Below are positions 1-64,000 of a stretch of DNA of 64,000 nt, piece by piece; within the stretch, counting starts at the first letter, position 1; every line of letters starts with the position of its first letter. The position numbers and the translations under genes are program-made. The notes below the pieces were generated by a model. The model saw nothing but the letters and a program-made list of their open reading frames with translations, was not told the origin of the DNA and made no database searches. The stretch is from Trypanosoma brucei (taxonomy: Eukaryota). The stretch is taken from positions 1,280,001-1,344,000 of the forward strand of contig CP000069.1 in the NCBI GenBank assembly GCA_000002445.1, in the 5' to 3' direction.

Positions 1-10687: not shown

Positions 10688-10870
10688 TCGTTTAACTTTA
10701 TGTTGCGAGTTATATATTTGTATGTGGGCCCCGCTTAAGGGTTGACATATCATTACAAATTCTCTGCTATCGTCTTGATTCCTTCCTGATGCTCTGCTTA
10801 AGTTTTTTTTAAACTCTAAATAAACGTTGAACCTTTTCCTTAGCGAATCTTTTTGAATACGATTCTCGGA

Positions 10871-12112
10871 ATGAACTCCGGCACTTGCATTGGAGGCCTG
10901 CAAGGTTCAAAGGACCTTTTAGATGCCGTTCGAGCGGCCGTGGTTAGGGGCGATCTGGATGCGCTGGCTTCCCTCAAAGGCGATTTCCTGGTTATCAAGG
11001 AAAATATAGTTAAATGTGTTGATGGATCGGGGAACACTCTGGTTCATCTGGCACTTGGGAAAAATACCACTATGCTGGAGTTTGTAGTTAAGGAGCTTAC
11101 CGGTGATGTAAACGCGCCAAATTTTCAAGGACGCACTCCGTTGCATGAGGCCGTCAGAAACAACTATGTTGAATGTTGTGAGGCCCTCTTGGACTATGGG
11201 GCAGATGTCGGTGCCCAGTCTGCAACTCTCTCTACACCATTTCATACAGCGGCTGCCTGTGGGAGTGTGGAGTGTATGGAGGTATTGTTGAAACGGAGTG
11301 ATAACCCGAAAAATAAGGTGAACGAACTGGATCGCAACAAGTGTTCAGCGCTGCATAAGAGTGCCTCGGATGGAGACGTTCGTGTTAGCAAGTGGTTGGT
11401 AGAGCATGGCGCTGAAGTAGACCAGAAGGACGCAGATGATACGACGCCACTTCTTATGGCTGTTAAGATGGGTAAACCGGATGTGGCAGAGTATTTGATT
11501 AAGCAGGACGCGAACCGTGACCAGGCGGATTCTCACGGGAACCGTCCTGTTCATTATTGTGCTATTCGTTGTGATTATAAGATTCTCAAGATCCTCATTG
11601 ATGCAGGGGCTACAGTTAACGTTCAGAACAATGATTTAAACAATCCCCTTCATCTTGCAGCTATTCACCAGCGGCCGAATTCGAGGGAATGGGAGGATTT
11701 GATTGAGCTTCTGCTCGATTCGGGGTGTGACCCAGCGGTAGAAAATGCTTCGCGCAAAAAACCTGCAGATTATGTTGGTCGGAGCTTCAAGAAATTTTTC
11801 TCAAACGAAGTCTCCGTCGAACGTCGTAGACTAGAGAAGAAGAAGATGCAAGAAGAAGAGGAGGAGTTTAAAACAATGCTGGAGATGAGGAATACTTGGA
11901 GAGCCAACATCGTTGCTGACCTAGAAAAGGTAAAGAGAAGACAAAAAGAGGAACTTGATCGATTGCATAGGGAGACGGAAGAAAGGCACCGTGCGGAGGA
12001 TGACGCACGGATGCTATTGGAGGAAGCGATAGAGAGGAAACGCTACCAGGAGGAGCAAAGGAAAAAGCGGCTGGAGGCCGCCGAAAAGGGTGCGAGCACT
12101 ATGAAGAAGTAA
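10871..12112 (+). CDS. ankyrin-repeat protein with charged C-terminal coiled-coil
   Basis: Several 33-residue ankyrin repeats (GNTLVHLA, GRTPLHEAV, TPLLMAV, NPLHLAAI). The C-terminal ~100 residues are K/R/E-rich and heptad-like. The track start 10853 is TTG; first ATG is at 10871. Confidence 0.75.
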   Translation: MNSGTCIGGLQGSKDLLDAVRAAVVRGDLDALASLKGDFLVIKENIVKCVDGSGNTLVHLALGKNTTMLEFVVKELTGDVNAPNFQGRTPLHEAVRNNYVECCEALLDYGADVGAQSATLSTPFHTAAACGSVECMEVLLKRSDNPKNKVNELDRNKCSALHKSASDGDVRVSKWLVEHGAEVDQKDADDTTPLLMAVKMGKPDVAEYLIKQDANRDQADSHGNRPVHYCAIRCDYKILKILIDAGATVNVQNNDLNNPLHLAAIHQRPNSREWEDLIELLLDSGCDPAVENASRKKPADYVGRSFKKFFSNEVSVERRRLEKKKMQEEEEEFKTMLEMRNTWRANIVADLEKVKRRQKEELDRLHRETEERHRAEDDARMLLEEAIERKRYQEEQRKKRLEAAEKGASTMKK

Positions 12113-12503
12113 ATTACCTCATATTTATTTTTCGGGGTCTCGCTTTGCGCTTATCTCTAACCAATGTTTTCCTTCTCCCATAGCTCGCCAGCGCACAGCT
12201 GTTATTAGTTCCCATTCGCGATAGTGTGGAAGTGTTGTGTTGCAAGTTTCACGGTAGATGTGTTGATACATAAGTAACTTCTTCTAGTGTTGCAGTGACT
12301 TTCAAATTATGCAAGAGCGACACAAAGGGCTGTCCTTTTGGTAGCCGCACCTCGACTTCATGTACATGTATTATCCCCTTTATTATGTCGATCTATGTGC
12401 CCTCGTTTCTCTGTACATGTTTTTAATCTCCTTTTCGTTCATGCAACTGTATGACCATACATCTCCCTCTTTCCAGTTCTTTTCCTCCGAGGTGAACAAC
12501 GTG

Positions 12504-12971
12504 ATGGCTGCTCAAGGGCTGTTGAAGGAGCGCGACTTGGCGGGCACTGCAGCGTTCGAGGTTGCGCTGCAGCACATTGTTGTGAGGCAGGATCGTACTT
12601 ACCACTTTGCGCAACTATTAATTGCGCTTTCTTTTCTAGTTCTCATTGTCGAGGTCGTGCTAATCGTTGTCACTTATGCAGTGCTTCCGATTTTGTCCAT
12701 CGAACCCGAGGGGTACGTATGTCATATTTTGTCCTTTGCCTCGCCACCTTGTCTCATTCTACCGGTTGTGTGTCTCGGGTTGCTCCGCACTGCGACCCAA
12801 AGGTTCGCTATTGAATCCGGCAGCCAAATGGTACATAGACTAAATGCCACCGTTATGGAACCTTGCTTGGGAATGCACTTCAAATATTTATCGGGGAAGA
12901 TTAGTTCTGACGGGTATTGTTATGCTGATAGGGACCTGTTGTCTAAACCCGACTATACGAGTCAGACCTGA
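12504..12971 (+). CDS. hypothetical small membrane protein (uncertain gene)
   Basis: 156-codon ORF from ATG 12504, in the same orientation as its neighbours, inside an otherwise 1.1 kb gap. It has two long hydrophobic segments (LLIALSFLVLIVEVVLIVVTYAVLPIL, ILSFASPPCLILPVVCLGLL). No homology recognised. Confidence 0.2.
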   Translation: MAAQGLLKERDLAGTAAFEVALQHIVVRQDRTYHFAQLLIALSFLVLIVEVVLIVVTYAVLPILSIEPEGYVCHILSFASPPCLILPVVCLGLLRTATQRFAIESGSQMVHRLNATVMEPCLGMHFKYLSGKISSDGYCYADRDLLSKPDYTSQT

Positions 12972-13225
12972 CGGTTCGTGAAGATAGGGGGATGTGCCGC
13001 CATCTGTTCTGGCGGTACCGGCTGCCAATGCCTTGCCGTCCTCCGACTTGTGCCGTAGCGCTCCTTTTCCCACTGAGTGCATTATCGGGGAGTACACGCG
13101 TGCGCGTGTGCTTGTGGGATGGCCGTTTCACTTTCCTCTGCCTCCCCCTTTTGTTTCTTCCCCCTTTCTGTTTCCACACGAGTCAGACACCTCATTTCAA
13201 AGCTCATAGCTCCTCCAAGTACAGA

Positions 13226-14326
13226 ATGCCGAACGCTGATGCTCTATGGGTTGTTTTCTTTTGTATCATCGGGACTATGCGTGTCGAGGGACGGCAGATA
13301 GTGGTTGTAGGGGATTTGCACGGGGACCTCAATCAAACCCTCGCCATATTAAAGATTACAGGGCTTGTTGATGACCGCCAGCATTGGATTGGTGGTGATA
13401 GTTTTTTTGTCCAGCTTGGCGACATATTCGATGTGGGCCCGGACGACATTTCGATAGTTAAACTCCTGATGAAACTTGAAAAGGAGGCACAATCAGTGGG
13501 TGGGGATGTTATCGAGCTTTTGGGCAATCATGAGATTCGTAATCTTCTCGGGGACTACAGTGCAGTGGACCCCGGTAGCCTCGCGGGCTCTGGAGGTGTC
13601 AGTGGGCGCGATCGTTTACTTTCCAACAGGACTTCTGTTGGCATGTATTTGCGTACAAGGAAAGCCATTTTTCACCATAACGAATTTCTTTTCATGCATG
13701 GGGGGTTGTCAACTGCGACGGCGAGCATTATCACAGGTATTGACAAAATACATGAGTTTAACAAGGATTTGAGAAAGGCGTTAACGAATGGTACGCTGAC
13801 CCCTCTGGGAAGTACAGGCCTCAACCTCGCCGAAGGTGGTGGACAAGAAGTTGTGAACCCCATTTTGGTTCGCTCAATCTTGAACGTCCGCTGTAAAGAC
13901 TTGATAAAGGTTCTTCAAAATAAATTTGCCGGAATTAAGTCTGTGGTGGTTGGCCATGTGCCTCACAACCATCAGGATTTTAAGGATTGGCGACTATGCG
14001 GGGGCCATTTAATTGCTATCGATTTCGGTCTTAGTCGTTGGAAGAAAGGTGATCCAGGGCACGTGGCCGCGCTGCAGATTGACGATACCACAGGTCACGT
14101 GCAGCTGCTTGAGTCGACGGTACGCTTTCCTGAATTCAGCGCTGATGAGCACCCCGTGGATAGGCCGTTGATTGGCAAGTGGTTTCCAGTGATTGAGCGT
14201 GTATCGGTCGTTGTCATCATTCTCGTTTCTTTGGTATTTATTGGGAAGTGGGCAGTATCGTTTATCTGCGGTGGTAATGGCGGCACTCCCGGTAATCGAC
14301 GATATGGGACTTTTTCCCCTGTGTAG
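13226..14326 (+). CDS. calcineurin-like metallophosphoesterase / Ser-Thr phosphatase (Shelph/ApaH-like type) with N-terminal signal peptide and C-terminal transmembrane segment
   Basis: GDLHGD, GDIFDVGPD and GNHE metal-binding motifs. N-terminus MPNADALWVVFFCIIGTMRVEG is hydrophobic. C-terminus WFPVIERVSVVVIILVSLVFIGKWAVSFIC is a predicted TM helix. Start at ATG 13226; the longer upstream ORF is proline/cysteine junk. Confidence 0.8.
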   Translation: MPNADALWVVFFCIIGTMRVEGRQIVVVGDLHGDLNQTLAILKITGLVDDRQHWIGGDSFFVQLGDIFDVGPDDISIVKLLMKLEKEAQSVGGDVIELLGNHEIRNLLGDYSAVDPGSLAGSGGVSGRDRLLSNRTSVGMYLRTRKAIFHHNEFLFMHGGLSTATASIITGIDKIHEFNKDLRKALTNGTLTPLGSTGLNLAEGGGQEVVNPILVRSILNVRCKDLIKVLQNKFAGIKSVVVGHVPHNHQDFKDWRLCGGHLIAIDFGLSRWKKGDPGHVAALQIDDTTGHVQLLESTVRFPEFSADEHPVDRPLIGKWFPVIERVSVVVIILVSLVFIGKWAVSFICGGNGGTPGNRRYGTFSPV

Positions 14327-15700
14327 GAGCTCAGAATCGACGGGAGGAGTCAGCTGCCGATTAAGTCAAGGGTCCGCATGCAGAAGAGGTCAATGTGCTG
14401 TGTTTAATGTGCATGTGCTGCGTGTTTTTCTTTTTCGCGTGGGAAACGTATACAATGAGCGAAGGATGGTATGTGACTGCTAACCCGAAGGGGCACTGTG
14501 CCGCTCACGCTGGCATCCCCTCTGCGCCCTGTAGTCATCGGCGGGGTTCATTGTTAGCATTTAGTGGTTACGGGCTAGGAAGAGGTACCCCCGGCATATG
14601 TGTGCGGGCTGAGTGGGGCAGGTGGACAAGTAACATGTACAAGGAAAAGGGGAGGGGTAGCATTCTTGCCACTGTGTTGTGTACATATATATACATATGC
14701 CTATATATACTTTTTGGTAGCGGTTGATGCAGTGTGTTTGTTTCAACCGTTCGAGCTTGCGCTGAGTAATTAACACTTGTAACTGAAACATAGAACGTGT
14801 GGTACGGAGAAGATTGTTCTTTATCGCCTTTTTGTGAGGTTGGTGTTGTTTTTCGTGTTTTTGCTCGAGTTTTTTTCTCATCCTCAGCTCTTCTACACTT
14901 TGAGCCAAATTGAATTATTCTAGTTAAGCTGAAACGAGAGTAACGTGAGAAGCTACTCTGTATCTAGTTAGGTAGCATGTACGTGCTTTATTACTACGGG
15001 CACCGTGAGTGGAAGTATAGCTCGGTAAACTTTATGGTGCCCTTCAGCTAAGGTTTGTGGGATCGGTTGTTGGCTGGATGAATGGTTGTGACGGTTCACC
15101 TTCTGGTACTGCTGTTTGAAGCGGGGTTTGATTGGGGTGTGGACCATGTATGTTTGCGTGTATGAATAGGTGAGTGTATTGAGTGTTATAGCTAGATATG
15201 ATTGTAGCCTCGTGCATGGTGTGGGGTGGAATGTTACTCGTCTCAAAAGACCTTGGCCTCCTGCGTTGCTTGGTCCTGTAGATACCTCTACCAAGGATGA
15301 AATAGGCAGCAACAGACCGTTAAGGGGGAGCTGCAGCGGAGCAGCGTTTGCAGCCTCCCCTCTAAGGGGCAGTGGGGCTTTTGTTCTCTTTGAAAAAGAG
15401 TGCAAAAAACTTATTATTTTTCAAAGAACTGTTGTTTTGTAGTAGTGTGTCGGCTAAGTGTTTGCGTCTCTATATTTGAGAATCAAATGAATGTTGTGAT
15501 TGTTGTTTTGTGTTTATCACTCAATCTTCCCACCAAGGCACCTGATTTCTTCCCCCCTACTTTGCGGAGGTGCTTGAATTTTCCTTTTCATTCGAAAGGA
15601 AGGGGTGGCTACTAGTGGTGACGAAAGAAAACTGGAGCAACTTGCCTTCTCGGAAGGTTGTACTCGCTTTATAGGTTAATGAAAAGTGGGCCGTGCTGAA

Positions 15701-18415
15701 ATGCCCAAGAAAACTCGCGTCGAAGACCCCTTTGGCACGGCCGACGAGAATGATCGCGTTGTCGAGCTTTGGTTTCACGCGCAGGTTCCTCCAAAGTTTT
15801 GGGAGAAGCATGCTGGCACCAATCTCATGTTCGCATCAAATGTAATGGGTGAGGAGGAACGAGCTCTGGCTTGCAATTTGGTGGAGTCCGACAGCCCACC
15901 GGAGCCTTTCTCTATCCGCTTCTTTCGTCGCAAAGTTAATCTAGCACCCGGTGCTCTTCTTCAAGTTTGCAATGAAACCCACAAAATGACTGTGTATATC
16001 CGTAACTCTGGAATGTTAGAATCGGATGTAGCCGCTCCGAAGCCGAGCAAACGTGGTGCAAAAAAGGAGCGGCCTAGAAAAGGTGATGACTCATTTTTCA
16101 CGGACACCGTGGAAACTTTGACGTCACTTGAGTTTGATTTTATGGATCTTCTCACATCCTGTTCTGCAAAGTACCCCCTACAGGTGGATGACGGTTCTCT
16201 ATTCCGTAATTGCGTAATGGAGATATGTTGCGCTGAGCCATTTCTGCCTCCCAAGAGGTTCGACAGGTACCGACCACTGAAGTTTGAAATCTGCTCACTC
16301 AACAATCTTCCGGACCCTCGCACCCTCGATACACCGTTGTCTGTGTCGGTAAACTTCGGTGATATAAGTATTTCGTCGCCGAAGGTGAGCGTACCGCACA
16401 GCGGTAGGTCAATATTCCGTCAAATAGTGTTTTTGGGTCAAAGCACCCCTCTGCAAGTATACCGGGAGGCATTTTTCAAACCATTAGTTGTGACGCTTTT
16501 GGACGATAAGGCGAACGCGATTGGTAGGGGATCCGCTTCTGTTCGGGAGTATGTTACAGATAATCGGACAACGTTCAGTGAAATGGTGCATCTCTTACCG
16601 ATCCGAAGTGGTCTGTACGGCTGCGTTTGTCTGACTGAGGGTACGTTCGTGCTGCTCAAACTAGATTTTTTTTCCCCCTTACCGCCTTGCTGCCACGTTT
16701 ACAGCGATGGACGACCGGCATATGGGCATTTCCTTACTCGTGGTGTTATTCGTATGCCATACATGACACGGTGGGCAGGCGCCGTTCTGAGCACGTTTAT
16801 TGCCACCCTTCTGGAGACTAAGAGACCCACGGTGAATGACGACGTATACCAGCGGAAAGCTCCGGTCGTTAAACCGGAGGTTCCATCTGTGAAGGAGAAG
16901 AAAAAGGAACTCAAGCAGCATAAGGGCCAACAGGTAGTGCCACAGCGCCCACCTTCACCGCCATCGCCCTTCAGTCTTCCATTTGAGGTTGTGACTCCTC
17001 CTGGCATTAGTGGTGTTGAAGTGATGGATGACGACACGAGGATTTTTTGTATCGAGGGGCCCGTTTCGGAAATTCACAAACTGTTCGAGCGAATGAGCGC
17101 GGCGTCGGGGCACGATCCTCAGTTGGTACTCCTCATGAACGCGGAGCTATTTATTCCACAGCGCGAATACCTATCTTTTCCGCCACTTGTGACGCTACCG
17201 CCCTCGTTTGAATGCTTGGATGCAAACATGGATGCAAAGGGGGAGTCAGCTCTGGGAGATACACCAGAGGCTAATGCCCTTGGGGCCACCCTTTCCTGTT
17301 CTGAAGGTGCCGCCGTGTCACCCCGACCCACAGAGTTACCAGGACGGCCTCCGTCAGAACAGGATGCAAGTATCGAAGACAGTTTCGATACAGGAGAAGT
17401 GGAGGCAAACGGAACTGGGGGTCGAATTCATCGCGTCCGTATTTCAGCAACCATCGCGTCGCTAGTATCCCATCAACGCCACCTGCTGAAACGGAGTTTG
17501 TCGGAGAGTTGCATCGCTTGTTATAGTAAGCTCGACGCCATAAGCAGTTGTTCGCAGCTGCGCCAAGTTGTTGAACGTGATCTTTTCCCAACTCCAGAAG
17601 AGGTGCTCGCCTTGGAGCGGTCATTCGGTCGCATGCTGGGTCTGCCCGACGTCTTTGGACGGGAGGAGTTTGTTAATGTCACCAACAATGTGGACATGGA
17701 AAATTTTGCGTACCAGGGGGAAGTACAAGAAACCGCGGCAGATATCGATCTACATGCTTTAGAGGAGAAGGATGTTGGAAAATGTGTTGTGTTTGATGCT
17801 ATTCGTTCTGGTTGCTGCAGACGACTTCCTCCCTTTGTCGAGCAGCGGTTTCCTCATGCCTGCTGGATGCGCGTGGTGAGCACCAACAAGAATGTCTTGT
17901 GTGCCTTTCCCGTGAATTCACAACCAAGCCGAAGCATCCGTTACCGCGTAGAGGCGGAAATTATTCGTATGAATGGTAGTCTTTTTATCTTTGCTCTCAA
18001 GTCCACCTCGCTCGCCAAGGGGTTTACAGACTCACATAATCTGTCGTATGAGGCTCGTTTAGCTGCATCGTTACGAGCAAAGAAACGTCGGTCATCTAGT
18101 TTGCAAAGGGGAGGAGCACTTTCACTTGAAATATTGGCTTTGGAGCGTTCTCTGCAGCGCACGGAAACGAGTGGCGCTACTGGTGATGATTCTTCTGAGT
18201 CTCCGCGGAAGGATGCAGACACCAGGGCGAGGACTCAAGTCGCTGCTTCCCTGGGGAAATATCCTGATTCCAAACGGCGGCACATCTTGCCAGTGTGCTT
18301 GAAGCCCAGTCGAGAGGAGCAGCGCGAGCAGTATGCCTTGTGTTGGGAAATTTACCGCCGAAGGGCCCCGCAGGAGCGGCCAAAATTACCCAAAGGACCA
18401 CCGATGCGTTTTTGA
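15701..18415 (+). CDS. large conserved hypothetical protein (~904 aa) with Pro/Ser-rich central region
   Basis: Long uninterrupted ORF co-oriented with neighbours. ATG at 15701 (MPKKTRVEDPF). No domain recognised by eye. Confidence 0.7.
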   Translation: MPKKTRVEDPFGTADENDRVVELWFHAQVPPKFWEKHAGTNLMFASNVMGEEERALACNLVESDSPPEPFSIRFFRRKVNLAPGALLQVCNETHKMTVYIRNSGMLESDVAAPKPSKRGAKKERPRKGDDSFFTDTVETLTSLEFDFMDLLTSCSAKYPLQVDDGSLFRNCVMEICCAEPFLPPKRFDRYRPLKFEICSLNNLPDPRTLDTPLSVSVNFGDISISSPKVSVPHSGRSIFRQIVFLGQSTPLQVYREAFFKPLVVTLLDDKANAIGRGSASVREYVTDNRTTFSEMVHLLPIRSGLYGCVCLTEGTFVLLKLDFFSPLPPCCHVYSDGRPAYGHFLTRGVIRMPYMTRWAGAVLSTFIATLLETKRPTVNDDVYQRKAPVVKPEVPSVKEKKKELKQHKGQQVVPQRPPSPPSPFSLPFEVVTPPGISGVEVMDDDTRIFCIEGPVSEIHKLFERMSAASGHDPQLVLLMNAELFIPQREYLSFPPLVTLPPSFECLDANMDAKGESALGDTPEANALGATLSCSEGAAVSPRPTELPGRPPSEQDASIEDSFDTGEVEANGTGGRIHRVRISATIASLVSHQRHLLKRSLSESCIACYSKLDAISSCSQLRQVVERDLFPTPEEVLALERSFGRMLGLPDVFGREEFVNVTNNVDMENFAYQGEVQETAADIDLHALEEKDVGKCVVFDAIRSGCCRRLPPFVEQRFPHACWMRVVSTNKNVLCAFPVNSQPSRSIRYRVEAEIIRMNGSLFIFALKSTSLAKGFTDSHNLSYEARLAASLRAKKRRSSSLQRGGALSLEILALERSLQRTETSGATGDDSSESPRKDADTRARTQVAASLGKYPDSKRRHILPVCLKPSREEQREQYALCWEIYRRRAPQERPKLPKGPPMRF

Positions 18416-18801
18416 ATGTGTAAATAAGCATGTCTTTACCTATGAGATTTGCTTTGTTATACGGTTGTATATATGTTTCCCCTGTGCCAACTCTCTTCGG
18501 CATTCCTTGTGTAGAGACTGTGGTCGCACTGCAGCTAAGTGGCTTATATGACTCAATGCAGTTACTGGTGGCGGAACCACATATGTAGATTTGAAACTTG
18601 TTGAGAGCCCGCAAGGAAAGCGGGATGGGTGACTCATATTACCGTTTGGTAGCGCGTATCACCAGTCAGCTGCTTTAGATTTTTCTCTTGCTTCTCACTC
18701 ACCTCCGCTTCTGTTTGCCCTCGCTTGAAGTTTTGCCTTTTTCCGATAGAGTGTTAACACTGTTGTTCCGAGTCACAAACTGCAGTGGTGAAAGTCGAAG
18801 G

Positions 18802-19872
18802 ATGAGGATAATTCTCAAGAGCGTGCTGGGGAAGAAGCGTGAGCACGAAGTAAGCCCAGATACCAAGGTAGAGGATATAAAGAAGTTTCTTGAGAGCGAA
18901 TACACCCCACAAAGTCTTCGACTGTGTTACAATAACCGCGTTCTGGAGGACCCAATGACCATGGAACAGTTGGGCATTGGAGAGGACACCGTTATTGTGT
19001 ATGTGGGAAAGAAACAATCGGTTCAGCAGTTGGCGTCCAAGTCGGGCGGGTGTGCCTCACCAAGTGCTCCTGCAGAGGGCCCCGCAAAGGGGGAATTAAA
19101 CGAAAACCCTGGAGTCGCTGGTGCGAGCAGTGTACCGGTTGATGTGCCGGCCCCTTCCCCTAGTGCTCAAGCACCGGCGACAACACAGCAACCCTCAGGT
19201 CCCGCGCCTGCGTCTCTTCGGAGTGTTGATCCAGCCCTTATAGATTCAATTGTCGCGATGGGGTTTAACGACCGCGAGCAGGTATCTCTTGCACTTCGCG
19301 CCGCCTACATGAACGCCGATCGGGCGGTGGAATTTTTGTGCACGGGGATTCCTCCACATGTCCAGCAGCAACTCGCGGAGGCAGATCTCCAGGCAAGTGC
19401 CATGGGTAGAGCAGCGGTGCCGTCAGCGGGCACGCCGCCGTCGGACGCCGGGTCGGGTGGTACTCAGTCAGACCTTCGGAGGGCGCTGTCGGCGATTCCC
19501 CATATTGATGATTTCCGTTCACTGCTGCAAAACAACCCTCAAGCCTTTAGCGCGCTGGCCGGCCAACTACTTGAAAACTTCCCGCAAGTTGGCGAGCTTG
19601 CGCAGCAGGACCCGGAGGAGTTTGCAAGGTTTATGATGGCTGGGTCGGTGCCGGATAACGCTGACCAGACCCTTGTGACTGCTGGTGAGACGGAAGTGGA
19701 TGATGCTCAACCGTTAGGTGAGGAAGACAGAGCTGCAGTTAATCGCCTCGTTTTACTTGGTGAGGGAGCGTGGGGTGAGCGTGAGGCAACTGAAGCATAT
19801 CGCATGTGCGGACGGAGGGAAGATGCGGCAGCACATTTTCTTCTTTTCAACTTTCTCGGGATTACCGACTGA
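18802..19872 (+). CDS. RAD23: RAD23-like UV-excision-repair / proteasome shuttle protein (UBL-UBA-XPCB-UBA)
   Basis: N-terminal ubiquitin-like fold (MRIILKSVLGKKREHEV...LGIGEDTVIVYVGKK). UBA1 (IDSIVAMGFNDREQVSLALRAAYMNADRAVEFL). XPC-binding/STI1-like segment (FRSLLQNNPQAFSALAGQLLENFPQ). C-terminal UBA2 (VNRLVLLGEGAWGEREATEAYRMCGRREDAAAHFLL). Confidence 0.85.
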   Translation: MRIILKSVLGKKREHEVSPDTKVEDIKKFLESEYTPQSLRLCYNNRVLEDPMTMEQLGIGEDTVIVYVGKKQSVQQLASKSGGCASPSAPAEGPAKGELNENPGVAGASSVPVDVPAPSPSAQAPATTQQPSGPAPASLRSVDPALIDSIVAMGFNDREQVSLALRAAYMNADRAVEFLCTGIPPHVQQQLAEADLQASAMGRAAVPSAGTPPSDAGSGGTQSDLRRALSAIPHIDDFRSLLQNNPQAFSALAGQLLENFPQVGELAQQDPEEFARFMMAGSVPDNADQTLVTAGETEVDDAQPLGEEDRAAVNRLVLLGEGAWGEREATEAYRMCGRREDAAAHFLLFNFLGITD

Positions 19873-20820
19873 CGACGGAACAACCGCGTCCATTTTGTTG
19901 GTTGTTGTGAAAGTGCTCCGCGGCTCGAGGCTTGGCGAGGTGCGGGGAAATCGGTGTGATATCCATCGTAATCGGTGGGTACCGTTCAGGAGAATACTCT
20001 ATTCCAGTACGTTTACAGGGCCGGGGGCTACAGATCTAAATGGGGAAGGGGCAGTGTGATGGAGGCAATAAAGAGTTTATGTTTGTTTGCAATCGTCTCT
20101 ACGTTTACCCTCGTGACCTCTTTCTGGTAAGTTGTTGAATGAGTGGTCCGAAGTACGAGGGTGTCATTTGTCACTTAAGTACCGAATGATGGCGGTTGTC
20201 CGTTGCACACCTGTTGCGACTCTATTTGTCTACTTTCTCCTTGCTCTCCTTGGGGGATGGGAGCGTCGGTGGATTTTTGTCGGAAGGTTTTCTCCCTAAT
20301 CGTCATTATTATTAACTTCCTTTTTTTCCCTCGTGTGCGTGAATATGGGGATGTGGGGGAAAGGGGTATTATGAGTGCAGCGCTCAAAGTGGAGTGCGGC
20401 ATGTTCAGTGGCACACCCTTCACGCTACCACTGTCAACTTACAAAATCGAAAGGAAGAGAGATGTGAGCTGCGATGTCAGCGGTATGCATGTGTGGGGTG
20501 TGGGAATGAAGCTCGATGGGTGGTGGAAGAAAGAAAACGGAACAGGAAATATGACCCAGCTTTGGAGTTCACGGACACTCGTTATGAACCTCTTGGATAT
20601 TGGTCTTGTTACTCGCATCTTCCTCCCCTTGGCGCTCACCTTAGGTTGCAAGCACGTTGAATACCTTTGAGTTTACCCTACCATTCTTTTGGTCCCCTGT
20701 TAAACTGACTTGTCTCGTGTTTCTTCCCGGCGTGTAGACCCGAAAGAGGGGTGTCGCCGGTTGTGGCTCTTAGTTAAAACAAGTAATTAAAGTTAAAGTT
20801 GTACATTTCCCTTGTTGTAT

Positions 20821-22440
20821 ATGGTCTCATGGTCCCGTCCTGAATTCGCGGAAGCATTTTTTGGCAAGCTCGTTAGGAGGCGTTGCATATACGCCACGAA
20901 GGCGGCACTCGACAGTAGTCCCTTTGTGCGCGTCCTTGGTTTACTTTCCCTCGTATCACTTGGCGTCGGTGCCGTCGTTGGCGCGGGTATATTCGTTATC
21001 ACTGGTCAGGCTGCGGCACAGTACGCGGGGCCAGGCTTGACAATCTCCTTTGTGTTGTGTATGTTTCCATGTTTCCTTACCGCTCTCTGCTATGGGGAGC
21101 TCGCCGCGATGCTACCGGTTGCGGGGAGTGCGTACACTCATACTTCTGTTGCCCTCGGGGAATTTGCGTCGTGGACAGTGGCAGTGTGTATGACATTGGA
21201 ATGCCTCGTGTCCGGATGTGCTGTTTCTGTCAGTTGGTCTGCCTATGTTCAGGCGTTCTTGAAGCGGTTTTCTTTTGTGCTGCCGCAGCCGTTGAGAAAG
21301 TCTCCGATTGATGTGGTGGGGGGAAGATTTGTCCTTACTGGGAGTGTGGTAAATTTCCCGGCTGTGGTTATCACTGTAGTGTGTTTCGTTGTACTGTGCT
21401 TAGGCGTCGAACAGACAGCCTCTATGAATAGTTTTTTTGTTGTTGTGAAGCTGGCGGCCCTTGTTTGCTTCGTATTCTACGGAATTTATTATTCGCTGGG
21501 AAACTGGGCGGAGGTCAATGCGAACCTAACCCCCTTTGTTCCACCTAACGACGGCCACTTTGGCCACTTCGGCGTCAGCGGTATCTTACGTGGGGCGAGC
21601 GTGGTTTTCTTTGCAAACGTGGGATTTGACACGATATGCGCTAGTGCCCAGGAGTGCCGCAGCCCGCAGCGGGACATCCCGCGTGGTATAATTTTAACAC
21701 TTCTGTTGTGCTCTACTCTGTACGTGATGGTGACGGTTTCGTTGACTGGCTTGGTGAAATACACCGAACTAGGAACTGATGCACCCGTGATTGCAGCGTT
21801 GGAGAAAGTGAAGGCACCGAGCTTTTTGAGACTTTTCATTGAAGTTGGTACCGTAGCGGCACTGAGTTCGGTGTGCTTCGTCTCGTTCTACGCAATGCCG
21901 CGGCTCATTATGGCCGTGGCAAAAGATGGGTTGCTACCGGCCTTACTTACCCATGTTCACGAGCAGTTCAGAACTCCTATTAACGCCACGATATTCTGTG
22001 GTATACCCGCCACTTTTATTTGCGCCGTGTTCCCGTTGGGGATGTTGGGCGAGCTGATATCATTTGGCACTCTGATTGCTCTTGCTTGTGTGTGTGTGTC
22101 CATGTGGAAGATCCGCATTGATCACCCCGAGTTCCACAGACCGTTCGTGGCTCCCCTTTTTCCCTACGTTCCTATTCTCGGGGCTCTCCTGAACGCCGCG
22201 CAACTGTTCTTCCTACCTTTAACGACATGGCGCAACTACTTTGTTGTTATGGCAACAACATCGCTGTGGTACATCGTTTACGGCATCCGCCACAGCACGG
22301 TAGGAGAGGACGGAATCACACGCCGACCGGACTCACTACTTGGCACAGTGGAGCCTCCGTTGTGCGAGGCACTGGAGGGAGTACAGGGAGCCGGTGGCAG
22401 TTTGAGCATTGAGTTGACTGAGCGTTATGTCCATAATTGA
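20821..22440 (+). CDS. amino-acid permease, APC superfamily (cationic-amino-acid-transporter-like), ~12 TM segments
   Basis: LGLLSLVSLGVGAVVGAGIFVITGQAA signature at the first TM pair. Alternating hydrophobic segments throughout. Track start 20812 is TTG; ATG at 20821. Confidence 0.85.
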   Translation: MVSWSRPEFAEAFFGKLVRRRCIYATKAALDSSPFVRVLGLLSLVSLGVGAVVGAGIFVITGQAAAQYAGPGLTISFVLCMFPCFLTALCYGELAAMLPVAGSAYTHTSVALGEFASWTVAVCMTLECLVSGCAVSVSWSAYVQAFLKRFSFVLPQPLRKSPIDVVGGRFVLTGSVVNFPAVVITVVCFVVLCLGVEQTASMNSFFVVVKLAALVCFVFYGIYYSLGNWAEVNANLTPFVPPNDGHFGHFGVSGILRGASVVFFANVGFDTICASAQECRSPQRDIPRGIILTLLLCSTLYVMVTVSLTGLVKYTELGTDAPVIAALEKVKAPSFLRLFIEVGTVAALSSVCFVSFYAMPRLIMAVAKDGLLPALLTHVHEQFRTPINATIFCGIPATFICAVFPLGMLGELISFGTLIALACVCVSMWKIRIDHPEFHRPFVAPLFPYVPILGALLNAAQLFFLPLTTWRNYFVVMATTSLWYIVYGIRHSTVGEDGITRRPDSLLGTVEPPLCEALEGVQGAGGSLSIELTERYVHN

Positions 22441-23131
22441 GTGGGTGGCCTTTGCGACCCGTATTGTATGGTGGGTGAGCTAGAAAAGGGAGAGGGACAA
22501 GCGTATACAGGTTATTTTTTTCATACTTTTTCCTATTAATATACCAGTTTCTCTTTTTTCTTTTCCGTCTGTTGGAAGTAACCTTTTCGTTGCTACACGG
22601 TAAGTTAAAAGTAGGCTGCCTGGAAGTGGGTGTGTCTATGTACATTAGTTTCGAGTTGGCACTGACCAACGGGAGTGGCGATCGCTCCAGGTGAACCGCT
22701 GCCAGATCTGCAAACAGGTTTGGAGCCGGTGACATTTGGGAGGATGTATGCGACAAGCCTGACTGGGGTCTTGAATTTTATTCTTCATTTACTACCGCTG
22801 CCCAAGTCCCTTCGTGTCGTGGGGGGTGCACAACAAAGTTAGACTATATGGACGCATGTGTGTTTGTGCATGCATGTCAGTGTCTGCTTGTGTGCGTCTA
22901 TGCTTTCAGCAATATAGCTTCTCTTTTTTCATTGTTTCATTTTGCTTCTTTCCATCCGATAACAGACAGTGAGGGGACATAAAGATAATTTACACCCGGT
23001 ACATAATTTAATCCAATAGAGGGACGTTAGGTAAAAAAAAGTGTAAAAAAAAGAAAAGAGAGGCTTTAAATCCAAGAGAACGAAAATAAAAAAAAAAAAG
23101 GGAGCAAGTGTTCGCTTCTGAAAGTAAATAA

Positions 23132-24232
<1,101 letters not shown>

Positions 24233-25229
24233 AGTACGCATAGACTACACCGGAGAGGGGTTTATTTTGCTTTCCTCTTGCTTGTATTGCATCTATAGAG
24301 TAAATTTAACTAGGTATCATACAACGTTGTGCTTGATCGAAAAGATTGTGGAAAGGAGGAGGTTAGTTTGTTTTTTTAAAAAGGAAAATAAGAGAGGGAA
24401 AATGAAGTGTAAGAAACGTCTGGGTGCACTTTCAGGTGGGGGCGGGCGACGTGTTACCGTTAAATTGGCTCCTTTGTCAGGGCTTGTGCGTCTTTACCCT
24501 CGGGGGCCCCCTGGGAAATTGGAGAGGAATGTGAAATGGAGGCGGGAAAAGAAAGGCGAATGAATGTCTGTGCGTGCGCGTGACCACGGTGCTGTATGTG
24601 GAAATTTATGAGGGGTGAGATGCCGAAACTAGCGCTGTGTCTTTTTTTTTTTTGCTACTTCGATCCGCTCTCCAGCGGAGTTTCGTGCTCCGCGACCGCC
24701 GTGCCGTGCCCATCTGCACACCTTGTTCGTTTGTTTTTTCCCGCTAAACTTTTTTTATTTACTTTTTACAAACTGACTTTCCTTCATATATCAAAAAAAA
24801 ACTTGTCGACCGTCCCCCCTTCCCCCCTCCCCAACGGTTTCTGTGCAGCAGTGGCCGGCAGTGTGGCGCTTTTTCCCACTCGGCTTTTGAGAACTGTCCT
24901 TTTTACTTCCTTTTGTCGGCCCGACCCAACGAATAGGTAAGGTTGGTTACTTTCATTCCCACCATCTTTTCCCCCTTCCCCATTCTTCTCGTTTTATTTT
25001 ATTTGGACCCACCCGTTGCCACATATTATGCGGTCCATGAAAATGGTAGCAAAATTAGTGCGGGGAAGGCGAAGGGAAGGCATCATTGGAAGGAAACGTT
25101 GAATCTGGACTGGAGGCACTCCTTTCTTCCAGTTAGTGAATTTTCGGGTTTACGTCCCACTTTCCTATTAGTGGTGGTGTCTTCGTTCAAACGCATTGTG
25201 TCGTCACCTTGTTGGATTATTTGCTTGTG

Positions 25230-26084
25230 ATGGAGTCTTTTAAGGGGTTGGCGCGACGAGTAACGCAGAGCGTCAAGGAAAAGGTGAGTAATGTGGAGCC
25301 TACTGAGGAGGATGAGGCACTGGCCCAAGCATGCAAAAAGGTACGCCAGTTGGAGAAGGTTGGTAAAGTTCTTGAGGAAAAGTTTGTGCGTGCTTCCATG
25401 CTCATCGAAGAATTAAGTGGGATACTTAAGGAAATTGGACTGGAGTACATGCGCGTCCCGGATGTGCAACCAGAGTCTGAAAAGGTGGCAAGGGATTTGT
25501 TTTCCCTCGGAAATAGTCTCCTAGACTCCAGTGTAGCACAAAGGAAGGAGCTGAAGGAGGACGGCACGGATATGTTGAGTGCTTTTCTTAAGAATGTGAG
25601 TGTGCTTGATGCTTCAGAGGAGTCGTACCGCAAGTTTCGATTAGAGCACAACTTTCAGCGAGAGAAAGTGTGGAAGTTACGGCGGGCAGAAAGTCAGGAT
25701 TCTGACCGACTCATACGAAACGAATGCAAACTGGAGGACTGGCACGTGAAGTTGTGGACCGCTGGCGAAAAGAGTAGGGCTGCCTGCTCGCAGTTATACT
25801 ACGACGGTCGCACCTCCATTGATCTTAGTGTTATGTCATTCACCAAGGTTCTGTCAGCCTATTTCGGTGCTGTTGGAACCAAAATGAACGAGATGTTCAG
25901 CTCTATTACTCTACCGACGTATTCAACCGAACCTCTGCTTCCCCCAACGAAATTGCCACCTAGTTCAGCGCAACTTTGCAAACCGCCAGTGGGTGGCACT
26001 GCCAGTGTTCCAGAGCCTGACGAGCAGCAACAAAATCAACAAGTAGTGGATAGCGATGTGGTCACAACACATGTGGCAGCTTGA
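25230..26084 (+). CDS. hypothetical protein; N-terminus resembles an N-BAR domain
   Basis: MESFKGLARRVTQSVKEKVSNVEPTEEDEALAQACKKVRQLEKVGKVLEEK parallels the endophilin/amphiphysin N-BAR opening (M..GLKK...A.Q..SEKVG..E.T..D..F...). Helical, charged. Pro/Gln-rich tail. ATG at 25230. Confidence 0.55.
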   Translation: MESFKGLARRVTQSVKEKVSNVEPTEEDEALAQACKKVRQLEKVGKVLEEKFVRASMLIEELSGILKEIGLEYMRVPDVQPESEKVARDLFSLGNSLLDSSVAQRKELKEDGTDMLSAFLKNVSVLDASEESYRKFRLEHNFQREKVWKLRRAESQDSDRLIRNECKLEDWHVKLWTAGEKSRAACSQLYYDGRTSIDLSVMSFTKVLSAYFGAVGTKMNEMFSSITLPTYSTEPLLPPTKLPPSSAQLCKPPVGGTASVPEPDEQQQNQQVVDSDVVTTHVAA

Positions 26085-27240
26085 TTTCTGCAGAATTAGC
26101 TGCGGTACCTTTTTCGAGGTTGGCAGTTCGTGCCGTGAAATCATTTTTTTGCGATGGGTGGTGCGTAAACGTTTGTGTGGAAAATGTTTACAAAAGCGAT
26201 CGCTGCGTCCGTGTCATCGTGTTTGGGCGTCAAATCGCCTCTTGCTGTCTCCTGGTCTGCCAGCGGTTAACCCTTCGGCCATTTAGTAAAGTGAGGCCAT
26301 TATTTCGAGGCTATCGAAGTGATCAGAAGTTTGATACTCTTTGCACTGACTGTGATTAGTTCCTTGATGTACTGAGGGAAACATAAAGCGCTTATTACTG
26401 TTTTGTTTTCATACGGTTTGTTGACGGCTACATCCACCGCCTGCTGCTCCTTCCTTTTCAACGTGCTGCCCGGTTTGCCGTTGAGAATTAACTTCGGAGC
26501 TCAGTTGCTTGAAGGCGCTGAACGACCACGTTTGGGGCTGTGGCGAGTGGTGCGTTGATTTGTTTCTAGAGGCGCCATCGACCTGCTTTAAGCCATGTTG
26601 CGACCACTAAAGAAAGGCACACTTGTGCATGCCTCGATGATTCTCGTGTGTTTATCGGTCCGTTGCAATGTGTTGAAGACCGTACAGGTCACCATGAATG
26701 CTGCTTCAGAACCAAGCGGGAGAAGAGTACAGACAACATAGGCGGTGTTTTTGTGTGCCGCAGCATGCTGTGCGGTTACTTGTGTGGAATAAGTTGGAGG
26801 AACTCTCTGGAACAATGGGCTTGAAATGTCGAGTTCCACATACTGGTACACTGTGCACATTAACCAGCTATAAGATGAGTGACGGTTGGAGTCGAAGTAC
26901 ACTAATTCTTGCGCCACTAGGTTTACCTGTAACCGTTCTCGGTTGATACAGATTGGTCTAATCACTTTTTATTAGCTGTGCACCGGTCCATGCACTCGAC
27001 TTCATGCTGAAGCATCATTAACTACCTGTTCAGCTTCCGGGTGATCCAATCGCTCGCAGATTTCACCGAGTGGACGCCGCTACGTGCAGCTACTCGGTGC
27101 GTTGTGAGGTCACTTGACGATGGCGGTTTGTGGCAAAGGTGGCAATGAATTCGGAAGTGGCGTGTTGTTTCGTTTTGCCACGTTATAACCTACCAAGGTG
27201 CGTGTCTGGAGGTGAAAGTGACCGTTTTCGTTGCCTTGTT

Positions 27241-27383
27241 GCCTCCCAACTTCTCTTTATTTTCTTCCGTATACATAATACGGCTAATACCGCTGTTCCC
27301 CTTTTCGACATTTTTTTTGTCTCCTTTCCCACTGCTTTGTTTAATTAATTCTAACCCTCATTTTTCGTTGCTGTATTTTGAAG
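27241..27383 (+). promoter_or_regulatory. polypyrimidine tract plus AG trans-splice acceptor candidate upstream of the L9 gene
   Basis: Long C/T-rich run (cctcccaacttctctttattttcttcc ... tttttcgttgctgtattttgaAGgcAG) ending 20-25 nt before the ATG. This is the generic kinetoplastid SL-addition signal. Confidence 0.4.
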
Positions 27384-27405
27384 GCAGAGGGGAACCGTAA
27401 AGAAT

Positions 27406-27969
27406 ATGAAGATCAAGTCGCACGACCAAATCACCTTCCCTGAGGATGTCACCGTCTCCGTAAAAGACCGCATCGTAACGGTGAAGGGGAAGCGTGGCAC
27501 GCTCACAAAGGACTTGCGTCATCTGCAACTTGACTTCCGCGTGAACAAGAAGCTCCGTACCTTCACTGCGGTTCGTTGGTTTGGTAACAAGATCAATAAC
27601 TCAACCATCAACACCGCGCTCTCGCACGTGCGCAACATGATCACTGGTGTTACAAAAGGGTTCCGCTTCAAGGTGCGTTTCGCATACGCTCACTTTCCCA
27701 TTTCTGTGACGGTGGAAAACCAATTGGTGGAGATCCGTAACTTCCTTGGGGAGAAGCGTGTCCGCCGACAAGTGGTGGCAGACGACGTGAAGGTCTATCG
27801 TACGGATGCTGCACTTGTCAAGGATGAGCTCGTGCTCGAGGGGAATGACTTGGAACAGGTGTCTCGTGAGGCTGCTGTGATGCATCAGCTCTGCCTAGTG
27901 AAGAAGAAGGATATCCGTAAGGTTCTTGGACGGCATCTACGTGCAGACAAAGACCAACATCGAAGTTGA
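27406..27969 (+). CDS. RPL9: 60S ribosomal protein L9 (uL6); the C-terminal ~15 codons are out of frame relative to the conserved ending
   Basis: Near full-length match to eukaryotic L9 (MKIKSHDQITFPEDV...AYAHFPISVTVENQLVEIRNFLGEKRVRRQVV...LEGNDLEQVSREAA). After KKKDIRK the ORF reads VLGRHLRADKDQHRS-stop. The adjacent frame reads FLDGIYVQTKTNIEVDE-stop (taa ~27975), which matches the conserved L9 C-terminus. Confidence 0.85.
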   Translation: MKIKSHDQITFPEDVTVSVKDRIVTVKGKRGTLTKDLRHLQLDFRVNKKLRTFTAVRWFGNKINNSTINTALSHVRNMITGVTKGFRFKVRFAYAHFPISVTVENQLVEIRNFLGEKRVRRQVVADDVKVYRTDAALVKDELVLEGNDLEQVSREAAVMHQLCLVKKKDIRKVLGRHLRADKDQHRS

Positions 27970-28861
27970 TGAGTAAGAGGATTTCTCCCTTTCTGACCTG
28001 CCACATTTTTTTCTTTTTCCTTTTCATCTTATTTACTCATTTTGCGTCGAAATACTGTTCCTACCAAGGAGTTTCTTCGGTGGCCATGGGTGTCTTCGAT
28101 GGTTCGAATAAACCGACGCCCACCCCTGCATTGTAGTCTGGTGATCCCCTGGAGATGCCACATTAAGTATAACTTTCTCATATTTTTCTAATTTACATTC
28201 CCTACGCGTCTTGCGCTTGGGAGTCGAAGGAAGGTCATGAAGTTTCCTCTCAGCTATCTAGAACTTACGGGAGGAATCCCCTCTGTAGTGTTTTCGGTGG
28301 AGGGCGGGATAACGCTTCCACATAAATACACTTCCTCCGGTATTTCTTACTGTCTTGTTGGGCGTAGGCGCTGCTGTTGAGGGTGTGAGTGATGGGACGG
28401 CGGTTAATGCTGTTACTGAGCTGTAAGCGGGGCGGATGGATAATGCCACTTCATCATCCCGCTGCTTCAATGTTTTCAGCGCCTCTTAGTTACCGGCGGC
28501 TGTCGGCGTGGCGTGTAGGTCCTTCCACGGAGATCTTCTCTGCTTGTAACTACACAAGTTTTTATACTTGCGGCGGCGTATTTCACGTTGCGATGCCTGA
28601 GCTATTTCGTATTCAACTTAGGCGTTCACCGTTTGCTTCACCCGGGTTGAGTTACACGCGGTAGAAGACATTAATACATGTTACATTAAAAGTGGACGGA
28701 TATTTCTTTTTTGTTTTCTTTATTTTTTACCTTCTCTGTGCTGTTACGTTGTTTCGGGAATCCACACTCCTTTGTGTAGGGGCTGCACCCACGGTAACAA
28801 AAAAGGGGGTAGAACATAGAGACAGCACGTGGCGTGCGGGCGTTGGCTCCTTATCTGAGCC

Positions 28862-29833
28862 ATGAGATCGTCTCCCCGTTTAGCCATGTCCATGTGGGAT
28901 AATCCTGCATTTGAACACAACCCCCTCACCCGCTACTGGAAGCGCATGATGAAGCGCAGCGGTGAGACGCTTACTTCTCATAGTATTCCTCGACACATAC
29001 ATGGGTATATCGAGTCATCGAATCCTCGCACAGAGTGCCTCGTCAGGTGGTTTCCCTACAAGCAGCAGATGACTGTGGATGGCCGCTACGTACCAACCCT
29101 CGGTGACATTATCTACACGCATTACTTCCCAAAGCAGCTTGACGACGACCAACGGGTTAAGTACGTCGCTTTGAAGACTAACAGGTCTGAGTTGGAGGTT
29201 GCGGAGGAGCTCTTTCTAATGCGCAAGATGAAGCTGTTTGTCTCACAATTACTTCGGAACAAGCTGCAAAATAGGCCTTTGAGAATGCCGGATGGAGTTG
29301 ACTATTCGGGCATCGAACGTCGCTACACGCTTGGCATCGCCAAAGTGGCGCAAGCAATGGGTATGAGCATGTACCGCTCGCAGTCGTACGACCCCACTGT
29401 AGTATATTCGCCTTATTTAGATTTTGGTGATTGTATTGACTGCGTCTGCACTAAGCAGCTGCGGACTTCGAGCCAGTATTTGCTTTGCGAAGTCGCTGTG
29501 CATCGTGGCATTGCACGGAGCCGTTTGACTGACGTGACAGAAGATCCAAAGGAACCCCTATCGCACCTTGAACCATCTCTCTACGAGTTCGTCAAGTTGA
29601 GACTGGGTATACTCGCGGTTGCAGCAAAACAGGAGCATTATGTTGTCGACCACATGTTTGACGGGGGACATAGGTACGGCGGGTGCCTAATCCATCTCTT
29701 CCCTTCCCCACTCGATCCAGAAATCATCGATCATGAGGTTGAGCATATTGAGCTGGATCTTGATCTGGCGCGGCGCTGGATGAAACACTACTACGACCAC
29801 TACGTCGCTCCCAGGCGATCGGGGCTTGCATAG
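28862..29833 (+). CDS. hypothetical protein, 323 aa
   Basis: Clean ATG-initiated ORF co-oriented with neighbours. Mixed composition, no recognisable motif. Confidence 0.6.
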   Translation: MRSSPRLAMSMWDNPAFEHNPLTRYWKRMMKRSGETLTSHSIPRHIHGYIESSNPRTECLVRWFPYKQQMTVDGRYVPTLGDIIYTHYFPKQLDDDQRVKYVALKTNRSELEVAEELFLMRKMKLFVSQLLRNKLQNRPLRMPDGVDYSGIERRYTLGIAKVAQAMGMSMYRSQSYDPTVVYSPYLDFGDCIDCVCTKQLRTSSQYLLCEVAVHRGIARSRLTDVTEDPKEPLSHLEPSLYEFVKLRLGILAVAAKQEHYVVDHMFDGGHRYGGCLIHLFPSPLDPEIIDHEVEHIELDLDLARRWMKHYYDHYVAPRRSGLA

Positions 29834-30630
29834 TGTGACTTTGTGGTCCATCATATCGTGTGGCTATTGATGTTTCTGCATGTTGCTGAGAAGCTTTTAG
29901 CTCAAGTGGTTGGTTTGCGGGTTCGTGTCGCACACAGATAACCTGCAGAGGCGGGGTGCCGTGGTGTCAGTTTCCCCCAGAACCGTTTAATGAATCTCGT
30001 TCTTGGAGGCCGTCACTGTCTGTCGCTTCTTGGTGCTTTTGGAAGCTTTTTCATTGCTAGGAACGCCTCCTTGTACAGGGAAAGTGCGTCCGCACCGAGA
30101 CGGCAGTGACACCTCAATCTTTTCCGTGCTATATGATTTGGTCTTAGAGGACATAGCGACTATCTCAACCCTGGAGACTAGTATCTTCTCGACGAGGATT
30201 CATAATGGAGAAAAGCGCTGTAAAGGGCAACAGAAGTAGCATCGTGTTTCGACTTATGATTGGACAGATGAAGGGTGAGAAAGTGAATACCTGTGAGAGA
30301 AGTGGTTCCCCCTCCGCACCGACATCGAATAGCAAGCCCATGCATATATGTTTGTTTGTATGCGCGTCAAAGTTGTTGGATACCATCGTTCGCGGTTAAA
30401 AAAAAAAAAGAAACAGGTTTGTCTCTTTTTGTTCGTTGAGGGACTTTGACTTCCTCTTTTTGTCGCTTTCACTACCCTTTGGAGTTGTCATATTTACTTT
30501 TTCACTGGTTGTTCTCTTTCTATTGCCTCTCTCGTCTTTCATACTTGCAGCCCCTCTGCGTTCAGTTTTAGGCCGCGACAGCGTTTTTTTTTCAATTAAT
30601 TTTGCGGCGACTTTCGTTTGACGTACAGCA

Positions 30631-32652
30631 ATGACGCACGTTGGTGCTGCGCACAGCTTGCCTCCTCAATTTGATTCGCTTAGCCCAGAGGAGGTTGACA
30701 TGCTTCGTGACTCTTTCATTTATATGGACCGTGATAACGATGGTCACGTGAGTAAGGCTGAGTTACTTGATATGGTCTTTCGCTGTGTGGGTGAGGAGCG
30801 GTATGGACCATTGGTTTCGTACCTTCTTCCGCTGTTCGATGTGGCCGACAAGGATGGTGATGGCAAATTGAGTCTCGCCGAGTTCGTAATGTCTTTTGTT
30901 GATGGTCCTGGTGTTGTCCCGGCGGAGGTAATAAATAGCTGCGTGTCGTCAATTCGCGTTCGTCTCACAGATGAAGAGATTGTAACGCTGCAGGATTCGT
31001 TTCGCCGCATCGACACGAAGGCTGATGGCTACATAGACAGGGAGGAACTGCTTGCTGCTCTTAAGGAGAATCTCAAGGATACATTCCCCGATCTGAGAGA
31101 GAACAACTTTAATGACATCGTCGCCGTTATTATGGCCAGCGCGGATGTGGACAACGACGGTCGCTTATGCTTATCAGAGTTCATTCGTTCTTTTCAAGAA
31201 GACCAAGGCGTGTTGCCAGCCGTGTTTGTGGATGCAAGATCGAATGGCTTTGTGCAACATCTTTCACCGGCGGAGGTTGAGGTTCTCCGGGAGGCCTTTG
31301 CGACATTGGACAAAAACCACGATGGTTATGTGGAGTTTGCTGATATATACGAGTCGCTGTGGGAGGCCGTCTCCGACGAAAACTACGACAAAAATCAAAT
31401 ATATGAGCTCTGTGATCTCATAATGGTCACAACAGACCGCAGCAAAAGCGGCGTCCTAACTCTGGGGGACTTTGTTCGGGGGTTTATTCGTAACGTCACC
31501 TTGGTGCAACTTCCCGTCGCAACTGCACATGAAGAAATACTACGTTGTTGCGAACGTGTGCAACTGTTGTTCGAGAGTGGTGAGCTGGAGCGGCTTTCAG
31601 GGTACACTGAAACTGGTGAAAACACAACGAAATGTGTAAATCCTGGTGGCCTCGTGTCTGTACTTAGCAACGTGTTTCGCGATGGCTTCCCTCTGCTGGA
31701 GGAAGAAATTCTTTCATCCGTAATAGGTGCCCTCGTGGCTGCGTCTGAAAACGATCTAGATAAGAAATTTGGAATTGAGGAGTTTATTTCATGCTTCGCC
31801 GGGGGTCCGTGCTCTTCCTCTGACGGTGTCGGGTTGCTGGATCACGAGAACGCTATTTCTGAGTCAGACGTCCAAACTGTTTCGAGGCTCCTCAGGGACC
31901 TGGGGAAAAGTGCTGATGAAGGCGGAAATGTGCAAGAGCCATTTGTGCTGGAGGCTGTCAGAAATACCTTCCGCGATGATCCAGAGAAGGCAGACCGTGT
32001 CGTGCAGTATGTGCAATACAACACAACGTGCCCATCCAACCTTGGTTCGGGGGTAGGAGGGTTGGGTTCCTCTTCCAAACTCCTTTCTAGTAAGGAGGAT
32101 TCGGCAAGCTTACCCACAAAGAAGTTCTCAGGGCCGGTGCGGGGTGTAGACGCTGCGGTTCAATGTGAGCAGGTCAGTGAGACTCAGGGGGAACCGGAGG
32201 AGGAAGAGGAGGAACTGCGGGTGGCGGAACCACTAACAGAAAAGGGAGTTGGAGGAACATCGCTCGGACTGAGGGATTTACTGAAAACAAGCAGCGGGGC
32301 TAATGTGGGAGCAAAGACGGGGAGATTGCTTACGTCGCGTCCAGTCTATCGTAGCATGCGGATTTCAGAGTGGGCCGCGAACCAGAGAAGTGGGTTGAAC
32401 CTTTCTGATGCAACCATAGAGGGTAAGCAAAAAGGGTTCGACAGCAAGCTGCGGAAGGAGTTTGAAAAGTTTGCTGAGGGAAATGATTACATTGAGCGCA
32501 GTCGGTTTGTGAAGTTGTACCTCTCGATGGAGCATTTCGGTCTGCCGCCCAGTGAGGCGCAGGTGAACGAACTTGTGTCCCGCTACTGTAGGGGTGACAA
32601 GCTCAAGTTCAATGAGTTTTGTATTATCATGTTGCGCCGTGTTGGGATGTAG
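30631..32652 (+). CDS. multi-EF-hand calcium-binding protein, 673 aa, at least 6 canonical EF loops
   Basis: DRDNDGHVSKAEL, DKDGDGKLSLAEF, DTKADGYIDREEL, DVDNDGRLCLSEF, DKNHDGYVEFADI, plus further degenerate EF-like pairs and a C-terminal helix-loop pair. Confidence 0.8.
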   Translation: MTHVGAAHSLPPQFDSLSPEEVDMLRDSFIYMDRDNDGHVSKAELLDMVFRCVGEERYGPLVSYLLPLFDVADKDGDGKLSLAEFVMSFVDGPGVVPAEVINSCVSSIRVRLTDEEIVTLQDSFRRIDTKADGYIDREELLAALKENLKDTFPDLRENNFNDIVAVIMASADVDNDGRLCLSEFIRSFQEDQGVLPAVFVDARSNGFVQHLSPAEVEVLREAFATLDKNHDGYVEFADIYESLWEAVSDENYDKNQIYELCDLIMVTTDRSKSGVLTLGDFVRGFIRNVTLVQLPVATAHEEILRCCERVQLLFESGELERLSGYTETGENTTKCVNPGGLVSVLSNVFRDGFPLLEEEILSSVIGALVAASENDLDKKFGIEEFISCFAGGPCSSSDGVGLLDHENAISESDVQTVSRLLRDLGKSADEGGNVQEPFVLEAVRNTFRDDPEKADRVVQYVQYNTTCPSNLGSGVGGLGSSSKLLSSKEDSASLPTKKFSGPVRGVDAAVQCEQVSETQGEPEEEEEELRVAEPLTEKGVGGTSLGLRDLLKTSSGANVGAKTGRLLTSRPVYRSMRISEWAANQRSGLNLSDATIEGKQKGFDSKLRKEFEKFAEGNDYIERSRFVKLYLSMEHFGLPPSEAQVNELVSRYCRGDKLKFNEFCIIMLRRVGM

Positions 32653-33723
32653 GGGGGACGGATCTGCTGAAACCCATTTTGCGCTTACGTGCTCGTACGC
32701 GGAACAATCTCCCATCGTCCGTTGGTACTTCCACTTGCCGTTATATTCAAGTGTCTCCTTATCCATGTGTCCGTATGTGTTGAGAGCACAGCGTCTATAT
32801 TTGTCTTTTCTTACGTGCCTTTTTCCTTTTTACTGTTGTTATTATTGTTATTACTATTTTTTTGTTTCTCTTTTTTCGAAAATGATATTCCAGATCACGG
32901 CCCCTACTTGTGTTAGTTGCGGTATGGAGGGTCGCGTGAGGTGTGTGTATGTGTGTGGGTAGGAGGGAATCAGAGGATCATAACAGCGAGGGAGTGTTAA
33001 CAGTGAAGCGGGAAATGAAGAAGAAATCAAATTGCATCGTAACACCGACAAGCGAAGAGGGGGGGGATTCATTGCATCGCGTATGTGTGTGTTGGTTGGG
33101 TGGTATTTGTTTCTTCTTTCCGCAAAATGGCACAACCGGACATGTAAAGTATTTGGTCCTCTTCATGGGTTAATGACCTCCATGATGTACCAAGCAGATG
33201 TATACACGGACGACAAAACATATCCTGTTTAAGGTTCCCAGCGTCCACAGCGGCGTCTTTTTGTATCTACAAAGGCGGTGTCGGGGAAACGGGAACGCGG
33301 AGTGTTTCCACTTAAAATTTCTTTTGCTTCTCAGTCCCCTCACCACTAATTTCCTTGAACCCACTTGTATGATTGACTTCATCTTTTCCCCATCCTTCTC
33401 CACACCAGCTGCAATAAAATGTGGGAGTTCTCTATGTGCCTTTTCCTCTCCACGGTGGTGGCAGAGAATGATATCTTTGTGTGAACTGTGCTGATGTATA
33501 AGTTAATTCTCCCCACCCTTTGGCATCATGCTTTTCTTTCCATAATTCCTTTCTTGTTTCATCTAAAAATTTGCTGAAGGACTTGAGCACTGAGAAAGCG
33601 TATATTTTTTCTGCCTTCTTTTATCCCCTCCCCCTTTACAGGCTTCTGGTGCGGCACAGCTATTTGGGTTTCAGGGTTTGCCTCCCGTTTCGGTAGGAGC
33701 CGCCCTAGTCGTTGCGGACGACC

Positions 33724-34341
33724 ATGCGACCGGAGCAGTGTGACACGTACACGGAGCTGTCCTCAGCCCCACGGGAGACGAAGGTAATATGCAAATATTT
33801 CGCCACGGGGGGCTGTAGCCGTGGGGCGGCTTGTGCCTTCTCTCACGTTCTTAACCAAAACGCACCTGAAGGTGTCGATGCTTCGCGTGGCTTCTTTATA
33901 TGTGGAAATGTTGCCAACTTCGGAAGAACCACGGCGTTGCCAACAACTCAATCCGTGCTGTCGTTGCCACCGAGTACAACACCGGAGGACTCTAGTATCC
34001 TCGTGGAGCAGATGTGTGCTGGTGCTCAACAGCTCCACGCACCAACGGCTGAACCTAAGTTAACACCCACAATCCCTTCACTCCCAACCATTGTTGATGC
34101 TGGAACGGCTCGAGCAACTTACAGCAGTATTCCGCCTGAAAGGTCCCTAATCTGCTGTGAGGAGTCGTGGATGCCGCAGCAACGACCCCTGGTGCCACTG
34201 AATCACAGTCCTGTTGTCCACTTTGTTGCACCGCCGCCTGCTATGGCGTTTTATCATCCAATGCCGTACGTATTGGTGGGGCAGGTTCCTTTGGGGTACT
34301 CTCTTCAGGGAAGCACCGTGAACATAACCCGTGCGAATTAG
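33724..34341 (+). CDS. CCCH-type zinc-finger protein (ZC3H family RNA-binding protein), 205 aa
   Basis: Single C-x7-C-x5-C-x3-H finger CKYFATGGCSRGAACAFSH near the N-terminus. Pro/Ser/Thr-rich low-complexity remainder, typical of trypanosome ZC3H regulators. Track start is TTG; ATG at 33724. Confidence 0.75.
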   Translation: MRPEQCDTYTELSSAPRETKVICKYFATGGCSRGAACAFSHVLNQNAPEGVDASRGFFICGNVANFGRTTALPTTQSVLSLPPSTTPEDSSILVEQMCAGAQQLHAPTAEPKLTPTIPSLPTIVDAGTARATYSSIPPERSLICCEESWMPQQRPLVPLNHSPVVHFVAPPPAMAFYHPMPYVLVGQVPLGYSLQGSTVNITRAN

Positions 34342-35988
34342 TCGAGGTGTGTGCACGTCCCGCGGATGGTGTTGCGGCCGGCTCATCGAAAATTATTCAT
34401 AGATGTCGTCGTGTCACTGGGCCTCCCGGAAAAGCTTATACAACTGTCGCTTGCAACTGCACCCAAGGTATAATGGGGTCGTTACGGAGGAGTACCCAGA
34501 TGGAGGGACACCCTGTTGGTGGAATTCGGGTAAAACTAGGCAAACCGAAGCGAAACAATTGTGGCAGAAGTGAACGGCAAATTGTAATTAGCACTTCGTA
34601 GGGAGGGAAGTAGTCATCTGTACCTGAGCGTGGTAGTGCAGAAGCATGCCGTTGAAAAGTGGAGAGGTAAATATGGGCAGTTTTTTTGTTATTGGTCTAC
34701 AAGTACATGTTTGTATCCTTAATAGATGCCCGTGTCACTGGGCTTTTGGCTCTCCCGCACAGTGCACGTCATCATCGTTGACTTATGGGGCGTTGTGCCT
34801 CCCTCAACTCTTCCCACTGCCGGCGCTTCGGGTGTATGACATGAAGTAATGCTAAGAATGACAACGTAAGAACAAAATGATTTTTACATTTCATTGGGCC
34901 ATACATTACGCTGAGTGAAGTTGCTTTGTATCGAGGAAGCTTACTGGGCTGTTGGGTGCAGTTTCTTTTTCGCGCGTGTTGTACCCTGGGGGATGTTATT
35001 CTTTTTTTTTTCCCTCTCTCTTTATTGCAATGCCTGGTTGGGTGGAAGTACGCGAATAGAGGATGGATTGTATTCCCCGTGTAGAATCATTGGAAAAACT
35101 GCTGCTTTCATGCCTTCCTCCCATTTCTTTTCTTCCTCTCACTACAAAACAGGTTGGTCCCTTCTTGTTTTTGCTTTTTTCCCCATTTCTTTTTCTTTCC
35201 TAATTTTTTGTTGTTCACGGGGCACTTCATCCATTTTGATGATAGTTTCAACGTGTGTGAATGCCCCCGACGACCTCCTTCGTGTGCTCGTGTATGTCTG
35301 TTGTTTAACTTTTCCTATTCCCGCTCACATGCAGACACACGTGTGCTTTTCAGGTAAATACTTATTTCATTTCATGATCAGCCTGTTCATCGTTTGGGCT
35401 TTTATACAGTTTTCTATCCCCTTCCATAAAGATATGTTCTTTTTCTCTTTGTGGGGTTATATTTTCATTTTCATTTTTATCTGCTTTGCTTTTTTTTTAC
35501 TGTCTTCGTGCACATTTGACAATGTTCTGTTCATTCTGTTTCCCTTTTTTTTTCTTTTGTTAAGTCGGCCAACGTTTTCTTTCACCCCACCAATGCGCGT
35601 TTTACTTTCCGTAATCCCTTTTCCGCATCTGTGTTTGGCAGCACAGTGCCACTACAAGTGAGTTGTAGCATGTGATATAACGAGGCATCTTTTTTAGTGC
35701 ATATTTGGTTCGTCGGCTGGGATTTTTTGGGAGATGAAATATGTTTTGTTTTTTTTGTTGAAAATCCTCTTCCGGCATTCCTTCATTTGCTGCATTTACT
35801 CATTTCAATCTTTTGTTGGTTCGTTTGTGTATCTCATGTGTAATAGCGGATGGGTATTTGATGAAGCGTGAGAAAAAAAAATGGGGGCGGGTGAATGGGT
35901 GGGGGTGTGGATTATTAGGATGGAATGAAGGGAAGAGCAGGATAAATCTAATTTAAAAAGAAAATTAAATATGAGTAAATAAATATTT

Positions 35989-36014
35989 GATATATATATA
36001 TATATGTATATATG
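35989..36014. repeat. (TA)n microsatellite
   Basis: tatatatatatatatgtatatatgg read directly, within an A-rich block 35870-36140. Confidence 0.9.
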
Positions 36015-36308
36015 GATCGAAAAGGTAATATTTTGTAAAGTGGAGTAATTATCAAGAGAGGAGTAGGGGATGGAGGAAAAGGAAAATGAAAATGAAAAGC
36101 TACAACAACGACAAAGCACCACTAATAAAAAAAACAGATAGGGGGAATTGATTTTTTTTTTTTGGAACATTTGCAGATGTAGTTTGCTTTTTTTTTTCGT
36201 GTGTGTTCTTTGTTCTACATTTTAAAAAAATACTTCCAGACTAGTTAAAAGGGTGTCGAAAACAAAAAGAAATTCAAAACAAACGAGAAGATGGGAGAGA
36301 ATTGTTCG

Positions 36309-36340
36309 TATATATGTATATATATATATATATATATATG
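36309..36340. repeat. (TA)n microsatellite
   Basis: tatatatgtatatatatatatatatatatatatg read directly. Confidence 0.9.
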
Positions 36341-37877
36341 TACCTGAACAACTGTAGGTGGATGTTGCAATAAGTGAGAAAGAAGAAAGGAAGGAACAGC
36401 AGCTGCGAATAACGTGGCGTGGACCCCTTTGAAAACCCACTGATGCGACCGATGTGTTTTCCTTTTTCTCCTTATTTTTCCTCCCCCCGTTTGTATTGTT
36501 TAGGGAGTCGCCACCGCCTCTCGTACAGTGCTGCAGCCTCTATTTTTTTATTTTTTTAATATTATTTTGAAACGCGAGCTGCTGGGCTTTCTGAACCAAA
36601 TGGGCAACTTGGCTGACATTGTATTTGAAAATATATTTCACGCCCCCATCTTTCCTCAAGTAACATATAACCCTTCAGTTGTACTTGTTTTCACTTCTGC
36701 TTCGTGCAGTTTGGCTACTTCAAATATCATCTTTCTAAACTTTGCGGTTTTCTCTGTTTTCTTTTCCGTTTCTCTTATTAAAACCATTGTTTCGCGTTGT
36801 CTTTACCGTGGCGTCGACGTGGAGGAATTTCTGTGAAGGGGGTTTGGCCAAAATTTGGAAGTCACTTTACCGTACTTGTGTTGCGGTGCGATTTACACCT
36901 TCCAATTCAGCTTTTCAGCATAAGTAATACGGTCGGAAGGGTGTAACAGTTGGGGAAAGGAAAGAGTTACAAGAATTATGGGTTACAAGATTGTGTGAGG
37001 GGTATTTCTGGTATTGTTACCAGCTTAGTTTCATGTCGGTTGTTTTATGATTCGCCAGTCGGACCGTTGCGCCTCGGCCTGTGGGAGACGGATTATGAGG
37101 CAATATGGATTGCATGTGAGTGGCAATTTGAATCACCGGTTTGACATCTGCTGCATGCGGCAGTTGGTAACATTCAATCGGTGGTTTACTCCTGGGGTTC
37201 GTATTATAATATAGGTGAAATGAGCGGTCACCCCAGTCGCAGCAAAGGTGTTTTGAGAGGGCTTAAGGAAGGCTAAGGAATGCTGTGCTCGGCGGTCGTG
37301 GACGTGTTTGTAAGTATGCATGCATATGTTCACATGTGAGCTTACACGTGTGAGCGTATGCGGTGGTTTTGTTTTATTTTTCTTATTCCATGTACTGGTT
37401 GACACTGAGAGAGCATGTGGCCTCTTTCACCGTGCCTCTATATTCTTCCCTCGACCCACCCAAATCATCGTTTCTACTGCCCGTGTTTTGATGCTCTTTT
37501 TCTTGTTCCTGCATTCGCCGGGTTTCAGTCTCCAAACCTTTGCCGGGGGAACCAAGAGCCCATTGGTTTGAGCGCTGCTTAAGCATATAGATAGAGAGTT
37601 GAGTAGAAAAGAAGGACAACAGCAGCGGGTCGCGATATAGGAGATTATATAAACTCAAGTACGCACACACACGAATACATACACCGTCTCAGTTCGAAGG
37701 AGGCGGACAGTGGGGGAGGATTGAGAGAGTTGAGGGTAAAGACAAGGGATCACTGAGTGTGTGTGTGTGTGTGGACCGATAATAACAATAATAACAATAT
37801 TAAAGAATAAAGCAAAGAAAGAACAAACAGAAGGGCAGATTGATAAAAAATTAAAAGGAAGAAGGAGATAAGGAATC

Positions 37878-40760
37878 ATGGATCCAATCAACCCGAATGA
37901 TCCCATTCTCACTAGGCGACTAGAGATGCTTGCTCAGAACGCCTTGTCCGTTGAGAGCGCCGATAGGGAGAGGGCAGAACAGGAGATCAGGGAGTTTCAG
38001 AATCGCGTAGACATACAGAGTGGTTTTGTGCTTTTGCTTCTCAACGTAGCGAGCTCCCAAAGCCCTGCAGCCTCTTTTTGTTCAATTGTGTTTAAAAACA
38101 CAGTGAAGAACTGCTGGAATGAGGGAACATCAGAACATTGTGTGGCGGAGAGTGATAAGGCTTTTGTTCGCAACAACATTACAGGTATCATGTTTAGCGC
38201 TCCTCTGAATGTCCAGCGGAACTTAGCAGAGGCCATTTCTATGATAGCTGAGACTGACTTTCCGTCCGCATGGCCTGATGCGCTGCAGCGTATTATTCAT
38301 GTTCTAATGAACGAAAAGAGTGTCGTGCTACACAGCGCAGCGTTATCTACGGCTCACAGCATTCTCGGACGTTATCGTAATCAGCCGGACCTTTCCCAGG
38401 AAACTGCCAATGATCTGCGAGTAATATACACGGATTTAACGTCACCGCTTCTTAACTCAATGGTGTTGCTTGTGGATGCTGTGGAAAAGTGTGGGACTGA
38501 CGCTCATGCTGCGTGCACGGGTCTTACCTCCGCTGTGGAGTGCCTTCGTGATATAACTGCTTTTGATCTTGGTGACGAGTTTATCTGGGGAATCGAGGGG
38601 TTCGTCCGTGTTTTATTACGTTGTCTTCAACTCGGTGGCTCTGGTGTATTGGGGGCATGTACAATAGAGCTGAAGTCCGTCGTAATCATGTGTGTCTCGC
38701 ACTTTCTTCTGCAATTTGATGAAGACTTTGAGAAGTACGCCTCGGAATTCCTTAAGGTTGTGTGGGACACCATTTCCTCCCCTTCGAGCTGTGAGAGTGA
38801 TATGGACGATATTGTCGTTCAGGGGATGGGTCTTTTAGCGGCCGCCTGTCGTGGCGCGACACGGGAAGTTTTTAACAATGAGAGTGTTCTTGTGAATTTA
38901 ATGACCGAGGTTATTATGCCAAACCTTGCGCTGCGGCAGGTGGATGTTGAACTGTTTGGGACAGAACCCGATGAGTATATCCAGAGGGATATTGAGGGTA
39001 GTGACTTTCACACTCGGCGGCGCGAGGCAGGTGAATTGGTACGAGCGTTGCTGTTATTCTTCCCTGAAAAAACCGGGCCACTCTTCACGGCAAAAGCGCA
39101 GGAGTTGTTGGCATCTGCCGCCCAAGGTGACTGGAAGGCTAAAGACTTGGCCATTTATCTCGTGTCTGCGCTCTCGTTGGAGGGGCAACACGTGAGCACA
39201 CAGAGGGGTGTGACGCAGTGCTTGAGTAAACTTGTGCCTTTCGAGCCTTTTCTAAAACAAAATGTATTGTCTGAGCTGTCGTGCGGTGTTTCGCCGCAGA
39301 GCCCTGCAATAGTCAAAGCAAGCTGTATTCGATTTGTTGCAGCCTTCCGCGCACACATTGAGCGCTCTCTGTTGCCGGACATCATAGCACTACTTGCCTC
39401 CTGGATCCTTTGTGAGGACACTGTGGTCCAGGTATATGCTGCACACGCTGTAGAACGTGTTTTAACTCTACAGGACCCGGGTAAACCGGGCCACGTTATC
39501 ACCGACACTGTGTTGGGGGACAAAGCACCTTCGCTTCTGCACAATCTTTGTGTGAGACTCAACCAGGAGAAGAAACCAATCGCGTACACAATGCAGTGCC
39601 TTATGCGTGTCTGCCAGAACTGTAGCGGTTGTGTGAAGTCGTTTGTGGGAGACATCATAACCTGTATGGTGCCTGTCATAAAAGAGAATTCAAAAAACCC
39701 GTCGAACCCATTGTTTAGTCACTGTATGTTTGAAGTTGTTTCCCAGTGCATCATGTTACGTCCGGAGGATGCAGCTGCTATCGAAAGCGCCTTGTGGGAA
39801 CCTATGATCTTCATTCTTCAGAATGACGTGCTCGAGTATGTGCCTTACACTCTTCAAATCATGGCTCAACTGCTTGATGCTCATGGGAGTGGCGCACCCG
39901 AGCCACCAACGTATTACCAGGCTCTCCTGGAACCGCTCCTTTTACCCGAAATGTACAAACAAAGGGGAAGCATTCCTGCTATTGTTCGTCTTTTGGTGTC
40001 TTTCATAGAGCACTACCCGGGATTTGTGCACGGCAAGGGCCTAACGGAGAGGGTAATAGCGGTAGTCAGGTCGCTTGTTCAGTATAAGAATTACGACCAC
40101 GAGGGACTTAACATCCTTACGACCATGATCAGAGCATACCCGAAGGATGTTATCTCACCATACATGGTGTCTATCTATCAGTCATTGATACAGAGGCTGC
40201 AGAAGTCTAGGACCCCGAAGTATGTTCGCATTCTCATCATCTTTTTGTCGATAACAGTGATCACTCATGGGGCTGACGATGTTGTGACGCAAATCAACCG
40301 CATTCAGGATGGGCTGTTCTGGATGTTGTTTCAACGTGTTTGGCTTCCCCACGTTCCAAAGGTCCTCGGAGTCCTCGAGCGGAAGACATGTATAATAGCC
40401 CTGGCCTCGCTTCTCGGTGATTGTGTAACGTTGCAGCAGAATGCTGAAACGTGGTCGACCTGTGTTGTGAGCTGCCTCAAAATGATTCACGGTGCTGTAG
40501 AAAAGGACGACTGGACGAGCTTTACACCACAAACTCATAGTGTCAATGACTTAGCCCAGCATGTTGCCGATATCGGGTATACAAATGCGTTTTGTCCACT
40601 TCAGGGCGCCGTGCAGACACCAGTTGACGTCTGTCCCATGGTTCAGCAGCCAGAGGCGCTTTTCCGAGAGCGCCTTCAGAAAGCCTTGAGTGGTCCCAAC
40701 GCGGAGCAGCTGGTACGGTTGCTGCAGGCTTATCCCGAGGTAATGGCGCAATTGCAGTGA
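37878..40760 (+). CDS. importin-beta-family transport receptor, CAS/CSE1 (exportin-2)-like, 960 aa
   Basis: Importin-N-like start (LLLLNVASSQS...FKNTVKNCWNE). All-helical HEAT/ARM-like repeats over ~960 aa, matching the CAS/Cse1 size class. Confidence 0.75.
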   Translation: MDPINPNDPILTRRLEMLAQNALSVESADRERAEQEIREFQNRVDIQSGFVLLLLNVASSQSPAASFCSIVFKNTVKNCWNEGTSEHCVAESDKAFVRNNITGIMFSAPLNVQRNLAEAISMIAETDFPSAWPDALQRIIHVLMNEKSVVLHSAALSTAHSILGRYRNQPDLSQETANDLRVIYTDLTSPLLNSMVLLVDAVEKCGTDAHAACTGLTSAVECLRDITAFDLGDEFIWGIEGFVRVLLRCLQLGGSGVLGACTIELKSVVIMCVSHFLLQFDEDFEKYASEFLKVVWDTISSPSSCESDMDDIVVQGMGLLAAACRGATREVFNNESVLVNLMTEVIMPNLALRQVDVELFGTEPDEYIQRDIEGSDFHTRRREAGELVRALLLFFPEKTGPLFTAKAQELLASAAQGDWKAKDLAIYLVSALSLEGQHVSTQRGVTQCLSKLVPFEPFLKQNVLSELSCGVSPQSPAIVKASCIRFVAAFRAHIERSLLPDIIALLASWILCEDTVVQVYAAHAVERVLTLQDPGKPGHVITDTVLGDKAPSLLHNLCVRLNQEKKPIAYTMQCLMRVCQNCSGCVKSFVGDIITCMVPVIKENSKNPSNPLFSHCMFEVVSQCIMLRPEDAAAIESALWEPMIFILQNDVLEYVPYTLQIMAQLLDAHGSGAPEPPTYYQALLEPLLLPEMYKQRGSIPAIVRLLVSFIEHYPGFVHGKGLTERVIAVVRSLVQYKNYDHEGLNILTTMIRAYPKDVISPYMVSIYQSLIQRLQKSRTPKYVRILIIFLSITVITHGADDVVTQINRIQDGLFWMLFQRVWLPHVPKVLGVLERKTCIIALASLLGDCVTLQQNAETWSTCVVSCLKMIHGAVEKDDWTSFTPQTHSVNDLAQHVADIGYTNAFCPLQGAVQTPVDVCPMVQQPEALFRERLQKALSGPNAEQLVRLLQAYPEVMAQLQ

Positions 40761-41608
40761 TGGGTGTGAGGAAGTATCTTTGCGTTGTATTTCCTTGGTT
40801 CCATTTTTCTGGCGTCCTTCGGTTCCACAGCGGCGGTTAATTTGCGTGGGCGGCTCCACATCTGGGCGGTGTGCGACCAACCGCAGTTGTTTTTTGTTCG
40901 CTTTTGTGTGTGTTTTCAATCATTTCTCCAGCTATTCGCTTTAGTTGCTGAGCGTCATTGACGCACCGCAACGGTCGTCGGGCTGCTGCATTACAACATC
41001 GGGAGAGAAGATGTTGCACTGAGTGGAGTAGGCTGGAGAGAAGGGTGATTTTTTTTTTTTTTTGTGTTGGTGTTTGGTTGTTTTTTTTTTATTCGTGGGC
41101 GATTTCCCCTCTTTTTTAAGGATGAGCAGAGGGTGATACGACCGTTTCCGCGGCGGAGCATCCGTGCCGAAGAAGTGCTGGCGATATGGACCGCCCGCGT
41201 AGACGGTAGGGATCCCTGCAGGAGGCACAGAGTGAGACGCAAGTTAAGAGAAGTAACAGGGGAACAAAAGTGACAACAGGGAGGAGAATACAAGTTTCTT
41301 TCGTGCCTTCTCATCTCGTTTATTGGTCTGTACGCTACACGTATGTGTCTCCTGTATTTACCTTGATGGGTCGGATGCTCCTATTTCTTCATATATTCCC
41401 CTCCGTTCTCCTTTTTTTTCCCCCCTTTCGAAAAATAAAAATCCCTTCACATCTTCCAATTTACCCTTCATTTGAGTCGTTGGCATTCTCGCAGTTGACA
41501 CAGCTGGTCCGTTGTCCGCGTAGTGTGACGTGTGTGGAGCGCATTACACTTGCATTAACTCACGTTGAAGGGGGCTGGGGGGGGGGGAGTCAGTAGGACA
41601 TCAGCAAC

Positions 41609-43483
41609 ATGTTCGCCTACATCTGTGCCACGGCCCAAGAGTTTATAGGGGGTGTGCACTTCGGTCCCGACAACCGCGTCGTTTCTGTAAACACCTCGGA
41701 ATATCCCTCACTCTCGGGCATTCAATGTGGAATGGTTCTTACATCCATCAATGGGACGCGTGTTGGGCAGTCCGAAGAGGAGAAGTTACGATGGAAATGT
41801 GCCGCTGGTGAGCTGATGTTAGTGTTCAACTCTAGGGCCCCGGGACAGCACGACGAGCTGGACCTGAGCTCTGCTGAGGAAGACGAAAATTTGTTGGACA
41901 GCCAGAAGACGCTGCTTTCACCAAACTTGGAGTGTGATGAAATCGTTTTCGGCCAGCGTAAGAGTGTGGACGTACTTATTGATGCAGTGGGGCGCACCGG
42001 GCCTGGCGGGTGCATTATCATCATGAGTGAAGGTGTTAACCCCTCCTATGCTCTTACGGTAGCTGCTGAGCAGTCATCGCGGACCACAATGTACATCAAC
42101 GCAGTTGCGCGGCTCAAGACACGCCAACCTCTCACTCGAGCAGGTGAAGATTTTCTCAAGTCCCTTAGGAAGGGACTGTGGATTTATATCGAACAGGCAT
42201 CAAAATCCATGTCGCTTCTTTACACCCTGGCCGAAAGCATCGAGGAGGCGAGGAGGAGTGCTACCATCGACGCCAATGCACGTGTTTTCCTCATGTGTGA
42301 GCCACATCCTCACTTTCCGGAGGCATTGCTTGAGGGGGCTGTAACACTCCGTAGTTCACTCCGCCCTGGAACGAGTGAGGTCATGCTGGAGGACAATCTT
42401 CTGGCAAGCGAGCAAAAACTTAGGGCTGTTCGAGGCGGCTCTCTTGTGACATCCGATGGGAAGGCAGAAATCACCAAAGTGAACGCACGCGTTAAGATTT
42501 CCCATGAAGTTAGCATTGTTCCTTTAGAGAAGAATGCCTTTATGGAACTGAGCCGAAGTGCAACAGCCCCCATCGAACGAGAGGCCGGCAGGGAGCAGGG
42601 CATAACACGCACTGCCAGGTACACTTTTGGCAAAAATGAAAAGTTTATTTCTCTCTGTAGGGTGAAGGATGGGTGTTATGCGGTGGGCACTTTGGGGGGA
42701 TATGTGATCATGATAGATGCAGACGGCTTACCCCTCATTCAATTCAGGCCGCACAAAGCGTGTATATGGGATGTCGCTTTCGCTTCACCGCACGACTTCG
42801 CCACTGCCTGCGACGACGGCGCCAGCGCCATTTTAAACTACTCACTGGAGGCACACGAAATTCGAGCTACTTCTGTGGCTTCATTTCAGCAAGAAGTCTT
42901 TGCGGTAACATATGTGACACCTGATGAACCGGATAGTGCTGTTGTATCCGGTGGCCTGAGCGCGACAATTTGTGTACTGCACTCAGATCGGCAGGTGAGC
43001 TCATTCATATCCGCCGGAATGACTATTCAGGCACTGCGCTCCACAAGGCAACGACACGTAATCGTAGGCGGTGGGAGCGGCGTCTGCGCGTTAATTGATC
43101 CGGTGGCATCGACTATTCTGGAAGAAAGCGGCCGCCACAAAAAAAAGGTACCGGCTGTGGCAAGTTACGGCGCTTTGGGTGTGACAGGGGGTTTTGATAA
43201 AGTGGTTCGGCTTTGGGATGTTAGGAATGGACTTCGTATGGTGACTGAAGTGGCCATGCCAGAGGTAGTTACAGCAGTTGCAGCTCATGGGGAGCATGTT
43301 GCTGCCTGTTGTGGCTCTGATCTGTTCGTGTGGGATGTTCGCAATTTATCCCGCCCGTTGGTACGGAGAGAAAAGGCATGGAAGGACCTCACCAGGGGTT
43401 TGGTTATGTGTGATAATTCAATTGTTACTGCCTCCGCGGATGGCGTAACCCGCTTCTGGTCACTCAATGCAACCAGCGAATAA
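41609..43483 (+). CDS. WD40-repeat protein with an N-terminal PDZ-like segment
   Basis: C-terminal WD repeats (CIWDVAF, VVRLWDVRNG, LFVWDVRN, VTRFWSL). The N-terminal VVSVNTSEYPSLSGIQCGMVLTSINGTRVGQ resembles a PDZ GLGF-type strand/loop. Confidence 0.75.
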   Translation: MFAYICATAQEFIGGVHFGPDNRVVSVNTSEYPSLSGIQCGMVLTSINGTRVGQSEEEKLRWKCAAGELMLVFNSRAPGQHDELDLSSAEEDENLLDSQKTLLSPNLECDEIVFGQRKSVDVLIDAVGRTGPGGCIIIMSEGVNPSYALTVAAEQSSRTTMYINAVARLKTRQPLTRAGEDFLKSLRKGLWIYIEQASKSMSLLYTLAESIEEARRSATIDANARVFLMCEPHPHFPEALLEGAVTLRSSLRPGTSEVMLEDNLLASEQKLRAVRGGSLVTSDGKAEITKVNARVKISHEVSIVPLEKNAFMELSRSATAPIEREAGREQGITRTARYTFGKNEKFISLCRVKDGCYAVGTLGGYVIMIDADGLPLIQFRPHKACIWDVAFASPHDFATACDDGASAILNYSLEAHEIRATSVASFQQEVFAVTYVTPDEPDSAVVSGGLSATICVLHSDRQVSSFISAGMTIQALRSTRQRHVIVGGGSGVCALIDPVASTILEESGRHKKKVPAVASYGALGVTGGFDKVVRLWDVRNGLRMVTEVAMPEVVTAVAAHGEHVAACCGSDLFVWDVRNLSRPLVRREKAWKDLTRGLVMCDNSIVTASADGVTRFWSLNATSE

Positions 43484-44622
43484 TGTACCGTTTGCGGCCA
43501 ACTGATCGAGATAGGAAAGTAAAAGAATGACCAGGCATGTCTGTGATTGTTTGCGCGGAGGAGAATTAAACACTTGTGATAAAACCTCCCACCCTCCCCT
43601 CACCTCACAGTTATTTTTGATGGTCGCGTCGCGGACTGAAGAATGCGAAAAAAAACTGTGAGGTGAGGTGGATCAGAATGTGTCTGAGGTTGGTGTCTCG
43701 GAGGCGGTGGTGCACCTGAACGAGACAAAAGTGTTCGTGCAGCATAATAGGTTTGTCGTGAGAGATATGGCTAAGATTGGGGGGGGGAGGGAGGGAGAGG
43801 CTTTCGTTATGGTAATTTTTAATGGTGCGCCGTAGTGCCGCGAGGGCTGTGCATGAGTATTGTTTAGTCTGTCCACTTGCGTGTGGAGTCCTTTGGGTAA
43901 GTTTCCCCCTCCCCTTTTCTGTTATGAGCATATCGAGGTTTGTTCTTTAATCGTGGGAAATATACGGGAGAGAGAGAGAAAGAAGGCGTGAACAGTAGGT
44001 GTGCGAGTAAAAAAGACTCTATGGGCATGCAAAAGGCACATATAATGCAAACCTTAAGGCCACTAACCAATTGATGTTTGAGAGTATCGCACTTATGGGT
44101 AAAAGAGAACTAAGCACACGGGGATCTTCCTGTTGTCCGTAGCCTCTATTTTTAATAATAATACTATTATTATTACTGCTACTATATATTTTTTGTCTAT
44201 TGGTTTTGTAATGTATTGTTGATAATAGTCTTACTACCATCCCTTATTACTATTATTACTATTATGATTTTTGTGTAAGTTTGTGCGACTCGGTTCCGAG
44301 TCGACCGTGCGGGGCATTGCGTTACCACCTTTATTTATTTTTCGTCCTTTTCCCCCCAGAAACTATATTGTTAACGTTTGCGCTGAACGGAGGTGTGGGC
44401 CCCTTTCGAGTGGACTAGCTGCATCGCTGGCCTTCACCAATATATCATTTCTCACACCGTTTGTTTTCATTCCCTTTTCCCCGGCTTTTTTTTTTCCAAG
44501 TTTGCCCTGTGTGTCCGGACGGGAGAAGTTTCCCTGATTTATTTGTTTGTTTTTGTTTTTTCTTTTGTTTTAATTTTCTGTTGCCGTTACGGCCCTTGTG
44601 TATCTATTTTTCTTTAGCTACA

Positions 44623-47007
44623 ATGTCGGAGCCGACTACACCAATAGAACCTAACTGCCTTACATCAAGTGAGTGCGTGCGACGTGTCGCCAAATTGCTC
44701 GAGCAACTTGATGCCGCTGGCCTGCGGTATGACCCCGCGCAACCCCCAGCTCCCGATGCGGTGGAGAATATTCTTATTACGGACAAGTGGAGTTGTCGAA
44801 CCTGCGGTGCGACTGATGTGAGCACATGCCCTCATACTGGCCGCCCGCATCGCAGGTATCTTGTTCGCATCGCGCAAGACATTTTGCGGCTCATCGGTGC
44901 GAGAACTGGTCAGTTTGTCGTACGTCCGCCGAAGATGTCCAGCAGTATGGACGGGAGGTCGCGGTTGCGCAGTTTGCGTCGTGTGACGATGAACCCTCAG
45001 GCTCTTCTGTTGGCGTACTATTATGCTATTCCCTCGTGCGAAGAGGTGGATTCACTCGTTACTGAATGCGCTCAGCACTTCTTGGTTTTGTTGGGTCACC
45101 TTAATCAGTACGGAGCGCAGGGGGAAGTGAGTGGAGAGTACGCCGACGCACTTCTTTCATCGACAGCCCTCATGTGGCGTGAATACAGCAGAAGGATAGC
45201 AGAGGGACTGGACCTGTCTAAAATCACGGACCGCCAAGCTTGTAAGGATACCCTCCTTAATGCAACGAAGGAGACTTATTTGGCCGTCGCACGGGAAATC
45301 CGAATCTCTCCATCCAATGAATGTTTGAACGCGTTCCTCCAGCTTCTCCGCGTGCGCTTGGGACGTGTGGCACCGCAAGAGGATTTGGACAAACTTGAGG
45401 CGAGCGACCAGCAGCAGCAACGCTATGACGATGATGAGGAACAGGCAGAATTAAATCGCCATGGGAAGTGTAGTCTCAACAGGACCTCCCTTCTACAATC
45501 CTCCGCTCCTCCTGTTCTTCTGTCGGAGGGCAACACGAGTGGATCTGATGCAGAAGCGCCTTCGCCTGTTGCCATTGGTCCCCCGCTGCCGCCAAATTGG
45601 TACATCGACGAGCACGGCCGCTCAAGACCACCACAGGTAACTGAGGAGCAGCGTCGTAAGGAGAGGTTCTCCAGGATGGAGTTCCGTGCGAGAAAGGCGT
45701 ATGAAACGGTAATTAAAGTGCCTGAGCAGAAGGATGATCCTCTAAAGAAAGAAGTTATCGCTGCGCTGAACGATGCGCAACTCGGGATCCTTGCGGAGCA
45801 GTGCAATCAACAACCGCCGGATTTGCGTAATGTCCCCTCTTTCCTAAACCTTGTTGTTGAAGGCCTGTTGAATGCCCTTCCGCGTCGCCTGCGGTCACGT
45901 GTCGAGCAGGAGGTGCGCGACGTTTTGGATTGGAGGGTTGTGCGTCGGTCCGTAATGGGTAGTCCGGGGAACATTTCGGTCCTCACGCGGTACGTAATGG
46001 GAAAGGTAGCGCAATATGGGGCGCCGGCGAAGTCAGAGGAGACTCTGAGCCTCGCGGAGCGTATCAGTGAGGATCTGGAAAAGTGCCTCCCAGACTTGGG
46101 GACTGCAGTTGCCAACGCTTTTCGAGTCATGTTCTCTTCTATCCGCCAGCTGCACGAAGACGTAGCTCACTACTCATTACTGTATATAGCCCCCCAACTT
46201 CGGGACAATGCGGTGCCTTTTATGCGAGAGTTTATTGTTGAGTGCCTGCCGTCTGTAGAAAAGTGGGAGAGCTCACTTGCTTTTGTAAGGCGGTACTTTA
46301 ATGATGAGCGTGTAACGGCGTGGATAGCTTCGCCCGTCGCAGCGTCGCTAACAATTGTGACGGAGAGTGCAAAGCGACTCCGCGGATGTTTGGTATTTGG
46401 GCTGATAGATCTCCTGCGCAGTAGTGGTTGTCAGCCGAACGAACGGTGGCATGATTATCCGACAGAATGTTTCTTCTTTGAGAAACCGATTGTTTTTTTT
46501 GCTGCGAATGCCGTGCAGGAGTGTGCCTTGTTGCTGCTGCTCTCAGGAACGGTTTCTACTATCTTTAGAGCCAAGGGGATGGATTCTGCCACCATTAACG
46601 GTATTCTAAAGCAACTACACGACAAGTTTCGTCGTTTACTCTCCGAGCAACTGACACTCTCTCTTTTGAAGACGTGTGTAAGTGATTTGATGAGGAAAGT
46701 GCTGGTTGAAACGAAACCCGAGTGTGTTCTTACCGATGCGGAAGTTCAGCAGCTCAATGGCGCTGTCGAGAAAATGACCGACACGGGCTCCACCTTGTAC
46801 ATGACCTTCGAGAAGAGAATTATATTATTTATCGAAGCGGTTCTGGCACGCGGGGAAAATGACCCTGCACCACTTGGCCTGGTAACCGATTCCCTGAAGC
46901 AAGTTGCGGCTTTACTCCAACGCGCGCTGACTCTCAATTGGGAAGTTTATCGCCTCGTTTATGATGGATTGCTCTCTCATGTTGAGCAGCAGGAGGCGTC
47001 CGCTTAG
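44623..47007 (+). CDS. conserved hypothetical protein, ~794 aa
   Basis: Long ORF. ATG at 44623 (MSEPTTPIEPN) directly after a polypyrimidine tract; the upstream part of the track ORF is poly-Phe/Cys junk. No domain recognised. Confidence 0.7.
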   Translation: MSEPTTPIEPNCLTSSECVRRVAKLLEQLDAAGLRYDPAQPPAPDAVENILITDKWSCRTCGATDVSTCPHTGRPHRRYLVRIAQDILRLIGARTGQFVVRPPKMSSSMDGRSRLRSLRRVTMNPQALLLAYYYAIPSCEEVDSLVTECAQHFLVLLGHLNQYGAQGEVSGEYADALLSSTALMWREYSRRIAEGLDLSKITDRQACKDTLLNATKETYLAVAREIRISPSNECLNAFLQLLRVRLGRVAPQEDLDKLEASDQQQQRYDDDEEQAELNRHGKCSLNRTSLLQSSAPPVLLSEGNTSGSDAEAPSPVAIGPPLPPNWYIDEHGRSRPPQVTEEQRRKERFSRMEFRARKAYETVIKVPEQKDDPLKKEVIAALNDAQLGILAEQCNQQPPDLRNVPSFLNLVVEGLLNALPRRLRSRVEQEVRDVLDWRVVRRSVMGSPGNISVLTRYVMGKVAQYGAPAKSEETLSLAERISEDLEKCLPDLGTAVANAFRVMFSSIRQLHEDVAHYSLLYIAPQLRDNAVPFMREFIVECLPSVEKWESSLAFVRRYFNDERVTAWIASPVAASLTIVTESAKRLRGCLVFGLIDLLRSSGCQPNERWHDYPTECFFFEKPIVFFAANAVQECALLLLLSGTVSTIFRAKGMDSATINGILKQLHDKFRRLLSEQLTLSLLKTCVSDLMRKVLVETKPECVLTDAEVQQLNGAVEKMTDTGSTLYMTFEKRIILFIEAVLARGENDPAPLGLVTDSLKQVAALLQRALTLNWEVYRLVYDGLLSHVEQQEASA

Positions 47008-48289
47008 TTTTTGTGCGAAATGTAGGTGTGAGTGGGGGCGCGCGTGTGGAGATACAATACGAGCTTGCATTTGTTTCCCCTCGCTGCTATATTATTTCCG
47101 ATTTTTACTTTTCTGCACCTTCGTTTTCGTTTCCCCTCTCTGTCGTTCCTCGCTTGCTTCCCGTTTTGTGTTATGTTGCTGTCTTTTGTTTTTTTGTTTT
47201 TTGTTTTCCTATCACCAGGGGACGTACCGGAAGAGCGATCTGAAGCGAAAGCAGAAGTGTGGCCACCGCACAAGATGCGTGATGTAACATCACCAATTCT
47301 TATTGTAGTTGTATATTGAACCGTCAATGCTGCATCCGCTGTCTCCTTTGTCATTGTTCCGAGATCTACAAAAGTGTACATAACCTGGAGGAAAAAAAGA
47401 ATTCAATCAAAAAAAAAAAAGTCTCCTTACACACACCGGCGCCGCGATGAGGGAGGCCTACTTTTTTCCTACTTTTTTTTGCCGCTATCTCGATTGGTCG
47501 CTTCTTTTTATCCCTATTTATTTATTTGCTTCTCCCCTCGTTTGTATATCTTCACGTAAATGTTCGATATTTATATATATATATTTATACAATTGATATT
47601 ATACCTATGATGATTATTATTGTTATATTTTGTTGCACTTCACTATGGACGTATCGTAAGTGTGCAGTTATCGTTTGGTACAACTGCAGTCATTCCATTC
47701 GTGTTTGTTGTTGTCTTGTTTGTTTGTGTCCTCAGGCGGTTGATTTTTATTATATGAACAAACTCCATTCCGCGCGTGCTCTGAGTTTACTTCTATTTTT
47801 TGTTGTTATGTTTTATTTTCCCCCTGTTGTGCTCGCTGCTTCTATGCTTACCATTCACTATTTTCTCTCCATCTTTTTTTTTTCTCGTTTTGTATTTTTC
47901 TCCTCGTATATGTGAGCCCACTGACCAATATCAACGGGGTTAACACACACAAAAAGTATATTACACGCGGTCCAAATACGTAGCAGAGACGGAGGAAAGG
48001 AAGGGGAAAAAAATAATTAAAACGCAAACTAAAATAAAAGGGAAGGCAATATTAATAGGGGCAAAGGAATAAGTGAGGCGGGATACGTAACAACAGCAGT
48101 GCTTAATAACAATAATAATAGAACAAAGGATAACAAGAGGGGAAAGGCACCAAGAAGAGGGTGTGGAGAATATACCAACGTGGAGGTTATTCACCACGCG
48201 ATATTTTGATTTACCATAGCTTTATTATTGTTTGTTTTCTTTTTGAGGAGTTCGTGACATCTTAGCGGGTTTTGGGTCCCACAGGAATC

Positions 48290-50497
48290 ATGTACCCCCG
48301 ACACGATGATGTGAGTTTGTTTCAACGTTTTGTTAATGATCACAAATTGGAGGAGAAGGGCCTTCCTCTCTATCAACTAGCGCAGCTCGAGGGAACGGAT
48401 CAGGTCATGTTGGGAGTGGATGGTACAAAGATTATTGACATGATTACGCAGGCGGTGCGGGAAAGAGAAAAGATGGCTATTTACACCTACACCACACCTT
48501 ACACGGTGTACGAAAAAATAAATGAGTTTCGGACAATGTTTCAGTCTATCAAAAATTGTACCCCAGTTTTTGTTTTTAACGGTATCCAGTATTCTCCAGA
48601 TTCTGCTGAGGAATTTGGAAGAGAGAAGAACGTGGTACCAAGCGAAGTAGCCGCTCTCACCGGGACGGACAGCTCGAGGTTGAGTAACACGACGAATGTT
48701 CGCTTTGCGGAGATTCACAAAAAAACCGCTAACCGATTTGTTGTGGAGGAGGATGTTGAAGGACAAATTATCAGAATTTTTCGATCAGAATTCAAGAATA
48801 CCATTCGTGCTCCTTACTTAGCCTGGGCTCAACTCTCCTCCTTCCGCCACTGTAACCACCGGCACATATCTGAAGTGTATGGTTGTTTGGAGCTACTTGC
48901 CTTCCCTGGCATTGATCGTGTTGTGACAAATATCAACCCAACAAGGGGAACTTTCGATGTGGTGTATAAGGCACGGGTTCTAGAGGCAGCTCGTTTGAGT
49001 GAAGAAGATCTGAGCAGCCTAATTTTGGTCGAGAGTCGGAGTCGTGTGATGAGGACTGTCACCCTTAAGTTTTCATCACTTGAGGATATGATAAAGAAGG
49101 TTGTTCGGTATAAGGGCTCCACTATTGGGGCTTCATTTGCACAACAACTTCACGAGGAGGCGATACGAGCCAGCGAGGCAAATCGCATGCGTGCGTCCAA
49201 CCAAAGGGGCGCCGCATTTCGCAATCTCTCTGCGTTCGCAAGCCCGGTGCTAACCTTGACTCCACCCCACTGCCTTCCTCTACATTTTCTCTACGGGATT
49301 CCGGGGTTTCCTCATGCCGACGCGGAGTCCTTCGTGGGGCTTCCGCTTCCGCCCGTGTTGTATTACATCATGTCAGCAGGGTTGCTGTCTCCGAGCCTCT
49401 TTGCTGCAGTCTCGCAGGAAACTGTGGTGGATGACTGGCCGCTTGTAGACTCCATCAAGTACAGAGACGTAGCTGAAACTGTATTGCCTCTGCGGGTGCA
49501 AACGATTTACCAGCTCGCCTGGACGATGAGCCGGGGCCTCGGTTCTATCTCATGGTTTCGTCGCTACAACGTTCTCCCGGCACGCGTGAGCAAATTGCAC
49601 GTGCCCCCAGCGATCCAACTTGATGGTTGGGCACTCCATAGCGTCACCGTACCCCGTGGCCTTCACCTCGTTGACGTGATGGAGTTCGCGCATCTCGCTT
49701 GCTCAGTTGATCAGGTGATTTACAATACAATGGAGGAAACTTACGCCGCAATTCTGCTGCAGTCCCTTGACTTACTTGGTTACCTAACGCACGAAACGCA
49801 GGACTTGCACGAGGAGGGCCAGTCAAGTGAGCCGTCAACATTCGGCCGAGCGCTGCAACTGTGCAGTGTGCCCACGCTGAGTGAGTACACCGTTCTGCTT
49901 ATTGAATTGGCCCGCACGAATGCCATCTCCACCGAGCCATTCCGAATTACTACGGAAGAAGTTAGTCCGCGCGATACCCCTCGTGATATTGTTTTCGCCA
50001 GCCGTGTTTTGTCCATTATTCCTTTGAATGTATCGGGACCTTGGACGGCACCCATCGACGCAGAATTAGCAGCCTTCAGTATGCTGTCGCGCATGATTTC
50101 TCGCTCGATACGCCAGCTCCTTGAGGCGATTACTACGTTGATGTTCTCAAAAGGGAGGACACACGTACCTTTGCACAGGATAGGCGAGATCCAGCGGCTT
50201 CTTCCCTTCTCCACGCCTGTTGAGTTTGGTTGCGGTGTGCTTGTTGAATACATGCTCATGAAGGATAAATGTACCCTAAAGGATCTTGAGGAGGCATTTC
50301 CTGAATGCACTTACCTCCGCCACGACCTCGCAACTCTTTTCTACTTCTGGGATCTGGCAGTGCAAGTGCTTCAGCGCATTGAAACGAAGGAAAACTTTTG
50401 CGTTGACCAGCATTGTCTTTCAAGCGCTAATGAGCGAATGAAGAGAGCCCAGAAGAATCTTAACATCCTCACGGGAGTGCGAGAAACATATTATTGA
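48290..50497 (+). CDS. conserved hypothetical protein, ~735 aa
   Basis: Long ORF. cccacAGgaatcATG context. No domain recognised. Confidence 0.7.
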   Translation: MYPRHDDVSLFQRFVNDHKLEEKGLPLYQLAQLEGTDQVMLGVDGTKIIDMITQAVREREKMAIYTYTTPYTVYEKINEFRTMFQSIKNCTPVFVFNGIQYSPDSAEEFGREKNVVPSEVAALTGTDSSRLSNTTNVRFAEIHKKTANRFVVEEDVEGQIIRIFRSEFKNTIRAPYLAWAQLSSFRHCNHRHISEVYGCLELLAFPGIDRVVTNINPTRGTFDVVYKARVLEAARLSEEDLSSLILVESRSRVMRTVTLKFSSLEDMIKKVVRYKGSTIGASFAQQLHEEAIRASEANRMRASNQRGAAFRNLSAFASPVLTLTPPHCLPLHFLYGIPGFPHADAESFVGLPLPPVLYYIMSAGLLSPSLFAAVSQETVVDDWPLVDSIKYRDVAETVLPLRVQTIYQLAWTMSRGLGSISWFRRYNVLPARVSKLHVPPAIQLDGWALHSVTVPRGLHLVDVMEFAHLACSVDQVIYNTMEETYAAILLQSLDLLGYLTHETQDLHEEGQSSEPSTFGRALQLCSVPTLSEYTVLLIELARTNAISTEPFRITTEEVSPRDTPRDIVFASRVLSIIPLNVSGPWTAPIDAELAAFSMLSRMISRSIRQLLEAITTLMFSKGRTHVPLHRIGEIQRLLPFSTPVEFGCGVLVEYMLMKDKCTLKDLEEAFPECTYLRHDLATLFYFWDLAVQVLQRIETKENFCVDQHCLSSANERMKRAQKNLNILTGVRETYY

Positions 50498-50831
50498 GGT
50501 ACCGAAGTAGTGGTGTACACCCCTTTACCCACTACTCCTAAAGGTGTCTCGGAGTTTTTAACGCTCCTTGTTGAGCGGAGCCAAGTATTAGCGTAAAGAT
50601 GGAAAAGGGCAGAGAAAGAAAAAAGGAAAAGAACATTGATTGTGACCAAAGACACGATAATTAAAAATTTTTTTTTTTGATAGAGAGCATGACGAAATAT
50701 CGGGTGGGAGGGTAAGAAAAGAAAAAAAAAGAAGAAAGGGGAAGAATTGAAGTTGCGGGAACATAAAATAAGGGATCACGTAGAAAACAGGTAAATGAAA
50801 AGAATATCCACCATACCCAACAGCAAACAAT

Positions 50832-50852
50832 TATATATATATATATATATAT
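50832..50852. repeat. (TA)n microsatellite
   Basis: read directly. Confidence 0.9.
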
Positions 50853-51434
50853 TAAATGGCAATCAGAAGTTTGAAGGGGGTAAATGAACCGAGAAGGAAA
50901 GGAAAGAACGAAAAAGAAAAGAAACCCGATGGGGGGGGGTGAATAATAACGACGAAGGCGGAAGGCGGAGGAGGAGGGGGAAGAAGAAGAGAATTTTAAT
51001 GAAGTTGCGGAATGAGAAAGAAAAAGCGGGAGTTGGGAGCGAGCGAAAGAGTGGTTGAAAGGAGGGGGAAAATGCAAGAAAAAAACTCCTGTTTAATTAT
51101 GATTGAGAGGAAGGGGATATGTCTCATGTGTGACGCCTTTTTCGGTTTTTTGACATGTTGAAATGAGATGTGGTTGAACTTTGGCCGTTTTGCTTCTTCC
51201 TTTTCCTTTCCTTTATTTCCATTTAATCCTCTTCCCGCTGTTTGTCGTCTCCCTACGCATAGTAGGGTCATATTTTCATTTTTCTCTCTCCCCCACTCGC
51301 ACGGTACGGTTTCTTTTTCCCTTTCTTTCCTGGTATGTGTGCTATTTTTATTGTTGTTATTATTATTATAATTACTGTTGTTTGGTATTCATCGACTTGT
51401 ACTCCTTGTGGTTATTTCTATATTTCTATATTTC

Positions 51435-51486
51435 TATATGCATATATATATATATATATATTTGTGTGTGTGTGTGTGTGTGTGTA
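51435..51486. repeat. compound (TA)n(TG)n microsatellite
   Basis: tatatatatatatatatttgtgtgtgtgtgtgtgtgtgtgtgtac read directly. Confidence 0.9.
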
Positions 51487-54044
51487 CGTTTCGTTGTCGT
51501 GTTTTGTGCTGCTTTGTTACTTCCCCTCATTTGTTGTTGCCCCCCCCCGTCCCTGCTCCTTTTTGTGACTTTTTGTTTTTTTAAATATATTTTCGTTGTT
51601 TGTTGGCCTGAATCTGCCGCAGCACAATGTGCGGCAGGAAATTCTTTCTTGAATTTTTTTCTCTTCCCTTATTTCTGTTGTTAATCACTAAAGGAACGGG
51701 AAGTGTGTCAGTTACTTTTTTCTTTGTGTTTTCTTTTTTTTTTTTTGACGAAGGAGCTTGGAATGATATTTTTGCAAGAAAAAAAAAGAAAAAAATTAAA
51801 ATAGGAGTAGGAGGATGAGAAAATGATAGAGGGATTTTGTGGCAGCTGTAATGTGTTGGTGTAGGCTTACTAAAGGGACCACTGTAGTTATTTGGTTTAA
51901 GACGGAAGGAAGCACGCAAAGCAAAGGAAAAAGGGTGAAAACGGGGGAGGGGGGAGGGGAGAAAATGAAAGAGAGAGAGAGAAAAAAAAAGACAAGTTGC
52001 TGCGGCAGAGATATTCTTTTTTTCTTTTTCTTTTTTTTTTGTCGTTCCTCCTTTTTTTTTTTTGGTGAGTGAGGCGAGGAAGGTGGTGATCGATTAGATG
52101 TGTTTGAATAAACATGCGCAACCACCTGCTTCCACACGTCCATGCTTGTTTACGCATATTATATTGTTATATATGTGCATAAACTCTGGGTTTCTTGATC
52201 TTACCATACCATGCCATACCGTGCCTTACCTTATCTTATCTTATTTTTATTTTATTTTGTTTTTTGTTTTTGGTTATTGTTGAGGGGTGTGGGACACGCT
52301 ACGAAAGGCGATTTGTAGTTTTTTTTGTTTAATTCTCTTTTTTCTTTTTTGTGTTTGTTTGTTTGTTTGTTGTCCACCCTTCTTTCTTTCTTTTTGTTTT
52401 GTTTTTGTTGTTGTATTTTTCAATCTTCTTTCGCTGAAAGATGTGGTTATTTTCAGGATAGGGAGAGAGGAAAGATTACGCATTAAGATATTTATATTGT
52501 TAATACATAGAGAGATAGTGTTTTTTTTTTAAATTTTCCACCTTCTCCTCCTCCTCCTCCTCATTTGTTGGTGCTGGAGAGAAGAGGAAAGGGGGGGGGT
52601 GGTGGTGTAAAGATTGGTGGGAGAGGTAAATACAGACACGAAAAAGAATAAAAAAAAATGAAAAGAAGGAACGAAGAGCGTATGAAGTTGAATTTAAGTT
52701 GAAGTCTGAGAGGAAATGTGTTTTGTGTTTGTGTGTGCGCATATGTGAGATGACGCCAAAGGGGAATGCGAAGGGATGAATGGAATGGGATTAAATTAAA
52801 GGAAATGAAATGAAACGTGGGGTTTGTTTTGCAGCAGCGTACCAAACATGGAGGCGAGCGGTTTATCTTATGGAAGGAAGGTGTTTGGGGTCAGGGAGGA
52901 GAAGGAAAAGAAAAAAAAACAGGGAGGGGTACCAAAGGGAAATGTGGTGAATATTTATACATATATTTATATATACACATACATACATATATATGTATGT
53001 GTATCTTGCCATTATTTTTGAATACGCTTGGGGTTGTCAATCGCTGTGTGAGGGAAATCATGCAATGAAATGAGTAAGGTTGCATATGCGTGAATGTAGT
53101 GACTTGTAGTCAAGAGGAGGAGTACTTATATCAAAATTAGATTTGTTCTCTTCCATTGCCACAATGTGCTGCAGACGACTGAGGTGAAGGTCTTGATTTG
53201 CTTGAGCCTATTTCCCTTTTTTTTTTTGATTGATTGATTTTACTTTTTCTTTTTCTTTCCTCCATCCTTTTCGGCCTTTTCGTCTCTATTCCCTTCCCTT
53301 CATTTGCATCCGTCTGTAGTCGTGCTCAGCACAGACGGCGCCTCGCTTTCGACGTGTCCATGCGGTATGATTGACGGGAACGTGTCAGAGGATACACACA
53401 CGAAAAAACAACAACAACAAGAACAACAACAGCAGCCGAAGAGCTAAGCAAAAGAAAAAAAAAAGAAGCACACAAACTCACATATAAAAGAGAAGGAAAT
53501 AAATGTGTGAGAGGTGTTTGTGCTGAAGCCGGGTGCAGATTCTGATGGTTTCGTCGCGGCAGAGGATGGAGGAGGAATGTTGCGGACGCTAAATATCTTT
53601 TTGACGGCCTCTATTCTTTACGTTTCTTTACGTTTCTTCTTTTTTTTTTTTTGATTCCCTTTCTTTCACTTTTTTTTTTTCTTGCAGCCACTTTTCTTCC
53701 TTTGTTTTTCTACCCCTTTCGTTTTTTGTTGTGGTACTAGTGGTTAAGTTTGTTTCTTTGTGTCAACTTTGTTTCTTTTTCTTCCCGTTTTGCGTGTTGG
53801 CAACTGGTAATACCGGTAGCGGCCGTGTGTGCCTTCAAACCGCACCTCTGAAACCATTTCGCTGAAGGTAAATTATGTTTCTTTCTTTTCTCTCAACTTG
53901 CTGATGATGATCATGTCGCGAGCCACAGACTTCATTTTGTTGTCCTATTTCTTTTTTTTAAAATTATTTTCTACATCTTTATGCCTCTTATTTTCAATCA
54001 ATGCCGGGGTAGTCCCTCCCCTCCCACAGTGCAAGCACTTAACA

Positions 54045-56144
54045 ATGGTAAGTGGACCTACAGCTACTGCGGTTGTGCAACATAAGCGGATTCGTGAGGA
54101 TGAAGATGACATTTTCGATGGGGAGCGGGATGATGAAATGTCAGCCGGTTGTGTTAATATGGCAAAGATATTTTTACGTACACCACCGGATCCATACGGC
54201 GGCTGTCATGCATCGGTATGGCCTCGACCTCAAGAGAACCAAAAGCAGGGGCCGGACACTGTTCCTTATGCCGCTGTTGCGGATACTCTTGCGGATATTA
54301 GCGCGGAGAGTTCAAGGTTGGAGTGCATTCGACTCCTTTCAAACTTTCTCGTGGCTGTCATACAACGCAATCCAATAGATTTGGTTCCTGTTGTTTATCT
54401 CGTAATAAACAAGCAAGGGCCAGCCCATGAGGGGATAGAACTTGGTGTCGGCGATGCTCTGCTACTGAAAGTTGTTGCGGAATGTTGTGGCATAACGGAA
54501 GCACGTGCGAAGGAGGAATATAGACAAACTGGCGACTTGGCCGAGGTGGCACAGAGCAAAAAGCGCATACAATCCACCCTTGTGAAACCCAAGCGCTTGA
54601 CTGCACTAGCAGTGTTTCAGGCGTTGCGTGAAATTGCCCTCATGAGTGGGAAAGATGTGGCACGGCGCCGTGGTGACGTAATAAAGAGGCTCCTTCGTGA
54701 TGCCGTGGGTCCCGAGGTCAACTTGATTGTTCGAGCTTTGCAGCAGAAGATGCGTGTGGGGCTAGCGGAGACTTCTGTTCTTGCAGCTGTCGGTTACGCC
54801 TTTGCTATGAGCAACATTGGCGTTGCAAAAATACCATCTCTTACCCCAGAACAGCTGCAAAGGGAATTAAACGTTGGTGCGGCTAATCTCACTCGTACAT
54901 ACAATGAAGTTCCCTGTCTTGACGTTGTTTTGGCTGCTGTGTTGCAGCACGGCCTTGAAGTGATTGTTCCGACGTCTGCGGAAGCGAATATGCATGCGCG
55001 TGCCCTCTCCGTTCGCCCCGGTATTCCAGTGAAACCGCAACTTGCCCACCCAACCAGTGGTGTAAGTGTTATTTTGGATCGATTTAATGGCAAAGCATTC
55101 ACCTCTGAATACAAGTATGATGGTGAGCGGGCTCAAATTCACTATACGAGGAGTAGTGGAGTTCAGATCTTTTCACGCAACTCTGAAACAAACACGAGCA
55201 AGTACCCCGATATTATATCTATGCTTCCTGAAGCGTTTTCGGTTGACACCGTTGATTCTTTCATAATTGATGCTGAAGTGGTGGCGGTGGACAAGGTGAC
55301 TGGTGCTTTACAGGCTTTTCAGGTGCTACAACATCGGGGACGGAAAAACGTTTCGTTTGACAACGTTAAGGTTCCCGTATGCGTGTTCGCTTTTGACATT
55401 TTGTACTTCAATGGTGAACCACAGATGTCGAAGACGCTTTCCCAGCGCAGAGAAGTGCTCCACACCCATTTTAAACCAGTTTCCACGAAGTTTCGGTTTG
55501 CCGAGTACCTGGACAGCAATGATGTGGATGACATTCAGGCCTTCCTGGATCGCGCCATAAGAGATGGGACGGAGGGACTTATGGTGAAGACGCTCGAAGA
55601 GGAGTCGACGTATGTGCCAGCAAAACGTTCGCACTACTGGCTGAAACTCAAAAAAGATTATATGGATGGTGTTACCGATACGCTTGACCTCGTTCCCATT
55701 GGTGCATACTACGGGAAAGGGAAACGCACCGGTGTTTTTGGTGGATTTCTTCTCGCATGCTACGACGGTGAGGGTGACGAGTATCAGAGTATATGCAAGA
55801 TTGGAACTGGGTTTCAGGACGATCAGCTTGAGGCCATCACCAAATCACTCCAACCATCTATATTGGATGAACAACCGCGCTACTACCGCACTGAAGATAA
55901 GCCGGATGTGTGGTTTCAGGCATCGCAAGTGTGGGAAGTGAAGGCTGCTGATCTTTCTATATCCCCTGCCCATTTCGCTGCATATGGGTTAGTAGATGCT
56001 TCAAAGGGAATTGCACTGCGGTTTCCGCGGTTTATTCGCGTGCGTGAGGACAAGAAGGTGCATGAGGCCACATCGGCTGCACAGGTTGCAGAGATGTACC
56101 ACAATCAATCGCTCGCTCAAAGGGGTGTGGGCGATATGGAGTAA
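54045..56144 (+). CDS. LIG1: ATP-dependent DNA ligase I (replicative ligase), ~699 aa
   Basis: Adenylation motif I KYDGERAQIH. EGLMVK. DNA-binding, adenylation and OB-fold regions in eukaryotic Lig I order. ATG at 54045 follows a polypyrimidine tract and cccacAG acceptor. Confidence 0.9.
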   Translation: MVSGPTATAVVQHKRIREDEDDIFDGERDDEMSAGCVNMAKIFLRTPPDPYGGCHASVWPRPQENQKQGPDTVPYAAVADTLADISAESSRLECIRLLSNFLVAVIQRNPIDLVPVVYLVINKQGPAHEGIELGVGDALLLKVVAECCGITEARAKEEYRQTGDLAEVAQSKKRIQSTLVKPKRLTALAVFQALREIALMSGKDVARRRGDVIKRLLRDAVGPEVNLIVRALQQKMRVGLAETSVLAAVGYAFAMSNIGVAKIPSLTPEQLQRELNVGAANLTRTYNEVPCLDVVLAAVLQHGLEVIVPTSAEANMHARALSVRPGIPVKPQLAHPTSGVSVILDRFNGKAFTSEYKYDGERAQIHYTRSSGVQIFSRNSETNTSKYPDIISMLPEAFSVDTVDSFIIDAEVVAVDKVTGALQAFQVLQHRGRKNVSFDNVKVPVCVFAFDILYFNGEPQMSKTLSQRREVLHTHFKPVSTKFRFAEYLDSNDVDDIQAFLDRAIRDGTEGLMVKTLEEESTYVPAKRSHYWLKLKKDYMDGVTDTLDLVPIGAYYGKGKRTGVFGGFLLACYDGEGDEYQSICKIGTGFQDDQLEAITKSLQPSILDEQPRYYRTEDKPDVWFQASQVWEVKAADLSISPAHFAAYGLVDASKGIALRFPRFIRVREDKKVHEATSAAQVAEMYHNQSLAQRGVGDME

Positions 56145-57124
56145 GAGGCATTAGACCATATTAAGTTTTGTGCGACAGCCTCTATACAATGGTGTGATCA
56201 CTGCAGAAAAATCGGAAGAATGTGCGATGCGGGTATACCCGTATTTTTATTTTCCAAGATTTAGGTGTGCTCGCTTACGAGAAGAGGGCTAAGAGACGAG
56301 GTGTGTTTAAATTTAGGCGCATGTGGATACAGGGTAGAATTACGTTAGCGAAATAATATGCGTCGGAGGTATACCCCCATTTGCACGAGGAGATGCGCCC
56401 GATGCGAACATACAATCTGTTTCTATTTTCCCTTTTTTTTTTACTGTTGTTTCTAATTTGTTATTATCCCACAGGATTCCCTAAGGCTAATATCCTCTGC
56501 CTTCTCTCTCTCTTTCGTTTTTTTGTTGTTGCTTAACTTAACAGCATATTTTCCGGTGGCGGTGGTCGATGGAAGCCAATTACTTATGGGTGTAGCACTG
56601 CGGGTCATAACATATTTTCGTAGGGGACCGCTATGGGGACACCATCGGAAGCCGTCTAAAAGGCCACGGTCGAACTCTTTTGATGTTAATAATAAAAACT
56701 GCACAAGCACCGAATATGATAAGGGCGCACTCGCAGTGAATGAAAATACAAGGGATGAGGACGAAGGTGTGACGTCCCTTTTGGCCATGCGAGTGATGAG
56801 TGGCGCTGATGGTGCCACTGAAGTCCCACTCTGTCGTGCGGTGCTTCGTGGCTCGTCTGTGGAGGGCGCTTATGGTTGTCATTATCATGCATATCCCTCC
56901 GAATCCCCACACGGCGCTCACGGGACGTCGCTCTGTTGGTCCTTAGAAAAATCATCGATCAAATTGTACGAGCTTTTGTGTCTTTGTCGGCTAGCTAATA
57001 GCTGTCGGAAGGATGTTGTACTTTTCGATGGGAGGGAGGGTTTGCTCTTTTCGTACCGTGCAACCCTTTGAGGGGACATGTTTAACATACCGGCGACCAA
57101 TGCTGCCGGAAAGATACCATATTT

Positions 57125-57172
57125 ACACACACACACACACACACGTATATATATATATATATATATATATAT
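57125..57172. repeat. compound (CA)10(TA)13 microsatellite
   Basis: read directly. A further (TG)n lies at ~57261-57282. Confidence 0.9.
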
Positions 57173-57603
57173 GCATATTGCTTTGGTGCTAGTAGGGAGT
57201 TGTTGAGTTATGGTGGCTGGGACAAGGCAGAACAAACTTGCGAGGGGCGTTTTACCGTGTGTGTGTGTGTTTGTGTGTGTCCACCACATAAATCCTATAT
57301 GTTGTGTTGGTTAGCCAACCTTCAGGACGATAGTTGTGTTCTACCTTGTGGTGTGATGATGGGGTTTGCACTTTCCTTTCTCGCAAATTTCTTTGGTGTT
57401 GCTGCACTCTGGCTACAATGTGTTTTTTTTTTTCGCCCCTGACACTAAATATTGGACTCCACATCATCTTCCTTGTTCTTCGCTCCGTTTTTCAATCATC
57501 GCGGGATACTACAGGTAAGCGAAATTTCCGTCAGATCTACCCGCAAGAAGAAGAGGCAACATAGACATACACACCCGAGCAAGGGAAGTATTTGCAAAGT
57601 GAT

Positions 57604-58860
57604 ATGACTAGTATCGAGATGCAGGTGGATGTCGCTGAATTGGAAAGAAAATATGAAGCTCTGGCTAATGTAAAAGTTTTTGACGATAACGTTAGAAAAG
57701 GTGTCGATACGATCCTTGCAACGATGCCGAATCCTGACAAGCAGCACAGCCCCGAGGAGAAGGTGCGGTTATATGTCCTTCGTTGCAAGGCCTTGCTCCT
57801 GCTTCCAAGTTACTCAAAGGACTCTGAGCGGTGCTGCAGTGCTGCACTAAAGCTTCGAAACGATCGTCCTGATCTCTGGGTTTTACTCAGTGAATGCTTC
57901 ACGCAGCGGGGTGCAACCAAGGAGGCATGCGAGGCATTGGATAATGCCTTGCGGCTGGACAGTCGCAATGAGAAAGCCCTCAGCCAGTATAGCCAAGTCC
58001 TCCGCATTCGCTCAGCGGACTCCAAGCTGCCACTGCAGGAGAGCAGAAAATATTTAAGTGAGGCCGTGCTGCGTGCCAAAGAGGCTGTTGCAGTGTCCCC
58101 TGCGAGTGCATCATGTTGGCACCTTTATGGTATTGCCTTACTTTCTGAAGCACTCTCGAATGGTATGAATGTTGAAGGCGCGCAGCGTTCGTTAAAAGCA
58201 CTCGAGCAGGCTTCCCGGATTGAGCCCAGGGATCCTGACGTGTGCTACAACAAGGGCGCTGTTGAAGGTGTGCTTGGATACTTTGGAAGTGCGTCGTGCG
58301 ACCTGCTGACGGCGCTGGAGGAGGACCCCCACCGTCTGAAAGGGGCGAGAAAGCAACTGGAGGATTACCTTTCCATAATTAGGCGTGCGATTTCAATGAC
58401 TGAATCCATGCAACGAACGGGGAAGAAAGCATTTACGTCACTGGTAACCAAGCTTGCGAAACATGTAGATTCCATGACGCTGAGGGAAGCACTAGAACGG
58501 GAAACAAGTTCCTTATGTAAGGTGTCGGTGGGTGTAGTGGACGTTTTGAGCGAAACGACAATGGAGCCGATGGTTGTGCTTTCTGTCGACAGAGTCGGTG
58601 AGTTTTGTCTACTACTTTTTCACGGTATTCGCCGCGGTACCTTCAAGATGAGAGACGCCGTAGTCACTTTGACTGTCCCCAAGAGTAACCCCGTTCGTGT
58701 GACCCATGAAGTGCCTGCCATTCCTTTTTTGGATACAAGCGCGTACTCGTGCTCGTATGTGCAAGTGATCGTTGACGTTGATTCGACGATTGTTAATGGA
58801 GCACCAATTTCTTCACAGATGCGGGTGCCACCACAGGTCTCGACAAGGCTATTTATATAA
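57604..58860 (+). CDS. TPR-like repeat protein with a beta-rich C-terminal domain (TTC5-like arrangement, tentative)
   Basis: Helical TPR-like pairs (LLLLPSYSKDSERCCSAALKL, WVLLSECFTQRGATKEACEALDNALRLD, ALSQYSQVLRI, WHLYGIALLSE). The C-terminal ~120 residues are beta-rich, so the arrangement is TPR followed by an OB-like domain. Confidence 0.65.
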   Translation: MTSIEMQVDVAELERKYEALANVKVFDDNVRKGVDTILATMPNPDKQHSPEEKVRLYVLRCKALLLLPSYSKDSERCCSAALKLRNDRPDLWVLLSECFTQRGATKEACEALDNALRLDSRNEKALSQYSQVLRIRSADSKLPLQESRKYLSEAVLRAKEAVAVSPASASCWHLYGIALLSEALSNGMNVEGAQRSLKALEQASRIEPRDPDVCYNKGAVEGVLGYFGSASCDLLTALEEDPHRLKGARKQLEDYLSIIRRAISMTESMQRTGKKAFTSLVTKLAKHVDSMTLREALERETSSLCKVSVGVVDVLSETTMEPMVVLSVDRVGEFCLLLFHGIRRGTFKMRDAVVTLTVPKSNPVRVTHEVPAIPFLDTSAYSCSYVQVIVDVDSTIVNGAPISSQMRVPPQVSTRLFI

Positions 58861-59336
58861 GTCCGTATCGCGCCACATGTGTGCATAATCTACTGACTGT
58901 CTATCCATCTATCTATTCATCTCTTTAAGTAGAGACGTATGCAAGTGCATTGTTGAGCGCATCTCGGCTTCCTCTAATAGAAGGACAGCAGCTTTGCGCC
59001 AAACAAGGTGATTGTTGTGGACTACATATCACAAGCAGACTAAGCATAAGTGATGCATGAGAGATGGGAGATGATGATGAAGGGATGGGGCTTCTGTTGT
59101 GTACCCCCTCGTTATCTTCTTTCTCTTCTTTTAAAATTTTTTTAAAATTCACATACTTGTTTCGCTCAACTTTCTTTATGCTGCTTCCGCGGCGATACCT
59201 GTGGTTTCACCACATATTAGTTTCTTCACTTTTTTCTTTCATTTTTAATTTTAATTTTTTTAAAATAAAATTTACTAATATAGTATCTGTGACGGCAGTG
59301 TTGGTTTTGCTGTGCTTAAGGAAGTGTTTTTGTCTG

Positions 59337-59690
59337 ATGGTTCAACGCATCCGCGTGTTGCATTGCGGGGTGGACAGTTACGGTTGCGGTCACTGTGGTG
59401 CATATTTCTGCGACAAGAGTGACGTCATCTCTCGTAATTTTAATGGGAAATTTGGTAAAGCTTATCTTGTGAGTCGTTGTTTTAACTTTTACTTCGGACC
59501 GGCAGAAGAGAAGGAGTTGATGACGGGAAAGCACATCGTGCGCGATGCTTTCTGTTCTAACTGCGATAGTTACTTTGGCTGGACGTATGACTTTGCCTAC
59601 GAGGACAAGGAGCGGTACAAAGTTTCTCGGTTTGTAGTAGAGCGCCAACTCTTGCAGGCAATAGCGGCGGGGCCCGCTGCCGGCTCGTGA
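59337..59690 (+). CDS. Yippee-family zinc-binding protein, 117 aa
   Basis: CGHCGAYF...GKAYLVSRCFNFYFGPAEEKELMTGKHIVRDAFCSNCDSYFGWTY matches the Yippee/Mis18 fold signature (CxxC ... GRAYLF ... GPAEER.LLTG ... CxxC..LGWKY). Confidence 0.85.
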   Translation: MVQRIRVLHCGVDSYGCGHCGAYFCDKSDVISRNFNGKFGKAYLVSRCFNFYFGPAEEKELMTGKHIVRDAFCSNCDSYFGWTYDFAYEDKERYKVSRFVVERQLLQAIAAGPAAGS

Positions 59691-60915
59691 AAGTTAAACT
59701 GAAACACTGAGGCATGCATCATGTGCAGTTTTTGTGGAGAAAACTCTCAACTCTTTTTTTTTTGTATTTTGTTGTTCTCTTTTCCCTTTCTTGGTGTTTG
59801 GTTTTATGTCTTTAGTGCGTAATCGTTTGTTTCCTACCCTTCTCAAGGTACGTTGGGCATTGGTTTTCCTTACTGCAGTCGTTTGTTGAGGTCAGAAAAA
59901 TTTTGAAAAGATACGTATAATTTATATACCTGCATCTGCATGTGTGTGCATGATGTGTGCTTTTGTTTTTTTCTTTTTTGAGGGGGGGGGGAATGAATGT
60001 GGAATGAAGGAATGTTGAGAGGCATTAACGGAAGTGTAAAAATTCTGCAACTGGGCCACTGACTCCGCCCCATACTGCCACGAAATTCAAGTTTCTCATC
60101 TCCAGCTGTGTTATTAGTTGAGTATTTAAAGAAGAAAGAAAATTCATTATCCTTGTTTGCTATTATTTCAATCTCCGGCTCCTGTTGTTGATTAGCACCA
60201 GGGTGGTATTCAGCGTGTAACCAACAATAGCAAGGTTACCGGTGATTGGCCACTGCGTTTCGTTTACGCGACCCCATGCAACTGTTCAGCCTTTTCTCCC
60301 CTTCTTCAACAGCAGCAATAAGGATCCTTTGCGGTGATTGCTCATTGTGTTGTGGCCTTTTTTTAAAAAAAATTATTTCGTGAGTGCTTTTTTTTTAAAA
60401 TTCTTGTTTGTGTATACGTATGTGTATTCACTTTCTCACAGTTGGGGTTACCAAAGCCAATACCCTGTTTCTACGTTCCTTTTTATTCCTTATCTCCCAA
60501 TGCATTTCGTTGAATTCTCAACGAGGAAACAGAGACTTAAGGGGAGGGGGAGGGAAATGAGAAACGGGAAGTAAAGGAAAGCAAACCAATGGTATTTCGG
60601 TTCCTTTCCTGATGATTTTCTACCTTTTTTTCGTAGCAAAATATGTTCTTGCATTTATATATTTGATGAAGGTCCTGCTTTCGCTCTGCCACAGGCCATG
60701 TTGTTGTGCCAGTCATTTCATCGTCTGTTCAGCACATACAAATCTTTCTCCTCTACATGTTTGTTCGTGCCCGCTCCAACCTTAACGTTTTCCATTTTAT
60801 TATCATTATTAGGGCTTGCAATTGCTCAAGTGCACACACAAATCACCTAGAAAAAAGGTAGAGGTATTTAAGTAGTTTGTATACGTGTCGTTGTTGCTTT
60901 CTTTTTTAAAGATCC

Positions 60916-61707
60916 ATGAGCAACCCTTGGAACGCAAAGCTAGTGGAGGAGCTTCTCTTTCGTCAATATGAAAAAGGCGAGGACGTGTCAATGCTGCTCC
61001 CCCCACCACCTGCATTATCGGTTGATCAATACCTGAAGGAATACGAGCAGAGCACCAAAGTTCTCTTCGCATATGTTCGGAATGGTCCAGCCAATGCTCT
61101 CACGCCGCAGAATATCAATAACCCAAGGATGTACGGTGGTACCCCAACGAAGGGCTCGTCTTCCATGCAACGTACAGGTAACCAAGGAGGTGCGACATGC
61201 GCAACAACATCATCATCCTCGGCATGTGGTGTGGATTCTAAGGCACAAATGCAACGCCATCCTCGAGGGTTGGATGGCTCCCAATCCGCTGCACCATCTC
61301 TTCCCCTCACAGCGGGAGACGCTGCAGCGGGACAGGGAAGCATGGCCCCACCAGAACATATAAGGAAGCGCATTGAGTGGCCCGCCACTGTGCCCACCAA
61401 CTCCGCGTTAAAAAGCAACAGCCGCTCAAGGGTAGCGAATTTAACCACAAAAAGAGTAGCAGCACAGGAGAGAGTGGACCCGGATCTCATATTTATGCAA
61501 AACCCTGAGGAGTTGCCGCTTCATACGATCTTTGCTAAGTATCCCAAGGCCGTCGAATCCATTGCGGCCCTTCGTGGTGGTAGCGGTGATTGGCGTGAGG
61601 ATACTTTTACAGAAGAGGAAGAAATCCTTTACAAGCGCGAGCTGCGTTACAGTCACATGGGACCAAGTCAATGTGGTTTCTTCCGTTCAAACTTGATTCA
61701 AAGGTGA
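60916..61707 (+). CDS. hypothetical protein, 263 aa
   Basis: ATG-initiated ORF co-oriented with the array. Ser/Thr/Ala-rich middle. No motif recognised. Confidence 0.5.
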   Translation: MSNPWNAKLVEELLFRQYEKGEDVSMLLPPPPALSVDQYLKEYEQSTKVLFAYVRNGPANALTPQNINNPRMYGGTPTKGSSSMQRTGNQGGATCATTSSSSACGVDSKAQMQRHPRGLDGSQSAAPSLPLTAGDAAAGQGSMAPPEHIRKRIEWPATVPTNSALKSNSRSRVANLTTKRVAAQERVDPDLIFMQNPEELPLHTIFAKYPKAVESIAALRGGSGDWREDTFTEEEEILYKRELRYSHMGPSQCGFFRSNLIQR

Positions 61708-62103
61708 TACCCAGTGACAAAAGTGTACTTTGTTCAAATTTTGTATTTTTAGATGGTTTTGAAGAAGTTTTGTGGCGCCTTTGCTCTTTCAAAGAGCGCA
61801 GATCGGTTTTACTCTCACTTCCCCTTGTCTTTCTTTCTTCAACTTATTCGCTCTCTTTCTCCGTTGCTGACCGGACCACTCATATAACAAGGGTGACTGC
61901 AACTACTGGAGCGGTTCCGTGTGATGAGTATCGGCGTCAGGCGTGATCATTTGTATTCCGTAGACGCATCAGCAGTGGGTTGTGTTTCACTACTTGTCTG
62001 ACCCACTTGGTGTGTATGACTTGTTGGTATTCTTTTTTTTTCTTCTTTTACTTAATTTTGGACATTCGCTGTGCGTGAACTGTGCTAGGCTGCTGAAGCC
62101 GTG

Positions 62104-63696
62104 ATGCCGTACCCATTGGGGTCGTCTCTTTGGGTCAAGTGCGACGACGGAGAGTGGTGGCCCGCTACCGTCCGTGAAGTGGAGACTGAGTTGCTTCTCA
62201 GCATGGGTAGTGAATACGACACCTGCATTGAATTCTATCATGACCCAGGAAACTTTTATCCACTAGACTCTACTAGCGGAGGCGTGCGACTTCTACACCT
62301 TGCAGTCGAGGAAAGAGACAAGGATGAGCAGCGCCTGTTTAATGTGAGTGCGACGAAGGAGGCCGTAAGGCGGTTACTTGAGGAACGCAGCGGCACACCC
62401 ACGGCGTCTCCCACCGAAGATTCGCAACCTTACAGTGCAGCGGAAATGCGATATATGAGGTCCCTTGTAGATTCAGTGAGCCCAGATTCTGCCGCTGTGA
62501 TGCAAAATTCGTTAAAGCAAGAGGGGGTGAATATTTCTAGAAGGAACATCCGGCGTGTGGCAAGGAAGGAACGTTCTAGCAAGTCAAAGGTTTCGCGTTC
62601 GCGCACTTCCGTGGAGGAACGGAGCACAGTACGGTTGACAAGTAGCCTGGGTTCGACACAAAGTAGTAAAAGTACCAATCCAACACCCCCATTATCTTGT
62701 GGTAGGTCTTCTTCCTCGTGGAGAAGGAGGTCTGGGGGGCGTGGTGGAGTAGAAGTGTATGGGGAGTGTGTGTTTCAGGAGGCTGTCGATGCCGCTACGT
62801 TGGATGTACTACGTGCTGAAGTCTTCGGAAATCCTGACCGGTTCGTTCTTTCACCCTTGTACCGCTTCCTTGATGTGTTAGGCGCGGTGTCAGTCGAGGG
62901 TGAAAGCATAGAAACAACACTTCCATCCCCAGCGGCAGTAAACGAAGAGCCACCTCAGGGGTTTTCCCCTTCTCGGCGTGTTCTTCTGGTTCCTCTGTCA
63001 TCGTCGTCTTACAACCACACGGATGGCTGGTTGGAGTCTTTCGAGTTTGAGAATAAGAGAATAGCCATGGAACTGTTTGTGAACGGTTTGAAGGTTGTCA
63101 CCCCTCCCAACCCGTCGGTACCCTCTGGGAGGGAAAGTGTGGCCGTAAAAACGACACCTGTTGCGGATATAACGGAAATGGTCTCGGGGAAAGAGTTGTT
63201 TTCACTGCGTGTGCACTTTACAGGACTCATGGAGGATGCGACGTTGTGGGAAGGTTATATCGTTGCTGTTTACGTGGAGCGCACCGGCGTTGATTTGCTA
63301 GCCGAGCGAATTGTCTCCAACTACCATTCGTCGCCAGCGCAACGGGAGGTTGAAGGTGTTGTTGATGTGCAGGTTAGGGCCGTCTGTCCCATAACTGCGC
63401 TGCCACTAAGTGTTCCTGTTCGTGCCTGTGGTTGTGAGCACGTTCAGTGCATTGAATTACAGGCCGTGCTGATGCACTGCGATCGTACAAATGTGTGGAA
63501 CTGCCCGCTTTGCTGGGCGCCCATGACACCAGAAACTATTGCAGTGAATTATAGGTTAAAAGAGTGGTTGGACAGTAACAGATCACGCGTAAATAAGGTA
63601 GATTTCATCGTTGAAACCCCTCCTGGTCGGAACCTGAACGTCGTTTGGAGGAAGAACGAACCGAGAAAGATTGACAACATCGAAACGCTTGAGTAG
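62104..63696 (+). CDS. SP-RING (MIZ-type) zinc-finger protein, putative SUMO E3 ligase, with N-terminal PWWP-like domain
   Basis: C-terminal VRAVCPITALPLSVPVRACGCEHVQCIELQAVLMHCDRTNVWNCPLCWAPM aligns to the PIAS/Siz SP-RING (CP...P.R...C.H.QCFD......W.CP.C). N-terminal LWVKCDDGEWWPATVREV...IEFYHDPGNFYPL resembles a PWWP core. Central Ser/Arg-rich linker. Confidence 0.8.
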   Translation: MPYPLGSSLWVKCDDGEWWPATVREVETELLLSMGSEYDTCIEFYHDPGNFYPLDSTSGGVRLLHLAVEERDKDEQRLFNVSATKEAVRRLLEERSGTPTASPTEDSQPYSAAEMRYMRSLVDSVSPDSAAVMQNSLKQEGVNISRRNIRRVARKERSSKSKVSRSRTSVEERSTVRLTSSLGSTQSSKSTNPTPPLSCGRSSSSWRRRSGGRGGVEVYGECVFQEAVDAATLDVLRAEVFGNPDRFVLSPLYRFLDVLGAVSVEGESIETTLPSPAAVNEEPPQGFSPSRRVLLVPLSSSSYNHTDGWLESFEFENKRIAMELFVNGLKVVTPPNPSVPSGRESVAVKTTPVADITEMVSGKELFSLRVHFTGLMEDATLWEGYIVAVYVERTGVDLLAERIVSNYHSSPAQREVEGVVDVQVRAVCPITALPLSVPVRACGCEHVQCIELQAVLMHCDRTNVWNCPLCWAPMTPETIAVNYRLKEWLDSNRSRVNKVDFIVETPPGRNLNVVWRKNEPRKIDNIETLE

Positions 63697-64000
63697 CGTG
63701 TACGCACCTTCCACATGTTCACTTTTGTATTTCGAGTGGAATAATGTCAAATAAAAACGAAACAAACTGAGGGGGGGGGGAAATAACTTGAAGCACGCAT
63801 TACGCCACGGCTTGGCGCGGCTATTCGGGTTGCCATTCACGGAATTAGTAAAATATTTAAATAATGCAGGAAAAACAAAACAAAAACACGCAGCTTCACT
63901 CTATGCATACCACAAAAGACGAACTCTTTTCTTTACTCACCGTTCTCAACTCAAAATAAAGAAAAAAAACACATGAAAAAGGCAGATATAAAAAAGGAAG

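What the first reader, a model, noticed from the sequence alone, without database searches (positions are those of the whole stretch)
27406..27977. Ribosomal protein L9 has its conserved C-terminus in the wrong frame (single-base indel near 27920)
Translation matches eukaryotic L9 residue-for-residue up to ...KKKDIRK, then continues VLGRHLRADKDQHRS-stop. Shifting one base (aag-ttc instead of aag-gtt-c) gives FLDGIYVQTKTNIEVDE-stop, the conserved L9 ending (compare human ...DIRKFLDGIYVSEKG...). An extra G in a short G run is the usual pattern for a sequencing/assembly error. If real, this copy would be a C-terminally altered paralogue or pseudogene of an essential, highly expressed gene. In my manual reading, the displayed bases around 27900 and in the T-rich stretch near 28010-28030 also seem offset by one relative to the ORF-track coordinates, so the local base calls deserve scrutiny.
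Basis: seen in the sequence. Interest (0 to 1): 0.55.

Follow-up and report, generated by a model that had tools for sequence, protein, structure and literature searches.

The report
One extra G in trypanosome L9 gene
The chromosome-6 copy of ribosomal protein L9 (uL6) in the Trypanosoma brucei TREU927 reference carries one extra G that puts its last 17 conserved codons out of frame; this is either a reference base-call error or a private mutation in a redundant gene copy, and is ordinary either way.

Summary
ORF 27406..27969 encodes 187 aa. It matches eukaryotic L9/uL6 through K172, then reads VLGRHLRADKDQHRS-stop. The +1 frame from 27923 reads FLDGIYVQTKTNIEVDE-stop.

Exact protein look-ups place the window on T. 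brucei brucei TREU927 chromosome 6. The 187-aa product is already a public entry (XP_845586.1 / AAZ12027.1 / UniProt Q587D5).

Removing one G of the GG at 27921-27922 gives a 189-aa protein. It is 189/189 identical to the uL6 sequence deposited for the T. brucei ribosome (PDB 4V8M chain By) and to the protein cluster that holds the chromosome-10 copy.

Four other T. brucei gene copies all have a single G there: chr6 and chr10 in T. b. gambiense DAL972 and in T. b. equiperdum IVM-t1. The two paralogues differ at 15-16 sites, all synonymous. The +G is the only indel inside a true coding sequence across about 36 kb of syntenic comparison.

No independent TREU927 reads could be reached. T. equiperdum OVI shares the haplotype but has a scaffold gap exactly there. 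I therefore cannot separate a reference error (about 0.57) from a real, possibly heterozygous, 1-bp duplication (about 0.38). Programmed frameshifting is not supported. Interest is low and mainly concerns annotation.

The parts
27406..27921 (+). Codons 1-172 of the chromosome-6 uL6/RPL9 gene (ATG to AAG = K172), in frame 0
   Evidence: Translation. Residues are 100% identical to T. brucei uL6 (PDB 4V8M chain By; P0001). Pfam PF00347 Ribosomal_L6 scores 84.3 bits against a cut-off of 27, with two stretches.
27921..27922 (+). GG dinucleotide where every other T. brucei L9 copy examined has a single G; one of these two bases is the extra one
   Evidence: Alignments A1 and A2 and the difference list. 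Chr6 and chr10 copies of T. b. gambiense DAL972 and T. b. equiperdum IVM-t1 all read CGTAAG-TTC.
27922..27969 (+). Frame-0 aberrant tail VLGRHLRADKDQHRS plus TGA stop (27967-27969), as in public protein XP_845586.1 / Q587D5
   Evidence: The tail matches no homologue (A3). It has pLDDT below 50 in the AlphaFold2 model.
27923..27976 (+). +1-frame conserved uL6 C-terminus FLDGIYVQTKTNIEVDE plus TAA stop (27974-27976)
   Evidence: It is 17/17 identical to T. brucei uL6. F173, L174, D175, G176 and V179 are invariant in 19 homologues (A4; A3).
27838..27975 (+). Block that is identical between the chr6 and chr10 paralogues (137 nt in the other assemblies) and contains the extra G
   Evidence: no chr6/chr10 difference between CDS positions 433 and 569. 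Consistent with this (inferred), the T. equiperdum OVI scaffold has Ns here and one Logan contig begins at 27946.
27240..27405 (+). Pyrimidine-rich upstream intergenic stretch, probably the trans-splice acceptor region of the gene (inferred only)
   Evidence: Sequence. AT skew is -0.40 at 27200-27399. The 5-bp TCTTT indel at 27253 is shared with T. equiperdum OVI. The function is inferred from general trypanosomatid gene structure and was not tested.

Best explanation
This is the chromosome-6 paralogue of the gene for large-subunit ribosomal protein uL6 (eukaryotic L9) of Trypanosoma brucei brucei TREU927. It lies in a long same-strand polycistronic gene array. By neighbour numbering it is probably Tb927.6.4690, which is an inference.

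The deposited sequence has GG at 27921-27922 where the species otherwise has a single G. The annotated product (187 aa; XP_845586.1 / Q587D5) therefore loses the invariant ...KDIRK-FLDGIYVQTK... ending.

The most likely cause is an uncorrected base-call or finishing error in the reference sequence. On that reading the real gene encodes the normal 189-aa uL6, identical to the chr10 copy (Tb927.10.1100), and nothing unusual happens biologically.

Shown here: the gene's identity, the position of the lesion, and that it is absent from every other copy examined. Inferred: that the extra base is an artefact rather than a mutation.
For: - Source. Exact-sequence look-up identifies the window proteins as TREU927 chr6 entries AAZ12027 to AAZ12033.
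- Repair. The protein with one G removed is 189/189 identical to the uL6 sequence deposited for the T. brucei ribosome structure and to P0001. P0001 also lists EAN77540.1, which I take, from the accession series, to be the TREU927 chr10 copy.
- Absent from other copies. Four other gene copies in two other assemblies have a single G.
- No other damage. The repaired window CDS differs from the other chr6 copies by 1-2 synonymous sites. The chr6 and chr10 copies differ at 15-16 sites, all synonymous, so both paralogues are under strong purifying selection.
- Unlike natural indels. Across window 17.4-53.5 kb, compared with 2-3 other assemblies, about 60 indel events were found. All others are intergenic and most lie in homopolymers or microsatellites. 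The +G is the only one inside a true CDS, out of about 20 kb of ORF sequence.
- The hit motif is invariant. K168-D-I-R-K-F-L-D-G176 is invariant in 19 homologues spanning kinetoplastids and other eukaryotes.
Against: - No independent TREU927 read, clone or assembly was examined, so the artefact is not demonstrated.
- From general knowledge, the TREU927 reference is finished Sanger BAC sequence with a low error rate, and duplication of a single base is also the commonest real 1-bp insertion.
- T. brucei is diploid, and real allele-specific frameshifts are documented. In strain Lister 427, 123 genes differ in CDS length between alleles, including 1-bp insertions, and there is no nonsense-mediated decay (PMC8445201).
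- An intact chr10 copy would buffer a real loss.
Confidence: 0.57

Rival explanations
1. The extra G is a genuine, very recent 1-bp duplication in strain TREU927, possibly on only one of the two chr6 homologues. This copy then makes an mRNA translated into a uL6 that lacks its invariant C-terminal motif. That product is probably unable to fold or assemble. The loss is tolerated because the chr10 copy, and any intact chr6 allele, supply normal uL6.
For: - The base is present in the deposited sequence.
- G to GG is a typical slippage-type insertion (general knowledge).
- A redundant intact paralogue exists.
- Real allele-specific 1-bp frameshifts that are transcribed normally are documented in T. 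brucei (PMC8445201).
- The lack of any further decay fits a very young lesion.
- A nearby gene in another strain carries a nonsense change: TCA to TGA at window-equivalent 31715 in IVM-t1. Disabling variants are therefore recorded in deposited assemblies of this region.
Against: - It is not found in any other copy examined.
- It hits one of the most conserved motifs of a protein whose two paralogues show 15/15 synonymous differences.
- It is the only CDS indel in about 36 kb of comparison, and it does not resemble the natural indels there.
- T. equiperdum OVI, which shares the surrounding haplotype and could have confirmed it, has Ns at the site.
Confidence: 0.38
2. The C-terminally altered 187-aa protein is a functional variant uL6 with a new tail that is incorporated into a subset of ribosomes.
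For: Only that the ORF is intact, has a stop codon close to the normal one, and is annotated as a protein.
Against: - The replaced segment is invariant in all homologues.
- The new tail has no homologue and is predicted to be disordered, with pLDDT below 50.
- The variant is absent from sister subspecies.
- There is no sign of adaptive divergence elsewhere in the gene.
Confidence: 0.03
3. The extra G is real and is bypassed by a programmed +1 ribosomal frameshift at AAG-G, so that normal uL6 is made.
For: After a +1 shift, a tRNA-Lys on AAG could re-pair imperfectly with AGG, and the +1 frame is open to the normal stop. This is speculation only.
Against: - The site is absent from the orthologous and paralogous copies, which need no frameshift.
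- The frame-0 A-site codon GTT is a common codon: 103 of 355 Val codons in the window genes sampled.
- There is no stop or rare codon at the site.
- The downstream RNA folds no better than shuffled sequence (z = +1.3; 188 of 200 shuffles fold at least as well).
Confidence: 0.01

Closest known systems
T. brucei uL6 / 60S ribosomal protein L9, chr10 copy Tb927.10.1100 (UniProt Q38CD0; PDB 4V8M chain By, 8OVA, 8OVE)
   Same: The protein is identical over residues 1-172, and over all 189 residues once one G is removed. Both carry the Pfam PF00347 two-domain architecture.
   Different: The gene sits on a different chromosome with unrelated flanks; the chr10 copy is followed by two S23 genes. The CDS differs at 15-16 synonymous sites. 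The window copy has the extra G and therefore a different annotated C-terminus.
Syntenic chr6 L9 genes of T. b. gambiense DAL972 (CBH11973.1) and T. b. equiperdum IVM-t1
   Same: Same locus and same neighbours: amino-acid permease, two hypothetical genes, L9, a 323-aa hypothetical and a calmodulin-like gene. DNA identity is about 99.5% over 10.5 kb.
   Different: They have a single G at the site and encode the intact 189-aa protein.
Allele-specific frameshift or premature-stop alleles in T. brucei Lister 427 (Cosentino et al. 2021, PMC8445201)
   Same: They are 1-bp insertions that change the reading frame of otherwise conserved genes. They are transcribed normally because trypanosomes lack nonsense-mediated decay.
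   Different: Those were phased and verified with reads, RNA-seq and ribosome profiling. Here no read-level evidence exists, and the lesion changes protein length by only 2 residues.
Reference-assembly indel errors that create false frameshifts or pseudogenes (PMC8445201; ILRA, PMC10359078)
   Same: A single-base indel, found in only one assembly, that breaks an otherwise perfectly conserved ORF.
   Different: The documented cases are mostly long-read homopolymer errors or collapsed alleles. This would be a single extra base next to one G in what is, from general knowledge, a Sanger BAC-based finished sequence. That is a rarer kind of error.

Membership tests
uL6 / eukaryotic ribosomal protein L9 (Pfam PF00347 Ribosomal_L6) | Two Ribosomal_L6 alpha-beta domains scoring above the Pfam gathering threshold | tested here: met
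   PF00347 scores 84.3 bits (cut-off 27) with 2 stretches for the 187-aa product, and 87.2 bits for the intact form.
uL6 / eukaryotic ribosomal protein L9 (Pfam PF00347 Ribosomal_L6) | Sequence identity to an experimentally solved ribosomal uL6 of the same species | tested here: met
   189/189 identity to PDB 4V8M chain By after removal of one G; residues 1-172 are identical as deposited.
uL6 / eukaryotic ribosomal protein L9 (Pfam PF00347 Ribosomal_L6) | Invariant C-terminal motif K-D-I-R-K-F-L-D-G-[IVL]-[YF]-V encoded in the frame of the ORF | tested here: not met
   In frame 0 the motif stops at ...KDIRK and continues VLGRH. The remainder is encoded in the +1 frame.
uL6 / eukaryotic ribosomal protein L9 (Pfam PF00347 Ribosomal_L6) | Orthologous position (synteny) with the chr6 L9 gene of other T. 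brucei subspecies | tested here: met
   Same gene order and about 99.5% DNA identity with DAL972 and IVM-t1 chr6.
Decaying pseudogene | Additional disabling or non-synonymous changes, or relaxed constraint | tested here: not met
   None of 16 differences from the chr10 copy is non-synonymous, and only 1-2 synonymous differences separate it from the other chr6 copies.
Decaying pseudogene | Lesion shared by related strains (inherited) | tested here: inconclusive
   The lesion is absent in DAL972 and IVM-t1. The closest haplotype, T. equiperdum OVI, has a 10-N gap over the site.
Programmed +1 ribosomal frameshift site | Frameshift site conserved in orthologues | tested here: not met
   Four other T. 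brucei copies are in frame without it. T. congolense, T. vivax, T. cruzi and Leishmania proteins are all contiguous.
Programmed +1 ribosomal frameshift site | Slow-to-decode A-site codon (rare codon or stop) and/or a stimulatory downstream structure | tested here: not met
   The A-site codon GTT is common. The downstream 89 nt fold at -13.5 kcal/mol against a shuffled mean of -17.5, z = +1.3.
Sequencing or finishing error in a reference assembly | Variant found in only one assembly and absent from all other copies and strains | tested here: met
Sequencing or finishing error in a reference assembly | Variant contradicted by independent reads or clones of the same strain | not testable with these tools
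   No TREU927 reads or second TREU927 assembly are reachable. The window's 673-aa and 960-aa products are not on record in the contig index, and those protein clusters list no Logan source for the TREU927-type sequences. Guessed fragment look-ups found nothing.

The most novel reading that the evidence does not exclude
The extra G is a genuine TREU927 allele, and its product is made stably and enters some ribosomes. That product is a uL6 with the invariant FLDGIYV ending replaced by VLGRHLRADKDQHRS. The reference strain of T. brucei would then carry a naturally occurring variant of a core protein that, in established ribosome structures, lies next to the sarcin-ricin loop and GTPase centre. 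Alternatively, the cell might rescue the copy by +1 frameshifting at AAG-G.
Probability: 0.04. Interest if true: 0.45.

Novelty: already known. Interest (0 to 1): 0.1.

Why it matters
The value is practical. The public 187-aa entry for this gene (XP_845586.1 / Q587D5) almost certainly does not describe a functional uL6 C-terminus.

If the G is an error, the reference and its protein entry need correcting. Anything built on the annotated stop codon would be off by one frame, including C-terminal tagging primers, proteomics databases and orthology or length comparisons.

If the G is real, the strain simply carries a recently disabled copy of a duplicated ribosomal protein gene. That is a known and tolerated kind of variant in this diploid organism, which lacks nonsense-mediated decay.

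Neither outcome opens a new biological question.

Tried and rejected
- T. equiperdum OVI as an independent witness. Its public L9 model is 151 aa and ends in the same DKDQHRS tail, which first looked like confirmation of the frameshift. The DNA (L016) shows a 10-N scaffold gap replacing window 27838..27943, and the gene model merely bridges it. It is uninformative, even though OVI shares the TREU927 haplotype around the gene.
- Logan read-assemblies. Contigs carrying the downstream 323-aa gene (ERR7929156, ERR7929159, ERR7929162, ERR7929163) start at 27946 or later. The longest (L004) starts 30 nt before the first chr6/chr10 difference at 27976. They are also not the TREU927 haplotype (5-9 mismatches).
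- Exact look-up of ten guessed partial products, intact and frameshifted, found nothing.
- A protein search with the 68-aa frameshifted C-terminus returned a single unrelated-strain hit. The word index is too insensitive for short queries.
- The look-up of encoding contigs with the 187-aa product, and with two window proteins (673 aa and 960 aa), found nothing on record. The TREU927 assembly is therefore not in that contig index.
- Literature. Searches for Q587D5, Tb927.6.4690, Tb927.10.1100, L9 plus gene identifiers, iCORN with 927, and DAL972 against 927 found no paper that mentions this frameshift.
- AlphaFold2 models of both forms. The C-terminal 20 residues have low confidence in both models. 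The intact form shows a strand at 180-184 with pLDDT about 66; the frameshifted form has pLDDT below 50 from residue 169. This is only weak support for a structural role.
- Programmed frameshifting, RNA families and tRNAs. There is no supporting signal.

Full report
**What is in the sequence**

The + strand ORF 27406..27969 encodes 187 aa. Through K172 (AAG, 27919-27921) it is a typical eukaryotic L9/uL6. It then reads VLGRHLRADKDQHRS and stops at TGA 27967-27969. The frame that starts one base later, at 27923, reads FLDGIYVQTKTNIEVDE and stops at TAA 27974-27976.

The join is the GG at 27921-27922. tblastn of the repaired protein against the window finds the two pieces in frames 1 and 2 and no second L9 copy.

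**Where the window comes from**

Exact-sequence look-ups show that the 187-aa product is the public protein AAZ12027.1 / XP_845586.1 / UniProt Q587D5, '60S ribosomal protein L9, putative [Trypanosoma brucei brucei TREU927]', on a 1,618,915-bp record. The neighbouring window proteins are AAZ12028, AAZ12029, AAZ12032 and AAZ12033 of the same record. The window is therefore TREU927 chromosome 6.

All ORFs of 200 aa or more lie on the + strand, as expected for a trypanosomatid polycistronic unit.

Two neighbours have published gene identifiers. MKT1 is Tb927.6.4770 (PMC3985637); I match it to window ORF 48272..50497 through its Pfam MKT1 domains in the syntenic loci. A calmodulin-like protein is Tb927.6.4710 (PMC6027440); I match it to window ORF 30631..32652, annotated 'calmodulin, putative'. 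Counting back in steps of ten makes the L9 gene Tb927.6.4690. This is an inference and was not verified; a text search for that identifier found nothing. The chr10 paralogue is Tb927.10.1100 / Q38CD0 (PMC9585242).

**Identity of the gene**

With one G removed, the product is 189/189 identical to the uL6 sequence deposited for the T. brucei ribosome structure (PDB 4V8M chain By, also 8OVA and 8OVE; E 4e-121). It is also identical to cluster representative P0001. That cluster holds the DAL972 chr6 and chr10 proteins, a T. b. equiperdum IVM-t1 protein, and EAN77540.1, which I take, from the accession series, to be the TREU927 chr10 protein.

Pfam PF00347 is matched well above threshold by both forms. 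In an alignment of 19 homologues from kinetoplastids and other eukaryotes, K168, D169, I170, R171, K172, F173, L174, D175, G176 and V179 are invariant. The window product departs from this exactly at position 173.

**Comparison with other copies**

T. brucei has two L9 loci. One is on chr6, syntenic with the window. The other is on chr10, followed by two S23 genes.

I fetched four copies: chr6 and chr10 of T. b. gambiense DAL972 and of T. b. equiperdum IVM-t1. All four read CGTAAG-TTC. Only the window reads CGTAAGGTTC.

Apart from the extra G, the window CDS differs from the other chr6 copies at 1-2 synonymous sites. The chr6 and chr10 copies differ at 15-16 sites, every one synonymous. Both paralogues are thus under strong purifying selection, and the window copy shows no other sign of decay.

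**How unusual the indel is**

I aligned window 17.4-38 kb with three other assemblies, and 31.6-53.5 kb with two. Together these show about 60 indel events.

All the others are intergenic, and most lie in A/T or G homopolymers or in TA/GT microsatellites. Two apparent 'CDS' indels, at 35002 and 44486, lie in pyrimidine runs upstream of the called gene starts of the orthologues. The L9 +G is therefore the only indel in a genuine coding sequence across about 20 kb of ORF sequence. It is also one of very few not in a repeat.

**Attempts to get independent evidence for the same haplotype**

T. equiperdum OVI carries the TREU927 haplotype around the gene. It shares the 5-bp deletion at 27253, the G at 27307, and indel states at 23088, 29970 and 35002. 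Its annotated L9 is 151 aa and ends in the frameshifted DKDQHRS.

The DNA shows why. The OVI scaffold has ten Ns in place of window 27838..27943, and the gene model simply bridges the gap. The gap falls within the 137-nt block in which the chr6 and chr10 copies are identical (CDS positions 433-569), which a short-read assembler cannot resolve.

The longest Logan contig from sequencing runs (L004) breaks at the edge of the same block, at 27946, 30 nt before the first chr6/chr10 difference at 27976. The other three start further downstream. They are also not the TREU927 haplotype.

Exact look-ups of guessed partial products found nothing. A short-query protein search was uninformative. No paper I could find mentions the lesion.

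**Interpretation**

Two ordinary explanations remain.

*(a) A base-call or finishing error in the reference.* The following points favour it:
- The extra base is found in only one assembly.
- The gene is otherwise perfectly preserved.
- Selection on both paralogues is strong.
- The motif that is hit is invariant.
- The indel does not look like the natural indels of the region.

*(b) A real, very young 1-bp duplication, perhaps on only one homologue.* The following points favour it:
- From general knowledge, the reference is finished Sanger sequence with a low error rate.
- G to GG is also the commonest real 1-bp insertion.
- An intact paralogue provides redundancy.
- T. brucei demonstrably carries allele-specific frameshifts that are transcribed normally because it lacks nonsense-mediated decay. 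In Lister 427, 123 genes differ in CDS length between alleles (PMC8445201).

I put (a) at about 0.57 and (b) at about 0.38. The tools available here cannot separate them.

**Rejected readings**

A programmed +1 frameshift is not supported.
- The site is absent from every orthologue and paralogue.
- The frame-0 A-site codon GTT is common.
- The downstream RNA folds no better than shuffled sequence (z = +1.3).

A functional new C-terminus is unlikely.
- The replaced segment is invariant.
- The new tail has no homologue.
- The new tail is predicted with pLDDT below 50.

The intact model places a short terminal strand at 180-184, but confidence there is only moderate. The structural argument is therefore weak.

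**Verdict**

It is an annotation-level matter: a known gene, already in public databases with this odd ending, carrying one extra base that no other copy examined has. It deserves a read-level check and probably a correction of the reference entry, but it is not novel biology.

Noticed in passing
L016:10433-10442 (T. equiperdum OVI, CZPT02000598.1), equivalent to window 27838-27943: The public OVI L9 protein (SCU66692.1 / XP_067078109.1, 151 aa) is a gene model that bridges a 10-N scaffold gap and ends in the out-of-frame tail DKDQHRS. It is an annotation artefact, not a real short L9.
   Followed up: yes
window 31714-31716 (codon 362 of ORF 30631..32652), compared with L002/L011: In T. b. equiperdum IVM-t1 the calmodulin-like gene (orthologue of Tb927.6.4710) has TGA where TREU927, DAL972 and OVI have TCA. 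It is therefore called as 361-aa and 98-aa pieces instead of 673 aa. This is either a real nonsense allele in the tsetse-independent dourine parasite or an assembly error.
   Followed up: partly
window 27406-27976 compared with L010/L013 10001-10570: The chr6 and chr10 L9 paralogues share only the coding sequence; their flanks are unrelated. All 15 differences lie in CDS positions 36-432 or at the stop codon (TAA against TAG), and none lies in the last 137 nt before the stop. On my own rough estimate, assuming uniformly spread differences, this has about 2% chance. It hints at gene conversion or extra constraint at the 3' end.
   Followed up: partly
window 17400-38000 compared with L016: T. 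equiperdum OVI shares TREU927-specific indels and SNPs around the L9 gene (for example the 5-bp deletion at 27253 and the G at 27307). An identical 960-aa importin-alpha re-exporter protein is also shared. The two strains therefore carry the same haplotype here, distinct from DAL972 and IVM-t1.
   Followed up: partly
window 1-64000: All 24 ORFs of 200 aa or more are on the + strand, consistent with one polycistronic transcription unit. No tRNA genes and no Rfam family matches at gathering score were found anywhere in the 64 kb.
   Followed up: yes
window 35989-36330 and 37756: TA and GT microsatellites whose lengths differ in every assembly compared, together with a 20-bp deletion found only in DAL972 at 36516. 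These are ordinary intergenic length polymorphisms.
   Followed up: no

What the first reader, a model, noticed from the sequence alone, without database searches (positions are those of the whole stretch)
62104..63696. Unusual PWWP-like + SP-RING architecture in a putative SUMO E3 ligase
The C-terminal SP-RING is a good match to PIAS/Siz-type SUMO ligases. The N-terminus (LWVKCDDGEWWPATV ... IEFYHDPGNFYPL) looks like a PWWP/Tudor-type chromatin reader rather than the SAP/PINIT modules of canonical PIAS proteins. A reader-coupled SUMO ligase would bear on chromatin SUMOylation, which in T. brucei is implicated in VSG expression-site activity.
Basis: partly seen in the sequence, partly recalled or inferred. 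Interest (0 to 1): 0.5.

Follow-up and report, generated by a model that had tools for sequence, protein, structure and literature searches.

The report
Second trypanosome SUMO ligase with PWWP domain
This Trypanosoma brucei gene encodes an uncharacterised SUMO-attaching enzyme of the well-known PIAS/Siz type that carries a PWWP-type fold, normally a chromatin-binding module, at its front end, making it a testable candidate for chromatin-directed SUMOylation but not a new kind of enzyme.

Summary
The ORF is real: window 62104-63696, + strand, 530 aa, 59 kDa.

**SP-RING.** It is unambiguous. Pfam zf-MIZ scores 64 bits against a cut-off of 33.5, and the zinc ligands are invariant.

Residues 222-530 superpose end to end on the Siz1, Siz2, PIAS2 and PIAS3 crystal structures, so PINIT, SP-RING and SP-CTD are all present. 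Only SAP is missing.

**Identity.** It is not NSE2 and not the characterised TbSIZ1 (Tb927.9.11070, recovered here as a 661-aa paralogue similar only in the SP-RING). By synteny with the AdoMet-synthetase array it is Tb927.6.4830, the orthologue of Leishmania LORIEN. That gene was already listed as a putative PIAS-like E3.

**Reader function is unproven.** The first aromatic-cage position is a conserved Gly, and the domain is strongly acidic.

**Verdict.** A new variant of a known kind, of moderate interest.

The parts
62028..62050 (+). Polypyrimidine tract upstream of the start codon; putative trans-splicing signal
   Evidence: Read directly (ttcttttttttttcttctttt), followed by AG dinucleotides before ATG 62104. 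Function inferred from general trypanosome gene structure.
62104..63696 (+). Complete ORF, 530 aa plus stop. Putative SUMO E3 ligase, inferred to be Tb927.6.4830 and the orthologue of Leishmania LORIEN
   Evidence: Gene ID inferred from synteny and literature.
62104..62388 (+). PWWP-fold domain (residues 1-95): five-stranded barrel plus two helices, EWWP motif at 17-20. Acidic, with an incomplete aromatic cage (G16, W19, F44)
62425..62520 (+). Conserved helical hairpin (residues about 108-139, YSAAEMRYMRSLVDSVSPDSAAVMQNSL), in the position where PIAS/Siz proteins carry SAP. SAP homology was tested and not supported
   Evidence: Conserved in alignments A1, A2 and A4. AF2 helices at 112-123 and 127-139, pLDDT 65-71. 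SAP tests negative.
62521..62766 (+). Poorly conserved, basic Ser/Arg/Lys-rich linker (residues 140-221; net +13, pI 11.8). Probably disordered, possibly an NLS
   Evidence: Disorder and NLS are inferred from composition only.
62767..63288 (+). PINIT-type beta domain (residues about 222-395) with PINIT-like motif PVADIT at 352-357
   Evidence: AF2 model pLDDT 85. Foldseek full-length alignment to Siz1, Siz2, PIAS2 and PIAS3. D355 and T357 are invariant. Pfam PINIT itself was not hit.
63376..63519 (+). SP-RING / zf-MIZ (residues 425-472). Invariant C428, C444, H446, C449, C467, C470
63529..63663 (+). SP-CTD-like region following the SP-RING (residues about 476-520)
   Evidence: Profile alignment to Siz1 and Siz2 continues through this region. 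Foldseek alignment covers the whole Siz1 crystal construct.
63664..63693 (+). C-terminal hydrophobic-acidic tail (…IDNIETLE). SIM-like motif, clearer in orthologues (IEVIDDEEG, DVIALE, TVLDDDDD)
   Evidence: Motif-level inference only.

Best explanation
The ORF encodes a PIAS/Siz-family SP-RING SUMO E3 ligase. It is the kinetoplastid 'LORIEN' protein, inferred to be Tb927.6.4830, and it is a deep paralogue of the only characterised trypanosome SUMO ligase, TbSIZ1. Its catalytic half is canonical. The SP-RING would bind the charged E2 (Ubc9~SUMO). The SP-CTD would hold the donor SUMO. The PINIT domain would position substrate, as in yeast Siz1. A C-terminal hydrophobic-acidic tail probably acts as a SUMO-interacting motif. 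The N-terminal half is what differs. Instead of a SAP DNA-binding motif it has a PWWP-fold (royal-family) barrel, a conserved helical hairpin and a basic disordered linker. The most likely role of the PWWP fold is as the targeting module that decides where or on what the ligase acts. An acidic barrel with two of three cage aromatics would most plausibly engage a basic partner such as a histone tail or nucleosome surface, rather than DNA. Shown here: the ORF, the domain folds, family membership by sequence and predicted structure, paralogy with TbSIZ1, and conservation across kinetoplastids. Inferred: E3 activity, SIM function, nuclear location, and any ligand of the PWWP domain.
Against: No biochemical evidence of ligase activity exists for this protein or any orthologue in the literature searched. 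Pfam's PINIT model is not hit by sequence, so PINIT rests on a predicted structure. The T. brucei PWWP hit is below Pfam's threshold. The first aromatic-cage residue is Gly in 19 of 20 N-terminally complete orthologues and Ser in the other, and W19 is replaced in divergent members, which argues against a canonical methyl-lysine cage. At least one trypanosome PWWP domain (TFIIS2-1) binds neither methyl-histones nor DNA. The gene ID is inferred from synteny, not read from a database.
Confidence: 0.8

Rival explanations
1. The N-terminal PWWP fold is a degenerate royal-family barrel that no longer reads histone methyl-lysine. It serves instead as a protein-protein adaptor, for substrate or partner recruitment or for autoregulation of the ligase. 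The ligase itself is still a PIAS/Siz enzyme.
For: Cage position 1 is Gly16, aligned to F or Y in 2NAS, NSD3 and 9hd7, and Gly is conserved. The domain is acidic in every orthologue, net -3 to -11, unlike DNA-binding PWWPs (the contrast rests on my own knowledge). Divergent members lose W19 (QWTP, KWTP, EWAP). TbTFIIS2-1 PWWP binds neither histone peptides nor DNA.
Against: W18, W19, F44, Y45 and Y52 are invariant across trypanosomatids, which suggests a conserved aromatic pocket. An acidic surface suits basic histone tails. Readers of lower methylation states often replace one cage aromatic with a carboxylate (my own knowledge), and D14/D15 are conserved next to G16.
Confidence: 0.4
2. It is the NSE2/MMS21 SUMO-ligase subunit of the SMC5/6 complex.
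For: Weak zf-Nse hit (E=2.5e-4, 21.2 bits). Human NSE2 appears at E=1e-3 in the profile search.
Against: zf-Nse is below its 27-bit cut-off while zf-MIZ scores 64 bits. Siz/PIAS hits are about 10 orders of magnitude better. The 309-residue C-terminal model matches PINIT-SP-RING-CTD structures, and no NSE2/MMS21 entry is among the 50 rows listed, although 868 matches had E<=10. The protein is 530 aa with an N-terminal beta-barrel, not a roughly 250-aa protein with a helical SMC5-binding arm (the NSE2 description is my own knowledge).
Confidence: 0.02
3. It is the already characterised TbSIZ1/PIAS1, which SUMOylates VSG expression-site chromatin.
Against: The TbSIZ1 cloning primers do not occur in the window. 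TbSIZ1 was recovered as P0072: it starts MVIRPAT, contains TPLKHNE, is 661 aa and 72.2 kDa, matching the published 72 kDa. It aligns with this protein only over 62 aa of the SP-RING, at 39% identity. It has no PWWP hit.
Confidence: 0.01
4. The N-terminal similarity to PWWP is a chance motif (WWP) with no folded domain behind it.
For: The single-sequence Pfam hit is only E=0.061.
Confidence: 0.03

Closest known systems
Yeast Siz1/Siz2 and human PIAS1-4 (SP-RING SUMO E3 ligases; PDB 3i2d, 5jne, 6u75, 4fo9, 4mvt)
   Same: A PINIT - SP-RING - SP-CTD core that superposes end to end on the predicted structure. The SP-RING sequence and zinc ligands match. There is a likely C-terminal SIM-like tail.
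   Different: No SAP domain is detectable. The N-terminus instead carries a PWWP-fold barrel plus a conserved helical hairpin. Pfam's PINIT model does not recognise the sequence.
Plant SIZ1 (SAP-PHD-PINIT-SP-RING)
   Same: It is a precedent for a PIAS-type ligase that carries a histone-reader-type module ahead of PINIT. The domain order and the reported H3K4me3 binding by the PHD are from my own knowledge and were not tested here.
   Different: Here the module is a PWWP fold at the extreme N-terminus and SAP is not detected.
TbSIZ1/PIAS1 (Tb927.9.11070), the only characterised trypanosome SUMO E3
   Same: Same organism and same enzyme family. It has a SP-RING (zf-MIZ 73.5 bits), a PINIT-like 'LPLDIT' motif and a hydrophobic C-terminal end.
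   Different: It is 661 aa and 72 kDa against 530 aa and 59 kDa. Similarity is limited to 62 aa of the SP-RING. It has no PWWP domain. Only TbSIZ1 has a demonstrated function, in VSG-ES chromatin SUMOylation.
Leishmania infantum LORIEN (LinJ.30.3550/70)
   Same: It is the orthologue: 38% identity over the full length to the Leishmania donovani proteins, the same architecture, and the same position next to the AdoMet synthetase (METK/MAT2) genes.
   Different: The literature notes only the SP-RING/Miz motif and calls its role uncertain. No PWWP or PINIT description was found.
PWWP domains of T. brucei TFIIS2-1/TFIIS2-2 (PDB 2NAS, 2M1H) and of BRPF1, MSH6, LEDGF, NSD2/3, DNMT3B
   Different: The first cage aromatic is replaced by Gly16. 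The domain is acidic rather than basic. It is attached to a SUMO ligase rather than to a transcription, methyltransferase or repair protein.
NSE2/MMS21
   Same: It has an SP-RING-type zinc finger.
   Different: See the membership test: the sub-threshold zf-Nse score, the presence of PINIT and SP-CTD, the protein's size and its N-terminal architecture all argue against it.

Membership tests
PIAS/Siz SP-RING SUMO E3 ligases | SP-RING (zf-MIZ) domain with conserved Cys/His zinc ligands | tested here: met
   Pfam zf-MIZ 64.4 bits against a 33.5 cut-off, residues 425-472. C444, H446, C467 and C470 (plus C428, C449) are invariant in 22 orthologues.
PIAS/Siz SP-RING SUMO E3 ligases | PINIT beta-domain immediately N-terminal to the SP-RING | tested here: met
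   Met at the level of predicted structure only. AF2 pLDDT 85. Foldseek alignments of 270-305 columns to Siz1, Siz2, PIAS2 and PIAS3 crystal structures, E 6e-12 to 1e-9. PINIT-like motif PVADIT at 352-357. Pfam PINIT was not hit by sequence.
PIAS/Siz SP-RING SUMO E3 ligases | SP-CTD following the SP-RING | tested here: met
   The profile alignment to Siz1 and Siz2 extends about 40 residues past the RING. The structural alignment covers the whole Siz1 construct.
PIAS/Siz SP-RING SUMO E3 ligases | N-terminal SAP domain | tested here: not met
   No Pfam SAP hit in the full-length scans at E<=1 or in the isolated hairpin at E<=10. A profile of the hairpin finds no SAP chain in the PDB. SAP is not universal in the wider SP-RING family (my own knowledge), so this does not exclude membership.
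PIAS/Siz SP-RING SUMO E3 ligases | SUMO-interacting motif C-terminal of the catalytic core | tested here: inconclusive
   Hydrophobic-acidic C-terminal tails are conserved across the subfamily (NIETLE, DVIALE, IEVIDDEEG, TVLDDDDD). This is motif-level evidence only.
PIAS/Siz SP-RING SUMO E3 ligases | Stimulates Ubc9-dependent SUMO transfer | not testable with these tools
   Needs an in vitro or in-bacteria reconstitution assay.
NSE2/MMS21 (SMC5/6 SUMO ligase) | zf-Nse-type SP-RING above the family threshold | tested here: not met
   zf-Nse 21.2 bits, below the 27-bit cut-off. The profile E to NSE2/MMS21 is 1e-3 to 0.1, against 5e-13 to Siz1.
NSE2/MMS21 (SMC5/6 SUMO ligase) | Small protein with an N-terminal helical SMC5-binding arm and no PINIT (definition from my own knowledge) | tested here: not met
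   The protein is 530 aa with an N-terminal beta-barrel and a PINIT domain.
PWWP domain (royal family) | Five-stranded beta-barrel followed by a helical bundle | tested here: met
PWWP domain (royal family) | Sequence match above Pfam's PWWP gathering score | tested here: inconclusive
   T. brucei scores 14.3 bits, below 25.6. 19 of 22 orthologues hit at E<=1, best 5.4e-6. Subfamily member P0030 passes at 33.3 bits and P0036 scores 25.1. The profile hits 2NAS at E=7e-5.
PWWP domain (royal family) | x-W-W-P motif at the start of strand 2 | tested here: met
   E17-W18-W19-P20. W18, W19 and P20 are invariant in trypanosomatids.
PWWP domain (royal family) | Complete three-residue aromatic cage for methyl-lysine | tested here: not met
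   By alignment to 2NAS, NSD3 and 9hd7, cage position 1 is G16, which is conserved. Positions 2 (W19) and 3 (F44) are present.
PWWP domain (royal family) | Basic surface for DNA binding (typical but not universal; my own knowledge) | tested here: not met
   Net charge -9 and pI 4.6 for residues 1-95. The domain is acidic in all 22 orthologues.
PWWP domain (royal family) | Binds methylated histone lysine | not testable with these tools
   Needs peptide or nucleosome binding assays.
TbSIZ1/PIAS1 (Tb927.9.11070) | Sequence identity with the published gene | tested here: not met
   The primers are absent from the window. TbSIZ1 was recovered separately as P0072 and is similar only in the SP-RING.

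The most novel reading that the evidence does not exclude
The PWWP-fold domain of LORIEN/Tb927.6.4830 is a functional but atypical chromatin reader. It would have a two-aromatic half-cage (W19, F44) flanked by the conserved acidic D14-D15-G16 turn on an acidic barrel. It would recognise a kinetoplastid-specific histone state, either a lower methylation state or an unmodified basic tail. It would thereby direct PIAS-type SUMOylation to defined chromatin domains such as Pol II start or termination regions or the highly SUMOylated focus. This would make it a reader-coupled SUMO writer that evolved independently of plant SIZ1-PHD and works in parallel with TbSIZ1.
Probability: 0.2. Interest if true: 0.65.

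Novelty: new variant of a known kind. Interest (0 to 1): 0.4.

Why it matters
SUMO is essential in T. brucei and marks the active VSG expression site, yet only one E3 ligase (TbSIZ1) has been studied. Its depletion has only mild growth effects.

This gene is a second, pan-kinetoplastid PIAS-type ligase with an intact catalytic core and a distinct chromatin-reader-type front end. That makes it an obvious candidate for the unexplained part of nuclear SUMOylation.

It also adds a PWWP-fold protein that systematic surveys of trypanosome chromatin readers did not include. In the text read here, those surveys name only TFIIS2-1, TFIIS2-2 and later PWWP1, although one review counts three T. brucei PWWP proteins and names only two.

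If the PWWP fold does bind chromatin, it would be a second, independent example, after the PHD of plant SIZ1, of a histone-reader module fused to a SUMO ligase.

The practical value is a clear, cheap set of experiments. The finding does not overturn any concept.

Tried and rejected
1. **SAP domain in the conserved hairpin (residues 108-139).** By eye it resembles L-x-V-x-ELR...G...L. Pfam found nothing. A profile search of the PDB gave only spurious designer-PPR repeat hits. hhalign against PIAS/SIZ1 SAP sequences gave probability 0.35%. Rejected at sequence level; a structure-level test of the hairpin alone was not possible.
2. **Identity with TbSIZ1.** Rejected using the primers and P0072.
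3. **NSE2.** Rejected.
5. **A structural zinc site formed by invariant C13, C41, H46 and H65.** These residues are not conserved in divergent members (P0038, P0040). C41 and H46 lie at opposite ends of one strand. I could not measure distances because no coordinates were available. Left as an unverified observation.
6. **Extension of the architecture beyond Kinetoplastea.** P0042 (PWWP-like N-terminus, 1121 aa) is 51% identical to a 'Colponema vietnamica' transcript. Colponemid cultures are fed bodonids (my own knowledge), so prey contamination cannot be excluded. The taxonomy of the environmental members stayed unresolved.
7. **Literature search for functional data on Tb927.6.4830 or LORIEN.** Nothing was found beyond listings.

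Full report
**The observation**

The window holds an uninterrupted ORF on the + strand from ATG 62104 to the stop at 63694-63696. It encodes 530 aa, 59.05 kDa, pI 5.4. A polypyrimidine tract at about 62028-62050 followed by AG dinucleotides precedes the ATG, as expected for a trypanosome trans-splice site. The protein differs at one residue (V264I) from a T. brucei gambiense 'hypothetical protein, conserved'.

All ORFs of 180 aa or more in the window lie on the + strand. They include a class I Glu/Gln-tRNA synthetase, a DEAH helicase, CAS/CSE1, MKT1 and DNA ligase I. This is an ordinary trypanosome polycistron.

**The catalytic half**

- **SP-RING by sequence.** Pfam zf-MIZ matches residues 425-472 at E=7.9e-18 (64.4 bits, cut-off 33.5). 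zf-Nse stays below its cut-off at 21.2 bits against 27.
- **PDB hits.** The single sequence already hits PIAS2, PIAS3, Siz2 and Siz1 in the PDB. A profile of 18 orthologues for residues 222-530 hits Siz1, Siz2, PIAS2 and PIAS3 at E 5e-13 to 7e-10. NSE2/MMS21 appear only at 1e-3 to 0.1.
- **Zinc ligands.** C428, C444, H446, C449, C467 and C470 are invariant in 22 orthologues.
- **Predicted structure.** An AlphaFold2 model of residues 222-530 is confident (pLDDT 85.1, pTM 0.82). It shows a beta-rich domain followed by the RING and a C-terminal alpha/beta region.
- **Structural comparison.** Against the PDB with Foldseek, the only hits below E=1e-3 are the crystal structures of Siz1 (3i2d, 5jne), Siz2 (6u75), PIAS3 (4mvt) and PIAS2 (4fo9). 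They align over 270-305 columns, which is the whole PINIT - SP-RING - SP-CTD construct.
- **PINIT motif.** PVADIT sits at 352-357, with D355 and T357 invariant.

Pfam's PINIT model simply does not recognise this divergent sequence.

**The N-terminal half**

The T. brucei sequence alone gives only a weak Pfam PWWP hit (E=0.061). Several further results make the assignment solid:

- 19 of 22 kinetoplastid orthologues hit PWWP at E<=1, best 5.4e-6.
- The more divergent member P0030 passes Pfam's own threshold at 33.3 bits, and P0036 reaches 25.1 bits.
- A profile of residues 1-140 finds the solved T. brucei PWWP domain 2NAS at E=7e-5. Weaker hits include another PWWP protein (9hd7), NSD3, MSH6 and DNMT3B PWWPs.
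- The AF2 model has pLDDT of about 90 over residues 1-95, with five strands and two helices.
- Foldseek's top hits are PWWP domains (2NAS, BRPF1, MUM1, NSD3, DNMT3B) at probability of about 1.

After the barrel comes a conserved helical hairpin at about 108-139. It sits where PIAS/Siz proteins have SAP and looks SAP-like by eye. It failed every SAP test I could run. A poorly conserved, very basic Ser/Arg/Lys-rich linker follows (residues 140-221, net +13).

**Is the PWWP fold a reader?**

This is where the evidence stops.

- In the alignments to 2NAS, NSD3 and 9hd7, the aromatic residue that forms the first cage wall (F or Y before P-W-W-P) aligns with G16. This position is Gly in all N-terminally complete orthologues but one, which has Ser.
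- The other two cage positions, W19 and F44, are present. Together with W18, Y45 and Y52 they are invariant in trypanosomatids. Divergent relatives, however, have QWTP, KWTP or EWAP.
- The domain is acidic in every orthologue (net -3 to -11, pI 4.4-5.6). This argues against the non-specific DNA binding typical of many PWWP domains, and would suit a basic ligand.
- Among the trypanosome PWWP domains studied so far, TFIIS2-2 binds H4K17me3 and H3K32me3, but TFIIS2-1 binds neither histone peptides nor DNA.

I therefore regard 'PWWP fold' as shown and 'chromatin reader' as a hypothesis, with roughly even odds against a non-histone adaptor role.

**Which gene it is**

The characterised ligase TbSIZ1 is Tb927.9.11070, a 72-kDa protein. 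Its cloning primers do not occur in the window.

The exhaustive profile search returned a 661-aa protein, P0072. It begins MVIRPAT and contains TPLKHNE, which are the translations of the two TbSIZ1 primers. It weighs 72.2 kDa. P0072 resembles the present protein only over 62 residues of the SP-RING, at 39% identity. It has no PWWP hit. The two proteins are therefore old paralogues.

Klein et al. 2013 list four putative T. brucei SUMO E3s, one of which is Tb927.6.4830, 'PIAS1/Siz1'. Three observations place this ORF there:

- The AdoMet synthetase array is Tb927.6.4840-4920.
- The orthologues are annotated 'lorien protein'. Leishmania LORIEN lies next to METK/MAT2 and is noted only for its SP-RING/Miz motif.
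- An environmental contig shows the same order: TPR - Yippee - ... - zf-MIZ (P0036) - METK - METK. This matches the window's TPR (57592-58860), Yippee (59064-59690) and this ORF at the window's end.

I therefore infer that the ORF is Tb927.6.4830. This is inference, because I could not query TriTrypDB.

**Distribution**

A profile of the full-length alignment was run against 1.84 billion representatives. It gave 26 hits below 1e-30, which form the subfamily, and 2950 below 1e-3, which are generic SP-RING proteins.

It finds the domain only at the N-terminus of this subfamily and a few more remote environmental proteins (P0042, P0040, P0038, P0041, P0053, P0037, P0056, P0054). It never finds it in TbSIZ1-like or ordinary PIAS proteins.

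Named members are all trypanosomatids: Trypanosoma, Leishmania, Leptomonas, Phytomonas, Porcisia and Angomonas. One remote member is 51% identical to a 'Colponema' transcript, but prey contamination cannot be excluded. Whether the architecture exists outside Kinetoplastea remains open.

Nearly all members end in a hydrophobic-acidic tail (DVIALE, IEVIDDEEG, TVLDDDDD; NIETLE in T. brucei), which is plausibly a SIM.

**Mechanism (inferred)**

As in Siz1 and PIAS, the SP-RING would bind Ubc9~SUMO. The SP-CTD, and possibly the C-terminal SIM, would hold SUMO. PINIT would position substrate. The N-terminal PWWP fold, hairpin and basic linker would supply localisation or substrate choice, replacing the SAP module.

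The closest conceptual precedent is plant SIZ1, whose PHD finger sits between SAP and PINIT (my own knowledge).

**Novelty and verdict**

The gene and its SP-RING are already in the literature as an uncharacterised putative E3. Precomputed Pfam tables already show PWWP plus zf-MIZ for a few orthologues.

I found no paper that describes the PWWP-PINIT-SP-RING architecture. In the text I read, surveys of trypanosome chromatin readers did not name this protein.

It is a new variant of a known kind: a canonical PIAS/Siz ligase with an unusual targeting module. Interest is moderate.

Noticed in passing
window 57592-63696; L001 1252-10472: The gene order TPR protein - Yippee - (unknown) - LORIEN-type SP-RING gene - tandem S-adenosylmethionine synthetase genes is conserved between T. 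brucei and an environmental, kinetoplastid-like metagenome contig. The SP-RING gene next to METK is also reported for Leishmania (LORIEN/MAT2 cluster). The T. brucei METK array itself lies just beyond the window's end.
   Followed up: partly
window 62140-62298 (residues C13, C41, H46, H65): Two Cys and two His are invariant or nearly so within the PWWP-fold domain of all trypanosomatid orthologues, which is unusual for a PWWP domain. This could be a metal site or just core packing. They are not conserved in divergent members (P0038, P0040), and the geometry could not be checked without model coordinates.
   Followed up: partly
window 62425-62520 (residues 108-139): A helical hairpin (consensus PF-A-ELRNI-ALL-AV---TA--LRQ-L) is conserved from T. 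brucei to the most divergent subfamily members. It matches no Pfam or PDB family that I could find.
   Followed up: partly
P0072 and relatives P0051, P0062, P0064-P0069, P0073-P0075 (representative search): The TbSIZ1 family has its own conserved N-terminal region (…W-RLH-R-IPNP-S---F…AKDL-KIMQELR-IL-EHGELREAA----SGRK-DL…), which looks like an extended SAP-like motif, and a conserved C-terminal …NPIEL / HPIVL end. No Pfam SAP hit at E<=0.5.
   Followed up: no
P0046 (1519 aa): An environmental protein carries four tandem PINIT-like plus SP-RING units (four matched stretches). This is an unusual multi-SP-RING architecture.
   Followed up: no
window 60916-61707; P0031 residues 1-270: The conserved hypothetical ORF immediately upstream (263 aa, no Pfam hit) is fused to the LORIEN homologue in one EukProt gene model (P0031, 943 aa). 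This is almost certainly a gene-model merge of two neighbouring polycistronic genes, not a real fusion.
   Followed up: no
window 1-64000: All 26 ORFs of 180 aa or more are on the + strand, and GC skew is positive almost throughout. The window lies inside a single polycistronic transcription unit of T. brucei, inferred to be on chromosome 6, with genes for Glu/Gln-tRNA synthetase, DEAH helicase, an EF-hand protein, CAS/CSE1, TCP11, MKT1 and DNA ligase I.
   Followed up: partly
P0042 against P0047: A 1121-aa environmental protein with a PWWP-like N-terminus is 51% identical to a transcript labelled Colponema vietnamica. Either the architecture extends beyond kinetoplastids, or the transcript comes from kinetoplastid prey in the culture.
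   Followed up: partly
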